Part shown: positions 1 through 64,000 of the stretch, piece after piece | Layout: the number at the start of each line of letters is the position of its first letter | Numbering within the stretch: position 1 is the stretch's first letter | Virus record (IMG/VR): IMGVR_UViG_3300031555_002578 | Origin: a virus | Taxonomy: Duplodnaviria; Caudoviricetes | DNA: 64,000 bases | Reading direction: 5' to 3' (one strand) | The notes under the pieces: model-generated | The model's database searches: none | What the model saw: the letters and a program-made list of their open reading frames with translations, nothing else | What the model was told of the DNA's origin: nothing | Program-made: the position numbers and the translations under genes

Positions 1-296
1 TCTTTCAGTTCAGTTTCACTATAGTCATTAGTATAATCGTATGTTTCACCCATACATGGAATATAAGCAATTCCTTCTCTGTCTACTGCTTTACAAATAA
101 TATCTCTAATTTCCTCAATAGTAATTTTAGATTCATCCAAAACAATATCAATGCCAAAAGACTTGTATCTTACATCCCTTCTTTTTACTTTTTCTTTGCA
201 GTTGTCATTAGAAGGACAAATTTCATTTTCTCCACTATAAGTACAACTACCATATTCTCTTAATTCACAATCTTCATTAGTGCAAACAATTCTCAT
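1..296 (-). CDS. hypothetical protein, runs off window edge (Cys-rich N-terminus)
   Basis: ATG at 296 with AGAAGGGTG SD; open frame MRIVCTNEDCELRENGSC... to position 1. Confidence 0.7.
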   Translation of the reverse strand, partial: MRIVCTNEDCELREYGSCTYSGENEICPSNDNCKEKVKRRDVRYKSFGIDIVLDESKITIEEIRDIICKAVDREGIAYIPCMGETYDYTNDYSETELK

Positions 297-314
297 AGAC
301 ACCCTTCTTTCTTA

Positions 315-620
315 TTACCAAAGATTCTCTCCAAGCACAGAGAAGTTACAACCTCTACTGTTCCCATCAATAGGAATCCATCTTTCAGTTCTTCCACCCA
401 CACAAAGTACCATATATTCTCTAATATCAGTGGGATGTGCTTTATAACTCATTACTTTGTATTCAACTTTATCCCAACCACAATTAGCCATTACAACTGC
501 ATCAGAAAGAACATCAATATATTTCTTTTGTTCAAACATTCTACTTGTCCAGTCACTTTCTGGTACTTCATTAAAGTGTTCACGAATTTCAAAATTGTAA
601 TTGTAATTCTTCATTATCAT
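315..620 (-). CDS. hypothetical phage protein
   Basis: ORF track; AAGGAG SD; coupled to upstream ORF. Confidence 0.8.
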   Translation of the reverse strand: MIMKNYNYNFEIREHFNEVPESDWTSRMFEQKKYIDVLSDAVVMANCGWDKVEYKVMSYKAHPTDIREYMVLCVGGRTERWIPIDGNSRGCNFSVLGENLW

Positions 621-871
621 TCTCCTTTTAAAAGTTCAATCTTTCTATTATCAAACCAATTCTGCTTTACGCAAATTGTAATAAATGTTTCTTCTTTCTT
701 TTCATCATACATTCTATAGTTTCTAAATGTTTCAATATCTTTTTTACATTTTTCAAGTGTTTCTCTTGTGGCTCTTAATTTAAAGATACCATCATCACCT
801 ACACTTTCTAAAATCCAAGTAGAAATTAATCCTAGTCTATCTACCGCTTTAAACTCCTGTCCGATATTCAT
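617..871 (-). CDS. hypothetical phage protein
   Basis: AAAGGAG SD, directly downstream of promoter 894-922. Confidence 0.8.
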   Translation of the reverse strand: MNIGQEFKAVDRLGLISTWILESVGDDGIFKLRATRETLEKCKKDIETFRNYRMYDEKKEETFITICVKQNWFDNRKIELLKGE

Positions 872-971
872 TTATATCTCCTTTCTTATCTTAATTATAT
901 CACTTATAACTGATATTGTCAACTGTTTTTCCTTAATTTTTTAAGATTTTCCTTAACTTTATTTTCTAAAG

Positions 972-1000
972 ATAAGCACTGTCATGGACAATGCTTTCTT
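972..1000 (-). terminator. hairpin after XRE gene
   Basis: AAGCACTGTC-ATG-GACAATGCTT inverted repeat. Confidence 0.55.
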
Positions 1001-1223
1001 ATTCTACTTTATTTCCGTCTGGAAAATAGAATCCAGAACGATATTCACAACCACAAGCCTTTGCAATCTTTTCAAAATCATCGTCAGAAAATTTACCTGT
1101 TTTCATACGCTGATTCCATGCTTGGGGAGTAGTGCCAATTTTCTTTGCTAGTTCAGACTGTGTAAGTCCTGCGATAGCACACGCCATATCAATTTTAAAC
1201 TGAATCCTAATTATAGTATTCAC
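999..1223 (-). CDS. XRE-family helix-turn-helix regulator
   Basis: GLTQSELAKKIGTTPQAWNQRMKTGKF HTH_3-like motif; own promoter 1246-1274. Confidence 0.85.
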   Translation of the reverse strand: MNTIIRIQFKIDMACAIAGLTQSELAKKIGTTPQAWNQRMKTGKFSDDDFEKIAKACGCEYRSGFYFPDGNKVE

Positions 1224-1259
1224 CCTCTTTCAATAATTTACCTTTATTATAACACTAAT

Positions 1260-1577
1260 TTATTTGTTATACAAGTGATAATTTTCTCTATACCATTCAT
1301 CATTCTGCAATCTTTTATTATGAGTATCCATACTTCTTGTATATTTTTCTGCTTTTTTATACGTTTCTTCTTTAGAAATTAGATAAAAATTTAATCCACT
1401 TGTTCCCCACATATCTGCAACTTCTTTGTTATGACAAATCTTTACTACATTATATGGGATATGTAAGCACCAATCATTATTATAATCAGTACCAATAATG
1501 ACTTTGATACCATATTTATTTACAATCTCTTTTACTTGATGAAAGCCAAGTTCTTCAAATTGCTTCATATATATCAC
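1260..1577 (-). CDS. hypothetical phage protein
   Basis: ORF track, SD AAGGCGAG. Confidence 0.75.
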   Translation of the reverse strand: MIYMKQFEELGFHQVKEIVNKYGIKVIIGTDYNNDWCLHIPYNVVKICHNKEVADMWGTSGLNFYLISKEETYKKAEKYTRSMDTHNKRLQNDEWYRENYHLYNK

Positions 1578-1786
1578 TCGCCTTTATGCCATTTCAAACC
1601 TCTAACATCATAAAGTGGAATCCAATGACTTTCATAAAAATCATATCCTGCACCATCAATGCCAAAGAAATAACCAAACTCATAAGATTCGTAAATTCTA
1701 AACCCACATTCAGCCATCTTATCCAGATTGTTTTCAATCCACCAATCATCACAACTATCGTCAAACTGCCACAGAGTTCCCCACAT
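1574..1786 (-). CDS. hypothetical phage protein, possibly a 5'-truncated remnant
   Basis: Protein-like GIDGAGYDFYESHWIPLY motif but no clear SD. Confidence 0.6.
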   Translation of the reverse strand: MWGTLWQFDDSCDDWWIENNLDKMAECGFRIYESYEFGYFFGIDGAGYDFYESHWIPLYDVRGLKWHKGE

Positions 1787-1816
1787 AGGAAGAAAATCAC
1801 TCTTTCATGGCTATTT

Positions 1817-2605
1817 CTACCAGTTGTGTTTCTTTTTAAGTGCTTCCCATTCCAACCAATTAATGTCATTTTCTTCTTCGTAAGATGGAAACCAATAATT
1901 CATCTTTTCGTCATAATAAGTTTGTTCATCTTCTTTCCACTCTCTCACATAAATGCAACACTCATTAATCATTATATCCCAAGAATCTATTTGTTCATCT
2001 GTGGGGTGTGGCACTCCGTCTTTATCAACTTCCCAAGTATATTGTTCATCACATATCCACTCTACCAATGTATTAATTGCATCATCTTTGGCATCTTCAA
2101 AATTATCAAATTCATTTACACCATCAGAACATCCAAAATCATAAACCACTTGATATCTCTTATGTGTAATAATTGGTTCTGGTTGCTCATTACCAATAGA
2201 CTGAAGTTCAGCAGCAATTACCCAAACAGGAAAAGGGAAAGTACATTTGTTATCTGCTTTATACCTTTCTAAATCTTCACAAGCATCCTTATAACCATTG
2301 TTACTTAAACAATTACTATCTTTATAGCAATCTAATTTACAACCACAACTATCAAGCAATTGTATAGCCCATTCTCTCAACGTATATTCACAAGGTTTCA
2401 TTTCTTTTACAACCCATGTAATTCCATATTCTCTCCATAGAAATTTTTTCTCACTTCCATTGGATGTATATGTATGAATACTTAACTGTGTATGGGTTTT
2501 ATATCTAAAATCTTCTGTTTTGGTTTTACTTCTGTATATCCTTTCTATTGTCCAAATTTCGTCATCGTGACTACCATATAATTTTCTAATATCTAACCCT
2601 TTCAT
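1817..2605 (-). CDS. hypothetical acidic phage protein
   Basis: 262 aa ORF, AGGAGG SD. Confidence 0.85.
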   Translation of the reverse strand: MKGLDIRKLYGSHDDEIWTIERIYRSKTKTEDFRYKTHTQLSIHTYTSNGSEKKFLWREYGITWVVKEMKPCEYTLREWAIQLLDSCGCKLDCYKDSNCLSNNGYKDACEDLERYKADNKCTFPFPVWVIAAELQSIGNEQPEPIITHKRYQVVYDFGCSDGVNEFDNFEDAKDDAINTLVEWICDEQYTWEVDKDGVPHPTDEQIDSWDIMINECCIYVREWKEDEQTYYDEKMNYWFPSYEEENDINWLEWEALKKKHNW

Positions 2606-2649
2606 ATCTAAAAACCTCCTTATAGAATCGTCATTTTATTATATCATTT

Positions 2650-3150
2650 TTAACAATCCCATTCTTCAAAACTCCAACCCATATTGCTTTCAATATCTTC
2701 AACATCGTTTTCCATCCATCTTCTATAGAAACCAATATGTTTCATTGATACATGGGTATCTGTGTAGTTAAGAAAATAATCCATATCGTCTTCTGGATTT
2801 AAAATACCACTATCAAGCAATTCTAAATCTGCAATAAGTTCTTTATGTTCTTCACAATCTTCCAATTCTTCAATAGTCATTTCGCCACTATCAACAAATT
2901 CTGTTTTTTCATTTTCCAGTGCTTCTAAAATATTATCTCTAATATCATCTTTCTGCTCTGTAAATGCGTAAGATAAATTTCTTGCACCTGTATAAAATAC
3001 ACCACGGAAGATACTGTTTAAACTTAAATCATTATTATCAATACAATCTTGAATAATATCATCCAAATCATATTTAATATCTTCTAACAACTCAAGGTCG
3101 CAATAACCACAATTTAAAATTTTAGTCAATACTGCCTGTTGTGTTGTCAT
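2650..3150 (-). CDS. hypothetical acidic protein (paralog of 3468-3842)
   Basis: GAGGTG SD before ATG 3150; shares L.CG..D and N..DTH motifs with neighbour. Confidence 0.8.
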   Translation of the reverse strand: MTTQQAVLTKILNCGYCDLELLEDIKYDLDDIIQDCIDNNDLSLNSIFRGVFYTGARNLSYAFTEQKDDIRDNILEALENEKTEFVDSGEMTIEELEDCEEHKELIADLELLDSGILNPEDDMDYFLNYTDTHVSMKHIGFYRRWMENDVEDIESNMGWSFEEWDC

Positions 3151-3169
3151 AATTTCCACCTCGTTTTCC

Positions 3170-3333
3170 TCATGAAATTGTGCTATTTTTATTTCTATTG
3201 ATTCCTTCATCAATTACTTCTTTTGCCATTTTTAATGTTCTGGCATAACCAAATGAATCATCTTTTGCGATAATCCAAGAAGATTTCTTCTTTTTAGTTA
3301 AGGTATAACCTTTATATTCAATAACTGTTCCAT
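3170..3333 (-). pseudogene. small phage gene frameshifted in an A-run
   Basis: METVIEYKGYTLTKK continues in another frame as SSWIIAKDDSFGYARTLKMAKEVIDEG if one A is removed near 3291-3296; first gene after promoter 3390-3418. Confidence 0.5.
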
Positions 3334-3467
3334 TTTTAATATGTCCCACTACCTTTCACCTCATTTTCTAACTTCCTTTACCTACTTATATTATACAGTA
3401 TTTTCTTTATTTTGTCAAGGTTTTCCTTAATTATTTTTACAAAAAAATATTTCACTCTAACCAACTA

Positions 3468-3842
3468 TTAAAATTCGTCAACACATTTATTGAAAAGAAT
3501 TGCCATTTCTTCAATAATACTTTCGTCTAAACCTTCTCTTGCGTAAATATGAGTGTCAAGACAACAGTTAGTATAAATATCTACATCAACACCAACTTCT
3601 AAATTATGTTTACTTGCAAAGATAAACATTGCTTCTCTATATACATTATTCCAATCTGGCAAATTACCAAATTCTTCAACCCACATTTTAATAATTTCAC
3701 CAACTTCAATATTGTTTTCAGAATCAAACATTTCTTCAATGTCCCATACACCACAACTTAGAATGTCAGACAACACATTTACCATTGCATTATATCTGGA
3801 TTCCATTTCTGTGAATTTATCTCTATCTCTTAATCCGTACAT
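3468..3842 (-). CDS. hypothetical acidic protein (paralog of 2650-3150)
   Basis: GAGGTG SD; ILSCGVWDI...YTNCCLDTHIY. Confidence 0.8.
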   Translation of the reverse strand: MYGLRDRDKFTEMESRYNAMVNVLSDILSCGVWDIEEMFDSENNIEVGEIIKMWVEEFGNLPDWNNVYREAMFIFASKHNLEVGVDVDIYTNCCLDTHIYAREGLDESIIEEMAILFNKCVDEF

Positions 3843-3874
3843 AACTTTCACCTCATTAAATCGTTTTCATTTTA

Positions 3875-4216
3875 TTAAAATTCATTGTCATTTTCAATAT
3901 CACTGTGGTACATAGCAATCAATTCTTCACTTTCTAACAAACTATACATATATTCTTTATCATGATATTCCATCTCGCAAAATTCTTCATAACATACATA
4001 CAACGTACCACTATAGCCATTATCCCAAATCCATTCTTCAAATGCATCAATCTCAAAATCGTTATCAATACATTCTTTTCTATATTCAAGGTATTCTCTT
4101 TTTGTTTTTACTCTTTGGTATGTTGTTGTATATTTTCCAATCCAATCTTCTTTATATAATTCATAAGCAATTTCACTAATATCCATTTCACTAATACCAA
4201 GTTCAATATTTGTCAT
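3875..4216 (-). CDS. hypothetical acidic phage protein
   Basis: GAGGTG SD; YVCYEEF motif. Confidence 0.8.
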   Translation of the reverse strand: MTNIELGISEMDISEIAYELYKEDWIGKYTTTYQRVKTKREYLEYRKECIDNDFEIDAFEEWIWDNGYSGTLYVCYEEFCEMEYHDKEYMYSLLESEELIAMYHSDIENDNEF

Positions 4217-4234
4217 ATTTATCACCTCATAAAA

Positions 4235-4558
4235 TTATTCTTGCAGATTTTCTTTTACAAAGTCTACATCAAGAGTTGGTCTATTTTCACCATTACATTT
4301 TAGGATAACTTCATCACCCCAATTTAATCTTCCATAGTAATTCAAAGGCTGATTACAAAGGATTGCTGTAATCTTGCCAGTATAATTATCATCATGATAT
4401 TTTTCATAATCTTCTGGAGTAACCCAACCCCAAACACCTTCACCATTTTTAGAGTAAATATCTTCTTCGTCTGGAATATTAAATTTAATTGTACCTGCAT
4501 TAAACTGTTTTTCATCCAGAGATTCAATAAACTTCCCTTTGTTAATGATTTTGCCCAT
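4235..4558 (-). CDS. hypothetical phage protein
   Basis: AAGGAG SD after promoter 4596-4624; GEGVWGW motif. Confidence 0.8.
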   Translation of the reverse strand: MGKIINKGKFIESLDEKQFNAGTIKFNIPDEEDIYSKNGEGVWGWVTPEDYEKYHDDNYTGKITAILCNQPLNYYGRLNWGDEVILKCNGENRPTLDVDFVKENLQE

Positions 4559-4651
4559 ATTCAGCACTCCTTTTATATCTCTTTTACTTACTTATATTAT
4601 ACAGGATTTCCTTTATTTTGTCAAGGGTTTTCTTTAATCTTTTTCAAAAAA

Positions 4652-4921
4652 TTATTTAATAAAAACAAAATAGTTTCTACCAAAATAATATTCCTTATTA
4701 TTTTCCCAATCATAGTTTGTAATTGGTGTAATAGACCAAGCACAATCATATCCATTTTCTTTCATATCATTTTCTAAAAATACATCCATTTCTTCTAAAG
4801 AAGGATACACATTAGATATTACAACTACGATACAAAATTGTTCATAGTCTGGAAGTCTTTCCTCTTTATGCATCCTTCCATATTCTATTTCATACGCATT
4901 AAATTCTTTAAATTTATTCAT
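4652..4921 (-). CDS. hypothetical phage protein
   Basis: GAAAGGA SD. Confidence 0.75.
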   Translation of the reverse strand: MNKFKEFNAYEIEYGRMHKEERLPDYEQFCIVVVISNVYPSLEEMDVFLENDMKENGYDCAWSITPITNYDWENNKEYYFGRNYFVFIK

Positions 4922-4942
4922 ATTAAAATTCCTTTCTAATTG

Positions 4943-5062
4943 TTACCACCAATCCCAATATTCATCAAAAAGATAGAATGTATCTTCATAACATTCACAA
5001 GCATATTCACAATATAAACACCATTCATCATATTCATCAAAACATCCATAGCATCTTGGCAT
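4943..5062 (-). CDS. 39-aa Cys/acidic/aromatic-rich microprotein
   Basis: GAGGTG SD; MPRCYGCFDEYDEWCLYCEYACECYEDTFYLFDEYWDWW; fills the gap between neighbours; below ORF-track cutoff. Confidence 0.7.
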   Translation of the reverse strand: MPRCYGCFDEYDEWCLYCEYACECYEDTFYLFDEYWDWW

Positions 5063-5077
5063 AAACTTCACCTCTTA

Positions 5078-5422
5078 TTACATCCGACTAATTACATCCA
5101 TGTCAATTTGTTTCTGCAAATAACTTTCAAATTCTTCCAGTTCCTTTTTACACTTACAACAATCAGAATCACAGTATTCATGAATACTATCAAAATACTC
5201 CTGTTCATCATCATAGTACCAGTCTACCCATTCTCCATCCTCATAGACTTCCAGACCACCTGTATTCACATAGTCTGGTTTCACCTTATTCTGCAACTGG
5301 AACAAATCATAGTACGCCAGTACATCCATTACCTTTTTTCCTTCTTCTGGACTGTTTACAGGCACATAAAATGTCTGTTTGATTCCTAACTGTGGAATCC
5401 ACCATACTCTATATTTACTCAT
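5078..5422 (-). CDS. P22 gp17-like (anti-superinfection-exclusion) protein
   Basis: RVWWIPQ...V.S.EEG...MD.LA.YD.FQ..N.VKPDY.N..GLE...WVDW matches recalled P22 gp17 family pattern. Confidence 0.8.
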   Translation of the reverse strand: MSKYRVWWIPQLGIKQTFYVPVNSPEEGKKVMDVLAYYDLFQLQNKVKPDYVNTGGLEVYEDGEWVDWYYDDEQEYFDSIHEYCDSDCCKCKKELEEFESYLQKQIDMDVISRM

Positions 5423-5439
5423 TCAAATCATTCTCCTTA

Positions 5440-5982
5440 TTAGCCACATTCATGTTCTACAAATGTAATTGTCTTAAAATTGTGTTCATTCAGTTCAATT
5501 TCTTTTGCAAATTCATTATCAAATCTAACTTTAATAGTTTTAGGAAAATACTCAAATTCCTGCTCTTTTTCCCATTCAAGACATTTTTTAAAAGATTCCC
5601 AATCATGATTTTCAATAATTTTATCAATCTCATTCATTCTATAACGAATTTCTGGATGTATATGATGAAACCATACATAAGAAATTTCCATGTTATCAAC
5701 AGTATCAATCAAATCATAGTAAGAACAATCCCAAGTATATCCATCACTATATTCTTTAACAATTACAATGTCGTGTTCTTCATTGTCTGTGTAAATATAA
5801 TATCTATTCCAATAATTTTCTGCAATTTCATGTTCATATCTATTCGCTTCGTTAAGTTCATTCAAAGCAAATTCATACATCCTTTTCATTACATCAGTTT
5901 TAAGGCTATATTTTTTTTCACAATAGATAATTTTTTCTGTAAATCCATTAACTGTGTGGTCTGTCTTTTTAATTTTCCACAT
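5440..5982 (-). CDS. hypothetical phage protein
   Basis: AAGGAG SD. Confidence 0.8.
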   Translation of the reverse strand: MWKIKKTDHTVNGFTEKIIYCEKKYSLKTDVMKRMYEFALNELNEANRYEHEIAENYWNRYYIYTDNEEHDIVIVKEYSDGYTWDCSYYDLIDTVDNMEISYVWFHHIHPEIRYRMNEIDKIIENHDWESFKKCLEWEKEQEFEYFPKTIKVRFDNEFAKEIELNEHNFKTITFVEHECG

Positions 5983-5996
5983 ATAACCATTCTCCT

Positions 5997-6380
5997 TTAA
6001 ACACTTGCTTTTCTTTCTTTGATTCGTCTATAATTCTTAGGATTATCAAAATACTCAACAAGACTTTCATTGATTTCAAAAATATGGTCAACAACATCTT
6101 CAAAAGAATCTTCAACATAAAATTCTCTATATGCTTTATCAAAATAATCATATACTTCATCATCCACACTAGTATAATCATCTTTGATTTTTACAACAAC
6201 AAGAATACTTGCAATATCTTCATTTGAATATGTATTTACTTTATAAAAGAAATCTCCTTCTTCATTGTAATTGACTACTCCATTTTCATAATCAATCTTT
6301 CCTTCGTCAATGTTTTCATCAACTAAATTCTGATACAAATAATCAATGAAAAATTTATTAAGTTTAATTCCCATATTCAT
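5997..6380 (-). CDS. hypothetical acidic phage protein
   Basis: AAGGAG SD. Confidence 0.8.
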   Translation of the reverse strand: MNMGIKLNKFFIDYLYQNLVDENIDEGKIDYENGVVNYNEEGDFFYKVNTYSNEDIASILVVVKIKDDYTSVDDEVYDYFDKAYREFYVEDSFEDVVDHIFEINESLVEYFDNPKNYRRIKERKASV

Positions 6381-6386
6381 TCTCCT

Positions 6387-6641
6387 TTAACAAGCGTGTC
6401 TATCTGTATACTCAATAATATTGTTCATAGCATTTTCAATATCTTCAATTTCTGTTTCCAATTCATAAATCATATCAGCATATTTATCCCATCTTACTTC
6501 TTCCGTAGGTGTCATATCCCTACCCTGTTCGTCTGCGTGTTCTTCAATTTTTTCCTGTTTTTCTTCCAGTTCTTCAATTTTATCTTTCAATTTTTCAACT
6601 ACATTTTCTAAACTTTCAAACTGTCTATTTAATTTAATCAT
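6387..6641 (-). CDS. hypothetical coiled-coil acidic protein
   Basis: AAAGGAG SD after promoter 6681-6709. Confidence 0.8.
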   Translation of the reverse strand: MIKLNRQFESLENVVEKLKDKIEELEEKQEKIEEHADEQGRDMTPTEEVRWDKYADMIYELETEIEDIENAMNNIIEYTDRHAC

Positions 6642-6745
6642 GGCATTTCTCCTTTCTTGCATTGCCTTATCTTCACTTATAGTATATCATATTATAATCT
6701 TATTGTCAATGCCTTTTCTTTAATTTATTTAAGGTTTTACTTTAT

Positions 6746-7195
6746 TCAATCCTTTCTGTATCTATCTCGTCTATCCAGACACTCCTGCAACCTTACTTCT
6801 TTACCTTTACGCATTGTATTATCACCTTTTTGGATTCTTGTATTTTTTCCTGCTTCAATTAACTGCTTATCCATACCATTTTTATAGGCTAAATCCTTCA
6901 TCATTTTATGGTATGTTTGAGAAGTAGTCCTTGCATTTGCACACAAACCAAACTTCTTCTTATACTGTTCCATACTCATTTTATGTGATTCTTTTACATG
7001 ACTACCAAGCCTTTTATATGCTCTGCCACAAATATGACATACAACATATCCTCTTTCGTCTGTTGCAATTCTGCCCTTCTTAGGCAATGGATTGTCTGTA
7101 CCCCCATCACGATAATATTTAAAACAACCTTGACACATTCCTTTGTATCTCTTATCGTGAATGGTGAGTTCTTTACCACATTTACTGCAATACAT
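6746..7195 (-). CDS. MucR/Ros-type zinc-finger protein with N-terminal zinc ribbon
   Basis: CHICGRAYKRLGSHVKESHKMSMEQYKKKFGL; N-terminal CxxC..CxxC. Confidence 0.75.
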   Translation of the reverse strand: MYCSKCGKELTIHDKRYKGMCQGCFKYYRDGGTDNPLPKKGRIATDERGYVVCHICGRAYKRLGSHVKESHKMSMEQYKKKFGLCANARTTSQTYHKMMKDLAYKNGMDKQLIEAGKNTRIQKGDNTMRKGKEVRLQECLDRRDRYRKD

Positions 7196-7204
7196 TACAT
7201 CACC

Positions 7205-7396
7205 TCAATATCTATATAAACCTCTACTGTCCCTGTCTGCATCTACAATAGATACAATTCTTCTCATTGTTTCCATTGCACTATATTTACCAAAACAATA
7301 TCTGCCATAAATATTGTTGATTTCTCTTTTTGTTTCTTTTGTTAAGTCTGCTTTCATCATATCATTCGCAAATTCTTTCACATATCTCTTATTCAT
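7205..7396 (-). CDS. hypothetical phage protein
   Basis: GAGGTG SD. Confidence 0.75.
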   Translation of the reverse strand: MNKRYVKEFANDMMKADLTKETKREINNIYGRYCFGKYSAMETMRRIVSIVDADRDSRGLYRY

Positions 7397-7408
7397 TCTT
7401 TCACCTCA

Positions 7409-7642
7409 TTATACTCTGCCAATCTGTTTTTCTTTTCTACTATTACTTCTATACTTTGGTTCTGCTTCACTCAAACATCTATCACAATAATATCTCTGTC
7501 CACAATAGTCTACAATGTTCGCACAATCATGGAATTTATAATACACCTCTTTGATTCCATGAGTATATCTTCCATTGGGGATTGCCCATCCGATAATTTT
7601 ATTGCACTCAATACATCTAATTGCTTTACTACCTACCTTCAT
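7409..7642 (-). CDS. hypothetical zinc-finger protein
   Basis: GAGGTG SD before ATG 7642; CIEC and CDRC motifs. Confidence 0.75.
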   Translation of the reverse strand: MKVGSKAIRCIECNKIIGWAIPNGRYTHGIKEVYYKFHDCANIVDYCGQRYYCDRCLSEAEPKYRSNSRKEKQIGRV

Positions 7643-7652
7643 ATATGACACC

Positions 7653-7958
7653 TCAATCCAATACATCAATATAAAATCTAAGTTCTGCACCTTTCAGATT
7701 ATCGTATGCCCATTCATGTGTTGTTCTCCACAATTCATCATACAGTTCTGTATATTTATCATTTCCCTTCTCATAATGTTCCCAAATCTTGTGATTCAGT
7801 ACCATTACCAGTTCCGTCAGATATTTATAATCAGATTTCCATTCATTGAAAGCACGATTATAAATGTCTTTAATTGCATCTACCCCAAACAAATCTGCAA
7901 TAGTAAAGTCCTGCCAAAATGTTGTTGTTACTCTTTCACCTTCATAATACATTCCCAT
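7653..7958 (-). CDS. conserved hypothetical phage protein
   Basis: AAAGGAG SD after promoter 8005-8033; TTFWQDFTIAD motif. Confidence 0.85.
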   Translation of the reverse strand: MGMYYEGERVTTTFWQDFTIADLFGVDAIKDIYNRAFNEWKSDYKYLTELVMVLNHKIWEHYEKGNDKYTELYDELWRTTHEWAYDNLKGAELRFYIDVLD

Positions 7959-8070
7959 ATTTACATTCTCCTTTCCTGTGGTTCATTACCTTATCTTTAA
8001 TTATATTATACAGGAAAACCTTTAAAATGTCAATACCTTTTTTGTGTTTTTTAAAAATTTTCCTTTATAA

Positions 8071-8105
8071 TATAAGGGGATACTGTGTATACAATATCCC
8101 CTATT
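8071..8105 (-). terminator. intrinsic terminator-like hairpin
   Basis: AGGGGATA...TATCCCCT stem after the DGQHR gene. Confidence 0.6.
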
Positions 8106-8108
8106 CCA

Positions 8109-9008
8109 TTACTGTGCTTTAGCCATACCAAATACAGGCTTTACAATCTTTCCATTTTCTTTGCACATATCTGTGAAAAGTTTAACAAGTCTTTCATTTC
8201 TGCTCATATCTCTATAAGAAATAATTGCTGTTGCGGATACATCTTCTGGATTATTATGTTTCAAAAAATCTACCAGATTATTTTCCAGTTCTTTCAGATT
8301 ATTTTTATTCTGATTATACAGTACCTTAAATGCGTTCATAAACTGATAGGAATATGCCTGATAATAAATATTCCAATCACTCTTTTCAATTACTTCAAAC
8401 ACCCATTCCAGACACTCTCTGCCATACTGTCTTACAATATCTCTAGCAACTGTTACAGACTGTAAATGATTCTTGTTCATTTTCTTTTCAACTTTTACAT
8501 TGTGTTTATCACATACATCTTTAATAATTGTATCTGTTTCCTCTCCCCTACAAATATTAGCCTTAAACGTATCATGTGGATTAGGCTTACTACTGTTTGT
8601 ATTACCGTCTACAAAGATTTCTGCTTCTTCTTTTACAGTCAGACCAACATATACTACACAAATCAGAGTGTCAATGCCACGCATAATACACGCTTCTCTA
8701 CGGTGCTGTCCATCAATCACATAGAAATAACCATCATTTCTGTAGTTTACTTTAATTGCATCACATTTGTTTTCATCCCAGTTTCTTGCGATTGCTCTAG
8801 CGTGTTTCATAATGGGTCGCTGATACATTTCTGTATCTACTTTCATCATATTTACAGGAATTTCCAGATAGATTTTATTACCAATCTTCTGTGCATTTTT
8901 GAAAAGTGTAACTGCCAATGCTTTATTTTCTTTATTCAGACTATTTTCTGCGTTCATTTCAACCATTCTGTCCAGTAATGCTTCTTTAGTTCTATTCTTC
9001 ATCATCAT
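8109..9008 (-). CDS. DGQHR / ParB-Srx-like domain protein (DUF6551-like)
   Basis: YQR motif and YVIDGQHR signature; EEAEIF. Confidence 0.8.
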   Translation of the reverse strand: MMMKNRTKEALLDRMVEMNAENSLNKENKALAVTLFKNAQKIGNKIYLEIPVNMMKVDTEMYQRPIMKHARAIARNWDENKCDAIKVNYRNDGYFYVIDGQHRREACIMRGIDTLICVVYVGLTVKEEAEIFVDGNTNSSKPNPHDTFKANICRGEETDTIIKDVCDKHNVKVEKKMNKNHLQSVTVARDIVRQYGRECLEWVFEVIEKSDWNIYYQAYSYQFMNAFKVLYNQNKNNLKELENNLVDFLKHNNPEDVSATAIISYRDMSRNERLVKLFTDMCKENGKIVKPVFGMAKAQ

Positions 9009-9056
9009 AATTGTATCTCCCTTTCAAATCGTTAAACTATACCTACTTAATATGTT

Positions 9057-9311
9057 TTATTCTTCATCTTCAAAATCTTCATTATCATCATAGTAACCTT
9101 CATAATCAACAACACCAATCTGGCTACCTTCTGTAATTACTACTGCTTTATAATCATCACCATAATATGCTCTGATACCATATTCATCAACATCATTCTC
9201 AATACTGATATTCATAGCAAAATCACTACCATATCTCTGCTTCATGCCAATTACAACTTTTGTATCATCATCAAAACATTCAAGCCTATCAATCAGTTCT
9301 CTTACTGTCAT
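9057..9311 (-). CDS. hypothetical acidic phage protein
   Basis: MTVRELIDRLE.FDDD N-terminus typical of small phage proteins. Confidence 0.8.
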   Translation of the reverse strand: MTVRELIDRLECFDDDTKVVIGMKQRYGSDFAMNISIENDVDEYGIRAYYGDDYKAVVITEGSQIGVVDYEGYYDDNEDFEDEE

Positions 9312-9339
9312 AAAATAACCTCTCTTTCAAATTCTCATT

Positions 9340-9594
9340 TCATCTATTATTATTCCAAGTTACAAAATCCTTACCAAACTTACAAGCAAGTTCATTTCTG
9401 CCATCATATCTACCTTCATCGTACATTTCTGCACATTTTTCAAGCCAAGAAATACATAATTCTGTAAATTCACTCTGCAAATATCTATGCTCTTTACTCA
9501 TTTCTTCACAAAATTTATCTTTCTTAAAACCAAATGCGTTCATTTCATCAGAAACAACTTTTACCAAATTTTCTTCTCTTGTATTTTCCTTCAT
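9340..9594 (-). CDS. hypothetical phage protein
   Basis: AAGGAG SD; EHRYLQ and YDGRNE motifs. Confidence 0.8.
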   Translation of the reverse strand: MKENTREENLVKVVSDEMNAFGFKKDKFCEEMSKEHRYLQSEFTELCISWLEKCAEMYDEGRYDGRNELACKFGKDFVTWNNNR

Positions 9595-9606
9595 AATCCA
9601 TTCTCC

Positions 9607-9846
9607 TTAAATTGTGATTCTCCATCCAATGCCTTTCTGTTTTACATTAAATCCACAATCTGCAAACACATCTACTACATTTGCAAGAATTGTTTCTGTT
9701 GCATCATATTTCAGAATGTTATGGTAACAATTTCTGATTTCACTGATTTCAAGTGGTGCAAACTCCTTTCTCTTACCTTCATGCAAATCCTCTACTACAT
9801 GGTGGATTCGCAACAACATAACCTGCTGTTTGTGTGTGTACTTCAT
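9607..9846 (-). CDS. hypothetical phage protein
   Basis: AGGAAGG SD before ATG 9846. Confidence 0.7.
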   Translation of the reverse strand: MKYTHKQQVMLLRIHHVVEDLHEGKRKEFAPLEISEIRNCYHNILKYDATETILANVVDVFADCGFNVKQKGIGWRITI

Positions 9847-9862
9847 CAAATCATCCTTCCTT

Positions 9863-10423
9863 TTATACTGCTTTTGTGTATCCAAGTTTCTTGCCAAAGT
9901 GGGGCAAACTTGTCATAAAGTTACTATTCCACATTGTATCATGCAATTCACTATCAAACTTTTCGTACTCATTATTTCTGTAGTATTCCATACCTTTATC
10001 TGATACTCTTTTCATTTCTGCAAAGTTTGTTCCGTCATGGTGACTGCACTTTACATAGAAATGTCCGTTCTGCTCATAGAATTTGAAATAATCACAATCG
10101 CATCCAAATCCTCTTACAATATCTTCTACTGTTTCTACAAATGTTCCACCTTCTGCTCTGCCATTCCATCTACCTACTGTTCCACAAAGCAGATATGTTG
10201 CATCCTGCATACATTCATTGATTTCTCTCTTAAAATCATTCCATGCAAATTCTTCTTCTAGTCTGATTCTATCCCACACTTTATCGTCTGGAATATCATC
10301 CTTGCTTTCATATTCTTCATAATCATTTTCAAGTTCCATAATGATTTCTCTTGCATCATCTTCGGTACAGAAAAAATCTGTATCATAATTGTCAAAAAAT
10401 CTAATTACATCTTTCTTTCCCAT
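9863..10423 (-). CDS. conserved hypothetical phage protein
   Basis: AAGGAG SD before ATG 10423; GRWNG and SHHDGTN motifs. Confidence 0.85.
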   Translation of the reverse strand: MGKKDVIRFFDNYDTDFFCTEDDAREIIMELENDYEEYESKDDIPDDKVWDRIRLEEEFAWNDFKREINECMQDATYLLCGTVGRWNGRAEGGTFVETVEDIVRGFGCDCDYFKFYEQNGHFYVKCSHHDGTNFAEMKRVSDKGMEYYRNNEYEKFDSELHDTMWNSNFMTSLPHFGKKLGYTKAV

Positions 10424-10606
10424 ATTGTTTCTCCTTCCTTGTGTTGCCGTTTGTGTTGTACTTCCTTTATCTATTATTAATATATCACAACCTTTTTGTT
10501 TTGTCAACATATTTTATAAGATTTTTTAACATATTTTTCAATAAACTTTTATTACAATACACCATACATATAATATAGTGTACTGTAATAAAGGCTTATT
10601 AAGCCT

Positions 10607-10795
10607 TTATCGTTTCCAGAAACGCTTTTTAGCCTTTGCCCTTGCTTCTCTCTTAGCCTGTCTTTCCTGCTTGTATGCAAGGCTCTGTGCGGTCAGAAAA
10701 CGTATTGTTCGTCTGATATTATTACTGTCCAGATATACTTCATCGGGACAAATTACTTCCGTACCATCCTGCGTGATTACAATACACATACTCAT
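10607..10795 (-). CDS. small basic hypothetical protein
   Basis: ORF track; GGAAGGGG SD. Confidence 0.65.
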   Translation of the reverse strand: MSMCIVITQDGTEVICPDEVYLDSNNIRRTIRFLTAQSLAYKQERQAKREARAKAKKRFWKR

Positions 10796-11046
10796 TCCCC
10801 TTCCTTATTCAGTTTAGATTTCATTCGTCTGCATCCCTGCACGCAACCCCACAACCATCCATCAAGGTTCTCAATGCTGTGGCAATAGTTGATAGGTGAA
10901 TTATCATTTTTCAAATAGATAAAATATCCGTCTGCATCATCATATTCAATTTTAGGTTCACCAAAATTATTGATAAAAGGAATTAGAGAATCTTCAATAT
11001 AATCATATTCTTCCTGTGTAAATACATCCTTATATTTATCATACAT
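10792..11046 (-). CDS. hypothetical phage protein
   Basis: SD before ATG 11046; LDGWLWGCVQ motif. Confidence 0.75.
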   Translation of the reverse strand: MYDKYKDVFTQEEYDYIEDSLIPFINNFGEPKIEYDDADGYFIYLKNDNSPINYCHSIENLDGWLWGCVQGCRRMKSKLNKEGE

Positions 11047-11050
11047 TATG

Positions 11051-11266
11051 TCAACCTTCTCTCCACACTTCAAAATTTGTTCTACTATATCTGTTTTCAT
11101 GTAGTATATCAATCAATTTATTTACATCTTTACTTTTGATTTCAACTGCATTATCTGGTGGTTGAATACTAGGATTATCACTTGTAAATAGTTTTCTTTC
11201 TGTATCAATAAATAGATACTTTCTATATCCATAAGTATTTCTTTTTGTCATAAAATAAAGTTTCAA
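11051..11266 (-). CDS. hypothetical phage protein
   Basis: AGGAGTGG SD, TTG start. Confidence 0.75.
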   Translation of the reverse strand: MKLYFMTKRNTYGYRKYLFIDTERKLFTSDNPSIQPPDNAVEIKSKDVNKLIDILHENRYSRTNFEVWREG

Positions 11267-11278
11267 TTAAACCACTCC

Positions 11279-12007
11279 TTAGATAATACTATAAGAATCT
11301 TTATGAATATGCAGATTTTCAATACCATCAACTGTCATAAGATTAAATTCTGCATACGCATTTTCAAGTTCTTTTTTCTTTGCCTGTGCATTTCTATATG
11401 CACTCAACATATTATGAATGTGCATATCAACATTCTCAATGTATTTTTTTTCCGTATGAAAATCATCCATTGTAATATGCTGAATCACATTATCAATTCT
11501 CATTTTATGGTCATATTTTAGATATGCTTTTACTTCATAAGAATTTCCAAAACAATAATCTTTATGATTGATAGCAATAGTATCATAATTATATCCTGTT
11601 AAATAAATTCTACAGTTTGTTTTTTCATAAATTTCATTACGAATTTTATCAAATGTTTTTTCGCCACATCTTTTACCTTCATATTTATTCCATACCTCAA
11701 TGATAATAGGCAATGTTTCATTAAATAATGATGTTTTGGCATTATTCTGCATAATTTTCATTTTCAGTTTTCTAAATGTTTCTACATCTTTCAAATGCTC
11801 AATTTCTAAATCATGTTCTTCTTTTTTCTGTTTAAATTTATCATCTGCTTTTTCATGTTCGACCTTTTCTCTTAAACTTTTGCCATAAAAATATTCATTA
11901 GCAAACTTTCTAAAATTTTCTCTTTCTGTTTTAATTTCATTCTGTGTGTTTTTCAGTTTATCAGACAAAACTTTAATTTCATTTACGATTTCTTCAAATT
12001 TCTTCAT
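11279..12007 (-). CDS. hypothetical coiled-coil phage protein
   Basis: GAGGG SD before ATG 12007. Confidence 0.85.
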   Translation of the reverse strand: MKKFEEIVNEIKVLSDKLKNTQNEIKTERENFRKFANEYFYGKSLREKVEHEKADDKFKQKKEEHDLEIEHLKDVETFRKLKMKIMQNNAKTSLFNETLPIIIEVWNKYEGKRCGEKTFDKIRNEIYEKTNCRIYLTGYNYDTIAINHKDYCFGNSYEVKAYLKYDHKMRIDNVIQHITMDDFHTEKKYIENVDMHIHNMLSAYRNAQAKKKELENAYAEFNLMTVDGIENLHIHKDSYSII

Positions 12008-12020
12008 TGTATCCCTCTTT

Positions 12021-12215
12021 TCAGTCAATCCATCTTTTCTGTTTTACATTGTAAATAGCACCATTACCATCTTGATATTCTTCATTTTTAGAGTAAGTAA
12101 ATCTGTAACACTTTTCTCCATTGATATACATAGGCTGTGGTTTGCCATGTTCCATAGCAAATCTTTCCCTATAACCACCTAGCATAAATGCTTCTCTGTA
12201 TGTATATTCTTTCAT
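12021..12215 (-). CDS. hypothetical phage protein
   Basis: GAAAGGA SD after promoter 12264-12292. Confidence 0.75.
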   Translation of the reverse strand: MKEYTYREAFMLGGYRERFAMEHGKPQPMYINGEKCYRFTYSKNEEYQDGNGAIYNVKQKRWID

Positions 12216-12336
12216 ATCACTTTCCTTTCTGCTGTGTGGTACTCTGTATCTTACTTCTATTACATTGTACCACACAACCTTTTCATTGTCAATGCTTTTT
12301 ATTGTTTTTGTTAAGGATTTTCTAACATTTTATGTA

Positions 12337-12885
12337 TTAAAAAACTTTTTCAAATTCACCACCACAACATCCACATTTGTAACTTTTAGGATTTCTAGTG
12401 AATTTACTTGCTCTCATCTGTCTTACCATTTGACCACAACCCTTGCATTTGAATACATATTTATATTCGTATGTTTCATCAAGTGGCTTTACACCTTTTT
12501 CATCTGCATCAGAACATCTTTTAATGTTGTATCCGTATTTCTTATTTACTTTATCTGCAACGGATTTCCAAGGCTGTCCATGATTCATGCAGTTTGGACA
12601 AGTATGGAGAGGTTCATGAATGATAGTATTTTTCAAACCATCTTTATTCTCCAGAAGTCTATCAGAAATATTGATATGGTATACACTACCAACCTTTTTG
12701 CACTGTCCCCATCTTCTTTTTGCTCTTGTGTTAATGGATACTTCTCTTACCTTACCATAAGGAATATTGAGTGCATCCAGTTCACGCATACATTCAACTG
12801 TTACTTCCCACAAGTACTGCTGTTCCTTGTTTACTGCCATACCATTGATTACTGTGCTAGTTCTAGTTGCTTTTGTCATTCCCAT
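12337..12885 (-). CDS. SprT-like zinc metalloprotease with zinc ribbon
   Basis: RRWGQC, IIHEPLH (HExxH), NHGQPWK, CKGC/CGCC. Confidence 0.85.
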   Translation of the reverse strand: MGMTKATRTSTVINGMAVNKEQQYLWEVTVECMRELDALNIPYGKVREVSINTRAKRRWGQCKKVGSVYHINISDRLLENKDGLKNTIIHEPLHTCPNCMNHGQPWKSVADKVNKKYGYNIKRCSDADEKGVKPLDETYEYKYVFKCKGCGQMVRQMRASKFTRNPKSYKCGCCGGEFEKVF

Positions 12886-13021
12886 AAATCATTACTCCTT
12901 TTCGTCTTGTGTGTTTTGGTTTCTTTATCTTATCTTTAATATAAGTATATCACAACTAAAACGGAAAGTCAATACTTTTTTGTAAATTTTATAAAGTTTT
13001 TTCTTAATATTTTAAGTTGAC

Positions 13022-13050
13022 AATAAGCATTATTAAATAATAATGCTTAT
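13022..13050 (-). terminator. hairpin after second XRE gene
   Basis: ATAAGCATTATT-AAAT-AATAATGCTTAT perfect inverted repeat. Confidence 0.6.
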
Positions 13051-13274
13051 CAATAAATCTTATTACCATTAGGAAACTCAAAATAGGAATGATACTCACA
13101 ACCTAAGATTTCAGCCATTTGATACATTTCTTCCTTTGTGAATTTACCATTAGAAAGCCTTTTAGAAATAGACTGTTGGCTCATGCCCATGCCTTTCCCT
13201 AATCGTGTCATGCTGATTCCAGACAACTTACAAGCAGTTTGTACTTGCTCTTTTAATGTACTTCTTTTCAACAT
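13050..13274 (-). CDS. XRE-family helix-turn-helix regulator (paralog of 999-1223)
   Basis: GISMTRLGKGMGMSQQSISKRLSNGKF; shared C-terminus GCEY.S.F.FP.GNK. Confidence 0.85.
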   Translation of the reverse strand: MLKRSTLKEQVQTACKLSGISMTRLGKGMGMSQQSISKRLSNGKFTKEEMYQMAEILGCEYHSYFEFPNGNKIY

Positions 13275-13348
13275 ATCACCACCATTTTATTTTTGTTTAT
13301 TACAATTTTTTCCTATTATATCACAACCATAACAGAATGTCAATGCCT

Positions 13349-13495
13349 TTATTCAGCCTTTACAGACCATTTTAAGATACTTCCAGATTGCTTACCATTG
13401 TCCAGTACACCCATAAAAGAATACGCTTCTAACAGGCTATAAACAACCTTATAGAATACCTTACCATGCTTGTCTGTATATGTAAATCTAATCAT
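13349..13495 (-). CDS. small hypothetical protein
   Basis: GGAG SD before ATG 13495 within track ORF 13349-13558. Confidence 0.6.
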   Translation of the reverse strand: MIRFTYTDKHGKVFYKVVYSLLEAYSFMGVLDNGKQSGSILKWSVKAE

Positions 13496-13499
13496 TAAA

Positions 13500-13748
13500 T
13501 CAACTCCATAAATGCTGTATATCTTCAAATGATGTTTTATATTTCTTTTTGCTTTCATGTTTCGTATAACGCATGAACATTTCTTTTGCTTTCAGTCTAT
13601 CACTAGACCAACATACTAATCTCCATGATTCCACTTTATTCCCATTTTCATAGTAGGAATACTTCTCTTGAATTTCATATCTTAACTGTGAATGTGTACC
13701 ATAACACCGCACAAGTCTGTATTTCTCATTTGCATCATATACTATCAT
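13500..13748 (-). CDS. hypothetical phage protein
   Basis: AAGGGTG SD. Confidence 0.75.
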   Translation of the reverse strand: MIVYDANEKYRLVRCYGTHSQLRYEIQEKYSYYENGNKVESWRLVCWSSDRLKAKEMFMRYTKHESKKKYKTSFEDIQHLWS

Positions 13749-13752
13749 AAAA

Positions 13753-14016
13753 TCACCCTTTATGTTTGTTTACATAATATTTACATCTTTTAATAATCAT
13801 ATAATCACTTTTGTCTGAATGTCTTAAACAATATTTAACCAAATCCAATAACATATCATTTGATAAGGATACAAAATCTTTTTCAAACTGTCTTGTGGCT
13901 CTGCCAGTCATTATGTATCTGTTGACTGCATACAATACCCAATCAGCACAATTATCTGTTTCTTTATATCTGTTGCATACCTTTTGTAATTCCCATAGTT
14001 TATTTTCAATATCCAA
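13753..14016 (-). CDS. hypothetical phage protein
   Basis: AAGGA SD, TTG start. Confidence 0.75.
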   Translation of the reverse strand: MDIENKLWELQKVCNRYKETDNCADWVLYAVNRYIMTGRATRQFEKDFVSLSNDMLLDLVKYCLRHSDKSDYMIIKRCKYYVNKHKG

Positions 14017-14021
14017 TCAAA

Positions 14022-14420
14022 TCATCCTTTCATTTCTTTTAACCATCCATTTTCATACGGTTTACGATGTTTTCCCATATTGAAAATATACATAATTGCA
14101 TCACAAATTTGTTTTGCATACTGCATATCGATAATATGTTTATCAATATTTGATGCTTTAATATAATTTCTACTAAGTTTTACTTCTGTATATTGTGGAT
14201 AGAAAATATCTATTGTTTCATTACATTCAACATAGATTTTCAATCCTGCTTCTTTTAATTTTTCATTTGATTCAACAGATACAAAACTGATTGTGCCACT
14301 TGTATTTTGGTCAAAACGCAATTTTATACCATTTATATCATACACATATACTGTGTATTCACCAAGAATATCTCTGTCAATTTTATTTTCTTTTTCTAAC
14401 ACAATAAACATTTTATCCAT
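14022..14420 (-). CDS. hypothetical phage protein
   Basis: AGGAGG SD after promoter 14468-14496. Confidence 0.8.
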   Translation of the reverse strand: MDKMFIVLEKENKIDRDILGEYTVYVYDINGIKLRFDQNTSGTISFVSVESNEKLKEAGLKIYVECNETIDIFYPQYTEVKLSRNYIKASNIDKHIIDMQYAKQICDAIMYIFNMGKHRKPYENGWLKEMKG

Positions 14421-14531
14421 ATCATCAATCCTCCTTGCATTGTGTGTCATACCTTATCTTCTCTTATAGTATAACACACAATGTTTTCGTTGTCAATACC
14501 TTTTTAGAAATTTGTTTAAGGATTTTCTGGA

Positions 14532-15020
14532 TTATTCGTACCAATCATCATCCTCATCATAATCATCATCCTGTTCCCAACCTTGATTCGGGTCACTTTC
14601 ACTCGGAGAAACATACTCATAGTTCATTTCTTTTGTAGTGATTTTGATAGGATATTCAAGTGCAGAATTATCATCATCATAACAAGCCATCATGATACCC
14701 AACCAACGCAGTTCACAACTAATAGGTTCATCATTATAATAGTGCATCAGATTTTCATGGTCTGTTTCATTCCCTGTGCAATGCCATGTTCCCTTTTTCA
14801 TTCTTCTAACGATTTCTGGAATCATGCCTTTATTCCACTCTGGAATAAGGTCATACACATCGTATCCACCAAACATTCCATAACCATCATAACAACCTTC
14901 ATAAATTGCCTTGCCATACTTATGCTGAAATTCTTTTGGTACAAGCAAATAGGTATCTGCCTTTTTTCCATCGATTACCTGTCTTTCTGTATCAGAATAA
15001 ATCCAACTAAACTGTCCCAT
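14532..15020 (-). CDS. conserved hypothetical phage protein (MGQFSW family)
   Basis: AAAGGAG SD; YDGYGMFGGYDVY, DPNQG motifs; acidic tail. Confidence 0.85.
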   Translation of the reverse strand: MGQFSWIYSDTERQVIDGKKADTYLLVPKEFQHKYGKAIYEGCYDGYGMFGGYDVYDLIPEWNKGMIPEIVRRMKKGTWHCTGNETDHENLMHYYNDEPISCELRWLGIMMACYDDDNSALEYPIKITTKEMNYEYVSPSESDPNQGWEQDDDYDEDDDWYE

Positions 15021-15125
15021 AATATATCTCCTTTCATGTGTTACTTTATCTTATCTTCTCTTATAATATACCATATATCCTCTTTATTGTCAATACTTTT
15101 TCAGAAATTTATTTAAGGATTTTCT

Positions 15126-15797
15126 TTATCTTTTAACATCTTTGTATACAGGATTGTTTTTACCTTCAATATAAATTGAATATGTTGTCACTCTACCACT
15201 TTCATCCCTATGAAGATATATTTTTTTAATTTGAGATTTTCTACAAGATTTATAACCATTTCTTTTATTGACAATATTGATAATTTTATTTGCATCAAAA
15301 TTATTTAATTCATTTGCACCAATTTCATATCGTTTATTTCTTCTTCTGCTATCTCTTTTCTTACTACTATTGATTGCAATATCATAATCCATTGTATAAA
15401 GAAGTGTTTTATTTTCTTTATCATCCCATCTGTTAAAGTTCAGACCATAATATTTCAATTCAATTTTATTAACATTTGCTTTATATGTTCCGTATGGTTT
15501 ATCACTTTCCTCAACTACCAGATTCACATTATATACAATACAAAATTTGACTTCATCAATAATACTTTCTTCATTTGTAATATAAATCATAATGTGTTTT
15601 CTATTTTCTTCTGCATTAGGATTATACAGTTTCACAAAACCATTTTTATCACTATACATAACTCTGGATTCTTTTGTATTAAAGATATAACCTTCATTGA
15701 TATACTTCATCATGATATAGGTCATTGTACCTTCAATATGTTGCATTGTGATGCCTGTTGTTGCTTTTGTAACTTCCTGCATTGTCCATGTATTCAT
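15126..15797 (-). CDS. hypothetical phage protein
   Basis: AAAGGAG SD after promoter 15841-15869. Confidence 0.85.
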   Translation of the reverse strand: MNTWTMQEVTKATTGITMQHIEGTMTYIMMKYINEGYIFNTKESRVMYSDKNGFVKLYNPNAEENRKHIMIYITNEESIIDEVKFCIVYNVNLVVEESDKPYGTYKANVNKIELKYYGLNFNRWDDKENKTLLYTMDYDIAINSSKKRDSRRRNKRYEIGANELNNFDANKIINIVNKRNGYKSCRKSQIKKIYLHRDESGRVTTYSIYIEGKNNPVYKDVKR

Positions 15798-15941
15798 AAC
15801 TTTTCTCCTTTCATGTGTTGCTTTATCTTATCTTTACTATAGTATATCACATCTTTTTCATTGTGTCAATATCTTTTTTATGTTTTTATAAAGTTTTTCC
15901 TAATTTATTTTAGGAAGGAAGGGAGTGGATTTCTCCACCCC

Positions 15942-16289
15942 TTATCTAATTTCATATCCACAAGGGAACATTTCTCCAATTTCTTTATAGTTTGTATAAA
16001 TCTTACAACCAGATTTTACATAGTTTTCAATATTGTTTCTAAAAATATGTACGATTGCATCCAGATTGTATCTACTGTTTTCAAACTGTTTCATGCACAT
16101 CATTGTAAATTCCTGTGTTACTTCACTTCGCTGAATACCAGTAGTGCATCTATTGTACCATCGTTTAATTGTATCACCCATAGAAAACGCAAAGTTATAA
16201 GCCAACATTTGTTCAGCAGTACATACCTGCTTATCTACATTTCTGATTTTATGCTGTTTGCTGATATATTCGTTATAAGGTTTTTTCAT
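15942..16289 (-). CDS. hypothetical phage protein
   Basis: AAAGGA SD after promoter 16338-16366. Confidence 0.8.
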   Translation of the reverse strand: MKKPYNEYISKQHKIRNVDKQVCTAEQMLAYNFAFSMGDTIKRWYNRCTTGIQRSEVTQEFTMMCMKQFENSRYNLDAIVHIFRNNIENYVKSGCKIYTNYKEIGEMFPCGYEIR

Positions 16290-16399
16290 AGTGTCTACTT
16301 CCTTTCGTGTTGTGTGCTTTTGTCTTACTTCTCCTTTATTGTATCACAACCTTTTCGGAATGTCAACACCTTTTTAGAAATTTTATAAGATTTTTTATC

Positions 16400-16753
16400 T
16401 TATCTTTCATTGCTGAAATAATGAGCATTGATATATTTTCTCCATTTATACAGATTATGTACCAGTTCGTCAATGCCTGTAGCATATTCAATTCTAGGAT
16501 AGAATGGAGAATTTGTATTGTATCTTACATACATTTTGTATTCGCCATTCATTCTTTCAAATGTCCATTCAGTATTGTCTACACTTCTTCCGTCAATGAT
16601 TCTAAAAGAATAGTTTTTATTCACAATACCTTTTTCCAAAAATCTCTTGCAGTCTGCCTTGCTAGTAATTTTGAAAGGTTTTCTACCTTTATACATTCCT
16701 GCATCCCACATCATCATTTCATTGTTCAGTACATCATTATAGATTCTTACCAT
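16400..16753 (-). CDS. hypothetical phage protein
   Basis: AAAGGA SD after promoter 16810-16838. Confidence 0.8.
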   Translation of the reverse strand: MVRIYNDVLNNEMMMWDAGMYKGRKPFKITSKADCKRFLEKGIVNKNYSFRIIDGRSVDNTEWTFERMNGEYKMYVRYNTNSPFYPRIEYATGIDELVHNLYKWRKYINAHYFSNER

Positions 16754-16885
16754 AATACCATTCCTTTCATTGTCTACACTTGTTTGTGGTTTCGTTTATC
16801 TTTATATACATATTACCACAAAAACATTGTGCTGTCAACACCTTTTCGGAAAGTTTTTTAAGGAATTTATAATTTAGTTTCTAAA

Positions 16886-17057
16886 ATCATAATTGTTCAT
16901 ATTATGGTATTACTACCTTCTTATATCCACTTTATAGCCCCTGTATCAGTCAGATGCTATAAACTGGATACAAGTATCCAGTCATAAGATAAACGCACAC
17001 ACAAGCCAAGGAAAGGCTCAAAATATAGTCTATATATCCGATAGGATATATGGATTA
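16886..17057 (-). ncRNA. putative structured small RNA / 3' UTR
   Basis: ORF-free, five consecutive inverted repeats. Confidence 0.35.
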
Positions 17058-17516
17058 TCAAAATTCATAGTCATAATAATATTCTGCTATACCAAAGGAT
17101 ACATTTGCCCTATGGTATTTTGTAATTTTACCCTTTGTCTTTAATTTATCAATATCAATACTGTTTTGTGCAAGGAATAATTGCACATGAATATCATCAA
17201 TCTCATTGAGAATATCTTTCGTTACAATAATTGTCCAATACCAGTATTTACCTCTTTTTGTCATAATTCTAATAGGTTTATCTGGATTACTAAACAGTTC
17301 CCAAGTATTAGTCATAGGTTCACCAATACTCTTATGGTCAAGTTCACGCACTTTAATATGCTTTTGGTCTGTCACTTCCACAACTTCGTATGGATGCCTG
17401 TCAGACCAAGAATATTCTGTCATTCCTGTACCTACTTTGATTTCGTCACAAAACATTCTATTTTCTTCCAGTCTATTACTCAGACTTCCATACCAAGTTT
17501 TGCTCATAAATTCCAC
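17058..17516 (-). CDS. conserved hypothetical phage protein
   Basis: VGTGMTEYSWSDRHPYEV motif; YYDYEF end. Confidence 0.85.
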   Translation of the reverse strand: MEFMSKTWYGSLSNRLEENRMFCDEIKVGTGMTEYSWSDRHPYEVVEVTDQKHIKVRELDHKSIGEPMTNTWELFSNPDKPIRIMTKRGKYWYWTIIVTKDILNEIDDIHVQLFLAQNSIDIDKLKTKGKITKYHRANVSFGIAEYYYDYEF

Positions 17517-17519
17517 CCC

Positions 17520-17786
17520 TTATTCTTCAATCAAATGGTAAACATCAATCTTCCATACAATAGGATAAACTTCATCCATTGTCCCCATAGACACATCCCA
17601 GTCAAACCATTCTGCACAATTATCAAGTCCGTCAATGATATGTCTTGCAACACCCATATCATCCTCTTTGATAAAATGAATTGCCATATCTTTCATGCTT
17701 TCTCTATCATGGATACAGTTTTCTTCTTCATTTAACTGTATCATAAGTTCATTAAAAGATTTATTATCATAGTCCTGTCTTGTCAT
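17520..17786 (-). CDS. hypothetical acidic phage protein
   Basis: GAAGGG SD. Confidence 0.8.
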   Translation of the reverse strand: MTRQDYDNKSFNELMIQLNEEENCIHDRESMKDMAIHFIKEDDMGVARHIIDGLDNCAEWFDWDVSMGTMDEVYPIVWKIDVYHLIEE

Positions 17787-17887
17787 AGATAAAACCCTTC
17801 TTTCATCTAAATATCAACTTCCTTACTGTATCTCTTTACTATAATATATCATACTTTATATGTTTTGTCAACATATTTTTTCAAATT

Positions 17888-18151
17888 TTATTCTGATTTT
17901 CCATATCCTCTAGGCAATAACATTTTCCCTAATTTAATAGCCAACTTATCAATTTCTGTTGGTCTGATAGGTTCATATCCTAATGCCTGTTCATATGTAA
18001 TGTCAAGCACTTCTCCTGTATTCTTATCCATTGCTTTCCATTTACCTTTGCCATTTTCAATCTTACGATATAAGTCATAATTATTGATATAGGATACATA
18101 ATCATATCCATTTAATTTATCATTCATATTGCACATCCTTCCATGTTCCAT
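17888..18151 (-). CDS. hypothetical phage protein
   Basis: ORF track; true start probably slightly downstream. Confidence 0.75.
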   Translation of the reverse strand: MEHGRMCNMNDKLNGYDYVSYINNYDLYRKIENGKGKWKAMDKNTGEVLDITYEQALGYEPIRPTEIDKLAIKLGKMLLPRGYGKSE

Positions 18152-18476
18152 CTGCTTTTCTCTGTCTTACTTCCAGATTGATTATTTCTGCCCACGCAGA
18201 CTGTATATCCATATAAAAAGCAATATCTTTATTGTATGGTCTATACCCAATAATTTCTACATTTTCATTGTATACACAATACAGACCATCAAAAAATTTA
18301 TAGGATACTTCCCACATATCACCAAGTTCTTTATTGCTTAACAGTTTCAGACCAAGTGCGTCTGTTACCAGTTCAATATGTTCCATCTTTACAAATCCTT
18401 TGTTGATTTCATTTCTGTGCTGTGCATATTTTCTAAAGGCAAGTTCTACAATACCTCTCATCCCTTCCAATGTCAT
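18120..18476 (-). CDS. hypothetical phage protein
   Basis: AAGGAG SD after promoter 18521-18549. Confidence 0.8.
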   Translation of the reverse strand: MTLEGMRGIVELAFRKYAQHRNEINKGFVKMEHIELVTDALGLKLLSNKELGDMWEVSYKFFDGLYCVYNENVEIIGYRPYNKDIAFYMDIQSAWAEIINLEVRQRKADGTWKDVQYE

Positions 18477-18625
18477 GTGTTTTTCTCCTTCCTTATATCC
18501 TTTACTTTATCTTCTCCTTTATTATACACCCTTTTCATTGTGTTGTCAATAGGTTTTTCTTAATTTGCACAACTTTTTTTATAAGGATATGAGCAAGTAT
18601 TTCTCCTGCCCATATCCTCTTTTGT

Positions 18626-19858
18626 TTAGTCTAATGTAAAGCGTTTAACCTTAACTCTGCACTTAGTAACTTCTGTCTGTTTTTCTCCTTTATATTCTTT
18701 ATGTTCTTTAACTGTCGCAGTCAGTACAATGTCTTTTCTATCAAGGATTGTAGTAGTTTTCCAAGTCAAAACATTATCATTTGTATCTGTGATTTTATAA
18801 ACTCTTACATAACCATAGATTGTTTCCCAACCTGTAATTACTTCAAAATCTTTCACATCAACTGTGATTCTTTCTCCTACTTCACCGATATGATTACTTT
18901 TTGCCCTCTGTTCTGCTCTTTCCTTCTGTTCTTTTGCATATTCCGTTTCTCTTTGGATATGTTTGTAATAACAAGGAATGATGCTCACCAGAATACCTAA
19001 ATCCTTAAATCTAGTGTATTCACCCTTTGCAACTGTCTGTGCATTGTGCAGATAATTGTTTGTTGCTTCTACATTCTGCATCCACTCCAATGCTTTCTGT
19101 GCTGTTTCCTTTACTTCTTCTGCTTCAATGTTGAAATTTTCATTTTCCAATTTCTTAATTGTTTCTTCAATGAATTTATCTTTATATCTGATTCCACCAT
19201 ATACAAAGTATTCAATAGCAATGTGCGTTCTGTTTGCTGTGGAATAAATTTCTCCATAAGTATTCTTCTTTTCATATCCAAAAACTCTGATTACTTCAAC
19301 TGCTGTTTCCAGTGCAGAAATTGTTTTGCACATCGGCTCATATCTTTCAAATGTATTAGGCTGTTCCCCTTCAATGATTTCATCAACCATATCAAGCATT
19401 TTAGCAATCAGTTCTGCATCCATACCGTTTGTATAGTCTTTTAGACAAGACTTGCCAACTTGTTTAAATTCGCCTGTAACAATGTTCTGCACAAGATATG
19501 TATTTTTTCTTCTGCGTTTTGTATTACAGTGTTCACATACTGTATTTGTGTTATAATATCTTTCTGGTACTTCAATTCCAGATACACCTCTAAAGATATT
19601 GCCATGTTCTGTATGATTGATTTCGCAAACAAACTGCCAATTATTGATTACTGCTTTTCCTTCTGCTTCAACTACAATATAATTCATCGGTACTTTATGT
19701 TCTGCCACTGTACCTTTATGGATTGTAGTTTCAATTACTTCTTCACCCACTCTTTCATAGTGAAAGTGTGTCCCATACTTATTGCATTTGTTCTGGATTC
19801 TTTTGATTTTCTTTTCCAGTTTTTCAATGTTTCCTTCCAAGATTCTGTATGTTCCCAT
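18626..19858 (-). CDS. conserved phage protein with zinc-binding motif and C-terminal OB-fold-like domain
   Basis: CEHC..RRRK...QVGKSCLKDY; C-terminal GEVGERI...TVKEHKEYKGEKQTEVTKC. Confidence 0.8.
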   Translation of the reverse strand: MGTYRILEGNIEKLEKKIKRIQNKCNKYGTHFHYERVGEEVIETTIHKGTVAEHKVPMNYIVVEAEGKAVINNWQFVCEINHTEHGNIFRGVSGIEVPERYYNTNTVCEHCNTKRRRKNTYLVQNIVTGEFKQVGKSCLKDYTNGMDAELIAKMLDMVDEIIEGEQPNTFERYEPMCKTISALETAVEVIRVFGYEKKNTYGEIYSTANRTHIAIEYFVYGGIRYKDKFIEETIKKLENENFNIEAEEVKETAQKALEWMQNVEATNNYLHNAQTVAKGEYTRFKDLGILVSIIPCYYKHIQRETEYAKEQKERAEQRAKSNHIGEVGERITVDVKDFEVITGWETIYGYVRVYKITDTNDNVLTWKTTTILDRKDIVLTATVKEHKEYKGEKQTEVTKCRVKVKRFTLD

Positions 19859-20103
19859 AATCTTCTTCCTTCCTGTGTGTTTGTGTGTGTTTTTGGTTTA
19901 TCTTTACTTCTCTTATAGAATACCACAACTATTACGTTGTGTCAATACTTTTTCGTAAATTTTATAAAGTTTTTTCTTTCCGTTTACTGCCACAAAATAG
20001 AATACAGACACCTTGTATTAGCCTGTATTCCGTTTTCTAACAGTATTTCCATTCCTATAATGGTATTCCATTACCTTCTTATTAAATGCCCTGTAATAGC
20101 CTG

Positions 20104-20277
20104 TCAGACCTTCAAATTAGGACACAAACCTAGTCCACCATCGACTTGTGGTACTCGTCTATAAGCACCCATGTGGATACATTTTTCCCTTTCACAATTA
20201 GGACAATAACACTTTTTATATTCTTCGTATGTCATTTTCCAGTTCGTCCGTGTTTCAAATTCTTCCTTAGTCAACAT
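20104..20277 (-). CDS. 57-aa Cys-containing hypothetical protein
   Basis: AAAGGAG SD; MLTKEEF...CYCPNCEREKCIH...GLGLCP; below track cutoff. Confidence 0.7.
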   Translation of the reverse strand: MLTKEEFETRTNWKMTYEEYKKCYCPNCEREKCIHMGAYRRVPQVDGGLGLCPNLKV

Positions 20278-20297
20278 AATATCATACTCCTTTCCTG

Positions 20298-20699
20298 TCA
20301 GTCGATAATATCACAATAGATATAGTCTGCATCCTTATATCTCATTACAACTGTACTCTTTTCGTCTGTATGCACCAGACCAACTACCAGAAAACAGTTT
20401 TCCTTAAAATTGTCAAACAAATCTGTAGGAATTTTCACCATATTGTTTTCCACTTCCAGTTCACCTTCTTCAAAGTAAATGTCTGGAAGTTCATAATGCT
20501 CTTTCAGATTTTCCGCAACATCCTGTCTGATAATATCCTTTTCAGTTTCCATAAGCATAGATGCACTATGAATAGCATAGTCAAATTCTGCAATGATTCT
20601 GATTAATTCAGACTTATCCATACTGTATCCATTGGTCAAAATCCAGTCATAGGCTCTGTTATCTTTTACTGCTTCGATAAACTGTTTCATTTTTTCCAT
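20298..20699 (-). CDS. hypothetical phage protein
   Basis: GGAAGGGG SD. Confidence 0.8.
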   Translation of the reverse strand: MEKMKQFIEAVKDNRAYDWILTNGYSMDKSELIRIIAEFDYAIHSASMLMETEKDIIRQDVAENLKEHYELPDIYFEEGELEVENNMVKIPTDLFDNFKENCFLVVGLVHTDEKSTVVMRYKDADYIYCDIID

Positions 20700-20715
20700 A
20701 ATGATTCCCCTTCCG

Positions 20716-20949
20716 TTATCTGATTTCCATTCCTACGATTTCCCATTCGTCCTCTGCAACTTCTTTATAAATAGGACGAATATCATATTTTTTATTTGCA
20801 TTTATAACTCCAAAACCTGCATTATCAAAAGTTTCCCAAGATTCTGTATAGGATTCTCCGTTCCATCCATGTAAACAATACAGTTTTCCGTCAATTTCCC
20901 ATACTTCAATATCTGGTTTATTCCAAAATCTGCCTACCTTTTTACTCAT
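20716..20949 (-). CDS. hypothetical phage protein (GWNGE family)
   Basis: GGAAGGA SD before ATG 20949. Confidence 0.8.
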   Translation of the reverse strand: MSKKVGRFWNKPDIEVWEIDGKLYCLHGWNGESYTESWETFDNAGFGVINANKKYDIRPIYKEVAEDEWEIVGMEIR

Positions 20950-21108
20950 TGTATCCTTCCTTCCTGTTGTTTGTTTTGTCTTACTTCTCTTATAGAGTAC
21001 CACAACTTTTTTACTGTGTCAATACTTTTTTTGTTTCCTTTTAGGATTTTCTGTATCTCTGATTGATACAAATTCTAGCACATAATTATGTGCTAGGCTT
21101 TCTGTCAA

Positions 21109-21306
21109 TCAAAACTCTCTCAGAATAGTGAATTTTCCATTTGCAAGTTTGATACAAGCAAACACATCTTCTCCACTCTCCTTGTGTGCTTCACTCATAT
21201 AAAAATGCAGTTCTCCGTTTGAATACCAATAGTCCTCTACCATTTCTGGATAGATAGATTTTACATAATTGATATATTCCTGTTTATTTGCTTTCATATT
21301 TTCCAC
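21109..21306 (-). CDS. hypothetical phage protein
   Basis: AGGAGTGG SD. Confidence 0.75.
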   Translation of the reverse strand: MENMKANKQEYINYVKSIYPEMVEDYWYSNGELHFYMSEAHKESGEDVFACIKLANGKFTILREF

Positions 21307-21309
21307 TCC

Positions 21310-21456
21310 TTACCAAGTATAACTTTCTTCGATTACTTCCAGACTTGCTTTTGTTTCCAGTTCATCAAGTTCTTTCAGTTCTTCTTCCGTCAGTTCGTAT
21401 GCACTTTCTTTCTGATATAGATAGTTCAAACGATTATATTCATATCCTGTCAACAT
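21310..21456 (-). CDS. 48-aa acidic hypothetical protein
   Basis: TAATG-coupled to upstream ORF; ELTEEELKELDELE. Confidence 0.65.
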   Translation of the reverse strand: MLTGYEYNRLNYLYQKESAYELTEEELKELDELETKASLEVIEESYTW

Positions 21457-21647
21457 TACTGATTCACTTCCTTTTCCAAAATATACATATCTCCTGTATC
21501 TGTATACAATGTCAGTACCATTGTATCATCTTCCATATCCGTTTCCCAACTTGTTACTGTATTCAAGTCAAGATTATCTTTTGCTGTTTCCATCGGCATA
21601 GGCTGTGCCATAGATGCAATAATTGCTATAATCATAAATACTTTCAT
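21456..21647 (-). CDS. small secreted/membrane protein
   Basis: N-terminal signal-peptide-like MKVFMIIAIIASMA; AAGGAG SD. Confidence 0.75.
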   Translation of the reverse strand: MKVFMIIAIIASMAQPMPMETAKDNLDLNTVTSWETDMEDDTMVLTLYTDTGDMYILEKEVNQ

Positions 21648-21825
21648 TATGTTTCTCCTTCCTGTGTGTGTCTTATCTTCTCTTATAGAATATCACATTT
21701 CCGTTCCTCTGTCAACTCCTTTTCGTTGTTTTTGTAAAGTTTTTTCTTTTCCGTTGTACCTCTAATTAGTAGTACGGAAAACTCCGCACTACCTCAAAAA
21801 GCACACATAAGAAAAAAGATTTTTA

Positions 21826-22020
21826 TTAGTCAATATTGAAACAGATTCCACCACCCATAATTTTATGGGATACTCCGTTCCAAGTATTGATTTCTACACC
21901 TTCATATTCGTCTGGAATATCATCAGACCATCCACTCCAAACCACATCACCTGTTTTAGCAGACCAGATTTCTACATACTGGCTATCCATTGCATAATAA
22001 ATAAAATCGTTAATTGTCAT
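21826..22020 (-). CDS. hypothetical phage protein
   Basis: AAGGTGG SD. Confidence 0.75.
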   Translation of the reverse strand: MTINDFIYYAMDSQYVEIWSAKTGDVVWSGWSDDIPDEYEGVEINTWNGVSHKIMGGGICFNID

Positions 22021-22036
22021 ATTGATTCCACCTTCC

Positions 22037-22369
22037 TTATACCTCTACATCCTCAATATAGTATTCTCTATCGTTGCTATCATAATATTCTTTTCCATAT
22101 CCTCTGAATACTACTCTGCCTGTTGGTATCCATCCGTTCCATCGTTCAATTTCAAACAATGCTTCTTCTCCGTACTGTAACCAAGTCTGGCAATATTCCT
22201 CTGGAGTACCTTCATAATATGTTGTGGAATTATAGTTATATTCACCTTTATCGTTCTGAAATTCAAAACTCCATCCACAACATAAACCATCAATTTGTCC
22301 TTTATATTCCTTGTCTGGAATATTAAAACCAGCATAACTTTCGCTGTTCTTAATGATTTCGTATGTCAT
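22037..22369 (-). CDS. hypothetical phage protein
   Basis: GGAAGGGG SD before ATG 22369. Confidence 0.75.
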   Translation of the reverse strand: MTYEIIKNSESYAGFNIPDKEYKGQIDGLCCGWSFEFQNDKGEYNYNSTTYYEGTPEEYCQTWLQYGEEALFEIERWNGWIPTGRVVFRGYGKEYYDSNDREYYIEDVEV

Positions 22370-22389
22370 ATTCAATTCCCCTTCCTCTG

Positions 22390-22641
22390 TTATCTGAAAA
22401 AATCTCCTTTTGCAAAACTGATTGCACTTGAACAAATCATACCAAAAATGTATGTATACTCATCACTTGTGATTTCATCCAGTAGCACCATCTGATTCAA
22501 TTCTACTTCAATATCTCTTGCACTGGAACACCATAAGTACTCTGTTGTTTTTGTGTTCCCATCATTATCCTTGATTTCACAAAACTTCATGTGCTTTTTT
22601 CTCATCAAGTCATAAACTGCCTTGCATTTCCGTTTTCTCAT
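22390..22641 (-). CDS. hypothetical phage protein
   Basis: GGAAGGGG SD before ATG 22641. Confidence 0.75.
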   Translation of the reverse strand: MRKRKCKAVYDLMRKKHMKFCEIKDNDGNTKTTEYLWCSSARDIEVELNQMVLLDEITSDEYTYIFGMICSSAISFAKGDFFR

Positions 22642-22643
22642 GC

Positions 22644-22952
22644 TTAATTCCCCTTCCTCTGTGCTTTCCATTCTGCATACAGTTCCTTGATTTCCTCTTT
22701 TGCATCCATATCAGATACAGGAATATCAAGATATGTTTCATGGAAATTATCTGTTCCAAAACCATAAGATTCATAGCCATGTTTTCTAAGATATGATTCA
22801 AAATCATCCAGAATTGCATTGTGTTCCTGTTCAGACTTCGCACCAGATACCATAAATTCGTATCCTCTGGACTTTACAAAAGATACCATTTTATCTTTCT
22901 GATAGTCATATCGTTCCTCTTTCAGAACACTATATTTAAGGCTTGTTCTCAT
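22644..22952 (-). CDS. hypothetical phage protein
   Basis: First gene after promoter 22979-23007. Confidence 0.75.
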   Translation of the reverse strand: MRTSLKYSVLKEERYDYQKDKMVSFVKSRGYEFMVSGAKSEQEHNAILDDFESYLRKHGYESYGFGTDNFHETYLDIPVSDMDAKEEIKELYAEWKAQRKGN

Positions 22953-23097
22953 GCTTTCCACTTCCTTCCTTCTCCTATAGGATACCACATTTCCTGTATC
23001 CTGTCAACACCTTTTTTGTGTTTATTTTAAGATTTTCCTGTGGTGAATTGCCACAAGGAAAGAATGGAAAGATTTTCCATTCAAACCTTCTATCAAC

Positions 23098-23451
23098 TCA
23101 ACTCCACTGTGCATCCTCTGTGTATTCATCATCCAGTTCCACTTCCCAAGCGTTGAGAATAGTTCCATCATGCTTCGCCTTGATATTTCCATCCTTCTGC
23201 ACTTCATAACAGATACATTCCTTTGTATCCTGTGATACGATAGGATAGCAACCATATTCACAAGGGACTGCCCTTCCAGACTTGACCCAACTAGGATTCG
23301 TTGCATCTGTTCCAAGTTCATTGATTTCCTTATCAAGCATATATACTCTGCGATATCTTCCATCCATCAGAATATAATTTCCTTCCAAGATTTCCTGTCC
23401 GTACTTATCAAAATAATGATACTTACCAGATGTTCTGTCACATTTAATCAT
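23098..23451 (-). CDS. hypothetical phage protein
   Basis: GGAAGGA SD; GTDATNP motif. Confidence 0.8.
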   Translation of the reverse strand: MIKCDRTSGKYHYFDKYGQEILEGNYILMDGRYRRVYMLDKEINELGTDATNPSWVKSGRAVPCEYGCYPIVSQDTKECICYEVQKDGNIKAKHDGTILNAWEVELDDEYTEDAQWS

Positions 23452-23618
23452 ACTGATTCCTTCCTTCCTTTATTCACTTGTAAATGTTCGTTCCATGCTT
23501 ATATTATAGCAAATGTCCTCTGCTATGTCAAGCACTTTTTATTGTTTTGATTCAGATTTTCCTTTTCCATCTGCAATCAAATGGTGGGACACTTAATGTC
23601 CCATCAGTTCATTCCAGA

Positions 23619-23816
23619 TTAGAGAACACTTATTCTTTCCGCAACTGCCCAAAATTTTCCGTCAATGTATACTATGTTCGTTTTTTTCTCAATTCTGTAT
23701 ACATAACCATATAATTCTGATTCAGCATAGATGCTTCTGCTTGTTTCTTTTATCCATTTAAGATAGTATGCAAATTTTCCTGCACCACATTCAATGTTTA
23801 CATAATCATGTTCCAT
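23619..23816 (-). CDS. hypothetical phage protein
   Basis: GAAAGGGG SD. Confidence 0.7.
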   Translation of the reverse strand: MEHDYVNIECGAGKFAYYLKWIKETSRSIYAESELYGYVYRIEKKTNIVYIDGKFWAVAERISVL

Positions 23817-23885
23817 GTCCATTCCCCTTTCTGTATGTAAGATAGGATATTCCCACCTTTTTAGTGGGAACATCCTTCTGCTCTG

Positions 23886-24362
23886 TTATCTTCTAAACCA
23901 TCTGCGAAAACCTTTTTTCCATTCCTTCTGTTCATCCTCTGTCAGATGTTCCAGTTCTACCATTTCAGTGCAGAATGGACTGATTCTCTTTCCGACTTTC
24001 ATTACCAATACCCAACAGGTTTTTGTTTCTGGATTATCCAGAACAATTACAACCTTCTGTTCTGCTCTAAGAATAGGACTATTCGCATTTTTATACATTT
24101 CCATTACATCCCTATATCCAAAGGAATTATGGATTCCAGTACAACCACCGCTAATATAGAATTTACCATCATTCAGATATAGTTTTCCTTCCTTGTGCAT
24201 TGTCCCATAGGATTCACTTGTAAATTCCACTCTACAAGTATCACCACAAGGATAGAATGTACTTCCTTCGCTGTATGGTTTGCTCATATCCATCTTTAAT
24301 ACTGGAAACTGTGTGCTGTTCATTGCATAGGCAATGTGGTGTCTGTCTGTTAAATACATCAT
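23886..24362 (-). CDS. hypothetical phage protein
   Basis: AGAGGA SD after promoter 24412-24440. Confidence 0.8.
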   Translation of the reverse strand: MMYLTDRHHIAYAMNSTQFPVLKMDMSKPYSEGSTFYPCGDTCRVEFTSESYGTMHKEGKLYLNDGKFYISGGCTGIHNSFGYRDVMEMYKNANSPILRAEQKVVIVLDNPETKTCWVLVMKVGKRISPFCTEMVELEHLTEDEQKEWKKGFRRWFRR

Positions 24363-24510
24363 GTTTCATTCCTCTTTTCTGTGTGTGCTGTGTGTTTTTG
24401 ATTTCCTCTGTATTGTATCACAAAGTTTTCCCTGTGTCAATACAGTTTTTCCTATCTGTTGATAGAAAAATCAAAGTCCACAAGTTTCCTCATGGACTTT
24501 AGTTCGCCTA

Positions 24511-24864
24511 TCATACAAAGTACATTTCGCCATTGATTTCCATTGCTACTGCATCCTGTTTCAGTCTGTCCCTCAATTCCTCTGCTTTTTCAATCACTCT
24601 GTCGATATTTTTCATCAAGTCTGATTCCTTGCAGTATGCGAATACTGTTGTGGACTTCTCTTTTACCAGACCCATTGTAGGACTATTCCAATAGCCTAAA
24701 GTCTGAGTAGCAGTAGCACCGCCAAAACATTCGGAAAACAGTGTTGCGACTTCCTCTACATACTGCGTATTGTCAATTTCCTCATTGATATTGATTGTCG
24801 CAGGAACAATGATTGTTACTTTGCTGTTCAATTTGAAAAGGTTTTCCAGTTTTGCATTTTTCAT
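24511..24864 (-). CDS. conserved phage protein, DUF3574-like fold suspected
   Basis: FGGAT...GYW...VKE...LKQDAVA pattern. Confidence 0.7.
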   Translation of the reverse strand: MKNAKLENLFKLNSKVTIIVPATININEEIDNTQYVEEVATLFSECFGGATATQTLGYWNSPTMGLVKEKSTTVFAYCKESDLMKNIDRVIEKAEELRDRLKQDAVAMEINGEMYFV

Positions 24865-25023
24865 AGTTTTACTTCCTTCCTTCTGTGTCCTTGTTTTTAG
24901 TTTCTATATACATACTATCACAACGAAAATGCTGTGTCAATATGTTTTTTTCAAATTTCCATCGGAAACTTGTAAAAGCCTACAAAAACCATCTGCTTTT
25001 ATAGGCTTTAGCAATCATCCGAT

Positions 25024-25428
25024 TTATTCCCAAAACAGAATACAGTCTTTTTCTGCATCCATCACATCATCAGTTCTGATAATGCGTTCTAAATCAGATA
25101 AATAGATTTCAAGGAAAGTACCATAATCACTTTCCATTCCTAAGTAAGTGTCATGTTTTTCCTGTAAATCATCTGTATATTTAACAGTGTTCCATGCCCT
25201 TTTAACTGTGAAATTGAAAAGTCTAGGCAATGGACTAGATTTAGACACTACAAAAAAAGAATATCTTTTCCCTGTCATTTCATGTGGTACTTCCTCTGTT
25301 GTATCATCATCATACATTCCTTCATAATAATCATTATCAACTGGATATGTTTCCCAAAATCCATCATCCATACAAATCCCACCAAAACCCTCTGGATAGC
25401 GTTCTGTCAAGTCTGGAATATAAGTCAT
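25024..25428 (-). CDS. hypothetical phage protein
   Basis: GGAAGGGG SD. Confidence 0.75.
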   Translation of the reverse strand: MTYIPDLTERYPEGFGGICMDDGFWETYPVDNDYYEGMYDDDTTEEVPHEMTGKRYSFFVVSKSSPLPRLFNFTVKRAWNTVKYTDDLQEKHDTYLGMESDYGTFLEIYLSDLERIIRTDDVMDAEKDCILFWE

Positions 25429-25543
25429 GATTCATTCCCCTTCCTCTGTGCATTTGATTATGTCAACTATGATTTACTCTGATAGTAAATCGACAAAAGG
25501 GAACAAGCGTTTCCCTGTTCCCCTTTAGCAATTCGCCTATCTG

Positions 25544-25882
25544 TTATGGTCTGATAATTAAATTTGTATAAATTGCATAAAAATCAATATTTTCTGTAAC
25601 TTCAAAAGTTTCTTTTCCACCATATTCATCGTATGTTACAATATAATTTTTCCCATTTTCATGATAGATTACAATTCTGCATCCGTTGAACATTGTCTTG
25701 TCAAACATCCAGTTTTTTTCTGGTTCTTTCAGCATTTTTTCTACTGCATTTTCAATAGCAATTCTCCATTTTTTCGCTAATTGCCATTCTTTGCGAAATT
25801 CATTGATTCTTTTTTCCTCTGCTATATCTTTTTTTGTTTTTTTCTGTCTGCCTAACCAATAAAGTTCACTACAAGTTCCCAT
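25544..25882 (-). CDS. hypothetical phage protein
   Basis: GGAAGGGG SD before ATG 25882. Confidence 0.75.
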   Translation of the reverse strand: MGTCSELYWLGRQKKTKKDIAEEKRINEFRKEWQLAKKWRIAIENAVEKMLKEPEKNWMFDKTMFNGCRIVIYHENGKNYIVTYDEYGGKETFEVTENIDFYAIYTNLIIRP

Positions 25883-25984
25883 AATCATTCCCCTTCCATT
25901 TTTTTGTTCATGCTCTGCGGACTTGTGACCGCCATCGGTAGCATTAAAGCGGGACTTTTTGTGTCCCACTCCACTCTGCTTTTA

Positions 25985-26263
25985 TTATCCAATATTTCTC
26001 CATCCAATATTGTCGCAGTACCAATAATTCCCTTTGTAGTATACCACATCAGATACACTCATGGAATGTCCTTTGAAGTCATGTGGTCTGTCCAGATTGA
26101 ATATTTCAAAAATTCCATCAAGACTGATTCCTTCTCTGACTTTTCCTGTCCATTTCAGTTCATAGATTGAAAAATCAAATCTGTCCTTTACTCTGTCCCA
26201 ACTGCGGAAAATATGTCCTTCTGTATCCCAATCAATATTAATCTGATAAATTTTAATAATCAT
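25985..26263 (-). CDS. yodL: YodL-domain protein
   Basis: IYQI...LDGIFEIFNLDRPHDFKGHSMSVSDVV...YCDNIGW signature. Confidence 0.85.
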   Translation of the reverse strand: MIIKIYQINIDWDTEGHIFRSWDRVKDRFDFSIYELKWTGKVREGISLDGIFEIFNLDRPHDFKGHSMSVSDVVYYKGNYWYCDNIGWRNIG

Positions 26264-26281
26264 TTTTCATTCCCCTTCCCA

Positions 26282-26389
26282 TCAGATAGCACAACCCTGT
26301 GCATACATAAATTCTCTGTATTCTGCATCTGTATCCAGTTCCGCAGATTTTCCAGATTTTCCCATCAGTTTCCATAAAATTTTTCTCAT
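26282..26389 (-). CDS. 35-aa hypothetical peptide
   Basis: GGAAGGAAG SD before ATG 26389. Confidence 0.55.
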   Translation of the reverse strand: MRKILWKLMGKSGKSAELDTDAEYREFMYAQGCAI

Positions 26390-26496
26390 TTTGTTTCTTC
26401 CTTCCTTCCTTGTCTTGTGCTTTTGGTTTCCTCTGTGTTTAAGAACACAATCGGATAGCAAGGGAACATCCGTTCCCTTCCTATCTCTATCTGTTC

Positions 26497-26616
26497 TCAA
26501 AATAACTGCATCAGACTGTCGTATCCCATTAGATGCAAAAATCCAATCGCATAGAAACAACCAACGATTGCAGTAAATCCAATGAATGTCAAGATATTTT
26601 CAACTGCTTTTCTCAT
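26497..26616 (-). CDS. 39-aa single-TM membrane peptide
   Basis: MRKAVENILTFIGFTAIVGCFYAIGFLHLMG; AAGGGG SD. Confidence 0.55.
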   Translation of the reverse strand: MRKAVENILTFIGFTAIVGCFYAIGFLHLMGYDSLMQLF

Positions 26617-26632
26617 ACTCTGCAACCCCTTT

Positions 26633-26914
26633 TCAAATATTTTCATATCCAACGTCCATGACTGTATCTGTGTCACAATCCCACTGCTTTTTATTGATTT
26701 CAGAAAATCCAAAAAGGACACGAAAAGCGTTTACATGACGCAATGTTGTAGGACTGTATCCTTCCCAAGTACGGAAAAAGTGTCCGTCTGCATCAATTAC
26801 GGCAACTACAGTGCTATAAGACTGTAAAAATGTGCATCCATTATCAAAAAAATAGTGTGCTTTTTTGTAAAAAGATTTTTGACCTCTGTGTGGTTTCAGT
26901 TCAAATTTTTTCAT
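26633..26914 (-). CDS. conserved hypothetical phage protein
   Basis: KSFY.KA...LQSY.TVVA...YS.TT.RH..AF motif; GAGGT SD. Confidence 0.85.
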   Translation of the reverse strand: MKKFELKPHRGQKSFYKKAHYFFDNGCTFLQSYSTVVAVIDADGHFFRTWEGYSPTTLRHVNAFRVLFGFSEINKKQWDCDTDTVMDVGYENI

Positions 26915-27012
26915 AAATCATACCTCTTTTCTGTGTTTTGTGTGCTTTTGGTTTCTAGTGTGAATACACCATAAAAGACACGAATTTTTGTTCGTGTCCT
27001 TCCTTGCTATAT

Positions 27013-27507
27013 TCAACCTTTGATATACATTCTGGTTTTTGTGTCAACTTTTTCAGACCCATTTTTTTCTCTGATTTCTTCAAAGTTTTTAGAATAGGAC
27101 TTGTGTTTTTTCTCTGTGTTTTCAATGCCAGAAAACCAGTACCATTTTTTATATTTTCCGCTAAACTGAAAACCAGCATTTTTCAGTGTTTCTTTATGTG
27201 TGTAAGTGTTACCAGATACCCACACCCAAGACCCACAAATTTCGATATCCAGACCTTCACAGAAAATAATTTTTTCCAGAATTTCCACAAACATTTCAGC
27301 GGTTTCAGAAGTCTGTTTTTTGCCTTCTGCTTTTGCTTTTGCGTTATCGGATTTTTTCAGCACTTCAAACATTGCCTTGTATTCTGTGATAATTTCGCCC
27401 ATTGTGGCATTATCACCGCCGTTGTCTGGATGGTACTTTTTGCAAAGTTCCTTGTATGCCTTTTTCAGTTCTTCCAGATTTTTACAGTTTGCAAAATATT
27501 TTTTCAT
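27013..27507 (-). CDS. DnaJ (J-domain) protein
   Basis: ELKKAYKELCKKYHPDNGG (HPD motif) plus EICGSWVWVSGNT domain. Confidence 0.85.
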   Translation of the reverse strand: MKKYFANCKNLEELKKAYKELCKKYHPDNGGDNATMGEIITEYKAMFEVLKKSDNAKAKAEGKKQTSETAEMFVEILEKIIFCEGLDIEICGSWVWVSGNTYTHKETLKNAGFQFSGKYKKWYWFSGIENTEKKHKSYSKNFEEIREKNGSEKVDTKTRMYIKG

Positions 27508-27545
27508 AAAATAACCTTCTTTCGTTTTTGTGTGCTTTTTTACCT

Positions 27546-27620
27546 TCTCAAAATACCGAAAGCCTTGATTTTTCGGTACTTTGAGAAAATAAAAGGCGGT
27601 TTGTTTACCGCCTTATTTTC
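27546..27620 (-). terminator. two tandem hairpins after first early gene
   Basis: TTCTCAAAATACCGAAA...TTTCGGTACTTTGAGAA and AAGGCGGT-TTGTTT-ACCGCCTT. Confidence 0.55.
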
Positions 27621-27915
27621 ATTCAATAATTTCAAAATTTGTGATGCAAATATCAGCAAGGTAGCACATACAATTCTCAATATCCAAATAGAATTTTGCG
27701 TGTTTTTCGTTGCTATGTTCTACAATGTTTTTTGCAATTTCAAAAATATCATTCGTTGTGATGTTTTCTTGTTTTGCAAATTTTCTTGCGATTCTGTTAT
27801 TCCCAAAAAGCAAATTTTCATAATCCGCATTGTTTCCGCTTGTATACAAGTTATACTTGATACAAAAATTTCTTAAATCATAAGCGTTGATTCTTCTTGT
27901 TTCCTTAATTTTCAT
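27619..27915 (-). CDS. hypothetical protein, first gene of early arm
   Basis: GAGG SD; LRNFCIKYNLYTSG motif. Confidence 0.8.
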   Translation of the reverse strand: MKIKETRRINAYDLRNFCIKYNLYTSGNNADYENLLFGNNRIARKFAKQENITTNDIFEIAKNIVEHSNEKHAKFYLDIENCMCYLADICITNFEIIE

Positions 27916-27952
27916 AGTAAAACCTCTTTTCTGTATACTCTTTTTCCCATTG

Positions 27953-28247
27953 TAAAAACCTTGAATTTTCCGTATTTTTCAAGGCTTTTTCATAGGAAAA
28001 AAGGGGTTTTGCAACCCCTGTATTTTCTATGATAAAATCAGACCAAAATGGATTTTTAAGCATAAATCCGTAAAACTGCCGACTTACTTTTTCAGTCGCT
28101 TTTTTTGCTCTTGCCTGCCTGCCCCTGCCGACACCCTTCAAAGTTACTTTGAAGCCGTCATTCACTCACAGCCATTCTACAGGGACAAGTCAACCTGTAG
28201 TCGGTACTGATAAGGGATACCATTCCCGTAAGGGACTGCCCCTTACA
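27953..28247 (-). ncRNA. ~300-nt multi-hairpin leader / ncRNA
   Basis: Eight consecutive hairpins, GC-richer than flanks, immediately downstream of promoter 28254-28282. Confidence 0.6.
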
Positions 28248-28480
28248 CTTGATATGTTACTACAAGTCACAACGAAAAACAAGTACTTTTTAAGGATTTC
28301 ATTTATGTTTGTGCAAAATTACTTGAAATTCATTGTTTTTATATGTTTTTTGACCGTATTTTATACAATTTGCACAAAAACAGACTGAAATATATTTCAG
28401 TAAATGAACAAAAAAGTTTTGTATTTCTAAACTTTTTGTTTAATATATTAAAATCAGACCATAAAAAAGCCAAAAAACGG

Positions 28481-28651
28481 GAACACTTGTTTGCTTAATG
28501 CGAAAAAATATTCGTATAAATTAGCGAAAATTTTACATTGTGTTCGCTTTTGTTCGCCTTTTTTGAGTGAAAAAATGCTTAAATGAATAAAATTTTATTT
28601 ATTTATTGAAATATATTTTATTATCATTTTTGAGAATACGAATATATGTTC
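28481..28651. promoter_or_regulatory. two LexA (Cheo/SOS)-box-like sites
   Basis: GAACACTTGTTT 28481-28492; GAATATATGTTC 28640-28651. Confidence 0.45.
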
Positions 28652-28708
28652 TTTTTTTGCTGAAAATACCTCTTTTGTACTTGTATCACGCACATTTGTC
28701 TATGTATG

Positions 28709-28830
28709 GAAATACACCCTTCTCAGGCGTTTACAGGCGTTTACAGGCGTTTTTCGTATCTATGATAGAATAAATCAAGTTATGGTATAAATACGCTTAA
28801 ATAGGCGTATACGGCTTTATAACGGTATTC
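28709..28830. repeat. long imperfect inverted repeat (sso/ssi-like), copy 1
   Basis: (CAGGCGTTTA)x3-type repeat facing ACGCTTAAATAGGCGTATACGGCT. Confidence 0.5.
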
Positions 28831-28985
28831 TATGCTTTTTTCTGTATTATCTGCGGAAAATAGGCAAGGCAAGGAAACTGAAAAATAATTCACTCTTTTT
28901 TATGTTAGAATGAAATATATTTTAGTATATTACTTGAATAAACAATATTTTATTGATTGAATTATAATTCAGTCGCAGGTCGTAC

Positions 28986-29117
28986 ACTTTAGCGGAATAA
29001 AGTAACATATAAAACATATAGGAATTTAATACTTTGCAGTGATAAAGTAACCTACTTTGCAAATAGGATTTATTGTATTTTACTTGAGTAAAGTATCCTA
29101 GTGTTTTAGTATGTTAT
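28986..29117. repeat. three tandem ~45-bp composite repeats
   Basis: YTTTR-N6-TAAAG followed by CCTA-N10-TAGG-like box at 28986, 29031, 29077. Confidence 0.7.
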
Positions 29118-29345
29118 ACAAATTGCACAAAACATACTACCCTACTATGTTTTTGTTTATTTTGTATAGAATTTCAAATAAAATTGATATATATAAGGTA
29201 AAACTGAAATATTGCACAATTTATCATTTTTGAGAATTTTTTATAGTGCATATTGCATAATAACTTTACACTATTTTTTGTGCATATTGCAATATAGCAA
29301 CGGAAATTGTGCCTAATTTTAGACTGATTTTTGCCCTATTTTTTG

Positions 29346-29440
29346 ACGCCCCTTTGTACGGCGTTTTCTAAACTTATTTGATATGTTTATCAATCATATA
29401 AAAAAACGCTTAGACGGGCGTATACGGGCTTGTGGGGCGT
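29346..29440. repeat. long imperfect inverted repeat (sso/ssi-like), copy 2
   Basis: Nested stems ACGCCCC/GGGGCGT, GCGTTTT/AAAACGC, TTGATA/TATCAA. Confidence 0.55.
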
Positions 29441-29603
29441 GTGGTTTACCATAATTTTATATTTTACGGATATTCTCATTTTTGAGAAAATAAAGGAAAA
29501 TACTGTATACATGATAGAATTTTGATGCATCATGTGGTATTTGATACTATGTTATATGATATAATAATATGTGATATAGTTTTGAATACTACATATATGC
29601 TAC

Positions 29604-29873
29604 TATTCATATTATTTTAATAGGATTATATCATTGTATTCATATTCTAATTATAGGAATTGATAGTATAGTTTTCTGATAGGATTTATAATGAATAGTA
29701 AAATTGTAGGATATAAAAATAAAGCCTATCGGAATTATAGGCATTGAGAAGTATTCATAGATGCATTGTAGGAGTTAACTGTGGATAACTTTTATACCCT
29801 ACTGTATTTATAGGAATACTAGCCTGTGGATAAATTGTGGATAACTTTATTCATAGTAGAATTGTGGGGAATT
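29604..29873 (+). repeat. eight near-tandem 26-bp degenerate repeats (CymR/IscR-like boxes or iterons)
   Basis: Consensus WATNCMTANTNWWWTWRTAGGAWT at 29604, 29637, 29663, 29690, 29721, 29752, 29794, 29848. Confidence 0.75.
29780..29844 (-). promoter_or_regulatory. three perfect DnaA boxes (candidate replication origin)
   Basis: TGTGGATAA (= TTATCCACA) at 29780, 29825, 29836, at the gene-orientation switch. Confidence 0.75.
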
Positions 29874-30526
29874 ATCATTTTTGAGAATAATTTGATTTTC
29901 AAATTTATGTCGAAAATCTATCAATTAGCAGAAAATATAAATTTTATCTATAGATTTTTGCCCCTGTTTTTGTCCTTGTGTTATATACAGATGTGTTTAT
30001 ACAGAGGACACAAAACGGGGTCTGGTATAATCCCCACTATTTTAATAGGATATAATATACCAGAAATCTAGTGTCCTTGCCACAAAAACAAATGTCCACA
30101 GGTTGCACTTTCCCCAGAATTGCAATTACTTTGACACTGTATCACTTTACTTGACTAAAGCATGGGGGTACTTTAACATTTTAACGCACTAAAGCGTGTC
30201 CCACGGCACACAGAGCAACTCTATCTACACACCAAAGAAATTTTTACCTTAAATTTTTCACCACACGAATCTATTCACGATTTACTCCCCTATCCCCTAC
30301 TCCAAAAATGAAAATTTTATTTCAAAATACTCCCCTACTCTCCATTGGGTTTTCAATTTACTCCCAAAAACACCCCTCCCCTATCGTAAATTTAACGATA
30401 ATATTGTAATATTTTTTATAAAAAAATTCAATTTAATACAAATAAATCCTATTTTAAATCAAAAATGTAAAAATTTTATCTATTCTATATTTTTTAAATC
30501 TGCGTTCCTAAAACCAAAATATCAAC

Positions 30527-30555
30527 TTGCCAAAACCCCTCCCCTACCCTATAAT
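30527..30555 (+). promoter_or_regulatory. SigA-type promoter of DUF3825 gene
   Basis: TTGCCA-17-TATAAT. Confidence 0.7.
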
Positions 30556-30580
30556 ATACATTAAGAAAGGAGATGTTTTT

Positions 30581-31321
30581 ATGGAAATATACGATTATAT
30601 TTATTGGGGAGACTATAATAAACGTATGGATGAATTGGCAACTTTAACTAATGAAGAATGGAATTATGGCACACGCACAGATAATCATATTTTAAAAAAA
30701 TATATGAGACACACATATTGGAAATTAGAAGAAGAAGGTAAAGTAATTCGCACTGATTCTTATACTATTTTTAACACAGGTCTTTTCACTTCAATTTATG
30801 AACCAATTTATGTTTTAGCAAATAAAGCATCAGAAGGATATACAAGTGATTGGATATTTGCAGGATTTTATACTGAGTATGAACTTGGACATATTGGTAT
30901 TTATGAACTACCAGAAAGAGCAAATTATTTCCAAGACCCTTCCCTTCTTATTTTTGACCCAAATTGCAAAATTAACGTTCAATATAAACATATCCTTGAA
31001 GATGAAGATAATAAACGTAGACTAGAAGAAATTTTAGGAGAAAATCAAAATATTATCTCTTTGCTTCGTGGAGAAATAGAAATGATGAAGTTAAAAGTTT
31101 CTGCAAATTATAAATTAGCAGTGCCACAATATTTTAATGGCAAGATTCAACTTCTTCTTCCTCTTTGTTTAAATGATGGTGTTACACCAGACCTTGCTCT
31201 TGTAGTAACAAAAAATGATAGTGGTAATTTTTATCAAGGACATACTTGTTTAACTATTGACATGGCTTATAGTAATGCAAGATTAATAGCCAAACCTACA
31301 ACTAATTGGCTATTATTATAA
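30581..31321 (+). CDS. DUF3825 domain protein
   Basis: FNTGL, LAVPQYF.GKIQLLLPLCL, DLALVV, TCLTIDMAYSNARLI; AAAGGAG SD before ATG 30581. Confidence 0.85.
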   Translation: MEIYDYIYWGDYNKRMDELATLTNEEWNYGTRTDNHILKKYMRHTYWKLEEEGKVIRTDSYTIFNTGLFTSIYEPIYVLANKASEGYTSDWIFAGFYTEYELGHIGIYELPERANYFQDPSLLIFDPNCKINVQYKHILEDEDNKRRLEEILGENQNIISLLRGEIEMMKLKVSANYKLAVPQYFNGKIQLLLPLCLNDGVTPDLALVVTKNDSGNFYQGHTCLTIDMAYSNARLIAKPTTNWLLL

Positions 31322-31354
31322 CTGCAACAACAAAAAAAATAAAATTTAATATTT

Positions 31355-31395
31355 AGATGAAAAAGTGCTGTCGCAAGATGGCACTTTTTTCATCT
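31355..31395 (+). terminator. intrinsic terminator
   Basis: AAAAGTGCTGTC-GCAA-GATGGCACTTTTTT. Confidence 0.75.
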
Positions 31396-31463
31396 CCTAA
31401 TTAGGTGCAAATTTTTATAAAAAGTAGAAATATAAAAGAAAAAATATTTAAGGAGTTGTTAAT

Positions 31464-31922
31464 ATGATTTATGTTTCTAAATATGCCCTTGGAGATGAAT
31501 TTACAATAGAACATCTTAAATTGACAGGGTATGATTACATTCCAGAAAATATTAAATGTTATGTATCTCACATTGTTGCACTAGAAACCAATTATATAAT
31601 TCAATTATCTGTAGCAAAAGATTATCTTGAATATAAAAAAGATGATTTTTTAATGCACATTTATTATTGTATAGAAGATTATTATAAAGAGCCAGAATTT
31701 GCACAAACTTATCCTACTTATTTAGAGATACAAGATGTAATTGTAGATTCTTTTACTAAGCGTTGGTTTAAATTAGAATCAATAGAAGTTGATTATAAAA
31801 ATGGTATTAAATATTGGTTTAAATCTTCTGATGAAAAAGAAATAGAATATAAAGAAGAAAAAATAAAATTTTATATAAAAAATGGAATATTCAAATTAAT
31901 AAGATTTAAAAATGAAAAATAA
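31464..31922 (+). CDS. hypothetical protein
   Basis: AAGGAG SD. Confidence 0.75.
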   Translation: MIYVSKYALGDEFTIEHLKLTGYDYIPENIKCYVSHIVALETNYIIQLSVAKDYLEYKKDDFLMHIYYCIEDYYKEPEFAQTYPTYLEIQDVIVDSFTKRWFKLESIEVDYKNGIKYWFKSSDEKEIEYKEEKIKFYIKNGIFKLIRFKNEK

Positions 31923-32018
31923 AAAACAAAAATAAAGGAAAAACTTAATTTTGCATCAAAATCGTATATATATTATATTTTATCTTTTATAGGTGTCTAT
32001 ATTATTAGTGTACACTTT

Positions 32019-32097
32019 ACTATACTTTTGTATAGTCAACTGAACCACCCCCCGTTCAGCACACTATACTTTTGTCCCATGAACTGAACCACCCCCC
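32019..32097 (+). repeat. two direct repeats at 44-bp period upstream of wHTH gene
   Basis: ACTATACTTTTGT-N6-AACTGAACCACCCCCC at 32019 and 32063. Confidence 0.85.
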
Positions 32098-32128
32098 ATT
32101 TTCATAAAAATTAAAAGGAGAGATTATT

Positions 32129-32887
32129 ATTAAAAAACAATATTTTACAAAAGTTCCAAATAGCTATATTCAATGCAATATTAAAAACAAATTTGGCATA
32201 AGTAGAAAATTTTATATTACCTATATTTTGATTGACAGATATCGTTCTTATGAAGATTTTAGTTGGGTAACAATTAAAAAAATTATGGAATTCTATGGAT
32301 ATAAAGCAAATAAGAATAAGCCAAAAACATTTAATGAGATATTAGATATTTTAGAATATATGATTAATAATGAAATGATTGAGGTTGCCCAAGATTTAGA
32401 TAGTTTATCTTATGATACTGGAATTGAAATTAAAATAAATGCCAAAAATTTTGATTGCCCTGAGAGATTTACAAAATTAGAATCTTATCAGTTAGACCAC
32501 ATTCTTACAGCAGAAACATCTTTAAATAAAGAAAATATATTAATGGCATTTCTTTACATTTCTTCTTATATTGGATGCAGAAAAAGAAATGAAGATGGCT
32601 CTGAATTAGAAAACCCACAAAATAATCCAGAAGCATTTTGGAAAAGCATCAATAATATGGCAAAAGATTTGGGTATGTCTAAATCTACAATATATCAATG
32701 TATTGATTATCTTACTACATACAATAATGATACTCCCCCACTTTTAATTAAACATAATATTTCTGAATTTAATAATGAAGAAAATTTAACTGGACTTCCT
32801 TCTATTTATGTTCTAAACAAAAAAGGATATGAAAATGAAATTAAATGGGCTATTAACAAAATGAAAGAAATTTACGATATTAAATAA
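32129..32887 (+). CDS. winged-helix DNA-binding protein (replication-initiator-like), probable ATT start
   Basis: AAGGAG SD then in-frame ATT; N-terminal FTKVPN; EAFWKSINNMAKDLGMSKSTIYQCIDYL HTH. Confidence 0.7.
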   Translation: MKKQYFTKVPNSYIQCNIKNKFGISRKFYITYILIDRYRSYEDFSWVTIKKIMEFYGYKANKNKPKTFNEILDILEYMINNEMIEVAQDLDSLSYDTGIEIKINAKNFDCPERFTKLESYQLDHILTAETSLNKENILMAFLYISSYIGCRKRNEDGSELENPQNNPEAFWKSINNMAKDLGMSKSTIYQCIDYLTTYNNDTPPLLIKHNISEFNNEENLTGLPSIYVLNKKGYENEIKWAINKMKEIYDIK

Positions 32888-32986
32888 TGGGAGCAAGTTT
32901 ATATTCTTCTATCGAAATATTAAATAGGAATACGATTCACCTCATTTAGTATTTCAAATTTTTAAATATAAAGGAGAATATAAAAA

Positions 32987-33199
32987 TTGAAAAATAGTTT
33001 AATTAAATATGGGCATGATAGCCGATGTTTTTGTGGATACATATATGAAGCAGATTTTTGTACAGACCATCCTCCAAAACATAAAGTTAATGAAGGTTCT
33101 AAAATTGCACAAAGAATAGAATCTAATTGGAAGTTTGATAGAGAATGCAATAAGTCTGCAAAAAATAGAGAATTTAAAAAGGTTGTGGATAACGCATGA
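32987..33199 (+). CDS. hypothetical protein
   Basis: AAGGAG SD, TTG start. Confidence 0.65.
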   Translation: MKNSLIKYGHDSRCFCGYIYEADFCTDHPPKHKVNEGSKIAQRIESNWKFDRECNKSAKNREFKKVVDNA

Positions 33200-33606
33200 C
33201 CTTTACAAAGAATGATTACAAATTTTTTAAAAAAGCAAAACAAGTAGCCACGGTTTCTGATTTTAATAAAGTACACATAGGTTGCGTTGCTGTATATCGG
33301 GGACAAGTTATAGGTATTGGATGCAATACAAATAAAACGCATCCATATCAGGCTAAATATAATAAATTAAGAGATGATATTTGGACAGAGCATAAGGCTC
33401 ATGCTGAAATTGCCTGTTTGAATCAAATAAAACACATGGATATTAAATGGTCTAAAGTAAAATTATACATATTTAGGACAAGATATGATAAACCTTATGG
33501 AATGTGTAGACCGTGTTCTGCTTGTATGGGGGCTATAAAAGACATTGGTATTAAAAATATTTATTATACAACAGATAATGGTTATGTTTATGAGGAAATT
33601 ATTTAG
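33196..33606 (+). CDS. cytidine/deoxycytidylate deaminase-family protein
   Basis: HAE and RPCSAC zinc motifs. Confidence 0.85.
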   Translation: MTFTKNDYKFFKKAKQVATVSDFNKVHIGCVAVYRGQVIGIGCNTNKTHPYQAKYNKLRDDIWTEHKAHAEIACLNQIKHMDIKWSKVKLYIFRTRYDKPYGMCRPCSACMGAIKDIGIKNIYYTTDNGYVYEEII

Positions 33607-33617
33607 GAGAAATTATT

Positions 33618-33959
33618 ATGAATAATATTTTTAATTTGCATGAATTTATTACGGTAATGAAAAGTTGGGAACAAATTGAACGATTTAAAGAAGAATTATA
33701 TACATATAGAAAAAATATAGATGATTTTGAATTTTCTTTTCCTACTTTAGAATATCAATTAAAATTTGCATTAGAGAAAATGTTTTGTGATGATTCAAAT
33801 TTAAGTTGGATTGAATATTTTGTTTATGATTTAGATTTTGGCACGAAGTATGAAGATGGTATGATTAAAGATGGTGATGGCAATATTATTAAACTTGCTA
33901 CTATTGAAGATTTGTATAATTTACTAATTAAGGAGATTGAAGAAAATGGCAAATTATAA
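33618..33959 (+). CDS. hypothetical phage protein
   Basis: AGGAG SD; WIEYFVYDLDFG motif. Confidence 0.8.
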   Translation: MNNIFNLHEFITVMKSWEQIERFKEELYTYRKNIDDFEFSFPTLEYQLKFALEKMFCDDSNLSWIEYFVYDLDFGTKYEDGMIKDGDGNIIKLATIEDLYNLLIKEIEENGKL

Positions 33960-34242
33960 TATTCCTTTAGAAGAACAGGAAACAGTTATTCATTTTATGC
34001 GTGGAGAAGATTTTGCTACTATTTCTACAACTGATAGTACAATGATTACTAAAATGACTAAATTATGTGACAATAATCCAGATATGTATAAAGTTATTAA
34101 TGAAGATGGTGCTTCAAAAATATATCGTTGTTACGATAAATCTATGGTTAGTCTAAGACAGAAAAAACGTGAAGTAACAGAAGAACAAAGAAAAGCCGCA
34201 GGTGAACGCATGAGGAAATATCAAGCAAGTAAAAATACATAA
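33946..34242 (+). CDS. conserved hypothetical protein
   Basis: AAGGAG SD; EQETVI...TEEQRKAAGERM motif. Confidence 0.75.
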   Translation: MANYNIPLEEQETVIHFMRGEDFATISTTDSTMITKMTKLCDNNPDMYKVINEDGASKIYRCYDKSMVSLRQKKREVTEEQRKAAGERMRKYQASKNT

Positions 34243-34388
34243 TGCGTTGTTTTATGCCAAATTTTAAAGATAGACTATTGTATAGAATTGATATATTATA
34301 TCGGTTTATTAATTTATCATCTAAAATGATATGTTTTCTATTCAATAGTCTATCTTTGATTATTAATATTAAAATGGAGGTGTTTCTA

Positions 34389-37016
34389 ATAGGAGAATTT
34401 GGATTAAAAATAAAAAATATAGAAGCAAGTACATTGTATGAATATAATATTGGGATTCGTGACCACTATGATTATAAAGAAGCAATGTTTACAAATAGTT
34501 TATTTTTTGATTTTCTTATGGAAAATGGTATGACTACTTGGAAAGAAGAAAGTACAAGAGATATTATTTGTTTGGAATTTAATTTTGGCACTCGTTCTTA
34601 TGAGCAAGAAATAGAACATATTACAAAGATTGCTCACAATGCTAGAAATGAATATAAACTTGCTAAATCTTTAAAAAATAAAAACGAGATTGAGAAAAAA
34701 TATAATAAAAGAAAAAAAATTCAATCTCTTTATTTAGAAGCAAAGAAAAATAAAGATAAATATAAAAAAATTTCTAAAGAAGAAATTAGACGTATTTTTT
34801 ATAATGATGGTGTAAATGTTGAATATGTATCTCGCAAAAAAGATGGCACAATAAAGAAAGTTGAAACAATTCATTATAAAATGCTCTATCGTAGCACTGG
34901 TAAAGCAAAAAAAGGTTCTTGTATGTTTATAAGAGATAAATTATATAAAAAAGCAAAAGATTTTTTATATATGGGAATTAAACTATCTAAAAAGAATCCT
35001 ATGATTGTTGAAATTAGTGCTTATGCCCCTCTTGTTTCTTCTACAATTGTAGACAAAATTAAAATCAATCCAAGAAATATTTTAATTTTAGAAGATATTG
35101 ATAGATTTTTTACTACAGATGTTGTAAGTATTGAAACGAATGAAAATAAGGAATGTATAGCAAAACATATACAGAACTATAAATTAAAAAACACATTGTT
35201 TGATGGACAAGCATTAATAGATAGCAGTATATTCCCTTCTTGGGGGAATGGATACATTCTTTTAAGGCATCATTTTACTAAAATGGCTGCATTTTGTGCT
35301 CATATTCAAGATTTTTTTAAAGATTATTTTGGAGATAAATATGATACAGCAACAGTATTGGATATGTTTGGCAATGAACATTATGTGAAAGATATTCAAT
35401 TAATTACAACAGACAACGCAGTGAAATGGCTAAAGTTTGATAAAACATATGATTATTGGTGCAATAAAGTTGAAGAAAATGGATGTAATTTTGGTATTGT
35501 AAAAACAGCACATGAAAGTAAACTCGGCTCTGTTCAAAAAATGAGTTATCAGATGGTGAATTCGTTGGATGAATCAATTATGCAAAATGTAATGAAAGAA
35601 AGTATTCAATATGTTGAAAGATTAAAACAAGATGATGATTTCTTTTTAGAATATTTAAAGAAAAACAGTAATTTTTCAAATGATTATGAAGTATTGATTG
35701 CTTTATGCGAACAAGATAGAGATTTTTTAAGGAGTAGTTATTTTAGACATAGAAAAGAATTTATAATTAAAAATTATGTTCTAAATATGAAAACAGGCAA
35801 GATTATTCAAAATGCAGAAAATCTTGTTATTGTTGGTTCTCCATATGCTATGTTATTATATGGTGCTACTGGAAATAAAAATATTGTTGATGAAGACCCT
35901 ACTTTTAATATTGAAGAAAATACTATTCAATGTTATACAGAAAGATTTGAAGATGGGGATTATTTGGCATTTTTTAGAAGTCCTTTTAATTCAAAGAATA
36001 ATCTCACATATTTACATAATTACAAACATGAATTATTAAAAAAATATTTTGAGTTTGGAGAACAAATCGTTGCAGTTAATTTGAATGGGACAGATTTCCA
36101 AGATAGAAACAATGGTTCAGACCAAGATTCAGACAGTGGATACTGTACAAATCAACCAGATATTGTAGAACATGCAAGACAATGTTATTTAAACTATCAT
36201 ACTATTGTAAACAATATTCCAAAAGATAAAAATGTTTATGAGAACACAATGGATGATTATGCAAAAATAGATAATGCTCTCGCAGGTTCTCAAAGAGATA
36301 TTGGAGAATCTAGTAATCTTGCTCAGATGGCTCAAACATATGCATGTAATTTTTCTGACCAAAAATATATAGATTATGTTTGTATATTAAGTGTTTTGGC
36401 TCAGGTTGCTATAGACAATGCAAAACGTAGATTTGATATTGATTTGGCAGGAGAAATTCGTAGAATTAAAAAAGATTTAGATATTAAAGAAAATAAATAT
36501 CCTAGTTTCTGGAGATTAATACGCAGAGATACCAAGTTTGAAAAGATAAATTGTAATTTAAAATGTCCAATGAATTGTTTGTATGATGTTGATTTAAATA
36601 AATTTAGAAAAAATTCCTCTACATTGCCAATGGATGTATTTTTTCAAAAATTTGAATTAGAACAAAACAGAAAAACTTGTAAAAAAGTTGAAGAATTAAT
36701 TCATAAATATTCTTTAAAAACTTTTGAGTATAATACTTCTGATGATGATAATTATAGAGATGAACAATATTTATTATTAAGGAATGATTTTAATGATTTA
36801 ATTAGCAACATTCAAAGAATTTATTTGTCTAGTAATTATATTGGATTAATGTCTTGGCTTATTGATAGGGCTTTTATGATTACACCAAACATTAATAGTA
36901 ATCATAAAGTAATACAAACAAAAATACATACAAATAAAGCAATTTTATTAAAAGTTTTATATCAAGTAAATTCAACAAATTTACTAAAAATATTTGCAAA
37001 AAATGTGCAAATTTAA
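34389..37016 (+). CDS. yonO: YonO-like single-subunit (double-psi-barrel) DNA-dependent RNA polymerase, probable ATA start
   Basis: FDGQ, LRHHF.K.AAF, SYQM, FRSP and NNGSDQDSD (DxDxD) motifs; GGAGGTG SD upstream of in-frame ATA; position ahead of late genes as in SPbeta. Confidence 0.8.
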   Translation: MGEFGLKIKNIEASTLYEYNIGIRDHYDYKEAMFTNSLFFDFLMENGMTTWKEESTRDIICLEFNFGTRSYEQEIEHITKIAHNARNEYKLAKSLKNKNEIEKKYNKRKKIQSLYLEAKKNKDKYKKISKEEIRRIFYNDGVNVEYVSRKKDGTIKKVETIHYKMLYRSTGKAKKGSCMFIRDKLYKKAKDFLYMGIKLSKKNPMIVEISAYAPLVSSTIVDKIKINPRNILILEDIDRFFTTDVVSIETNENKECIAKHIQNYKLKNTLFDGQALIDSSIFPSWGNGYILLRHHFTKMAAFCAHIQDFFKDYFGDKYDTATVLDMFGNEHYVKDIQLITTDNAVKWLKFDKTYDYWCNKVEENGCNFGIVKTAHESKLGSVQKMSYQMVNSLDESIMQNVMKESIQYVERLKQDDDFFLEYLKKNSNFSNDYEVLIALCEQDRDFLRSSYFRHRKEFIIKNYVLNMKTGKIIQNAENLVIVGSPYAMLLYGATGNKNIVDEDPTFNIEENTIQCYTERFEDGDYLAFFRSPFNSKNNLTYLHNYKHELLKKYFEFGEQIVAVNLNGTDFQDRNNGSDQDSDSGYCTNQPDIVEHARQCYLNYHTIVNNIPKDKNVYENTMDDYAKIDNALAGSQRDIGESSNLAQMAQTYACNFSDQKYIDYVCILSVLAQVAIDNAKRRFDIDLAGEIRRIKKDLDIKENKYPSFWRLIRRDTKFEKINCNLKCPMNCLYDVDLNKFRKNSSTLPMDVFFQKFELEQNRKTCKKVEELIHKYSLKTFEYNTSDDDNYRDEQYLLLRNDFNDLISNIQRIYLSSNYIGLMSWLIDRAFMITPNINSNHKVIQTKIHTNKAILLKVLYQVNSTNLLKIFAKNVQI

Positions 37017-37083
37017 CAGTTTTTTGGGACACCGAATGAAATTTTAGTTTTAAAAACATTGATTTTTCAGCGTTTTTTATAAA

Positions 37084-37268
37084 TTCATTAACCAATCTAA
37101 TGAAGGAGAAAGTACATTTTGTACAAGTACCTTCTCCGCTAAGTACCAATTGCGGAATACAAATATGGACAACGTTGTAAAATTCTAGTGCCTTGCCAGT
37201 CGGCTAATAGACTGGCTAAATTAAGACTGATTAAGACCTATGATTAATTTCATAGGTCTTTTTATTTT
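37084..37268 (+). ncRNA. putative structured RNA downstream of RNAP gene, ending in a terminator
   Basis: Hairpins 37084-37104, 37105-37137, 37136-37155, 37195-37216; terminator 37233-37268. Confidence 0.5.
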
Positions 37269-37281
37269 GAGGGAATTGTTT

Positions 37282-38715
37282 ATGAGTAAAAAAGACGATA
37301 AAGCAATAATTAAAGTTATCGGAGGTAACGCAGAAGCAGTTACAGGCTCTTGTTCTATCATTGAATATAAGGGTGAAACATACTTATTTGAATGTGGTAT
37401 GTATCAGGGTAAAACAGTATCAGATACATACAAAGAAAACAAGAAACTTTTAAGTCAAATTAAACCACAGAAAGTTGATGTAATTATAATTGGACATAAT
37501 CATTCTGACCATGTTTTAAATATTCCTGCACTTTATGCTACAGGAAAATGTCATGCAAGAATTATTGTTCCATATAAATCAACTGCAATTTTAAAAGAAA
37601 TGTGGCTAGATGGTGCATTTATAAATGATAGAGATTCAAAAGTTTTATCTGCAAAAGCAGAAAAATTTATCCCTCCCCTATTTACTGAAAAAGATGTATA
37701 TGAAGCATTGAATTATATAGAAGAATATACTTCTAATGAAATTCACAGAATTACAGATTGGTTGTCAATTAAGTATACTCATGCAGGTCATATTTTTCTT
37801 TCTCAACAGACGGAAGTTATATTAAAAGATACAGTAAATAAAACTATCTTATTTACTTCTGATATAGGTAATTTAACTACTCAAAATGAGCGTGTATTTG
37901 TAGAGCCTTTTGAGCCAATTAAGAAAGCAAATATTGTAATTGGTGAATGTACTTATTCTGCAAAAGGTAGAAGTACAACCAGAAAAGATTTTGATACAGA
38001 TATTCAAAAAATTAAGAGTGTAATTACACAATATTGTATTGATAGTAGACATAGAGTGGTATGCCCCACTTTTAGTTTAGATAGACTACCATTCATGATG
38101 TGGTTAATTTATTCTATTTTCAAAGATGATGATAGTTTTAATGTACCAATAATTATTGATAGTCCTTTAGCAATTAGATTACTATATTGTTATTCTGATT
38201 TATTAGAAGGAAAAGCAAAAGAAAAATTTGATGAAATGGTACATTGGGATAACTTTGAATTTATTTATAACCCAGAAGATAGTAAAGATGCTGTTGCAGA
38301 TAAAAGAGCAAAAGTTGTACTTTCATCAAGTGGTATGTTAACAGCAGGTCGTAGCGTTAAATGGGTGCAAAGTATATTGCCAAATGAAAATGATTGCATT
38401 TTATTTTGTGGATATAGTACAGAAGGTTCTTTAGCAGATAAAATCAAAAATGGTAATGCTCAAAAAACAATTAACATTAATGGTAAACCATATAAAAATA
38501 AAGCAAATATTATTAGTTTAAATTCTTTTTCAGGTCATATGAACAGAAATGATATGCTTGAATATTATTCTTCAATTAATACAGAAAAGATTTATTTAGT
38601 TCATTCAGACCAACATAAAATTGAATTTAAAGAAGATTTGCAAAATTTAATACATGAAAAATTAAAGACTACAAAAGTTGTGGCAGTTAATAAAGGCACA
38701 AAAATTGTGTTATAA
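37282..38715 (+). CDS. MBL-fold beta-CASP ribonuclease
   Basis: VTGSC, HNHSDH, HAGH, FTSD, ECTY, SGH motifs. Confidence 0.9.
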   Translation: MSKKDDKAIIKVIGGNAEAVTGSCSIIEYKGETYLFECGMYQGKTVSDTYKENKKLLSQIKPQKVDVIIIGHNHSDHVLNIPALYATGKCHARIIVPYKSTAILKEMWLDGAFINDRDSKVLSAKAEKFIPPLFTEKDVYEALNYIEEYTSNEIHRITDWLSIKYTHAGHIFLSQQTEVILKDTVNKTILFTSDIGNLTTQNERVFVEPFEPIKKANIVIGECTYSAKGRSTTRKDFDTDIQKIKSVITQYCIDSRHRVVCPTFSLDRLPFMMWLIYSIFKDDDSFNVPIIIDSPLAIRLLYCYSDLLEGKAKEKFDEMVHWDNFEFIYNPEDSKDAVADKRAKVVLSSSGMLTAGRSVKWVQSILPNENDCILFCGYSTEGSLADKIKNGNAQKTININGKPYKNKANIISLNSFSGHMNRNDMLEYYSSINTEKIYLVHSDQHKIEFKEDLQNLIHEKLKTTKVVAVNKGTKIVL

Positions 38716-38749
38716 AAGTTTAAGGAGAAAGGTTAAATACGGTTATTAT

Positions 38750-39370
38750 ATGGAAAGTATTCTACTACCTATTATTGAAGGTATTGGAAGTAAAGATGTT
38801 TTAACACCAGAAGAATATACATATTGGATGGCTAGACAGAATAGAACCTTTTATATTGATTTTGAAGTTGATGAGATGTATCAACTTATGGAATTAGGTA
38901 AAGTAATTATTCAAATCAATATGTCTGAAATTAATATTCCAAAAGAAGAATTGAAACCAATTTATCTATTTATTCATAGTTATGGTGGAGATATTGAACA
39001 AGCAAATTTCTTTTGTGATTTAGTAAGAAGTAGCAGAGTACCTATTGTAACAATTGGTATGGGTGTTGCTATGTCAGCAGGTTTCTTGATTTTTATTTCT
39101 GGACATAGAAGATATGCTTTTAAACACTGTCAAATGCTTGTGCATCAAGGTAGTGCAGGTTTTGCAGGTACAGCACAAGAAATTGAAGAAGCACAGAAAA
39201 ATTATAAAAAACAAATCAATGAAATGAAAGAGTATATTCTTGAAAGAACAGAAATTGACGAAAAGACATTTAATAAAAATAAAAATAAAGATTGGTATTT
39301 AACAAGTAAAGAACTTGTTGAATATAAAATTGTCGATGCTTTAATTGATAATTTTGAAGACATTATTTAA
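38750..39370 (+). CDS. ClpP-like serine protease
   Basis: IHSYGG, GVAMSAG (Ser), LVHQ (His), KDWYL (Asp). Confidence 0.85.
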   Translation: MESILLPIIEGIGSKDVLTPEEYTYWMARQNRTFYIDFEVDEMYQLMELGKVIIQINMSEINIPKEELKPIYLFIHSYGGDIEQANFFCDLVRSSRVPIVTIGMGVAMSAGFLIFISGHRRYAFKHCQMLVHQGSAGFAGTAQEIEEAQKNYKKQINEMKEYILERTEIDEKTFNKNKNKDWYLTSKELVEYKIVDALIDNFEDII

Positions 39371-39392
39371 GTTTAAAGAGAGGTAAATAAAA

Positions 39393-39617
39393 ATGGCAAA
39401 ACAAGGTGTTAAATATACTGAAACAACTGGTAAAAATTTAAAAGCAGTAGGTATTCTTGATGCAGATAAAAATGCAATTCTGGTTGATGGTGAAGTTGTA
39501 AATATTTCTGCACTACTTTCTGAATTTGATGGTTTTGAAATTAGTTTTTCTCTATCTATGAAAACAGAAATTGAATTAGATACTCCAGAAGTTGAAGATG
39601 AAGATGAAGAAGTCTAA
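39393..39617 (+). CDS. YonK-like protein
   Basis: LKAVGILD...LLSEFDG.EISFS pattern; synteny with SPbeta yonK-yonJ. Confidence 0.6.
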   Translation: MAKQGVKYTETTGKNLKAVGILDADKNAILVDGEVVNISALLSEFDGFEISFSLSMKTEIELDTPEVEDEDEEV

Positions 39618-39630
39618 GGTGAATTAATAT

Positions 39631-40809
39631 ATGTCTACATATAAACGATTTGAAAATGAAACTGATGAAGAATTAATCTTTCGTATTACTGGAGATAAAG
39701 ATAAAATTGGTTCTTGGCAAGATGTAGCAGATATTTTAAATGAATTATTAGGAACAAATTATAATGCTAGTACATTCAGAAAAAAACGACAATATTTTGA
39801 TACAATGATGAATGCAAATGAACATATTATTTTGCAAGACAAGAATTATATTGAAGAACTAAAGAGAGAGCGTCAAGAATTATATAAAGAACGTCAAAAA
39901 TTATCAGATGAAAGAACTGAATTAAACAGATTATTGCGTAGAGAAGCAAGAAAAGAATCTTATCTTGAAATGGTTCAAAGAGTAATTTCAGAAGATACTA
40001 TTCCTATTAAGTTTGATATAGAATATAAACATATTGATTCTGATAATAGTCTATTGGTTCATTTAACTGATATTCATGCAGGTATTTATATTGATAATTT
40101 TAAAAATATTTTTGATGAACATGTTTTAAAACAGCGTATTGAAAAATATACAAATGAAATTATTGACATTCAAAAAAGACATCGTTCTAAAGATGCATAT
40201 GTGGTTGTTGGAGAAATTTTATCTGGATTAATTCATAATAATTTAAGATTACAAAACAACATGGATTTAATTGAACAATTTAAACTTTCTTCAGAATTAA
40301 TTGCTTCTATGTTGATTTCTTTAGGTGAAAATTTTGAAAATGTTTATATGTATACAACTATGGGAAACCATAGTAGAATTTCACCTAAAAAAGAAGATGC
40401 ATTAGATGGTGAAAATATGGATATTTTACTTCCATATTATTTAAAAGCAAGATTACAGAATATTGATAATATCCATATTGAAGATAATGATTTTATGCCT
40501 GATGTTGCTGTATTTAGAGTACATGGGAAATTAATTATGGCTTCACATGGACATAAAGATAGCCCTTCTAATGTAGTTCAAAACTTTACTCTATTATATC
40601 GTAAATGTCCTGATATTATATTACTTGGACATAGACATACGAATGGTTTAACAACAGTGTTTGATACAAAAGTTATTGAATCAGGATGTGTTTCTGGTGC
40701 TGACCAATATGCTTTAGATATTAGAAAAGCAACTCACCCAGAACAGACTGTTTCTGTAATAAATAATAATGGTCTTGTTTGTATTTATGATATACAACTA
40801 GATAATTAA
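39631..40809 (+). CDS. calcineurin-like metallophosphoesterase (YonJ-like)
   Basis: TDIH, GNH, HGH, GHRH motifs after a coiled coil. Confidence 0.85.
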   Translation: MSTYKRFENETDEELIFRITGDKDKIGSWQDVADILNELLGTNYNASTFRKKRQYFDTMMNANEHIILQDKNYIEELKRERQELYKERQKLSDERTELNRLLRREARKESYLEMVQRVISEDTIPIKFDIEYKHIDSDNSLLVHLTDIHAGIYIDNFKNIFDEHVLKQRIEKYTNEIIDIQKRHRSKDAYVVVGEILSGLIHNNLRLQNNMDLIEQFKLSSELIASMLISLGENFENVYMYTTMGNHSRISPKKEDALDGENMDILLPYYLKARLQNIDNIHIEDNDFMPDVAVFRVHGKLIMASHGHKDSPSNVVQNFTLLYRKCPDIILLGHRHTNGLTTVFDTKVIESGCVSGADQYALDIRKATHPEQTVSVINNNGLVCIYDIQLDN

Positions 40810-40810
40810 T

Positions 40811-40838
40811 GGGACGATATTATATCGTTCTTTTTTAA
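40811..40838 (+). terminator. intrinsic terminator
   Basis: GGGACGATA-TTA-TATCGTTC + T run. Confidence 0.6.
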
Positions 40839-40878
40839 TTGTAAACGAAAAATTAGTTGATAAAAGGAGAAAATAAAT

Positions 40879-41163
40879 ATGCTAAATAAAGATAATTTTA
40901 CAAGAAAATTTGCTTCTGAAACAGGTAGAACTATTACAGAATCTAAACAAATCGTAGAAGATTTTATTGCTACAATCACTAAATCAGTAGTTGAAGATGG
41001 TGGTGTTGATTTTTATGGTTTCATGAAAATTGAAAGAGTAACACAACCTGCAAGAGAACGTGTAAATCCTGCAACTGGTGATAAAATTATGTGTGAAGAA
41101 AAAGAAATTCCTAAAGCAAAATTTTCTAGCAGATTTAAAAAGGTTGTAAATGGTGAAGCCTGA
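40879..41163 (+). CDS. HU-family DNA-binding protein
   Basis: VDFYGF..ERV..PARERVNPATG...PKAKFS. Confidence 0.9.
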   Translation: MLNKDNFTRKFASETGRTITESKQIVEDFIATITKSVVEDGGVDFYGFMKIERVTQPARERVNPATGDKIMCEEKEIPKAKFSSRFKKVVNGEA

Positions 41164-41180
41164 TTAGGAGGTTTCTATAT

Positions 41181-41753
41181 ATGGAAATCAAAAAATATAA
41201 CGACTATTCAGAATTTGTAAAATCTGTAATGGATAACATGGAAAGTGTAAGACAAAACATTACTATTGTTGCTTTCTATGAAGATGCATCTGCAATTTTA
41301 AAACATATTGCAAAATATGAAAAATCAATTCTATATTCTATTGATATTCATGATTATATGTGGGAAAACTATGATTCTGAATATTATATTACACTTTCTA
41401 AAGACGATGAAGGTGATTATCTGATTTATTGTGAAAAGGCTTACGATGATAAAAAAGATGTGTACCTATATGGAGAATCTAATATTGTATATATTGCAGA
41501 AGATTGTAGTGCTAAAGTATTGAAAAGACTATATTCTGATATTTATTATGAAGTAAGATTCTTTGATGATGAAGAAGATGATTTTGACAAAATGGTAAAA
41601 ACTATGATGAATGTAGATGAAATTGAAATGGATGAAGACATGAAAGGTTTTACTGTTTCTCGTTCTGATGATTATGGTTTTTCTACTTTTAGTTTTCACT
41701 CTACAGACGAAGATTTGGTTAAAAGAGTTTTAAAAGATTATAAGAAATTTTGA
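41181..41753 (+). CDS. hypothetical acidic protein
   Basis: AGGAGG SD. Confidence 0.8.
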   Translation: MEIKKYNDYSEFVKSVMDNMESVRQNITIVAFYEDASAILKHIAKYEKSILYSIDIHDYMWENYDSEYYITLSKDDEGDYLIYCEKAYDDKKDVYLYGESNIVYIAEDCSAKVLKRLYSDIYYEVRFFDDEEDDFDKMVKTMMNVDEIEMDEDMKGFTVSRSDDYGFSTFSFHSTDEDLVKRVLKDYKKF

Positions 41754-41839
41754 TTTGTGGATTTGATACCATAGAAATGAATTTCTTCATATTGAAAGTG
41801 CTGAGAATGTTGGAACTTCTCAGTGCTTTCTTTTATTGA

Positions 41840-41913
41840 CGCAGGTTATGGAAGTGGTCTATCCGCTGGGGTTCATACCTCCAGAATCGCAGGTTCAAAT
41901 CCTGCACCTGCAA
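41840..41913 (+). tRNA. tRNA-Met (CAT), initiator type
   Basis: Full cloverleaf; C1xA72 mismatch, G2-C71, C3-G70, G11-C24, anticodon loop TTCATAC, TTCAAAT T-loop; CCA not encoded. Confidence 0.9.
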
Positions 41914-41915
41914 TT

Positions 41916-41976
41916 TAACCACTATAGGGCTTATCACCACCACCCACCACCCACCATTAAGTTCTATAGTTGGTTA
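41916..41976 (+). ncRNA. long hairpin with 24-nt CCA-repeat loop
   Basis: Stem TAACCACTATAGGGCTTA/TAAGTTCTATAGTTGGTTA; loop TCACCACCACCCACCACCCACCAT. Confidence 0.5.
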
Positions 41977-41980
41977 TTAT

Positions 41981-42052
41981 AGGCGGTTAGTTTAATTGGT
42001 AAAACGTCAGTCTCCAAAACTGAAGTACAGTGTTCAAATCACTGCCCACCTG
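41981..42052 (+). tRNA. tRNA-Trp (CCA)
   Basis: Anticodon arm TCAGT-CTCCAAA-ACTGA; T arm CAGTG-TTCAAAT-CACTG; two acceptor-stem mismatches. Confidence 0.8.
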
Positions 42053-42256
42053 TTAGAGAAGCAAAACTCATAGAAAAGCAATTTGGGACTATTTTCCCCA
42101 TGCTATATGCAATTTTATAATTTATACTGTACATTGAAAATTTAATAATGAGAGATGAAACGAAAAATCATGACAGGGTAAGTTCCTGTATAAGTTTCTT
42201 CTAAAAGTTTAAGACCTTTGGAAATCAAAGGTCTTTTTATTTTTAGGAGTGATATT

Positions 42257-42850
42257 ATGGATAAAAGATTAGATTGGATATTAAAATATAATAAAGAAAA
42301 TAATAATGAATATGGTGATTTTGTTTTTTCTGGAAAATATTTAGCCGTATATAGACCCAACCATCATAGAGCAAGAAAAGATGGATATGTTTATATTCAT
42401 CAATTACAGGCTGAGAAAATGTTGGGAAGAAAATTAAATAAAAAAGAATGCGTTCATCATAAAGATTATGATAAATTTAATAATGATATTAATAATCTTA
42501 TGGTATTTAAAACTATTGCAGACCATACCGCATTTCATAATGGAAGTGAAATTTATATTGATGGAGATGTTTGGGTTGCCAAAATACAAAAAAGTTATAT
42601 TTGTCCAATTTGTAAAATAAATACTAAAACAGATTATGCAAATATGTGTGTTGAGTGCTATCACAAAAACAAATCATCTCATCTTCCATCTAAAGAAATA
42701 TTAATGGAATTAATTTTAAATTATCCTATGACAACAATAGGAAAAATGTATAATGTTAGTGATAATTCAATAAGAAAATGGTGTAAAAAATATAATTTAC
42801 CATATTTAAAAAAAGATATTGATAAATTAAAAATAGAATTACATAATTAA
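42257..42850 (+). CDS. HNH homing-type endonuclease with C-terminal HTH
   Basis: GYVYIH, VHHKD.DKFNN.INNL, CPIC/CVEC, VSDNSIRKWCK; AGGAG SD. Confidence 0.85.
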   Translation: MDKRLDWILKYNKENNNEYGDFVFSGKYLAVYRPNHHRARKDGYVYIHQLQAEKMLGRKLNKKECVHHKDYDKFNNDINNLMVFKTIADHTAFHNGSEIYIDGDVWVAKIQKSYICPICKINTKTDYANMCVECYHKNKSSHLPSKEILMELILNYPMTTIGKMYNVSDNSIRKWCKKYNLPYLKKDIDKLKIELHN

Positions 42851-42887
42851 TGTTTTTATTATTTTTATTATAATTTTTTAAGAATAG

Positions 42888-42912
42888 AACTTTACATATT
42901 TAATGTAAAGTT
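42888..42912. repeat. perfect palindrome upstream of recombinase
   Basis: AACTTTACAT-ATTTA-ATGTAAAGTT. Confidence 0.7.
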
Positions 42913-43031
42913 ATTATATAGTCTAAGGTGTGATTCTTGTTTCTGAAAGTCTATCAGAACAATTTAGGATTACACCTATTTTTTTGTTTTTTATTGTTAA
43001 ATATATAACAATATTGAAAGGAATGAATATT

Positions 43032-44072
43032 ATGGCTAAAGGAAGGACAACTGTTTATAATAACATTACCTCTCCTGAAAGACTTGCCTTAGTAAATCCT
43101 GAAAATATTCAATTAGGAAAAGATTTTTTAGAATATCTTGCAAGTATCGATAGAAGTAAAACTACTATTTCTGCATATGCAAGTGATTTAGATATTTTTT
43201 GGGTTTGGTGTTTGCAATATAATAATAATAAATTTTTTGTAAATTTAACAAAAAGAGATATTGTTAAATTTCAAAATCATTGTTTGAATCAGTATGGATG
43301 GAGTTCTGCTAGAATTCGCAGAGTAAAATCTGTACTTTCTTCATTATCAACTTATGTAGAAAATATGTTAGATGATGAATTTGAGGATTATAGACCAATT
43401 ATTAGAAAAGTTGAAAATCCTCCAATGAATGCTGTTCGTGAGAAAACAGTTTTAACAGAAGAACAATTGAAAAAATTACTAGATGAATTAGTGGAAAGAG
43501 AACAATATGATAAAGCGTGTATTCTTGCCTGTTGTATGAATAATGGAAGAAGAAAAGCGGAATTGCCAAGATTAAAAGTGTCTTATTTTACTGAAGATAA
43601 TGTAATTTATGGTTCTTTATATAAAAGTCCTGAAACAGTGCAAACAAAAGGCAGAGGTTCTAAAGGGAAACAATTAACAATTTATACTTTAAAAAGTGGA
43701 TTTAAACCTTATTTGGATTTGTGGTTAAAATATAGAGAAGAAAATGGAATCACTTCTGAATGGCTTGTACCTAAAAAAGAAGATGGTGTTTACATAGATG
43801 AACAAATGTCTGTAACAACATTAGATAGTTGGGCAGAAACATTTAGTAAAATTCTTGGTGTTCCATTTTATTGGCACAGCATGAGACATTATTTTACAAC
43901 TGCATGTTCCAGAAGCGGATTACCAGATGATGTAATTAAAAATCTTGTTGGTTGGGAAAGCAATGACATGGTTTCTCTGTATAAAGATATTGATGCAGAT
44001 GAAATGTTTGCACAATATTTTGATGAAAATGGAATAAAAGAGATTGAACAAAAATCTCTTTCTGATTTATGA
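43032..44072 (+). CDS. tyrosine recombinase (XerC/D-like)
   Basis: N-terminal SAM-like domain; GRRKAEL (R), TKG (K), HSMRH (HxxR), VGW, SLY (Y). Confidence 0.9.
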   Translation: MAKGRTTVYNNITSPERLALVNPENIQLGKDFLEYLASIDRSKTTISAYASDLDIFWVWCLQYNNNKFFVNLTKRDIVKFQNHCLNQYGWSSARIRRVKSVLSSLSTYVENMLDDEFEDYRPIIRKVENPPMNAVREKTVLTEEQLKKLLDELVEREQYDKACILACCMNNGRRKAELPRLKVSYFTEDNVIYGSLYKSPETVQTKGRGSKGKQLTIYTLKSGFKPYLDLWLKYREENGITSEWLVPKKEDGVYIDEQMSVTTLDSWAETFSKILGVPFYWHSMRHYFTTACSRSGLPDDVIKNLVGWESNDMVSLYKDIDADEMFAQYFDENGIKEIEQKSLSDL

Positions 44073-44205
44073 TAATTACTAAATTTTGATTTATATATGA
44101 TACCTCTCTCCTAAAGGAAGATGGGATTGTACCCTTTGTGGACGATACCCGTCTTCCTGTACTTTAGTTGATAATTATTTATTAGTTGAAAAGAAGGTGA
44201 AAATT

Positions 44206-45210
44206 ATAGCCTACAAAGTTAAATCTAGGGAAGAAAAAAATGTTGAGGAATTAAATTCATCTGTAACAATTAATATTGATGCAGATTTTTTTATGAAAAA
44301 ACAAATTCAAAGAAATGAAAAAAAATATAAATGTACTTGTTGTGGTGGTAGTTGGGATAATCGGAAAACTCATTTTTCTAAATCATCCTCCCCTCTTTAT
44401 CAATCTAATGATGGATATTTAACTATATGTAATGAGTGTAGAGATAAATATTTTTTTAAGTTAGTAGATTTATATTCTGGAAATGAAGCCCATGCAATGA
44501 GACATATGTGCCAACAGTTTGATATTATTTTTCACATTGATGCATTAAATGCTTCTCGTCAGGTTAGTTCCGATAAAAGTAGATTTGCATATTATCTTCA
44601 AAAAAAGAATTTAGGTCAAACTGCAAGAGCAGGTACTACATATATTGATGGAATCAAATATGATTGGATTCACAGAGAAGATGATATTATTGAAAGTATG
44701 GAGCAAATAAAACAGGATGATATTTCTGTAAAGGCTACAACATTAGAAAGATGGGGTTTAGGATTTTCTGAAATGGATTATAAGGTTTTAGAAGACCATT
44801 ATAAAATGTTAAAGAAAAATAATCCTAACTGCGATAATAACCAAGAAATATTTATTAAATCTCTTTGTAATATTAATATGCTAATGGTAAGAGCACTTAG
44901 AGATGGTGATTCTGATAAGTATGTAAAATTAACAGACCAATATAGTAAGACTTTTACTAAAGCAGGTTTAAAAACTATTCAAGAAATTGATAATAGTGCA
45001 AATGAAAGTATGGGTGTTACTTTGTCTGTTATTGCTCAATATACTCCTGAAGAATATTATAAAGATAAAAAATTATATGATGATTTTGATGGTCTAGGTT
45101 CTTATTTTACTAGGTTTGTAAGAAGACCATTAAAAAATTTAATGACTGGTTCTACTGAACGAGATAAAGAATTTTATGTAAAAGATAAGTCAGGTGATAA
45201 TGATGAATAA
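44206..45210 (+). CDS. zinc-finger protein upstream of terminase (terminase small subunit candidate), probable ATA start
   Basis: CTCC / CNEC motifs; directly precedes large terminase; AAGGTG SD before in-frame ATA. Confidence 0.65.
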   Translation: MAYKVKSREEKNVEELNSSVTINIDADFFMKKQIQRNEKKYKCTCCGGSWDNRKTHFSKSSSPLYQSNDGYLTICNECRDKYFFKLVDLYSGNEAHAMRHMCQQFDIIFHIDALNASRQVSSDKSRFAYYLQKKNLGQTARAGTTYIDGIKYDWIHREDDIIESMEQIKQDDISVKATTLERWGLGFSEMDYKVLEDHYKMLKKNNPNCDNNQEIFIKSLCNINMLMVRALRDGDSDKYVKLTDQYSKTFTKAGLKTIQEIDNSANESMGVTLSVIAQYTPEEYYKDKKLYDDFDGLGSYFTRFVRRPLKNLMTGSTERDKEFYVKDKSGDNDE

Positions 45211-47005
45211 TCAATACGCTGACGAAAGACAGAAAAATTTATATAAAAAGTTCCCGTCTACGCATTATTTAAGCAATCCAAATAATGTACACAATATGTA
45301 TTTATGGTGTACATTTTTTAGAAGAAATTTACATAGATTAGCAATTGACTATTTAGGGATTAAACTTCATCTATATCAACAATTAATTTTATATATGATG
45401 GGTATTTCTCAGTTAGTTGTAATTGTTGCTTGTCGTGCCGCCGCAAAATCTTTTATTATTGCGTTATATGCTTGTTGTAAAGCAATTATTAAACCAAATA
45501 GCAAGATTGTACTTGGTTCAGCAACAAGAGGACAAAGTAAATTGATTATTTCTGAAAAAATAAAAAATGAATTGATGGGTATGTCTCCTGCTTTACGCAA
45601 GGAGATAAAAGATATTAAAGATAGTGCAAATGAATCTATAGTATATTTCCATAACGGAAGTACGATTAAAGTATTCACTGCAAATGAATTTGCCAGAGGT
45701 TTGCGTTCAACTGATGCCGTAAGGGAAGAATTTAGACAAATTGATAAAAATATTGACGATAGCGTAATCTCACCTTTCCAAACTATTCGACAAGTTCCAT
45801 ACATGATTGACCCTTATTATGCATCAATTGAAGAATTAAAAGAAGACCCTGTTGATATCTATATTTCTTCTTCTTGGTTTGACGATGGTCACTGGATGTG
45901 GAACATTGTTGACCAAGCATATTATGGAATGTTAAATGGTGATGCTTCTGTTATGTTGGCTTTTGATGAAAGTATTACATTAAAACATAATATAAGAACA
46001 CAGCGTCAAATGCAACAAGAAAAGAAAAAACAAGACCCTATTACATGGCAAATTGAATTTTTAAATTTAAAGATTAAGAATAATGCTTCTGCATTTTTTA
46101 CATATTCTATGTTGACTGATGTACAAAATTTACGTCAGGTATTTTATCCAAGAAATCATAAAGATGTTAAGTTTCATAAAAGGAATAAGTATGCTATTCC
46201 TAAACAAGAAGGTGAAATTAGGGTAATTTCTTGTGATATTGCCTTTGTGGAAGGTAAACAAAACGATAATTCTGTTTACAGTTGTATTCGTGGTATTCCA
46301 GAATCATTAACATATGAAACAGAAAATGCAGACATTGAAGTAAAACAAGGATATAAAAGACAATATTCCTATATTGAATCAAATCAATTAGGCGATACAA
46401 CAAAACAAGCAATTCGTATTAGGCAATTGTACGATGATTATGAAGCAGATTATATTGTTATTGATACAAGAAATGGTGGGTTGCAGACACTTTATTCTTT
46501 AGGGAAAACTTTATATGATGAAGAACGTGGCATAGAATATCCTCCTTTAAAGTGTATGAATAATGAGACTTATGCTAATGCGGTAAAAAATCCAAATGCT
46601 CCAGAAGTTATTTTTGCTGTTAATGCAAGTTCGCAATTAAATAGTGATATTGCATATAGTTTTAGGCGTTCTTTAATGGAGCATAGAATGGAATTGTTGC
46701 CAAATTTTAATACTGCAAGAGAAGAACTTTTGAATGACAATAATGATTATTTGAATGAAATTGATATTGATTTGCAGTTTGAATTTGAAAGACCATTTTT
46801 GGAGACACAGGCTATGATAAGTGAATGTGCGGAATTATTATATGAAAAGAATCCTTCTACTGGTGTAATTAAAATTTATGAACATGGGAATAACAGAAAA
46901 GATAGATATACTTCCTGTAGTTATGGTTCATATTTCTTTGACCAGTTAGAACTTGATTTGTATGGTTCTGATGCCAATTATGAATATACTTGTCTTGTAA
47001 ATTAA
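45194..47005 (+). CDS. terminase large subunit (YonF-like)
   Basis: Walker A-like CRAAAKS, Walker B VREEFR, ISSS, nuclease CDIA / IDT / KDRY. Confidence 0.9.
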   Translation: MIMMNNQYADERQKNLYKKFPSTHYLSNPNNVHNMYLWCTFFRRNLHRLAIDYLGIKLHLYQQLILYMMGISQLVVIVACRAAAKSFIIALYACCKAIIKPNSKIVLGSATRGQSKLIISEKIKNELMGMSPALRKEIKDIKDSANESIVYFHNGSTIKVFTANEFARGLRSTDAVREEFRQIDKNIDDSVISPFQTIRQVPYMIDPYYASIEELKEDPVDIYISSSWFDDGHWMWNIVDQAYYGMLNGDASVMLAFDESITLKHNIRTQRQMQQEKKKQDPITWQIEFLNLKIKNNASAFFTYSMLTDVQNLRQVFYPRNHKDVKFHKRNKYAIPKQEGEIRVISCDIAFVEGKQNDNSVYSCIRGIPESLTYETENADIEVKQGYKRQYSYIESNQLGDTTKQAIRIRQLYDDYEADYIVIDTRNGGLQTLYSLGKTLYDEERGIEYPPLKCMNNETYANAVKNPNAPEVIFAVNASSQLNSDIAYSFRRSLMEHRMELLPNFNTAREELLNDNNDYLNEIDIDLQFEFERPFLETQAMISECAELLYEKNPSTGVIKIYEHGNNRKDRYTSCSYGSYFFDQLELDLYGSDANYEYTCLVN

Positions 47006-47021
47006 TAGAAAGGAGGCAATC

Positions 47022-48662
47022 ATGCCTGAAGAAAGTAAAAAGAGGGGCAGACCTCCTAAAGTAAAACAAGAAGAAGTTGTTGAAACAAATAACGTTATTG
47101 ACAATACTAATTATGAATTTAATAGTTTTGTGGCAAATGGTAGTTTAATTGAAGCAGTTTTTTCTTGTGGTGTATTTAATTATTTTAGTAAAAATCAAAT
47201 TGATAATATTTTAAAAGACCCAATTACATATCATGAAGAAGCAATTAGATTGTCTAACTTTGTGTATGGTAAGAATGGTATTGTAGCGAATTCTATTGAT
47301 TATATGATTTCCCTACCCTGTTTAGATAAAATTATTATCAATAAAAATAAAAAAACAACTCAAGCAGTTAAAAAAAATAAAGCACTAATGAAAGCAACTC
47401 TTAATACAATTGATGATAAAACTTTTATTAGAAATGCTTTGTTTACACAAATGTTAGATGGTATTGCATTTTATTATTTTGAAACTAGAAAAAAGAAAAC
47501 AGACAACTCTAAATTTTTAAGTGATTATGAAGTTGAACATATTTATGAGATTAATGCTCTGGATGAAGCAAGTATTAATGCGTCCATTATTTCACTGCCT
47601 TGGCAATATACAAAAATTGTTGGTAAGAAAAATGGAAGATATGTTCTGGCTTTTAATTTAAGATATTTTGATGATTATACTGGTGAATCTTTAGACAGAA
47701 AATTAAGAAAATATCCATTAGAAATTGTTGAAGCATATAATACTAGAAAAAGTAATCCAACACAACATGGTGATTGGTATATTTTAGATAGTGATAAAAC
47801 AATGTGTCGTAAAATTAAATGTAAAGATTCTGAACCTTGGGGAAGAAGCGTTGTTATTGCTTCATTAGAAGATGTTTTGTATAAAGATTATTTTGTTGAT
47901 ACTAAAAGAAATGTCTTAGATGAAGTAAATAATAAGATTATTTATCAAACATTCCCAGAAGGTAAAGATAAAGGCACATGTGCTTTAACAAAAACACAAC
48001 AGGAACAACAACACTCAACTGTAAAACAAGCAGTTATGGGGAAAAACAGAAGAAATGGAGTAAGTTTCTTTAGTGTTGCTTCTGGTACAAAATTAAATTC
48101 TATTGATGTAGATATTGATATTTTTGATTCTAAAAATGAATCTGAGTTAAATAATCAAATTTCTCTTGATTTAGGTGTTTGTGCTTCTTTGATTGGTGCT
48201 ATGAGTACAGGTAATTTTGCGGCAGGTCAATCAAACTTAGAAATGATTACTGCACAATTATATTCTTGGATACATGAATGGCAAAATGAATTAAATCATG
48301 TTATTAACAAAAATATCATTCAAGATGAAAAGAATAGAGTTGAAATTTATTACTTCCCTACTTCATTTGTAAATAGACAATCATTTTTTGATATGATGAA
48401 ATCTTTATATAGTGAAGCAAGTGGCTCATTATCTTTCTTAATTGCTAGTACAGGTGTAGATGTTGATGCATATTTGTCTGTATTGGATATGGAAATTGCT
48501 GAAGGTTATTTTGAAAAATATTTACCTCATATGACAGCGTATACGAATAATGGGGATTCTTCTGGTGGTAGACCAGAAGAAAAGAATCCTACAAATGAAA
48601 ATACATTGCAGTCAAAAGCAAATAAAAGTAATGATATGCCTAAACCATCTACAAATAAATGA
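47022..48662 (+). CDS. portal protein
   Basis: 546 aa, follows terminase; EPWGRS, C-terminal GGRP. Confidence 0.8.
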   Translation: MPEESKKRGRPPKVKQEEVVETNNVIDNTNYEFNSFVANGSLIEAVFSCGVFNYFSKNQIDNILKDPITYHEEAIRLSNFVYGKNGIVANSIDYMISLPCLDKIIINKNKKTTQAVKKNKALMKATLNTIDDKTFIRNALFTQMLDGIAFYYFETRKKKTDNSKFLSDYEVEHIYEINALDEASINASIISLPWQYTKIVGKKNGRYVLAFNLRYFDDYTGESLDRKLRKYPLEIVEAYNTRKSNPTQHGDWYILDSDKTMCRKIKCKDSEPWGRSVVIASLEDVLYKDYFVDTKRNVLDEVNNKIIYQTFPEGKDKGTCALTKTQQEQQHSTVKQAVMGKNRRNGVSFFSVASGTKLNSIDVDIDIFDSKNESELNNQISLDLGVCASLIGAMSTGNFAAGQSNLEMITAQLYSWIHEWQNELNHVINKNIIQDEKNRVEIYYFPTSFVNRQSFFDMMKSLYSEASGSLSFLIASTGVDVDAYLSVLDMEIAEGYFEKYLPHMTAYTNNGDSSGGRPEEKNPTNENTLQSKANKSNDMPKPSTNK

Positions 48663-48667
48663 TTAAT

Positions 48668-48700
48668 AAAAGAATCTACTTTTAGTAGGTTCTTTTTATT
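48668..48700 (+). terminator. intrinsic terminator
   Basis: AAGAATCTAC-TTTTA-GTAGGTTCTT + T run. Confidence 0.65.
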
Positions 48701-48730
48701 TTATATAAAAGTTTTAAAGGAGGATACGAA

Positions 48731-49942
48731 ATGTTAAATAATATCCTCGAAATTTCAAGTCGTGCTAAACGTGGAGGACGAGTGCCTATTAAGATTGCAT
48801 TACTAAAAATTCATGAAAATATAGAGGAAACAAATGATAATGGTTTGCATTGGAATGAAGATTATGTAATGAACGCTATGGAATCTGCTATCTCTATGCC
48901 AATTTGTGCAGAATTTGCAACAGAAGATAAAAGTATTCCTTTAGGTCATGGTCTAACTGGAAGTGCAGTTGATGAAAATGGAATTAGAGAGCCTTTGTTT
49001 GAAAATTCTGAAACAGTTGGGGTAATTGAAAAAGTATCTATAGAGACAATTCAAAAAGATAATGAAGATATTAAAGCCCTAGTTGGTGAAGGTGTATTGT
49101 TTAATCAACGTTATCCTGCTTTTGTAAAATGGGTTAGAAATAACTATGCAAATAGTGTTGTAGATACATCTATTGAAATTTGTGGATTATCTGAAAATGA
49201 TAATAAAATTATTTATTTAGAAGAAAATCCAACAGAAGAATATCGAACACCCTTATCTTTTCAATTTTCTGGTACTGCAATTCTCTCTGTAACACCTGCG
49301 GATAAAAACGCAGTTGTTTTAGAAGTAGCACAGAAACAAAATAAGGAGGAAGAAAATAAAATGGAATTCGATATGAATGAAGTGAAAAAAGTTATTGCAG
49401 ATACAATTAATGAACTGAATAACAAAGAAACACAATTCACAGCAGAAGTTACAGAACTAAATTCTAAACTAGAAGCAAAAGATACTGTAATTGCTGAAAA
49501 AGATGCAGAACTGTGTGCTAAAGATGAACAGATTGTTGAACTAAATGCAACAATTGAACAAGTAAGACAAGCCCTACAAGATATGGAAACAGAAAGACAG
49601 GGTTGGTGGGCTGAACGTGAAGCACTGGAAAAACAACTAGGTGAACTGAAAGCCAAAGAAAGACTTGGTGAACTAAACTCTGCTATCGAAGGTTTCACAG
49701 AAGAAGAAAAGAAATTTGCTGAATCTGAAATCAATAGTTTTAACGAAAATCCTATGAACGGCAACATTGATGCTATCGTTTCTAAGATTTATGAAGGTAT
49801 TGGTCAGGCTTCTAAAAAAGCAACAGAAGAAGCAAAAATTGCAGAACAAAATGCAAACAAAAATGTTGAACTAGACGATATTTTTGCTGAAATGAATTCT
49901 GTAAAAACCGTAGAAGACGAAGAAGATATTAACATTTTTTAA
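48731..49942 (+). CDS. prohead protease/scaffold (YonD-like)
   Basis: N-terminal GHG...TSIEI...FSG domain, C-terminal acidic coiled coil; position before capsid. Confidence 0.75.
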   Translation: MLNNILEISSRAKRGGRVPIKIALLKIHENIEETNDNGLHWNEDYVMNAMESAISMPICAEFATEDKSIPLGHGLTGSAVDENGIREPLFENSETVGVIEKVSIETIQKDNEDIKALVGEGVLFNQRYPAFVKWVRNNYANSVVDTSIEICGLSENDNKIIYLEENPTEEYRTPLSFQFSGTAILSVTPADKNAVVLEVAQKQNKEEENKMEFDMNEVKKVIADTINELNNKETQFTAEVTELNSKLEAKDTVIAEKDAELCAKDEQIVELNATIEQVRQALQDMETERQGWWAEREALEKQLGELKAKERLGELNSAIEGFTEEEKKFAESEINSFNENPMNGNIDAIVSKIYEGIGQASKKATEEAKIAEQNANKNVELDDIFAEMNSVKTVEDEEDINIF

Positions 49943-49955
49943 GGAGGAAATATAA

Positions 49956-50378
49956 ATGGTTAAATTCAATTCCATCGGTCAAATTGAAAAGGACTATTTC
50001 TTTATTGACGCAGTGACAGATGTAGAAGTACTAAATGGTGCTTTTGGTGATATCGTTGATGGTAAATTTGCAGTTGGTGCAAATGCTTCTAAAGCAATCA
50101 TGCAGATTGAAGTCGGTGACGATATGTACATGGATGAATACAAAATTAATGCAGGTGCTCATGTAAGAGTAGTTGACCTAGCAAGAGTAGTTGCTCATTC
50201 TCATAATAAAATGATTGAAATTTATGGTGCTCAACTGCCTAAAGAATTCGCAGTTGGTGACAAACTGGTTTCTGACGCAGAAGGTAAACTTGTTGTTGGT
50301 GACGGTGCTCCTTGTTATGAAATCAAAGAAATTATCGGTAATAAACTAGGCGTTAAGGCTGAAATCGTAACAGAATAA
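49956..50378 (+). CDS. capsid decoration/cement protein candidate
   Basis: Between scaffold and capsid; high-expression codon bias. Confidence 0.6.
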   Translation: MVKFNSIGQIEKDYFFIDAVTDVEVLNGAFGDIVDGKFAVGANASKAIMQIEVGDDMYMDEYKINAGAHVRVVDLARVVAHSHNKMIEIYGAQLPKEFAVGDKLVSDAEGKLVVGDGAPCYEIKEIIGNKLGVKAEIVTE

Positions 50379-50395
50379 TCAAGGAGGAAATAATA

Positions 50396-51493
50396 ATGTC
50401 TTATACATTTGAACTAAATAATGAAAGAAAAGACGCTAACTTTGTAAGTGGCAAAGTTAATGGTCAATCTGCTGTAGTAGAAATTTTCTCTGCAATGGCA
50501 CAGGGTAAAGACCTTGCTCCTTATGGCAAAAAAGCAGAAGTTGCTGCTAACTATATTATGGAACTAAACTCCAAAGCAATGGGTGGAGACTTACAGGCTG
50601 CTTCTGAACTGAATGAAATTAGACGTTTTGCTATCGAACCCATTCTGCTGAAAGAAGTAAAACTACTGTCCATCTTTGGTAACTATAAAGCACTGGGCTA
50701 CAATGAATCTTGTGAAATTGAATACACAGAATATGCAAATCTGGGTGCTAGAGAACAGGCTCTAGGTCAAGATGTACAGTTCCCTGTAATCAGAAAAAGA
50801 CGTACAGGTATCAAAACAACATCTATCTCTGGTGGTCATGCAGTAGATTACAGAAAAGCATCTCTGGGTGATATGTCTGAAGAAAACGAACTACAAGAAC
50901 AGGTTAGAATTCAGATTCGCAACAAAATGGCTAAATATGTTGTGGAAACAGTATACAAAGCAATCAAAAATGCAACAGGCGTAAAATACTTCTTTGAAGG
51001 TGCAGGTCTGACAAAAACAGGCATGGATGATGTTATTGGTAAAGTAAGACGTTGGGGTAAACCTACATTCGTTGGTGATTATGCACTGGTATCTCAGTTC
51101 AATGGCTTTGCAGGTTATCAGGGTGTAACTCCTGCTGTTTCTGGTATTTCTGAAGCAGTTATGAAAGAAATTCATGATACAGGTCTAATGGGCGTATACA
51201 ACGGTACAATCCTGTCTGAAATCCCTAATGCTTATGATATGACAACAATGAATGAAGCAGGTGACAACTTTGCTACAATGCTACCTGTTGGTCTGGGCTT
51301 TGTAATCCCCGCAGGTGCTACATCTCCTATTCATACAGTTACAAGAGGTGGTTTAACATCCTTCTCTGGTAATGAAGTAACAACAGGTCAGATTATGACA
51401 CGTTTTGACATTGAATTCGGTGCAATGGTTGTAGAAGGTCAAGAACATCAGATTGGTGTAGTATGTGACACAAATCTGTCTGTAATTGACTAA
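50396..51493 (+). CDS. major capsid protein
   Basis: 365 aa, position, strong codon bias, followed by terminator. Confidence 0.8.
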   Translation: MSYTFELNNERKDANFVSGKVNGQSAVVEIFSAMAQGKDLAPYGKKAEVAANYIMELNSKAMGGDLQAASELNEIRRFAIEPILLKEVKLLSIFGNYKALGYNESCEIEYTEYANLGAREQALGQDVQFPVIRKRRTGIKTTSISGGHAVDYRKASLGDMSEENELQEQVRIQIRNKMAKYVVETVYKAIKNATGVKYFFEGAGLTKTGMDDVIGKVRRWGKPTFVGDYALVSQFNGFAGYQGVTPAVSGISEAVMKEIHDTGLMGVYNGTILSEIPNAYDMTTMNEAGDNFATMLPVGLGFVIPAGATSPIHTVTRGGLTSFSGNEVTTGQIMTRFDIEFGAMVVEGQEHQIGVVCDTNLSVID

Positions 51494-51511
51494 TTGATGA
51501 TGTAAATATTT

Positions 51512-51545
51512 AGAGGTGGAGTACAAACTGTACTCCCCTCTTTTA
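51512..51545 (+). terminator. intrinsic terminator
   Basis: GAGGTGGAGTACA-AAC-TGTACTCCCCTC + TTTT. Confidence 0.75.
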
Positions 51546-51563
51546 TAAATTAAAGGTGAAATA

Positions 51564-51743
51564 ATGAATAAATATTTTTATTGTTATTCTTCTAAACTTG
51601 CTCATTTTATAAGAGCCTTTGATATTAAATATATTGATGTTGGTGTAAATAAAAATACAAATACAAAATATTATTTATTTGAAAAAAGCGAAAGATTAGA
51701 TAAAGTGATTAGTTTGTACAACGAAGTAAAGCATAGAATTTAA
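51564..51743 (+). CDS. 59-aa DUF5659-like protein
   Basis: AAGGTG SD; YFYCYS.KLA.F......Y......N......YLFEKSE.L; below track cutoff. Confidence 0.7.
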   Translation: MNKYFYCYSSKLAHFIRAFDIKYIDVGVNKNTNTKYYLFEKSERLDKVISLYNEVKHRI

Positions 51744-51810
51744 ACTTAAAAATATTTGTCTTATTAAATAGTCGATAAATTATGTTTTAGTTGAAATAGA
51801 GGTATATATT

Positions 51811-52311
51811 ATGGCAAAAAATAATGAAAATACAACTGTTGAAGAAATTAAGGAAGTTAATTTGGAACAGAAAGTAACTTTAAAAAATATTGCAGGTTGG
51901 ACTGTTGGATTTAAGCGTATTGAAGGTGATGGTGATGTTACTATTCCACCCGAAGGTACTATTAGATTATCCAGAAGTGAAATTATTGCACAAGTTCAAA
52001 ATGGCAATAGACTTTTGACAGGAATTGATAGTCGTGGTTCTCACGCAACTGTTTATACAGATGATATTCCTACCAGAGTTGAAATGGATTTTGATATTCC
52101 AGAGGATAATATTTCTCAACAAGTATTAACTCATGATGCAGTTAAAAAACTTTTTGAATATAAGACAATCAAATCTTTTGAAGAAAATCTGAGAAAACTT
52201 GTTGTTACAAGAGCAGAAAAATATGCTATCATTCAGATTATTAAAAAAGAAAAGTTTAATGATTTTGAAAAAATTCGTGCAGTAGAAGATTATACTGGTT
52301 TTAAAATGTAA
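51811..52311 (+). CDS. virion morphogenesis protein (YonA-like)
   Basis: GAGGT SD; synteny after capsid. Confidence 0.7.
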   Translation: MAKNNENTTVEEIKEVNLEQKVTLKNIAGWTVGFKRIEGDGDVTIPPEGTIRLSRSEIIAQVQNGNRLLTGIDSRGSHATVYTDDIPTRVEMDFDIPEDNISQQVLTHDAVKKLFEYKTIKSFEENLRKLVVTRAEKYAIIQIIKKEKFNDFEKIRAVEDYTGFKM

Positions 52312-52317
52312 CGAAAG

Positions 52318-52725
52318 ATGGTGGACTACATGAAAAAAGTATCTACTTATCAAGATGTAGTGAATAGTTTTCACTCCACTTTTCAGGATAAAGTAGAAAT
52401 TCCAGATGCATTGGAACGTGTGTGGTTTTTCAAGGCGGTTGGAAAATTTTCTCATGAAATTGACCGCCTAAATTTCGATGAAGAATTATTTGAGTTTGAC
52501 ATACAACTTGATAGATATGTCATTGATACTTTAGGTGTTATGATGAAAGAATTCTATCAGCAAAGAGAATTATCAAAAGTGAATAAACGTATCAGTATCG
52601 TTTCAAAAGATATTTCAATAGATGGCTCAAACGGTACAAAAACTGCTACAAAAGCAGAACTTGAAATGGTAAATGAAGAAGTTAGAAATATGGTTTATAA
52701 GCAAACCCCTTCTGCATATAACTAA
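52318..52725 (+). CDS. head-tail adaptor candidate
   Basis: Position, size, helical composition. Confidence 0.55.
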   Translation: MVDYMKKVSTYQDVVNSFHSTFQDKVEIPDALERVWFFKAVGKFSHEIDRLNFDEELFEFDIQLDRYVIDTLGVMMKEFYQQRELSKVNKRISIVSKDISIDGSNGTKTATKAELEMVNEEVRNMVYKQTPSAYN

Positions 52726-52737
52726 GGTGGTGTTTGT

Positions 52738-53769
52738 TTGAAAGAATGGTATTTAATGACTTCTCAAACAAAATCAACTTCTCTTGGTGGTTTTGAGAAT
52801 GATGCTTTTTTAGATTATAAAGATGATGCTTTTGCTGAATCTTTAGATACTGAACTTGGAGAAACTATAGAACTTTTTAATTGTGATTTATCTGAAAGAA
52901 AAATTGTAAGATGTATGATTCAAGGCAATACACCAGATTCTCAACTTAAATCTGTTGAGCGTATCGGTTTATTTGTTCGTGGTACGGTAAAGTCTGGTAT
53001 GTATGTAAGATTTGAAGATTGCTATTGGTTAATTACAGGTTATCCTAGTTATAATAAGGTGTATGAAAAAGTAGTCATGCAATTATGTCAACACAAATTG
53101 CGTTGGCAAAATGATTCTGGACAAATTATTGAGCGTTGGTGTAATGTAACCAGTGCTTCTAAATATGATGTAGGTGAATCTGGAAATAATGCAATTATTT
53201 TAGGTTCTAATAACTATACTATTTTAGTTCCAGATGATGATGAATCTTATTATTTAGATGGTAAGCGTATATTTATTGATAGAAATACGATTAATCCAAC
53301 AAAAACTTTTAAATTAACTCGTTCTGATGATGTTTTGTATAATTACGGAATTACTCATGGTGGTATTTTTGGTTTTATTGCAGATAAATCTGAATTAAAC
53401 TATGAAACAGATAGACAAGATTTAGGCATTTGTGATTATAAAGATACAACTGTGTCCCCTACTAAACCAATTATAAATACACAAATGTTAAAAGCAACTA
53501 TGTATGGTAGAAATAATATTACCATTGGTTATGCAAGAAAATATTCTGTAAAATTCAAAAATGAGATTAATGACGAAGTTGATGTTTTAGATTTTGTTTG
53601 GAATATTGATTGTGATTTTTCTGATAAGATTGAAATGGTTAATGAAGGTAGTTCTTTAAAAGTTGTAGTATCTGATAAGGAATGTATCGGGAAAACATTT
53701 AAGGTACAAGTAATTCGTAATACTGAAATAATGACTGAAAAAACAGTTATTATCGAAGATACTTATTAA
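52738..53769 (+). CDS. head closure / neck protein candidate
   Basis: YWLI...CQHKLRWQ motif; C-terminal Ig-like region. Confidence 0.6.
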   Translation: MKEWYLMTSQTKSTSLGGFENDAFLDYKDDAFAESLDTELGETIELFNCDLSERKIVRCMIQGNTPDSQLKSVERIGLFVRGTVKSGMYVRFEDCYWLITGYPSYNKVYEKVVMQLCQHKLRWQNDSGQIIERWCNVTSASKYDVGESGNNAIILGSNNYTILVPDDDESYYLDGKRIFIDRNTINPTKTFKLTRSDDVLYNYGITHGGIFGFIADKSELNYETDRQDLGICDYKDTTVSPTKPIINTQMLKATMYGRNNITIGYARKYSVKFKNEINDEVDVLDFVWNIDCDFSDKIEMVNEGSSLKVVVSDKECIGKTFKVQVIRNTEIMTEKTVIIEDTY

Positions 53770-53780
53770 GGAGGTGGAAT

Positions 53781-54350
53781 ATGGGAATTATTCAAACCTC
53801 TGGCAATAAGAAAAAAATTATTATTGACCTATTGTTAAAAAATGATATGGTTAAAAAATTAATCAACCCTACTCTACATGATGACCTAGATGAAAAAGAA
53901 ATTCTATTGGGTGGAGAATGGGTTATTGATGGTAAAGTTGTTACAGAACAAGGTCATATTTTTGATTACAACTTTGTTGATGACACTATTACTGATGCAA
54001 AAGTTTTTATTTTTGTGGAAACAGATATTAATAATGTATATAATGATTTTGCAAATTTCAACTTATATGTCAGTGTATTTGCAGATAAATCTCTAATTCG
54101 TTTATCTCAAGAATCAACTCCTACTAAACAAGAAATGAAGAATGAAGGATATGAAGGAAATCGTATTGATATTCTTTGTGGGGTAATTGATGAACTTTTA
54201 AATGGAAAAGACATCCAAGATGTTGGTAATATTAAACCTGCTATTATGGGATATATGAAGGTATATCAACCTAGTAGACAGTTTTATGGAAAAGTATTAA
54301 CATATACTGTTAAGTCTTGGAATGATGGTGGTGATAGTTGTGGTTTTTAA
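53781..54350 (+). CDS. tail terminator candidate
   Basis: NRIDIL..VIDELLNG motif; position. Confidence 0.55.
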   Translation: MGIIQTSGNKKKIIIDLLLKNDMVKKLINPTLHDDLDEKEILLGGEWVIDGKVVTEQGHIFDYNFVDDTITDAKVFIFVETDINNVYNDFANFNLYVSVFADKSLIRLSQESTPTKQEMKNEGYEGNRIDILCGVIDELLNGKDIQDVGNIKPAIMGYMKVYQPSRQFYGKVLTYTVKSWNDGGDSCGF

Positions 54351-55107
54351 TAAAGACACACTAGCACCATTTTTATTATATAGTCAACCAATTCCATTTA
54401 ATGAACAAATCACATTATATCCTATTACAATGAAAAATATAATGGAATTTCAAATGTATTCTCGTTCAATAACATTTCGTAAAGATAGCAGATTTGGTAT
54501 TAAAGAGATTATTAAGATGACATATCTTGATTTTTTATTTTATGCCATGCTTCATCCTGAACTATCTGAATTAGTAGAAGATACTCCAGATTTGGGCAAA
54601 TTCTTCTTTTATACAATTAATCTTCTTGGGCTTGTGTGTAAAGACCAACCTCTTGATATTAATGATGAAGGACAGATTAGGATAAATAATTATGTGATTA
54701 ATGCAGATGAGTTTGATGATATAAGAAGAATTATCATTTTGCAAAATGGTATAGATTTTGATATAGATGAGTTTCTGAATTATGAAACTGAAAAAAGACT
54801 TCAAAAGGCACAGAAAGATATGAATAAAGGAAATGATACTGTTACAGTAGAAGATTATATTGATTCTCTGTGTTTAGTATTAAATGTTTCTGAGCAAACA
54901 ATTATGGATATGTCTATTCGTAAATTTTGGAGACTTATAAAAAGACATGAACTTCATGAAACGTACACCATTATGAAAACTGGTGAGTGTTCTGGTATGG
55001 TTAAATTTAAAGACCCTATCAAACATTGGATGCGTTCTATTGAAGAAGAAGATAAATATGCTCATCTGAAAGCAGATGAAAATGAACTTAAAGGTAAGAT
55101 AGGTTAA
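54340..55107 (+). CDS. tail assembly protein/chaperone candidate
   Basis: GGTGGTG SD before GTG; RRIIILQN, MSIRKF, KHW motifs. Confidence 0.6.
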   Translation: MVFNKDTLAPFLLYSQPIPFNEQITLYPITMKNIMEFQMYSRSITFRKDSRFGIKEIIKMTYLDFLFYAMLHPELSELVEDTPDLGKFFFYTINLLGLVCKDQPLDINDEGQIRINNYVINADEFDDIRRIIILQNGIDFDIDEFLNYETEKRLQKAQKDMNKGNDTVTVEDYIDSLCLVLNVSEQTIMDMSIRKFWRLIKRHELHETYTIMKTGECSGMVKFKDPIKHWMRSIEEEDKYAHLKADENELKGKIG

Positions 55108-55154
55108 TCCCTATCTTTATTTTTTTTTGTAAAAAAGAAAGTGAGGACATAACA

Positions 55155-56162
55155 ATGGCAAATGAAAACAGCAATGTAAAATCTTTCCTTGTTTCTACTG
55201 CTGACTTTGCGTTCTATGTAAATGATGTACTGGCTTGTACAGGTACAGCAAACCTGAATACTTCCCTAGAAGTATCTATGCAGGAACAGAATGTAAACGG
55301 TGGTAAATACAATAAACTGCTGTACACATTCCTGTACAACAGAGAACTATCTGCTACACTAGAAGCGGCTAACTGGGATTTAAGATATATCGCAGCAAAT
55401 GTAGGTTCTACAATCACAGAAGGTCTGACAGATGTTTACAAAATTGAAGAATGCGTAGATATCGTAGGTGGCGTAGGTACTCTGGCTTCTACTCCTATTG
55501 GCAATGTTGCAGTAATGTTAGCAGATGGTAATATTATTGAAGTAACACCTGAAGGTTCTGTAATTGATGTTTCTGGTAATGTGACAGAAGGTATGGTTAA
55601 AGCAACATACAGATATAATACAGTTGCTAGAACAGTAACAATCGATGCTGATACAACCCCTTATGTTGGTAAACTGGTTCTGGATGCAGATAGACACAAC
55701 AACAAAGTTGGTAAAGTTGGTTCTGTTCAGATTATCATTCCTTCTTACCAACTGACAGGTAACTTCTCCATCTCCTTCTCTGCTGATGGTGTATCTAGTA
55801 CAAATCTGGACGGTAAAGCACTGGCTGTAGCAGGTGAAAAATGCTCTGACGGTTCTTCCGTATATGCTCTAATCAAAGAATTTGATATGACAGCAACAGC
55901 AATGGCTGTAACAGACATTGCCGCTACACCTTCTGTAATGAATATTGCAGTAGACGAAGAAAAAGCAATCTCTGTTAAAGGTCTGAAAGGTGGCATGTAT
56001 GCTCCTATCGAACTAGACAATGCTGATTGTGAATTCACAGTTGCAGAAGCAGGTATTGCTACAGTAACAGGTGGCGTTGTTAAAGGTGTTTCCGCAGGTA
56101 CAACAAATGTAGTTGTTGCTTACGGTGAATATCAGGATGTTGTTCAAGTAACAGTAGCCTAA
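55155..56162 (+). CDS. major tail protein with C-terminal Ig-like (Big_2) domain
   Basis: IATVTGGVVKGVSAGTTNVVV Ig motif; strong codon bias; terminator 56173-56200. Confidence 0.85.
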   Translation: MANENSNVKSFLVSTADFAFYVNDVLACTGTANLNTSLEVSMQEQNVNGGKYNKLLYTFLYNRELSATLEAANWDLRYIAANVGSTITEGLTDVYKIEECVDIVGGVGTLASTPIGNVAVMLADGNIIEVTPEGSVIDVSGNVTEGMVKATYRYNTVARTVTIDADTTPYVGKLVLDADRHNNKVGKVGSVQIIIPSYQLTGNFSISFSADGVSSTNLDGKALAVAGEKCSDGSSVYALIKEFDMTATAMAVTDIAATPSVMNIAVDEEKAISVKGLKGGMYAPIELDNADCEFTVAEAGIATVTGGVVKGVSAGTTNVVVAYGEYQDVVQVTVA

Positions 56163-56220
56163 TTGAATATTTGAGGGGAGTTCCCTCCCCTCTTTCTTTT
56201 AAATAAGGAGGTATCCAATT

Positions 56221-56478
56221 ATGGAAGAAAAAATGAATATTGAACCTACAGTTATTGAAGAACCTAAAAAAACAAAACCTAAAAAACCAACACTGAAAAA
56301 TAAAGAATGTAAAGTTTTACGCTTTAATAAAAAACATAGAACACTAGATATTATGTTTGATGAATTCGGACTACACTTTAATGGTGTAAAAAATGATTAC
56401 TCTAATGTTGAAACAGTAAATGTTAAATATAAAGGTACTATTGGTAAGGCTAATTTTAGTTATCAGTTAGATGAATGA
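56221..56478 (+). CDS. hypothetical protein
   Basis: AGGAGG SD. Confidence 0.8.
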   Translation: MEEKMNIEPTVIEEPKKTKPKKPTLKNKECKVLRFNKKHRTLDIMFDEFGLHFNGVKNDYSNVETVNVKYKGTIGKANFSYQLDE

Positions 56479-56657
56479 TTATGTGTAAACATTGTTTTAA
56501 GAAGATGAATGACAGAACACAAAAAGAAATGTATTACTGTCAGTTATTAATGAGTGAGAAAAATGATTTGGGGAGATTATGTCAATTTCAAAGATATTGT
56601 AAAGATGAAAAAGGATATATTTTAAACGACCCAAAGCGTTGCAAAAATTATATGTGA
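56475..56657 (+). CDS. small Cys-rich protein
   Basis: CKHC...C...CQFQRYC...C. Confidence 0.7.
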   Translation: MIMCKHCFKKMNDRTQKEMYYCQLLMSEKNDLGRLCQFQRYCKDEKGYILNDPKRCKNYM

Positions 56658-56658
56658 G

Positions 56659-56760
56659 TTTGAATAAGAGTGTTGGAAATATAAATATGGGCAGGTGCTA
56701 CATGAAAATCTTATTCAAATATAGATTAATGGTTATTATGTACTACTTGCCCATTTTTTA
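56659..56760 (+). promoter_or_regulatory. terminator hairpin with alternative 11-bp pairing (attenuator/pseudoknot candidate)
   Basis: Stem 56687-56705/56738-56754 + T run; TTTGAATAAGA 56659-56669 complementary to TCTTATTCAAA 56709-56719. Confidence 0.45.
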
Positions 56761-56780
56761 CGATTTTATGAGGTGGACGT

Positions 56781-56978
56781 ATGAGTAAGACAAAAGTATA
56801 TGATAAAGAATACGCCACTCAGTTTAAAAATGAGATGTTGTATTTGAAAGAATGTGGTATCCCCTACTCTTGGGTGAATCAAGATAGTGAAACAGGGGTG
56901 TCTACTTGGAAATATAAAAAGACAGTAGAATTATTTACTGCTCTTGCTAAGTTTTATGAGAATGTTTATTACAGATGA
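56781..56978 (+). CDS. small hypothetical protein (DUF5659-like)
   Basis: GAGGTGG SD; YLKECGI.Y...WKYKKT.ELF.AL. Confidence 0.7.
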   Translation: MSKTKVYDKEYATQFKNEMLYLKECGIPYSWVNQDSETGVSTWKYKKTVELFTALAKFYENVYYR

Positions 56979-56981
56979 GAG

Positions 56982-58172
56982 TTGATTTATATGGGGAGAG
57001 AATATTATTTAGATAATGCTGCTACAACTGAAGTTTATTCTGAAGTTATTGATACAATTTCTAATGTTATGCGTGATGTATATGGAAATCCTTCAAGTAT
57101 ACATCGTAAAGGAAATCAGGCACAAGAAATTGTAGATAAAGCAAGACAAATCATTGCCGATTATATTAATTGTGAACCAGAAGAAATTATTTTTACATCT
57201 GGTGCGTGTGAAGCAAATAGTTTGGCTATTTTAGGATACATGAAACAAAGATGGCATGGTATGACCGTATTTTGTACATCTCCTATTGAACACAAATCTA
57301 TTATATCTATTGTAGATGGATACGATTTTGAAACTTGGAAAGCAGATTCTTGTTTTGAAATGTTAAAAGTAGATGAGAATGGTTTCGTAGATAATTTGGA
57401 TATGAATGCAATTTTGGCAAATATATATCAAGATGGGTATACACCATTTGTTTCTATTCAAGCTGCTAATAGTGAGATTGGGACATGTCAAAACATTAAA
57501 GAAATTGCTGAAATTACGCACAGATACGGAGGTATCTTCCATTGTGATGCTACACAACTATTTCCACATCAACGCATTGATGTAAAGAAACTTGATATCG
57601 ATATGATGAGTATGTCTGGTCAGAAAATTCATGCACCTAAAGGTATTGGTTTTTTATATGTTAAAGAAGGTATTGAATTAGAACCTTTAATTTATGGTTC
57701 TCAAGAAAAAGGTATTCGTGGTGGCACAGAAAACGTTCCTTATATAGCAGGTCTTGCAAAGGCTATTGAATTATTAGATTTTAAATTTAAAGTTACTGTA
57801 AATCCAGAGATTTTTCATGTAAGAAATTATATGGAACATCAATTAAAAAAGAAAATTAAAAATTGTATGATTAACAATGATTGGGGCTGTTGTTTGCCAA
57901 ATCTTATCAATATTTCATTCAAAGATATTGATGCTCAAGATTTAATTACTTTATTGGATGCAGAAGATATTTATGTATCAGTTGGTTCTGCATGTAATTC
58001 TGGTAGCACAGAACCTTCTTATGTATTAAAAGCAATTAATGTACCTGACGAATATATTATGGGAACAATTAGAATCACTCTGCCAGATGATTTTGAATAT
58101 GATGATGTAGACTATATTGTTAGTAGAATTGCTTACTATATAAATAATTTAAGAATGTTTGGAGAGAAATAA
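56982..58172 (+). CDS. iscS: cysteine desulfurase (NifS/IscS family)
   Basis: YLDNAATT, GNPSS, FTSG, HCDATQ, SGQKIHAPKG (PLP Lys), GSAC (catalytic Cys). Confidence 0.92.
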   Translation: MIYMGREYYLDNAATTEVYSEVIDTISNVMRDVYGNPSSIHRKGNQAQEIVDKARQIIADYINCEPEEIIFTSGACEANSLAILGYMKQRWHGMTVFCTSPIEHKSIISIVDGYDFETWKADSCFEMLKVDENGFVDNLDMNAILANIYQDGYTPFVSIQAANSEIGTCQNIKEIAEITHRYGGIFHCDATQLFPHQRIDVKKLDIDMMSMSGQKIHAPKGIGFLYVKEGIELEPLIYGSQEKGIRGGTENVPYIAGLAKAIELLDFKFKVTVNPEIFHVRNYMEHQLKKKIKNCMINNDWGCCLPNLINISFKDIDAQDLITLLDAEDIYVSVGSACNSGSTEPSYVLKAINVPDEYIMGTIRITLPDDFEYDDVDYIVSRIAYYINNLRMFGEK

Positions 58173-58622
58173 GTGTCAGATAGAAGTAAATATAATGTAT
58201 CTAAAGATACTGAAAAGAGAACTTATGATGGAATAGTTTTTGATTCTGTTGTTGAAATGAAATATTATCGTGATGTTCTTTGTCCAAAAGTATCAAGTGG
58301 AGATGTTGTTTCATTTGAATTACAAAAGACGTATGAACTACAGCCAAAATTTGTACATAATGGTAAAACAATTCAGTCAATTAAATATGTGGCTGATTTT
58401 TTTATTGTTTATAAAGATGGACATGAAGAAGTGATAGATACTAAAGGATATCCTGATTCTTTGGCTAAAATGAAAAAGAAAATGTTCATATATAAATATC
58501 CTGATATTGATTATACATGGATATGTTATGTAAAAAAATATGGTGGATGGATTACATATGAAGAATATCAAACATTTCAACGTGAAGAAAAGAAAAAGAA
58601 AAAATTGGAGGGCAAAAAATAA
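58173..58622 (+). CDS. DUF1064 family PD-(D/E)xK nuclease
   Basis: SKYN, DGIVFDS..E, LQ..YEL, YVADF, IDTKG. Confidence 0.85.
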   Translation: MSDRSKYNVSKDTEKRTYDGIVFDSVVEMKYYRDVLCPKVSSGDVVSFELQKTYELQPKFVHNGKTIQSIKYVADFFIVYKDGHEEVIDTKGYPDSLAKMKKKMFIYKYPDIDYTWICYVKKYGGWITYEEYQTFQREEKKKKKLEGKK

Positions 58623-58846
58623 TGCCTTTAGTATTAGTGGATGAATGTTGTTCTTGTGCTTCTGGTGGGTATCCATGCAGAGGTAATTTATGTCCTTTAA
58701 GGAATGTTCCACACTTATTATGTGATGATTGTGGAGAAGAAACAACGTTATATTATTATGAAGATGAAATGTTATGTCTTGATTGTATTAAAGATAGATT
58801 GCATGAAGTTGATATAAGAGAGGTAGATATAGATGAATACTATTAA
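58622..58846 (+). CDS. small Cys-rich zinc-binding protein
   Basis: ECCSC...C...C...CDDC...CLDC. Confidence 0.75.
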   Translation: MPLVLVDECCSCASGGYPCRGNLCPLRNVPHLLCDDCGEETTLYYYEDEMLCLDCIKDRLHEVDIREVDIDEYY

Positions 58847-59090
58847 ATTATGGATTGCCATGAAGAAAAAAGAAATTGAATTTAAATTGATGGCTTATAC
58901 ATATGGTATTAGATTTATGGATGAAAAAGAAGATTTAGTTAAATCTCTTTGGAACATTTATGAAGTTATGAAGAAAACTCCTATGAATGAGTTACAAGAT
59001 AGATTTATTATTGAAATGGCATCTTTAGCACATGAACAAGCACAAAAAGAAAGACAAAAAGAAAAAGAAGAAATGAATGATGCTGAATGA
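58833..59090 (+). CDS. hypothetical protein
   Basis: GAGGT SD. Confidence 0.75.
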   Translation: MNTIKLWIAMKKKEIEFKLMAYTYGIRFMDEKEDLVKSLWNIYEVMKKTPMNELQDRFIIEMASLAHEQAQKERQKEKEEMNDAE

Positions 59091-59575
59091 AGTTAAAAGC
59101 ATTTGATATAAAAAAATTAAGATATCCTAATTCTAATTTGACTTATGAGCAAGTTCTAAGAAATGAAATTCATAGGTTTAAAGATATATTGCAGAAATAT
59201 ATTGTTGCTTATTATAATTCATATTCTCCAAATGTATATATTAGAAAATCACATGGGGGAAATTTATTAGAATCTTTAACTGTTGATGATATTGTACAGA
59301 TTTCAGCAAATGGAAAACAACTGATTTGTAAAGTTTTAATTAATGAGAATGCAATTCACACTTCTGTTGTTGATAAAAAAAGTTATGGCAATGCTTTCTG
59401 GCTTATGAATTATGGTTGGGAAGTTGGAGAAGATGTGTCATTTCATGATAGATATAGATTTGGTTATTTTGAAGGTGCTCATTTCTTGGAAAGTGCAATT
59501 GAGGAATTTAAAAATACAAATAAATATGGTCTTACAATAAAAATTGAAGAACCATTAATGTTTTATGGATATTAA
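59087..59575 (+). CDS. tail completion-like protein
   Basis: YYNSYSP.VYIR...L; HFLESA; position before tape measure. Confidence 0.55.
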   Translation: MKLKAFDIKKLRYPNSNLTYEQVLRNEIHRFKDILQKYIVAYYNSYSPNVYIRKSHGGNLLESLTVDDIVQISANGKQLICKVLINENAIHTSVVDKKSYGNAFWLMNYGWEVGEDVSFHDRYRFGYFEGAHFLESAIEEFKNTNKYGLTIKIEEPLMFYGY

Positions 59576-59627
59576 CAGACTGGGCTTAATCACCAGTCTT
59601 TTTTAATTTAAAGGAAGGTGATAAACA

Positions 59628-62600
59628 ATGCCTAGAAATGTGGATGGCGAAATCATTGTTGGTATTGATATACCTGCGTCAACCAAAATTGTAGAATCTG
59701 ACATAAGAAAATTATTGCAAAATTTAACAACTCTTGAAGCAAAAATAAATCATGCTGATTTAACGGATAATGCAAAACAAGAGTTGAGAAAACAAATAAA
59801 TGATATTAAAAATTTAACAGCAAATGTGGAACATCTTGCCTTAGATGATACTGCTAAACAAGAATTCAGAAATGCTGTTGGAAAAGTAAATAATTTAACT
59901 GCAAACATACAAAATGTTAAGTTAGACCCCTCTTTTCAAAAAAATTTACAGACTGCTTTAAATGGTCTAACTGGTCTTACAATTAATATTAGCGGATTCA
60001 ATATTAATCCTAATGCAGTTAAAAATGCAGGTCAACAAGTAGGGAAATTAATAAGTGATTCTGCAATGAAAACGATTGACAGAGTTACTTCTGAAGGAAT
60101 TGAGATTCCTTTTACTGTTTCTTCTCAAGGTAGCCAAGCATTTAAAGACCAAATGAAGAAATTAGTTGCTGATTGGACTAATAATAAAGGTGCTTTAACC
60201 GATATCAAGATTAATACATCTACTTCTTGGGATAATAAATTACAACAAAATGTTGAAAAATTAACTGGAGCAGTTGTAACATATAATAATGAACTTGGTG
60301 AAACAATTCAAAAACATATTGCTTTAAGAAAAATTGGTGAAGGTACTGATAAAAAAGGCAATAAAGTTGATAAAATGGGATTTGTTGAAACAAGTGCCAT
60401 TTATCGAAAAACTTTGAACGTTGCTTCTGTTGCAATGGACAAGTTTGAATCAAAACAAAAAATTGCTTCTGCAAGGATTGAAAACAATCTTAAAAGATTA
60501 GCAAGAGAATATTCTGACCCAAATGCATCTAAACCAATTAATGAACAAGGACACATTTCTTCTCTTGCAACGCAGTATGATAAGGTAAAACAGGCTATTG
60601 CTGATATGCGTTCTGCAAGTAAAGATACTTTTGTAGATGCAGAATTAGAAGCAAAGAAACAGATTTCTATTTTACAAAGTTTAGTAAAAGAATATAGAAA
60701 TGCTGAAACTGTTGCAAGTAAAATGAAAGCAGTTGATATTAGTTCTGGTGTACAGATTGCAACTGCTGATTTCAATAAACTTAAAGCAGATGCACAAGGT
60801 TTGGGCTTAGATATTACTAAATTAGAGAAAGCATTTGAAAATTTAGAAAAAACTCAAACTGCAAGTAATTTAAATGTTTTTAATGATGCATTAAGAACTT
60901 CTCGTGCTGAATTACAAGCATTAAAATCACAAATCAATGCTGATAGCAAACAAGAAATTTTTAATGTAAAAAAACAAGGATTAACAGAAGCCATTAAAGA
61001 ATGGAAGAAATTACATCCTGAAGCAAAAAATTTTAATAAAGAAATTGATGGTGTTAATACTACTGTTGATAGTTTATTAAAAAGATTAAAAAAAGTATCT
61101 ACAGATGCAGACCTTAGAGGAATTACATCTGTTTGGGAAATGTATTCTAAGTCTGCTGAAAAAGCATATAAAGATACTGAAAAAATATATCAACTTGCAG
61201 ACATAACTGCAAAAAATCTTCTTCATATTTCTGTACCACAGAGAGGTACAAATAATGTAATGCCAGTAATTGAAAAAATGGCTAGAGATAATAATTGGTC
61301 AAATTTCAATGTTAGTGGTGTTCAAGAAGACGATGGCAAGATTAAAAAATTAACTCTTACAGTTACAGAAGCAACTGGAGAAATTAAGAAATTTAATCTT
61401 GAAAGAAGAAAAATGCAAAGTGGCGGTCAAAACTTTAATGGATTGCTCCAAGTTGGAGATGTACAAGTTATTAAAACTGCTACTCAAGCACAATATGAAT
61501 TAAATAAAGCACAGAGAGAATCTGATGCAAAAACATTATTCTCCAGACAAAAAGAAGCATATCAAGAAATTTGGAATATCAGAAAACAACTTGCAAAATT
61601 GGATGAAACTGATGAAACTAATTATGCTCATGTTCAAGCACTTAAAGAAGAAGAAAAAGTCTGGAAAGATATTTGTGAAAGTGCGACTTTACAGTTAAGA
61701 CTTTATGAAGATATTATAACAGCACAAGAACGTTCTGTTGCTTTAAGTGAAATTAAAGATAAAGCACAAAGTAATATCAATATTCAACAAGGCAAAGATG
61801 CATCTAAAATTGCAAAAGCAGAACAACAAGAAGATATTGCAATTGCAAATAAATTACTTTCTGACCAAAAAAGAAAATATGAAGAAATTTGGAAGATAGA
61901 AAAGCAGATTGCATATGCAAGTGAAAATGGTAAAACAAATCTTGTTTCTCAATTATCAAGTAGAAAATCTGATTTAGAAAAAGAATATTCCATCATTTCT
62001 AAAGAATTAGATAAATATGATGCAATTATTGATAGAGAAGAACAATCTGCGAAATTAGCAGATGTTCGTGCAAAAGCAGAACATGAAATTTTATCTATTA
62101 CTGCAAAAGAATTAGATAAAATGAATGATATTGCTAAAAAGGAAGAAGAACGTTTAGCAAAGAAAGCACAATCTGACCATGATGCTAAACAAGCCATGTA
62201 TGAAAAATTATGGTTTGATTATGATAATGGAAATCTTAATAAAGTAAAAACAATCGATGATAATGTAGCAAATAATACATATGCTACACAAATCAACGAT
62301 TTAATTACTAAATATAAACAATATGGCTTAACTGTTGACCAAGCAGAAGATAAAGTAAGAGAATTACGTTCTACTTTGGCAACAATGAGTAATGCTGATA
62401 AGTCTGCTGAAGAAAGAATCAAAGCAGAAGAACGTTATCAACAGGCATTAAAAAAAAGTCAAAATGAAGTAAAAGTGTATTCTCAAAATCAACGTGGTCT
62501 TGCCACAGACCAACAGCGTTTGGCTTTGGCAAATACTATGGAAGCATTTTTACAGAAAAATACTAGAATTACTGCAAAAGCAAGACAAGAAACAGAAATG

Positions 62601-63878
62601 TATATTGCCACTCTTAGAAATTTAAATTCTGAGATGACAGTAGTTGCTAAGAACGAAATTAATAATTCTTTTAAACAGATGCAGAATAATATGCGTGTTC
62701 TTGGCAAACTTGGCTATGCCTTAAAAGACCAGATGAAACAAGCAACTGGTAGTTTTGTTCAATGGTTCTCTGTAAGTAATTTGGTTATGAGTGGCATTTA
62801 TCATGGTAGAAGTGCCATTACAGAACTTAAAGAAATTGATACATACTTAACAGAAATTAGCAAGGCTAATAATGAGTTAACAAAATCTGAACTTGCAGAT
62901 ATTGGTAATCGTTCTTTTGATATTGCAAGTAATTATGGTAAAACTGCTACAGACTTCTTATCTGCTGTACAAGAAGCATCTCGTGCAGGTTATAAAAACG
63001 CAGAAGGAATTGCTGAATTATCTACTGCGGCTCAAGGTGCAGGTGACATGACTTCTGATGTTGCAAATCAAATGTTAATTGCAACAGATAAAGCATATAA
63101 AATGAATGGTGCTGTTGATTTATTAAGAAATACCCTTGATGGTATGAACTTTATTACTAACAACAATGCCGTTAATATGACTGAATTATCTGAGGGTATG
63201 ACAATTGTTGCATCCACTGCCGCTTCTTTTGGTGTTGGTGTTAATGAATTAACAGCAGCATTAGGTACAATGTCTGCAACAACACAGCAAAGTGGTTCTG
63301 AAGTTGCTCGTGCTTTTAGGGCTATCCTCTTAAATATCAGACAAGTTTCTGATGAAGAAGAAGGAATTGATGCAGAAGGTTTAACAAAATATGAAAGAGC
63401 ATGTAATGCTTTAGGGGTTAAATTAAAAGAAACAAAAGATGGGGTTCTTTCTTTGCGTGACCCTATGGAAGTTTTGAAAGAATTATCTGAAGAATATGTT
63501 AAACTTGATGAAAGTGATATCCGTAGAACTAATTTACTGAATTCTGTCGGTGGTAAACTAAGAGCAACACAATTAGATGCTTTATTACGTCAATGGTCTA
63601 TGTATGAAAAGATGCTTGGCGAATATGAAGCAGGTATCGGCTCAATGGCAGTCGAAGCAGAAAAAACTGCTAACTCTTGGGAAGGTAGTTTAAATCGTTT
63701 AAGTAATACTTTTGCTGACACTATTGGCAATATTGCAAATTCTGATGGTGTGATTACACTCATCAATTCTTTAAATGAATTATTACAAATTATAAATAAA
63801 TTAACTGATTCTTTAGGGTCTTTTGGCTCTATTGGTATGATTGGTTCTGCCATTTTAGGCGGTAAAGGGTTAGGATAA
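59628..63878 (+). CDS. tail tape measure protein (TP901-type core), probably 5' exon of a split gene
   Basis: Long helical protein; C-terminal ELKEIDT.LTEI.K, ATTQQSGSEVARAFR, VGGK.RA core. Confidence 0.9.
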   Translation: MPRNVDGEIIVGIDIPASTKIVESDIRKLLQNLTTLEAKINHADLTDNAKQELRKQINDIKNLTANVEHLALDDTAKQEFRNAVGKVNNLTANIQNVKLDPSFQKNLQTALNGLTGLTINISGFNINPNAVKNAGQQVGKLISDSAMKTIDRVTSEGIEIPFTVSSQGSQAFKDQMKKLVADWTNNKGALTDIKINTSTSWDNKLQQNVEKLTGAVVTYNNELGETIQKHIALRKIGEGTDKKGNKVDKMGFVETSAIYRKTLNVASVAMDKFESKQKIASARIENNLKRLAREYSDPNASKPINEQGHISSLATQYDKVKQAIADMRSASKDTFVDAELEAKKQISILQSLVKEYRNAETVASKMKAVDISSGVQIATADFNKLKADAQGLGLDITKLEKAFENLEKTQTASNLNVFNDALRTSRAELQALKSQINADSKQEIFNVKKQGLTEAIKEWKKLHPEAKNFNKEIDGVNTTVDSLLKRLKKVSTDADLRGITSVWEMYSKSAEKAYKDTEKIYQLADITAKNLLHISVPQRGTNNVMPVIEKMARDNNWSNFNVSGVQEDDGKIKKLTLTVTEATGEIKKFNLERRKMQSGGQNFNGLLQVGDVQVIKTATQAQYELNKAQRESDAKTLFSRQKEAYQEIWNIRKQLAKLDETDETNYAHVQALKEEEKVWKDICESATLQLRLYEDIITAQERSVALSEIKDKAQSNINIQQGKDASKIAKAEQQEDIAIANKLLSDQKRKYEEIWKIEKQIAYASENGKTNLVSQLSSRKSDLEKEYSIISKELDKYDAIIDREEQSAKLADVRAKAEHEILSITAKELDKMNDIAKKEEERLAKKAQSDHDAKQAMYEKLWFDYDNGNLNKVKTIDDNVANNTYATQINDLITKYKQYGLTVDQAEDKVRELRSTLATMSNADKSAEERIKAEERYQQALKKSQNEVKVYSQNQRGLATDQQRLALANTMEAFLQKNTRITAKARQETEMYIATLRNLNSEMTVVAKNEINNSFKQMQNNMRVLGKLGYALKDQMKQATGSFVQWFSVSNLVMSGIYHGRSAITELKEIDTYLTEISKANNELTKSELADIGNRSFDIASNYGKTATDFLSAVQEASRAGYKNAEGIAELSTAAQGAGDMTSDVANQMLIATDKAYKMNGAVDLLRNTLDGMNFITNNNAVNMTELSEGMTIVASTAASFGVGVNELTAALGTMSATTQQSGSEVARAFRAILLNIRQVSDEEEGIDAEGLTKYERACNALGVKLKETKDGVLSLRDPMEVLKELSEEYVKLDESDIRRTNLLNSVGGKLRATQLDALLRQWSMYEKMLGEYEAGIGSMAVEAEKTANSWEGSLNRLSNTFADTIGNIANSDGVITLINSLNELLQIINKLTDSLGSFGSIGMIGSAILGGKGLG

Positions 63879-64000
63879 ACATAGTTTACTGTCCCCTTCT
63901 ATAAGATTATATATAATGCCATATAATTAACATAGAGGGTGTTTTACAAGATTATTCGTTGATTGAGTAAACTAACCTTGGATTGAAATATCCTAAATTG
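63877..64000 (+). mobile_element. 5' end of putative group I intron in tape measure gene
   Basis: GGAT|AAACATAGTTTACTGTCC: U.G P1 pairing, with the U being the first base of the in-frame TAA. Confidence 0.5.

Follow-up and report, generated by a model that had tools for sequence, protein, structure and literature searches.

At the head of the early gene arm of an SPbeta-like gut phage we found a real, folded, non-coding RNA element that has no Rfam match. This structured early leader is new, has a narrow distribution and belongs to none of the families tested, and its body is a swappable cassette between conserved flanks. The arrangement of the leader between a promoter and a series of terminators suggests the possibility that it controls read-through into the early genes.

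The window (the whole stretch of 64,000 nt that was analyzed) is part of a 97-kb IMG/VR phage record, which is estimated to be ~57% complete. Its DNA is A+T-rich and carries two divergent gene arms. The portal protein was 67% identical to that of MT835469, an unannotated 176-kb phage from human faeces, and 41% identical to those of the Bacillus phages SPR, SPbetaL2 and SPbetaL3. The sequencing runs that hold this stretch are DNA only and come from faecal or gut metagenomes; in view of the portal identities we refer to an SPbeta-like gut phage. Runs X5-X7 contained the identical sequence on broken contigs, and run X9 contained the first gene, on contigs that do not span positions 28000-28326, which speaks neither for nor against the leader. 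The plus arm encodes a 924-aa protein (34242-37016, +), which matches only a PHROG of unknown function, as well as the portal (47022-48662, +) and two tRNA genes detected with Rfam (41840-41913 and 41981-42052, +).

Anatomy of the leader RNA

The leader is encoded by the minus strand, where it opens the small-gene arm, and adjoins a gene-free block of ~2 kb. Its transcript is predicted to start near 28248, downstream of a promoter (TTGTTT-17-TAACAT) that scores only 8/12 and was missed by a consensus scan. The features read in this region are as follows:

28254-28282 (-): early promoter, -35 TTGTTT at 28282-28277, 17-nt spacer, -10 TAACAT at 28259-28254
27994-28248 (-): type A leader RNA, ~255 nt between predicted start and T1 U-run, recognized by its fold, covariation and the homologue L030
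28228-28246 (-): P1, hairpin at the 5' end, GUAAGGG/CCCUUAC
28214-28227 (-): P2 hairpin, GGGA/UCCC
28177-28200 (-): P3 hairpin, CUACAGG/CCUGUAG, loop motif UUGACUU
28153-28173 (-): P4 hairpin, GGCUGU/ACGGCU, with two G-U pairs
28136-28154 (-): P4b hairpin, CUUCAAAG uaa CUUUGAAG
28097-28126 (-): invariant purine-rich core, reading AGGGGCAGGCAGGCAAGAGC, then an A-run, then GCG
28080-28098 (-): P5 hairpin, CGACU/AGUCG
28050-28069 (-): P6 hairpin, GGAUUU/AAAUCC
27996-28019 (-): T1, intrinsic terminator (hairpin 28019-28002), 7-bp stem, GCAA loop, U6, -10.5 kcal/mol
28009-28038 (+): predicted promoter-like site on the opposite strand, a motif only, with TTGCAA (in the T1 loop), 18 nt and TGaTAAAAT
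27954-27985 (-): T2, second terminator-like hairpin (27985-27959), GCCUUGAA/UUCAAGG, then U5
27913-27928 (-): ribosome-binding site AAGAGG and ATG of the first early gene
27619-27915 (-): first early gene, 98 aa
27593-27614 (-): T3, strong terminator directly after gene 1 (hairpin 27613-27594), -11.3 kcal/mol

An initial annotation had described a unit of eight hairpins, placed between the promoter at 28254-28282 and the Shine-Dalgarno sequence of the gene starting at 27915. We read this placement in the same way, and all eight stems were found on the minus strand at the coordinates proposed. However, the stems at 27991-28031 and 27953-27989 are the tandem terminators T1 and T2 and lie outside the folded body, which contains in addition a ninth helix, P4 (28173-28153). 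The longer extent of the T1 stem reflects an outer stem, CAUAG/CUAUG, that reaches to 28031-27991.

It had also been proposed that no further consensus promoter follows for 3 kb, although several terminator-like hairpins intervene, and both points held. The next near-consensus minus-strand promoter is at 24940, we read no promoter in the stretch from T2 to the ATG or behind gene 1, and the early promoter is thus the only one for the first ~3.3 kb of the arm. The intervening terminators include T1 and T3, both strong, a weaker hairpin with a U-run behind T3, and another hairpin with a U-run after gene 2.

The predicted fold of the leader, which occurs as a single copy in the 97-kb record, was better than that of shuffled sequences of equal dinucleotide content (z = -3.8 over 340 nt, z = -3.0 over 255 nt), and the leader forms a regional G+C peak of 50% compared to ~31% in the surrounding DNA. 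The fold z-scores of the opposite strand were equally good. P5, P6 and T1 of the type A leader contain Watson-Crick pairs only and therefore fold on both strands, while the G-U pairs in P1, P2 and P4 suit only the minus-strand transcript. The 3' strand of P2 has an alternative pairing with GGCAGGGG of the core, as is seen in the minimum-energy fold of the homologue L030.

The core is a GGCA-type repeat, and its positions 28111-28126 (-) hold five GG tracts separated by CA, GGCAGGGGCAGGCAGG. On paper these could form a two-layer RNA G-quadruplex, and the opposite strand of the core reads UGCUCUUG, which is boxA-core-like; we note both as resemblances only.

Helices are kept in a homologue in which the reading frame is broken

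Through the downstream 98-aa protein we reached a homologous Logan contig, L030. A covariance model built from the single RNA sequence of the window matched L030:706-947 with 78 bits (E 1.5e-23), and among 34 loci and five whole related records only the window and L030 were matched. DNA identity between the window and L030 varied along the region:

Upstream non-coding DNA: 50%
RNA body: 64%
J-domain gene: 72%
98-aa first gene: 95%

The 29-nt core was identical in L030 except for one A of the A-run. In the model-fitted alignment, 95.5% of cells were paired compared to 38-60% with slid partners, and 14 pairs were changed on both sides compared to 0-5 with slid partners, a number reached by none of 500 shuffles. 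These changes are located in P2, P3, P4b, P5 and T1, with five of them in T1. Since only two sequences are aligned, and the structure itself guided their alignment, we take the covariation as support and not as proof. Because MAFFT alignments placed the hairpin regions out of structural register, the comparison of individual helices rests on the fold of each sequence together with the model-fitted alignment.

In L030 a 6-nt insertion adds three pairs to P1, giving 10 bp with two G-U pairs that would be mismatches on the other strand. The closing pair of P2 is A-U in the window and U-G in L030. P3 is 12 bp long in L030, where its 5' strand comes from an insertion; the loop UUGACUU is kept, and the fourth pair of the window helix, C-G, is U-A. 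For P4, GCUGU/ACGGU with a larger loop is possible in L030. P5 reads CGUAUU/AAUACG, all Watson-Crick and with two pairs changed on both sides, and P6 reads GGUUU/AAACC, shorter by one whole pair. At P4b, MAFFT shows a 16-nt deletion in L030, where the covariance model places a different L030 hairpin, and the homology of the two hairpins is uncertain. Type A is known from these two sequences only, the window and L030, and so narrow a distribution limits the weight of the finding.

The initial annotation had raised the possibility that ORF 27905-28165 might instead prove to be conserved at the codon level without covariation of the stems. This was not the case, since the frame ends after 21 codons in L030, and the coding reading was rejected. 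Indels of 1, 6, 10, 12 and 16 nt disrupt the frame in L030, and because indels that are not multiples of three break it, the leader is not coding. The ORF also had no PHROG match, and in the 29-nt core all three codon positions are invariant. The lost frame, the stems that covary with L030 and the z-scores of the fold together bear out the earlier proposal of a structured non-coding RNA. As for the antiterminator that the annotation had offered as one of its inferences, the anatomy would suit a stand-alone small RNA or a sense/antisense unit roughly equally well.

Searches for known families

The element had not been recognized as an Rfam family, and our search of positions 27600-28600 against Rfam 15 agreed with this: no family, those of riboswitches, EAR, c4 and ribozymes included, reached its gathering threshold, nor was any found at E up to 10. 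The best score was that of STnc50, with 24.9 bits against a threshold of 55, and this match covered the terminator only. Type B and type C leaders of related phages, described below, had no Rfam match either. A blastn search in distant mode against GenBank phages gave no match to the leader. Exact-motif scans for the core in IMG/VR, JGI metagenomes and GTDB genomes returned only terminase-coding or chance matches, and scans of IMG/VR with flank motifs and one type B motif returned nothing relevant.

At the protein level, the 98-aa gene had no relatives in IMG/VR, and its product matched no family; a feature search of the ESM Atlas gave only sub-threshold leads. No match to an antiterminator family was found among the window proteins scanned. 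ConAn1 and NusG paralogues were considered as protein partners and set aside, as none was found in the 97-kb record. PF17362 (ConAn1) was absent from the first genes of the window and of the related contigs L061, L062 and L063 in a Pfam scan even at E of 1, and a six-frame search of the 97-kb record, which is ~57% complete, gave no match to it.

The RNA body is exchanged between conserved flanks

Three further contigs (L061, L062 and L063) were reached via proteins related to the J-domain gene. Their upstream DNA is 81-92% identical to that of the window as far as the promoter, and homology to the window resumes at T1. Between promoter and T1 they contain an unrelated body of ~200-260 nt, which we call type B. 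The three type B copies have a mean column identity of 78% and show some covariation; the fold z-score of type B is only -1.5, which is not significant. In L069, a more distant relative, the J-domain gene lies behind a leader of ~620 nt with a third unrelated sequence (type C, L069:1870-2500), the promoter of which reads TTGAAA-17-TGcTATCAT.

Promoter-like hexamers with a 17-nt spacer were found at the equivalent place in all five contigs of types A and B:

Window: -35 TTGTTT, -10 TAACAT
L030: -35 TAGACT, -10 TGcTATAAT
L061: -35 TTGCTT, -10 TATACT
L062: -35 TTGCTT, -10 TGaTACTCT
L063: -35 TTGATT, -10 TGtTATAAT

T1 was likewise present in each of the five, with three stem sequences and the same loop, GUUGCAAA or GUGGCAAA, and so was T2, with four stem sequences, hairpin energies between -11.7 and -16.6 kcal/mol and U4-U5 behind the hairpin. 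Since these flanks are kept in all five contigs, the conserved design consists of a promoter, a variable folded RNA, two terminators and a first gene, within which the RNA body is the part that is swapped.

The first early gene, which is bracketed by terminators, also differs between relatives. Its product is the 98-aa protein in type A, and in type B each of the three contigs has a protein of its own there, of 92-108 aa (window 27619-27915 (-); L030:1027-1323; L061:2451-2762; L062:2625-2903; L063:2578-2904). The identity of the 98-aa gene between the window and L030, compared to 64-79% for its flanks, points to a recent exchange of this gene alone.

Comparison with known leader RNAs

The put RNAs of HK022 (putL and putR) stand at the head of phage early operons, are ~70 nt long with two hairpins, and act on the beta-prime zinc-binding domain of the polymerase, and the EAR element of the Bacillus eps operon is ~120 nt long. 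Both are much smaller than the leader, which has ~250 nt and eight or nine helices. The host group of put also differs from that of the leader and, as there is no Rfam match, any Rfam model of EAR is unmatched as well. In those passages of the pLS20 study that deal with put, these are cis-acting RNAs located just past the promoter that allow the polymerase to pass terminators without a phage protein (PMC8191782).

Closer in size are two elements from conjugative systems. The canT RNA of Tn916 is a cis-acting, processive antiterminator of 341-452 nt with a complex multi-hairpin fold (Wirachman and Grossman 2024, PMC11658703). Within its long operon it precedes several intrinsic terminators, and it apparently needs no protein encoded by the element (PMC11658703). 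Like canT, the leader is a large multi-hairpin RNA of a Gram-positive mobile element with terminators downstream; however, canT belongs to a conjugative transposon and not to a phage, we liken the two by description only, and the function of canT has been shown whereas that of the leader is deduced. The conAn2 elements of pLS20 and of other Gram-positive conjugative plasmids are 260-600 nt long with 30-40% identity between elements, lie at the start of a terminator-rich long operon, and depend on a short G+C-rich patch and stem-loops, which are essential (Miguel-Arribas et al. 2021, PMC8191782). Comparable features of the leader are its length of ~255 nt, the 29-nt G+C-rich core, the eight or nine helices, and T1-T3 with the weaker terminators downstream. 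Unlike the leader, which precedes the first gene and is accompanied by no PF17362 protein that we could find, conAn2 follows the conAn1 gene and needs ConAn1, which has the pXO2-34 domain (PF17362), for processivity. Both canT and conAn2 act in cis to render the polymerase insensitive to the operon's terminators. The authors of the pLS20 study proposed that the operon terminators stop spurious transcripts while licensed ones pass (PMC8191782), a logic that would fit a gate located beside an origin region. Among the RNA-based processive antiterminators described in the literature that we compared (put, EAR, conAn2 and canT), only put comes from a phage, and its host is Gram-negative.

Counter-transcript attenuation is known from the rep leaders of pT181, pIP501 and pAMbeta1, and a related case is the c4 immunity RNA of P1/P7. 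These systems resemble the leader in having a structured leader and a terminator before the first gene, possibly an internal antisense RNA, and sequence-specific variants among close relatives. They differ from it in that the antisense promoter is here a motif only and that the leader heads a phage early arm and not a rep gene; moreover, no pre-emptor pairing of the known counter-transcript type was found in the leader. In phages of the SPbeta group, antitermination by AimR overcomes a terminator ahead of aimX, AimR being a DNA-binding protein with a site beside the terminator within aimP-aimX (PMC10769878). The broad phage group (portal identity 41%) and the terminator before an effector gene are shared with our case, but a gene-free block without an aimR-aimP context lies upstream of the leader.

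Read-through control and alternative explanations

The reading that we tentatively favour, at somewhat under an even chance, is that the leader is a cis-acting RNA which sets read-through into the early arm, by analogy with canT, conAn2 and put. That the region is transcribed, that it controls read-through and that it acts in cis is what we infer from the DNA sequence. The J-domain, DUF8033 and YodL-like genes of the arm would need polymerases that pass at least two strong terminators, since no promoter is found before 24940. Under such a scheme, the host RNA polymerase would start near 28248 and would first produce the folded body of ~230 nt, made up of the 5' hairpin, the multi-helix 5' domain, the core, P5 and P6. 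Next on its path would be T1 and T2 in tandem, ahead of the first gene, with further terminators behind genes 1 and 2. The nascent RNA would act on its own polymerase, so that T1/T2 and the later terminators are passed, whereas unmodified complexes, or polymerases arriving from the origin region, would stop at T1/T2 and release an RNA of ~255 nt. A mechanism that requires RNA only would fit the first transcript of an infection because no phage protein exists yet.

Read-through control is supported by the order of promoter, RNA, T1, T2 and ribosome site, which is kept in five contigs even though three of them have another body. The covariation of the helices and the 29-nt core count in the same direction, as do the size, the G+C-rich patch, the stem-loops and the poor conservation, all of which match conAn2 and canT. 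We also count in its favour that no ConAn1 or NusG-like protein was found in the 97-kb record and that P3 and T1 are complementary in both type A RNAs (see below), although this pairing is costly to force and the covariation comes from two sequences aligned to the structure. On the other hand, unrelated bodies (types A, B and C) in near-identical phages would not be expected if the RNA docks on one host polymerase. The equally good fold z-score of the opposite strand counts against it too, as does type B, which has no comparable complement to T1 and a fold z of -1.5, and a promoter followed by a strong terminator gives the locus the look of a small-RNA gene.

This last resemblance leads to an explanation that we consider unlikely, if still a serious contender, in which the leader is a stand-alone phage small RNA of ~255 nt (~295 nt if it ends at T2) acting in trans, for example via its core, with the early genes fed by leaky read-through. 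The 5' hairpin and the U6 terminator are typical of such genes, the tandem terminators argue for efficient release, the swapping of bodies among close relatives is typical of accessory cargo, and the 29 invariant nucleotides could serve as a seed or bind a protein. However, the genes downstream of T2 or T3 would be left without a promoter until 24940, and a search of the 97-kb phage record for targets of the core yielded none that was convincing, the best same-strand duplexes lying ~4 sd from the mean in ~32,000 windows and the best non-self match being antisense to early genes. A different role for the exchanged body, as a determinant of immunity or incompatibility specificity, would follow if this were a sense/antisense unit of the pT181, pIP501 or P1 c4 kind, with a counter-transcript from the promoter-like site at T1 that pairs with P5-P6 and the core and sets termination at T1/T2. 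The plus strand carries TTGCAA or TTGCCA and TAAAAT or TATAAA, 17-18 nt apart, in all five contigs, and the T1 loop, which supplies the -35 hexamer, is invariant while the T1 stem is variable. In type A the predicted counter-transcript would be ~62 nt long, with one or two hairpins and a U6-U7 end that is the complement of the conserved A-run; the folding of P5, P6 and T1 on both strands and the swapping of the cassette beside an origin-like region would also fit. We nevertheless regard this explanation as improbable, given that promoter-like matches occur at chance frequency in DNA so rich in A+T (36 found vs 37 expected), that type B is without a clear counter-transcript terminator, and that the best T1 complement falls outside the counter-transcript region.

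That complement raises the possibility, to which we attach little credence, of a riboswitch-like attenuator specific to T1, in which a ligand, a protein or an RNA would free the 3' strand of P3 to pair with the 5' strand of T1. Upstream of T1, the sequence that best complements its 5' strand (28022-28015) is indeed the P3 3' strand (28185-28178), with a predicted pairing of UCCCUGUA with UACAGGGG in the window (-12.1 kcal/mol) and of CUUCCCUU with AAGGGAAG in L030 (-12.6 kcal/mol), and in each RNA ~5-6% of shuffled T1 strands gave an equally good complement. Although their sequences have changed, the two type A RNAs share this 8-bp complementarity at homologous positions, the P3 3' strand can also pair with the P3 5' strand and with the core, providing competing structures, and intrinsic terminators (T1 and T2) precede the first gene in all five contigs. 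Yet the partners are ~155 nt apart, the terminator fold is better than the forced P3-T1 fold by 10-12 kcal/mol, and T2 and T3 would still terminate; the complementarity of the RNA to the stems of T2, T3, T4 and T5 was at chance level. Type B lacks a comparable T1 complement, and no known aptamer was matched in Rfam. It would be most surprising, finally, if the leader had no RNA function and its hairpins were either a remnant in decay or elements of the DNA itself, belonging to the neighbouring putative origin and control region, for instance sites where proteins bind or where single-strand initiation takes place. The adjoining 2-kb gene-free block, the equal significance of the folds on both strands and the GGCA-type repeat of the core would be in keeping with this; however, a conserved promoter and terminators bracket the leader in the right orientation, the G-U pairs of P1, P2 and P4 work only in a minus-strand transcript, and changes on both sides preserve the helices.

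Returning to control of read-through in cis, a wider proposal, speculative and in our view rather unlikely, is that the early arm of SPbeta-like gut phages begins with one of several structured RNAs that are unrelated and can be interchanged (types A, B and C), each of which would be a protein-independent cis antiterminator that licenses only promoter-initiated host polymerase to pass the tandem gate terminators. If true, these would be the first counterparts of canT and conAn2 in phages of Gram-positive hosts, and many different RNA folds would be able to perform one task. For the leader itself, an antiterminator function would mean that the principle also applies in large phages that infect Gram-positive gut bacteria, and types A and B between identical flanks would provide natural swap variants that serve as controls for dissecting the requirements of the RNA. 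Were it instead a free small RNA or an antisense immunity cassette, it would still be an early phage RNA that has not been catalogued before and has a sharply conserved core of 29 nt.

Further features of the early arm

A type-P5 twister ribozyme (RF02684, 52-58 bits) was found at 25917-25980 (-) in the window and at L030:2831-2899, L061:4389-4452 and L062:4578-4641. It sits between early genes and is kept in the three relatives, and its conservation suggests that a polycistronic early RNA would be processed by self-cleavage.

After each terminator hairpin, a recurring leader, AAAGCACACAAAAA followed by GAAAAGAGG, lies ahead of successive early genes (27520-27545 and 26925-26960 (-), with equivalents in relatives), and every small early gene has the appearance of a standard cassette.

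A second copy of the 3' tail of the RNA was observed upstream of the promoter, at 28413-28464 (-) and at L061:1925-1976. It consists of UGGUCUGAUUUUA, behind which lie an A+U hairpin and a U-run, and the motif is absent inside the L030 RNA. This copy may act as a terminator shielding the promoter, may bind a protein, or may mark a joint at which cassettes are exchanged by recombination.

Follow-up and report, generated by a model that had tools for sequence, protein, structure and literature searches.

A gene-free block between two gene arms

What does a large phage keep in DNA that encodes no protein? The window, by which we mean the whole 64,000-nt stretch of phage DNA that was analysed (IMG/VR record IMGVR_UViG_3300031555_002578), raises this question. 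The initial annotation placed a non-coding block at 28300-30200, saw in it look-alikes of the binding sites of several host regulators, and offered three explanations: a sponge for host regulators, a protein-loading pad at the first-injected genome end, or an origin that integrates host metabolic state. On balance we favour a composite answer, which we consider somewhat probable: in this large gut Bacillota phage the block would be a divergent control region with a DnaA-assisted origin core, that is, a set of modules and not one device.

The gene-free block is wider than first described, extending from 27916 to 30580. No credible ORF of at least 60 aa was found in it (table 11, and TGA read as W, TAG as Q or TAA as Q; codes 11, 4 and 15), and stop codons are scattered through all six frames. 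Alternative genetic codes were rejected as an explanation since the block stays closed under them. Its right edge is a DUF3825 gene whose ATG (30581) is preceded by an AAGGAG ribosome-binding site. The product of this gene was considered as an initiator and rejected: the structural model is good (pLDDT 90.8) but gave only weak RelE/ParE-like matches. The left neighbour was considered as a split ArdC-like gene and likewise rejected, as it has no similarity to the ArdC-N protein of L009 (relatives are designated here by L numbers).

The block lies at a gene-strand switch. It separates a leftward arm, which opens with many small genes that vary between relatives, from a rightward arm of terminase, portal and tail genes, the terminase gene being 14.6 kb downstream of the block. 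The cumulative GC-skew minimum of the whole 97-kb contig coincides with the block; because GC skew in phages tracks gene orientation, the coincidence does not count as independent support for an origin. Among its genes the phage has one for a YonO/RdRP-like polymerase, and the two tyrosine recombinases encoded on the contig suggest a temperate lifestyle. A 179-kb contig carries a protein identical to one of the 97-kb contig, and IMG/VR alone holds more than 160 related loci. A DNA search of a phage database with the block gave no match, and no Rfam family was found in the block or in the relatives' blocks. The sole Rfam match was an unrelated hammerhead in L016.

Repeat content of the block

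Forty 12-mers occur at least twice in the block, as against 4.6±3.0 in 200 dinucleotide shuffles, and seven occur at least three times, where shuffles give 0.04. No other 2.66-kb segment of the 97-kb contig is as rich in repeats. In relatives, too, the homologous blocks are dense in repeats (z 2.7-9.6, versus -0.7 and 1.4 for coding controls). These figures bear out the initial description of the block as ORF-free and packed with repeats.

The k-mer statistic is unbiased, unlike the enrichments of individual motifs, which are optimistic because the patterns were defined after the sequence had been looked at. Read with that bias, the counts for the block (followed by the shuffle mean and by the rest of the contig per block length) are 4, 0.01 and 0.03 for TCATTTTTGAGAA, with all four copies on the same strand and none elsewhere in the contig; 3, 0.03 and 0.03 for the perfect DnaA box TTATCCACA; 7, 1.0 and 0.68 for TAGGAWWT; 6, 0.38 and 0.31 for CTTTA-N6-TAAAG with at most one mismatch; 4, 0.12 and 0.28 for TTGCACAA, to which two copies of TGCATATTGCA can be added; and 3, 0.20 and 0.28 for the LexA-like CGAAC-N4-GTTCG with at most two mismatches. 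Three further families do not figure in the initial annotation: CAGGCGTTTA (three tandem copies), GGCGTATACGG (two copies) and the palindrome TGAAATATATTTCA (three copies). When scored against host-regulator consensus strings rather than curated matrices, several of the families first proposed are enriched over shuffles. The ARG-like sites are the exception: TGAAT-N4-ATTCA with at most one mismatch occurs twice, versus 0.43 in shuffles, which is not significant. A looser ARG-like 18-mer is commoner (17 versus 5.7) but overlaps the TGAAATATATTTCA palindrome family.

A candidate origin core

Iteron-like units of about 23 nt (TTCATAnTATTTTnnTAGGAWWT) recur on the plus strand at 29590-29820 with start-to-start distances of 33, 26 and 27 nt. 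The element ATAGGAAT, first read as one of a cluster of host CymR/IscR-like sites, proves to be the 3' part of this longer unit. A listing of T[AC]GGA units in the block has eleven entries, and at 29019-29811 most are preceded by similar sequence. The iteron unit TATTCATATTATTTTAATAGGAT is 91% conserved in L009, and an iteron flank, ATATAGTTTTGAATACTA (29574-29591), is identical at 18/18 positions in L020, whose other matches to the block are short, at about 14 nt. The units are degenerate; compared with the close relative L023 they have changed at almost the spacer rate (8.4% of positions, against 10.8% in spacers). Over all aligned parts, motif positions differ from L023 at 6.5% and spacers at 10.8% (Fisher p = 0.007).

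Three perfect, plus-strand DnaA boxes (TGTGGATAA at 29780, 29825 and 29836) fall within 65 nt (29780-29844), one standing alone and two paired in tandem at 11 nt; all three have the orientation of the rightward arm. No DnaA-box position has changed relative to L023. The one-plus-pair layout is common to L011, L009, L012 and L023, and L018/L019 and L020-L022 each have four perfect co-oriented boxes; in all of these the cluster is kept within flanking DNA that cannot be aligned. Of the host-site families first proposed, the perfect DnaA boxes are the one that is credible.

Adjoining the boxes are the fourth copy of the 16-bp palindrome (TTATCATTTTTGAGAA, 29872-29887), an AT-rich stretch seen in the composition profile (29888-29960) and, at 29960-30022, a long hairpin with imperfect pairing, within which lies a 14-nt tandem repeat (29977-30005). 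Alignment with L011 also supports the features at 29872-30022. The segment beside the boxes (29850-29949) is 78% AT, a value exceeded elsewhere in the block (82-91%). DnaA-trios of the kind that serve oriC-type unwinding were sought after the box pair and rejected, the flank TAG GAA TAC TAG-CC having no counterpart in L009 or L012.

This combination points to 29530-30060 as most likely a replication origin of the plasmid-like (theta) type, assisted by DnaA. With host DnaA bound to the boxes and a phage initiator to the iterons, the AT-rich DNA next to them would be opened. An origin is also the best supported of the three explanations first offered, within the narrower limits of about 29530-30060; nothing shows that it integrates host metabolic state.

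A Rep-like gene downstream

Which protein might bind the iterons? A candidate is the 252-aa two-winged-helix protein encoded on the plus strand at 32129-32887, whose probable start is an ATT codon with a GGAG 8 nt before it. Upstream of the gene (32019-32097) is a pair of direct repeats whose hairpin loops are C-rich. Homologs are numerous (826 matches at about 64% identity) and cover the N-terminal extension, and no Pfam or NCBIfam family matches the protein above cut-off. Its structural model has a pLDDT of 74.6. The top Foldseek matches are RepE54 and Rep-DUE complexes, at weak scores (E 0.03, TM 0.3), and VIA-align gave Z 5.8 for the Pi initiator and Z 5.9 for RctB over 177-185 residues, generic winged-helix proteins scoring Z 6-7. 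Among structural matches over the full length, the iteron initiators RepE, Pi and RctB rank best, and Atlas neighbours of the protein carry HTH_36. Judged from the model, the protein is weakly Rep-like, its resemblance to initiators being no better than its resemblance to winged-helix proteins in general.

Are the Rep-like gene and the DnaA boxes always found together? They were in the first few loci, and the rule then failed in 72 IMG/VR loci. No perfect DnaA box was found within 5 kb upstream of the Rep-like gene in 66 of the 72; two or more are present in five, and three co-oriented boxes within 400 nt in one. Boxes are also absent from L013-L016 and from L001. Where IMG/VR relatives do have boxes upstream of the Rep-like gene, all are on the same strand (10 versus 0). 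Because most relatives with the gene lack the boxes, these are not an obligatory part of the module, and for the same reason the origin is something that we infer. A phage that has a replisome of its own may, besides, do without DnaA.

A fast-evolving mosaic of operator-like repeats

The segment from 28290 to 29525 is made up of operator-like palindromes and direct repeats, arranged as a mosaic that evolves fast. It contains TTGTGCAAA/TTGCACAA elements (28309, 28370, 29123, 29212), the TGAAATATATTTCA palindromes (28386, 28607, 28911), three LexA-like sites, each two mismatches from consensus (28480, 28501, 28639; span 28480-28652), the CAGGCGTTTA array (28724-28752), both copies of GGCGTATACGG (28804, 29417), two ARG-like palindromes (28879, 28958), a 45-nt composite repeat in three copies (28985-29110), both copies of TGCATATTGCA (29247, 29281) and copies 1-3 of TTMTCATTTTTGAGAA (28621, 29221, 29473). 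For TCATTTTTGAGAA, identification as a SigH, CodY or sigma-70 element was tried by eye and rejected, as none fitted consistently.

Comparison with L023 shows how fast this segment changes. Inside it only 28675-29096 aligns (93%); 28290-28674 cannot be aligned and 29097-29525 has been replaced. Copies 1-3 of TCATTTTTGAGAA lie in one or other of these two parts, and both they and the LexA-like sites are absent from the L023 block, while the two ARG-like palindromes, being within the 93% segment, are kept. Neither TCATTTTTGAGAA, TTGCACAA nor TGAAATATATTTCA is found in L009 or L012, save for one two-mismatch match to TCATTTTTGAGAA in L009. The initial annotation proposed testing whether relatives keep the motifs while spacers diverge; this holds for the DnaA boxes and fails for these other families.

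More distant relatives have small RHH/HTH regulator genes inside the homologous block, beside the GGCGTT repeats that this phage has too; such repeats reappear beside RHH genes in L012 and L014, and AGGCGTTTACAGGCGTTT lies about 90 nt upstream of the L014 RHH gene. These small genes have no counterpart in the block of this phage or in that of L009. Their position beside the repeats points to binders encoded by the phages themselves, and the mosaic is probably bound by phage regulators. Its rapidly shuffled operators would most likely be occupied by small phage RHH/HTH-type proteins that set early transcription.

Could the whole block then be a transcriptional switch for immunity or early control, all its repeats being operators, with DnaA acting as a transcription factor or merely titrated, and replication starting elsewhere? 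We regard this as rather unlikely, though it is the alternative that survives best. It accommodates the position of the block between divergent arms, the strong sigma-70 promoter inside it (described below), the two tyrosine recombinases, the regulator genes within relatives' blocks, the absence of DnaA boxes from most relatives and the palindromic form of many repeats, which is the kind bound by dimeric repressors. It does not sit well with the distance from the DnaA boxes down to the putative rightward start: 320-385 nt, in which AT-rich DNA and hairpins intervene, is a long way for promoter control. Moreover, sigma-70-like promoters are not more frequent in the block than in shuffles (22 versus 19.8), and it is at origins that one typically sees three to four perfect boxes, all in one orientation, next to phased iterons.

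Proposed leaders of the two arms

In the composite arrangement that we favour, the mosaic and the origin core would be flanked by a leader for each gene arm. On the minus strand, 27985-28290 would form a structured RNA or long 5' leader heading the leftward arm. Its fold z-score is -3.3 (-3.9 for the plus strand), its 3' end has a terminator-like hairpin followed by a U-run (28019-28002), and the homologous segment of L023 shows nine compensatory pairs, counted from two sequences only. It matches no Rfam family.

On the other side, 30100-30580 carries plus-strand elements that would head the rightward arm: an inverted repeat, AGTTGCA-N13-TGCAA(C)T (30101-30127), a G-run element, GGGGGTACTTTAACATTT (30164-30181), which may be the rightward transcription start, and a G-poor (5% G), C-rich non-coding tract (30200-30580) with five copies of CCCCTA. 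The elements at 30101-30183 are unique within the 97-kb contig and are conserved in L011, L009, L012, L014 and L001, with one compensatory pair; they are also present in L018 and L020. Of the 72 IMG/VR relatives, 18 have a G-run element with a G-poor tract behind it, and a -10-like hexamer often precedes the element by 3-8 nt. The tract has 5% G in L009 and L012 as well, and a G-poor tract lies upstream of the Rep-like gene in 40/40 relatives listed. A sigma-70-type promoter, TTGCCA-17-TATAAT (30527-30555, plus strand; score 11/12), is followed by the DUF3825 ribosome-binding site.

For 30100-30580 alone there is a further possibility, that the YonO-like RNA polymerase of the phage itself uses the inverted repeat and G-run as promoter and start site, with the G-poor tract as its leader RNA. 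[quoted passage not shown] In favour of the parallel, our phage encodes such a polymerase and has, at the head of its terminase, portal and tail arm, a single copy of what is the most widely conserved non-coding sequence of the group. We nevertheless think this unlikely. The -10-like hexamer before the G-run in many relatives fits the host sigma-A polymerase, and the YonO-like gene lies downstream of the element, so that the host polymerase must read the rightward arm first. In addition, the SPbeta start could not be placed on the SPBc2 record from the coordinates given, and the shared GCATGGGGGT may be chance.

Do the look-alikes capture host regulators?

Two explanations give host proteins a larger part. 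The same DNA could be origin, switch and decoy at once, a multi-protein landing pad whose amplified DnaA boxes, and possibly ARG- and LexA-like palindromes, titrate host regulators; we consider this improbable. Slightly less credible again is the sponge of the initial annotation, in which the block, amplified by phage replication, serves as a decoy for host ArgR, LexA, CymR/IscR and DnaA and derepresses their regulons. Several families do resemble a host consensus and exceed shuffles, the ARG-like palindromes at 28879 and 28958 are retained in L023, and at high copy three perfect boxes inevitably bind DnaA. Apart from the DnaA boxes, however, no site fully matches a host consensus. The LexA-like sites, enriched as they are, are absent from L023, as are three of the four TCATTTTTGAGAA copies, the supposed CymR half-site belongs to a phage-specific iteron, the turnover of motifs in L009 and L012 also argues against it, and next to the repeats relatives have genes for small DNA-binding proteins of their own. 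Among the host-like families, only the DnaA boxes are both perfect and persistent beyond alignable DNA.

The protein-loading pad at the first-injected end, similar to the T5 injection-stop region, is hardly credible. In its favour, the short contigs of L010, L011, L012, L013 and L015 end in or near the block and the leftward arm begins with variable small genes typical of early or accessory functions. Mosaic DNA rich in repeats is, however, where a contig can be expected to break, and in long contigs the block lies away from the ends, both in the 97-kb one, which lacks a terminal repeat, and in those of relatives at 58, 102 and 133 kb. The terminase gene is 14.6 kb away, and the distant cultured relative PMBT24 is reported to be a circularly permuted pac-type phage (PMC11035940). 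PMBT24 was itself considered as a direct analogue of the block and rejected; its junction is 0.8 kb of AT-rich DNA in which no DnaA box was seen by visual reading.

Significance and comparison with known systems

The phages of this group are widespread, large, uncultured gut Bacillota phages with a YonO-type RNA polymerase. A pinned-down origin and control region would give handles on their replication, lysogeny control and promoter use. The group-wide G-run element with its G-poor leader, and the patchy occurrence of perfect DnaA boxes, pose concrete, testable questions. The locus also carries a warning. In AT-rich phage DNA, even a dense set of sequences that resemble host regulator sites may not be host sites; most of those seen here turn over between near-identical phages.

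The pre-early or injection-stop region of T5 is terminal, repeat-rich and non-coding, and is said to include DnaA boxes. Our block resembles it in being repeat-rich non-coding DNA with DnaA boxes and differs in being internal in every long contig examined. The clusters of high-affinity boxes outside oriC, such as E. coli datA and the B. subtilis DnaA-box clusters, are a second parallel, since a cluster of this kind would sequester DnaA, the more so at high copy. Unlike those loci, the block has only three boxes, set among iterons and AT-rich DNA, and a titration role is putative.

The SPbeta record has a 1.7-kb ORF-free gap in the yonK and non-coding RNA region. Both there and here a long ORF-free stretch heads a structural-gene operon in a phage with a YonO-type polymerase; the SPbeta gap differs in lying downstream of yonO, in not being G-poor and in showing no DnaA boxes by visual reading, so that the two are likened by layout, not by sequence homology. 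Phage switch regions such as lambda OL/OR and the SPbeta lysogeny-management region also lie between divergent units and have many palindromic operators, and the likeness extends to the small repressor genes in the relatives' region and to rapid mosaic exchange between close relatives. Unlike them, the block is gene-free over 2.7 kb, has at least eight distinct repeat families and, in this phage and L009, contains no regulator gene.

Iteron replicons (P1 oriR, F, pSC101, RK2) combine DnaA boxes, iterons and an AT-rich region with a nearby rep gene for a two-winged-helix protein. The core resembles DnaA-dependent iteron theta origins (P1 oriR, F oriS, pSC101, RK2 oriV, R6K gamma) in that perfect DnaA boxes are clustered in it together with phased, iteron-like repeats of about 20 nt, while AT-rich DNA adjoins them and a gene for a two-winged-helix protein is nearby. 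Unlike those origins, it has degenerate iterons at irregular spacings (26-33 nt), 2.3 kb and two other genes separate these from its candidate rep gene, and most relatives with the same gene do without DnaA boxes. It also differs in its setting, the core lying inside a much larger mosaic non-coding block of a phage of about 97-179 kb.

Genome layout

The window corresponds to positions 1992-65991, reverse strand, of one 97,207-base contig. Left of ~27.9 kb, nearly every gene is a small one on the minus strand, and genes right of 30.6 kb are on the plus strand; at the switch lies a gene-free, repeat-dense stretch, 27916-30580 (the block). The rightward arm opens with a DUF3825 gene (30581-31321), followed by genes for a 152-aa protein, a 252-aa winged-helix protein (32129-32887), a dCMP deaminase and a 924-aa YonO/RdRP-like RNA polymerase (34242-37016), all on the plus strand. 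Beyond these come a beta-CASP nuclease gene, two tRNA genes, terminase (45194) and portal (47022), both plus strand, and a 1416-aa ORF (59628-63878). Two tyrosine recombinases and a ParB-like protein are also encoded on the contig, whose end truncates a GroEL gene. Because an identical copy of the winged-helix protein is encoded on a 179-kb contig, the true phage genome is probably larger than the 97-kb contig. Across the whole contig, cumulative GC skew is lowest at the block, but phage GC skew mostly reflects gene orientation.

In the leftward arm, the 164-aa product of 27013-27507 (minus strand) matched only the C-terminal half of the 312-position PHROG profile phrog_15863, and a hairpin separates its gene from an upstream 98-aa ORF (27619-27915, minus strand); together they may represent a gene that is split or truncated.

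Repeat content of the block

Under tables 11 and 4, or with TAG or TAA readthrough, no credible ORF was found in the block. It holds 40 12-mers repeated at least twice and seven repeated at least three times (4.6±3.0 and 0.04, respectively, in dinucleotide shuffles), and is the richest in repeats among contig segments of equal size. The initial annotation's observation of a repeat-packed, gene-free block is therefore sound, and nearly all the motif families that it named are present and enriched, including three perfect DnaA boxes. TCATTTTTGAGAA, part of a 16-bp imperfect palindrome TTMTCATTTTTGAGAA, has four copies on a single strand and none in the rest of the 97 kb. The CymR-like ATAGGAAT forms the 3' end of a larger repeat, TTCATAnTATTTTnnTAGGAWWT. 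The ARG-like sites were the weakest claim, with two at no more than one mismatch vs 0.43 expected. The most likely reading of the block is a mosaic switch joined to a probable DnaA-assisted origin, a known kind of region.

Conservation in related phages

Many related loci were reached by way of DUF3825 and winged-helix protein homologs. All share the layout of leftward arm, gene-poor block and rightward arm with a YonO-like polymerase, and their blocks are likewise repeat-dense (z 2.7-9.6 vs ~0 in coding controls). Do they keep the motifs while the spacers diverge? Conservation is selective. The DnaA-box trio (a single box plus a tandem pair) is unchanged in layout and orientation in L011, L023, L009 and L012, and in the last two it is kept although the remaining block is no longer alignable. 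Essentially no copies of TCATTTTTGAGAA, TGAAATATATTTCA or TTGCACAA were found in the L009 and L012 blocks; L009 keeps an iteron unit and L020 the 18-mer ATATAGTTTTGAATACTA. Loci L018/L019 and L020-L022, which were found via the winged-helix protein (64% identity) and lack DUF3825, have four perfect co-oriented DnaA boxes at the equivalent position.

L023, whose DUF3825 and winged-helix proteins are ~98% and 95% identical to those of the window, aligns only at 28675-29096 (93%) and 29526-30700 (90%); 29097-29525 is replaced and 28290-28674 is unalignable. These two divergent segments contain every LexA-like site and all but one of the four TCATTTTTGAGAA copies, and the L023 block has neither those sites nor those three copies. 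In the aligned parts, 6.5% of positions are changed in motifs vs 10.8% in spacers (p = 0.007), which argues that the motifs are functional, yet swapped as cassettes.

A probable origin

The conserved core of the block comprises phased iterons (29590-29820), the DnaA-box trio (29780-29844), AT-rich DNA (29888-29960) and a long hairpin (29960-30022), the same grammar as that of iteron replicons using DnaA. From this likeness we infer an origin, one of the roles proposed in the initial annotation. Against it, of 72 IMG/VR loci with the winged-helix gene, 66 lack any perfect DnaA box in the 5 kb upstream; two or more boxes are present in five, and a set of three co-oriented boxes spanning no more than 400 nt in only one. 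These counts speak against a tight link between the winged-helix gene and DnaA boxes. Where boxes do occur in the 72 loci, all are co-oriented with the rightward arm (10 vs 0). Since most of the loci lack them, the boxes are an optional, lineage-specific extra on a conserved control and putative origin module.

Candidate binders of the repeats

Could the block instead be a DNA decoy for many host regulators, as had been proposed? Among more distant relatives, a small RHH gene lies inside the block in L012, L014, L001 and L033, and a small HTH gene in L013, L016 and L001; neither was found in the blocks of the window and L009. The window's GGCGTT-type repeats reappear next to the RHH gene in both L012 and L014, and L033 has another triple repeat downstream of its own RHH gene. 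Such lineage-specific repeats beside lineage-specific small regulators look like co-evolving phage operators and unlike sites of conserved host regulators. The decoy proposal is not supported.

The winged-helix and DUF3825 proteins

Homologs of the winged-helix protein align over its full length, including 33 residues that precede the listed TTG start; the gene seems to begin at an ATT codon (32129), 8 nt downstream of GGAG. The stretch before it (32019-32097) contains a pair of direct repeats, both bearing a CTGAAC-CACCCCCC-GTTCAG hairpin. The structure model predicts two winged helices, and full-length comparison ranks RepE54, Rep-DUE complexes, Pi and RctB highest, with weak scores not above those of generic winged-helix matches. 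The DUF3825 protein was rejected as an initiator: its model is confident (pLDDT 90.8) and its structural matches are solely weak RelE/ParE-like toxin folds. Members of the DUF3825 family are common both in these phages and across Lachnospiraceae genomes.

Non-coding elements at the block edges

At the left edge, the minus strand of 27985-28290 folds well (z -3.3). This ~300-nt segment terminates in a hairpin plus U-run immediately upstream of the first leftward gene; L023 carries a homologous segment, in which nine pairs show compensatory change. It matched no Rfam family, and probably serves the leftward arm as a leader or small RNA. A type II hammerhead ribozyme (47.4 bits vs gathering score 37) sits among the leftward small genes of L016 (3023-3090, minus strand).

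The block belongs to an abundant phage group without prior study, and its most interesting leftovers are the patchy DnaA boxes and a group-wide G-run and G-poor leader. The order at the right edge is the same throughout the group: a unique inverted repeat (30101-30127), the G-run element GGGGGTAnnTTTACATTT (30164-30181) and a C-rich, non-coding, G-poor tract of ~360 nt (30200-30560, plus strand; 5% G, five CCCCTA). Corresponding tracts occur in L009 (6760-6990) and L012 (960-1330), and 40 of 40 relatives listed have one upstream of the winged-helix gene. The tract may act as a leader RNA, as a Rho-loading site or as a C-rich regulatory RNA. In many relatives a -10-like hexamer directly precedes the G-run, which suggests a transcription start; the element may be a promoter of either the host or the phage polymerase.

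[quoted passage not shown] The late transcript is reported to begin in an ORF-free gap of 1.7 kb that separates yonN from yonK (29154-30834, minus strand, in our SPbeta locus L106). This gap contains GGCATGGGGGTGCC, similar to the window's GCATGGGGGTAC, a likeness that may be due to chance. The parallel between SPbeta and the window is that of phages with a YonO-type polymerase in which a gene-free non-coding stretch heads an operon.
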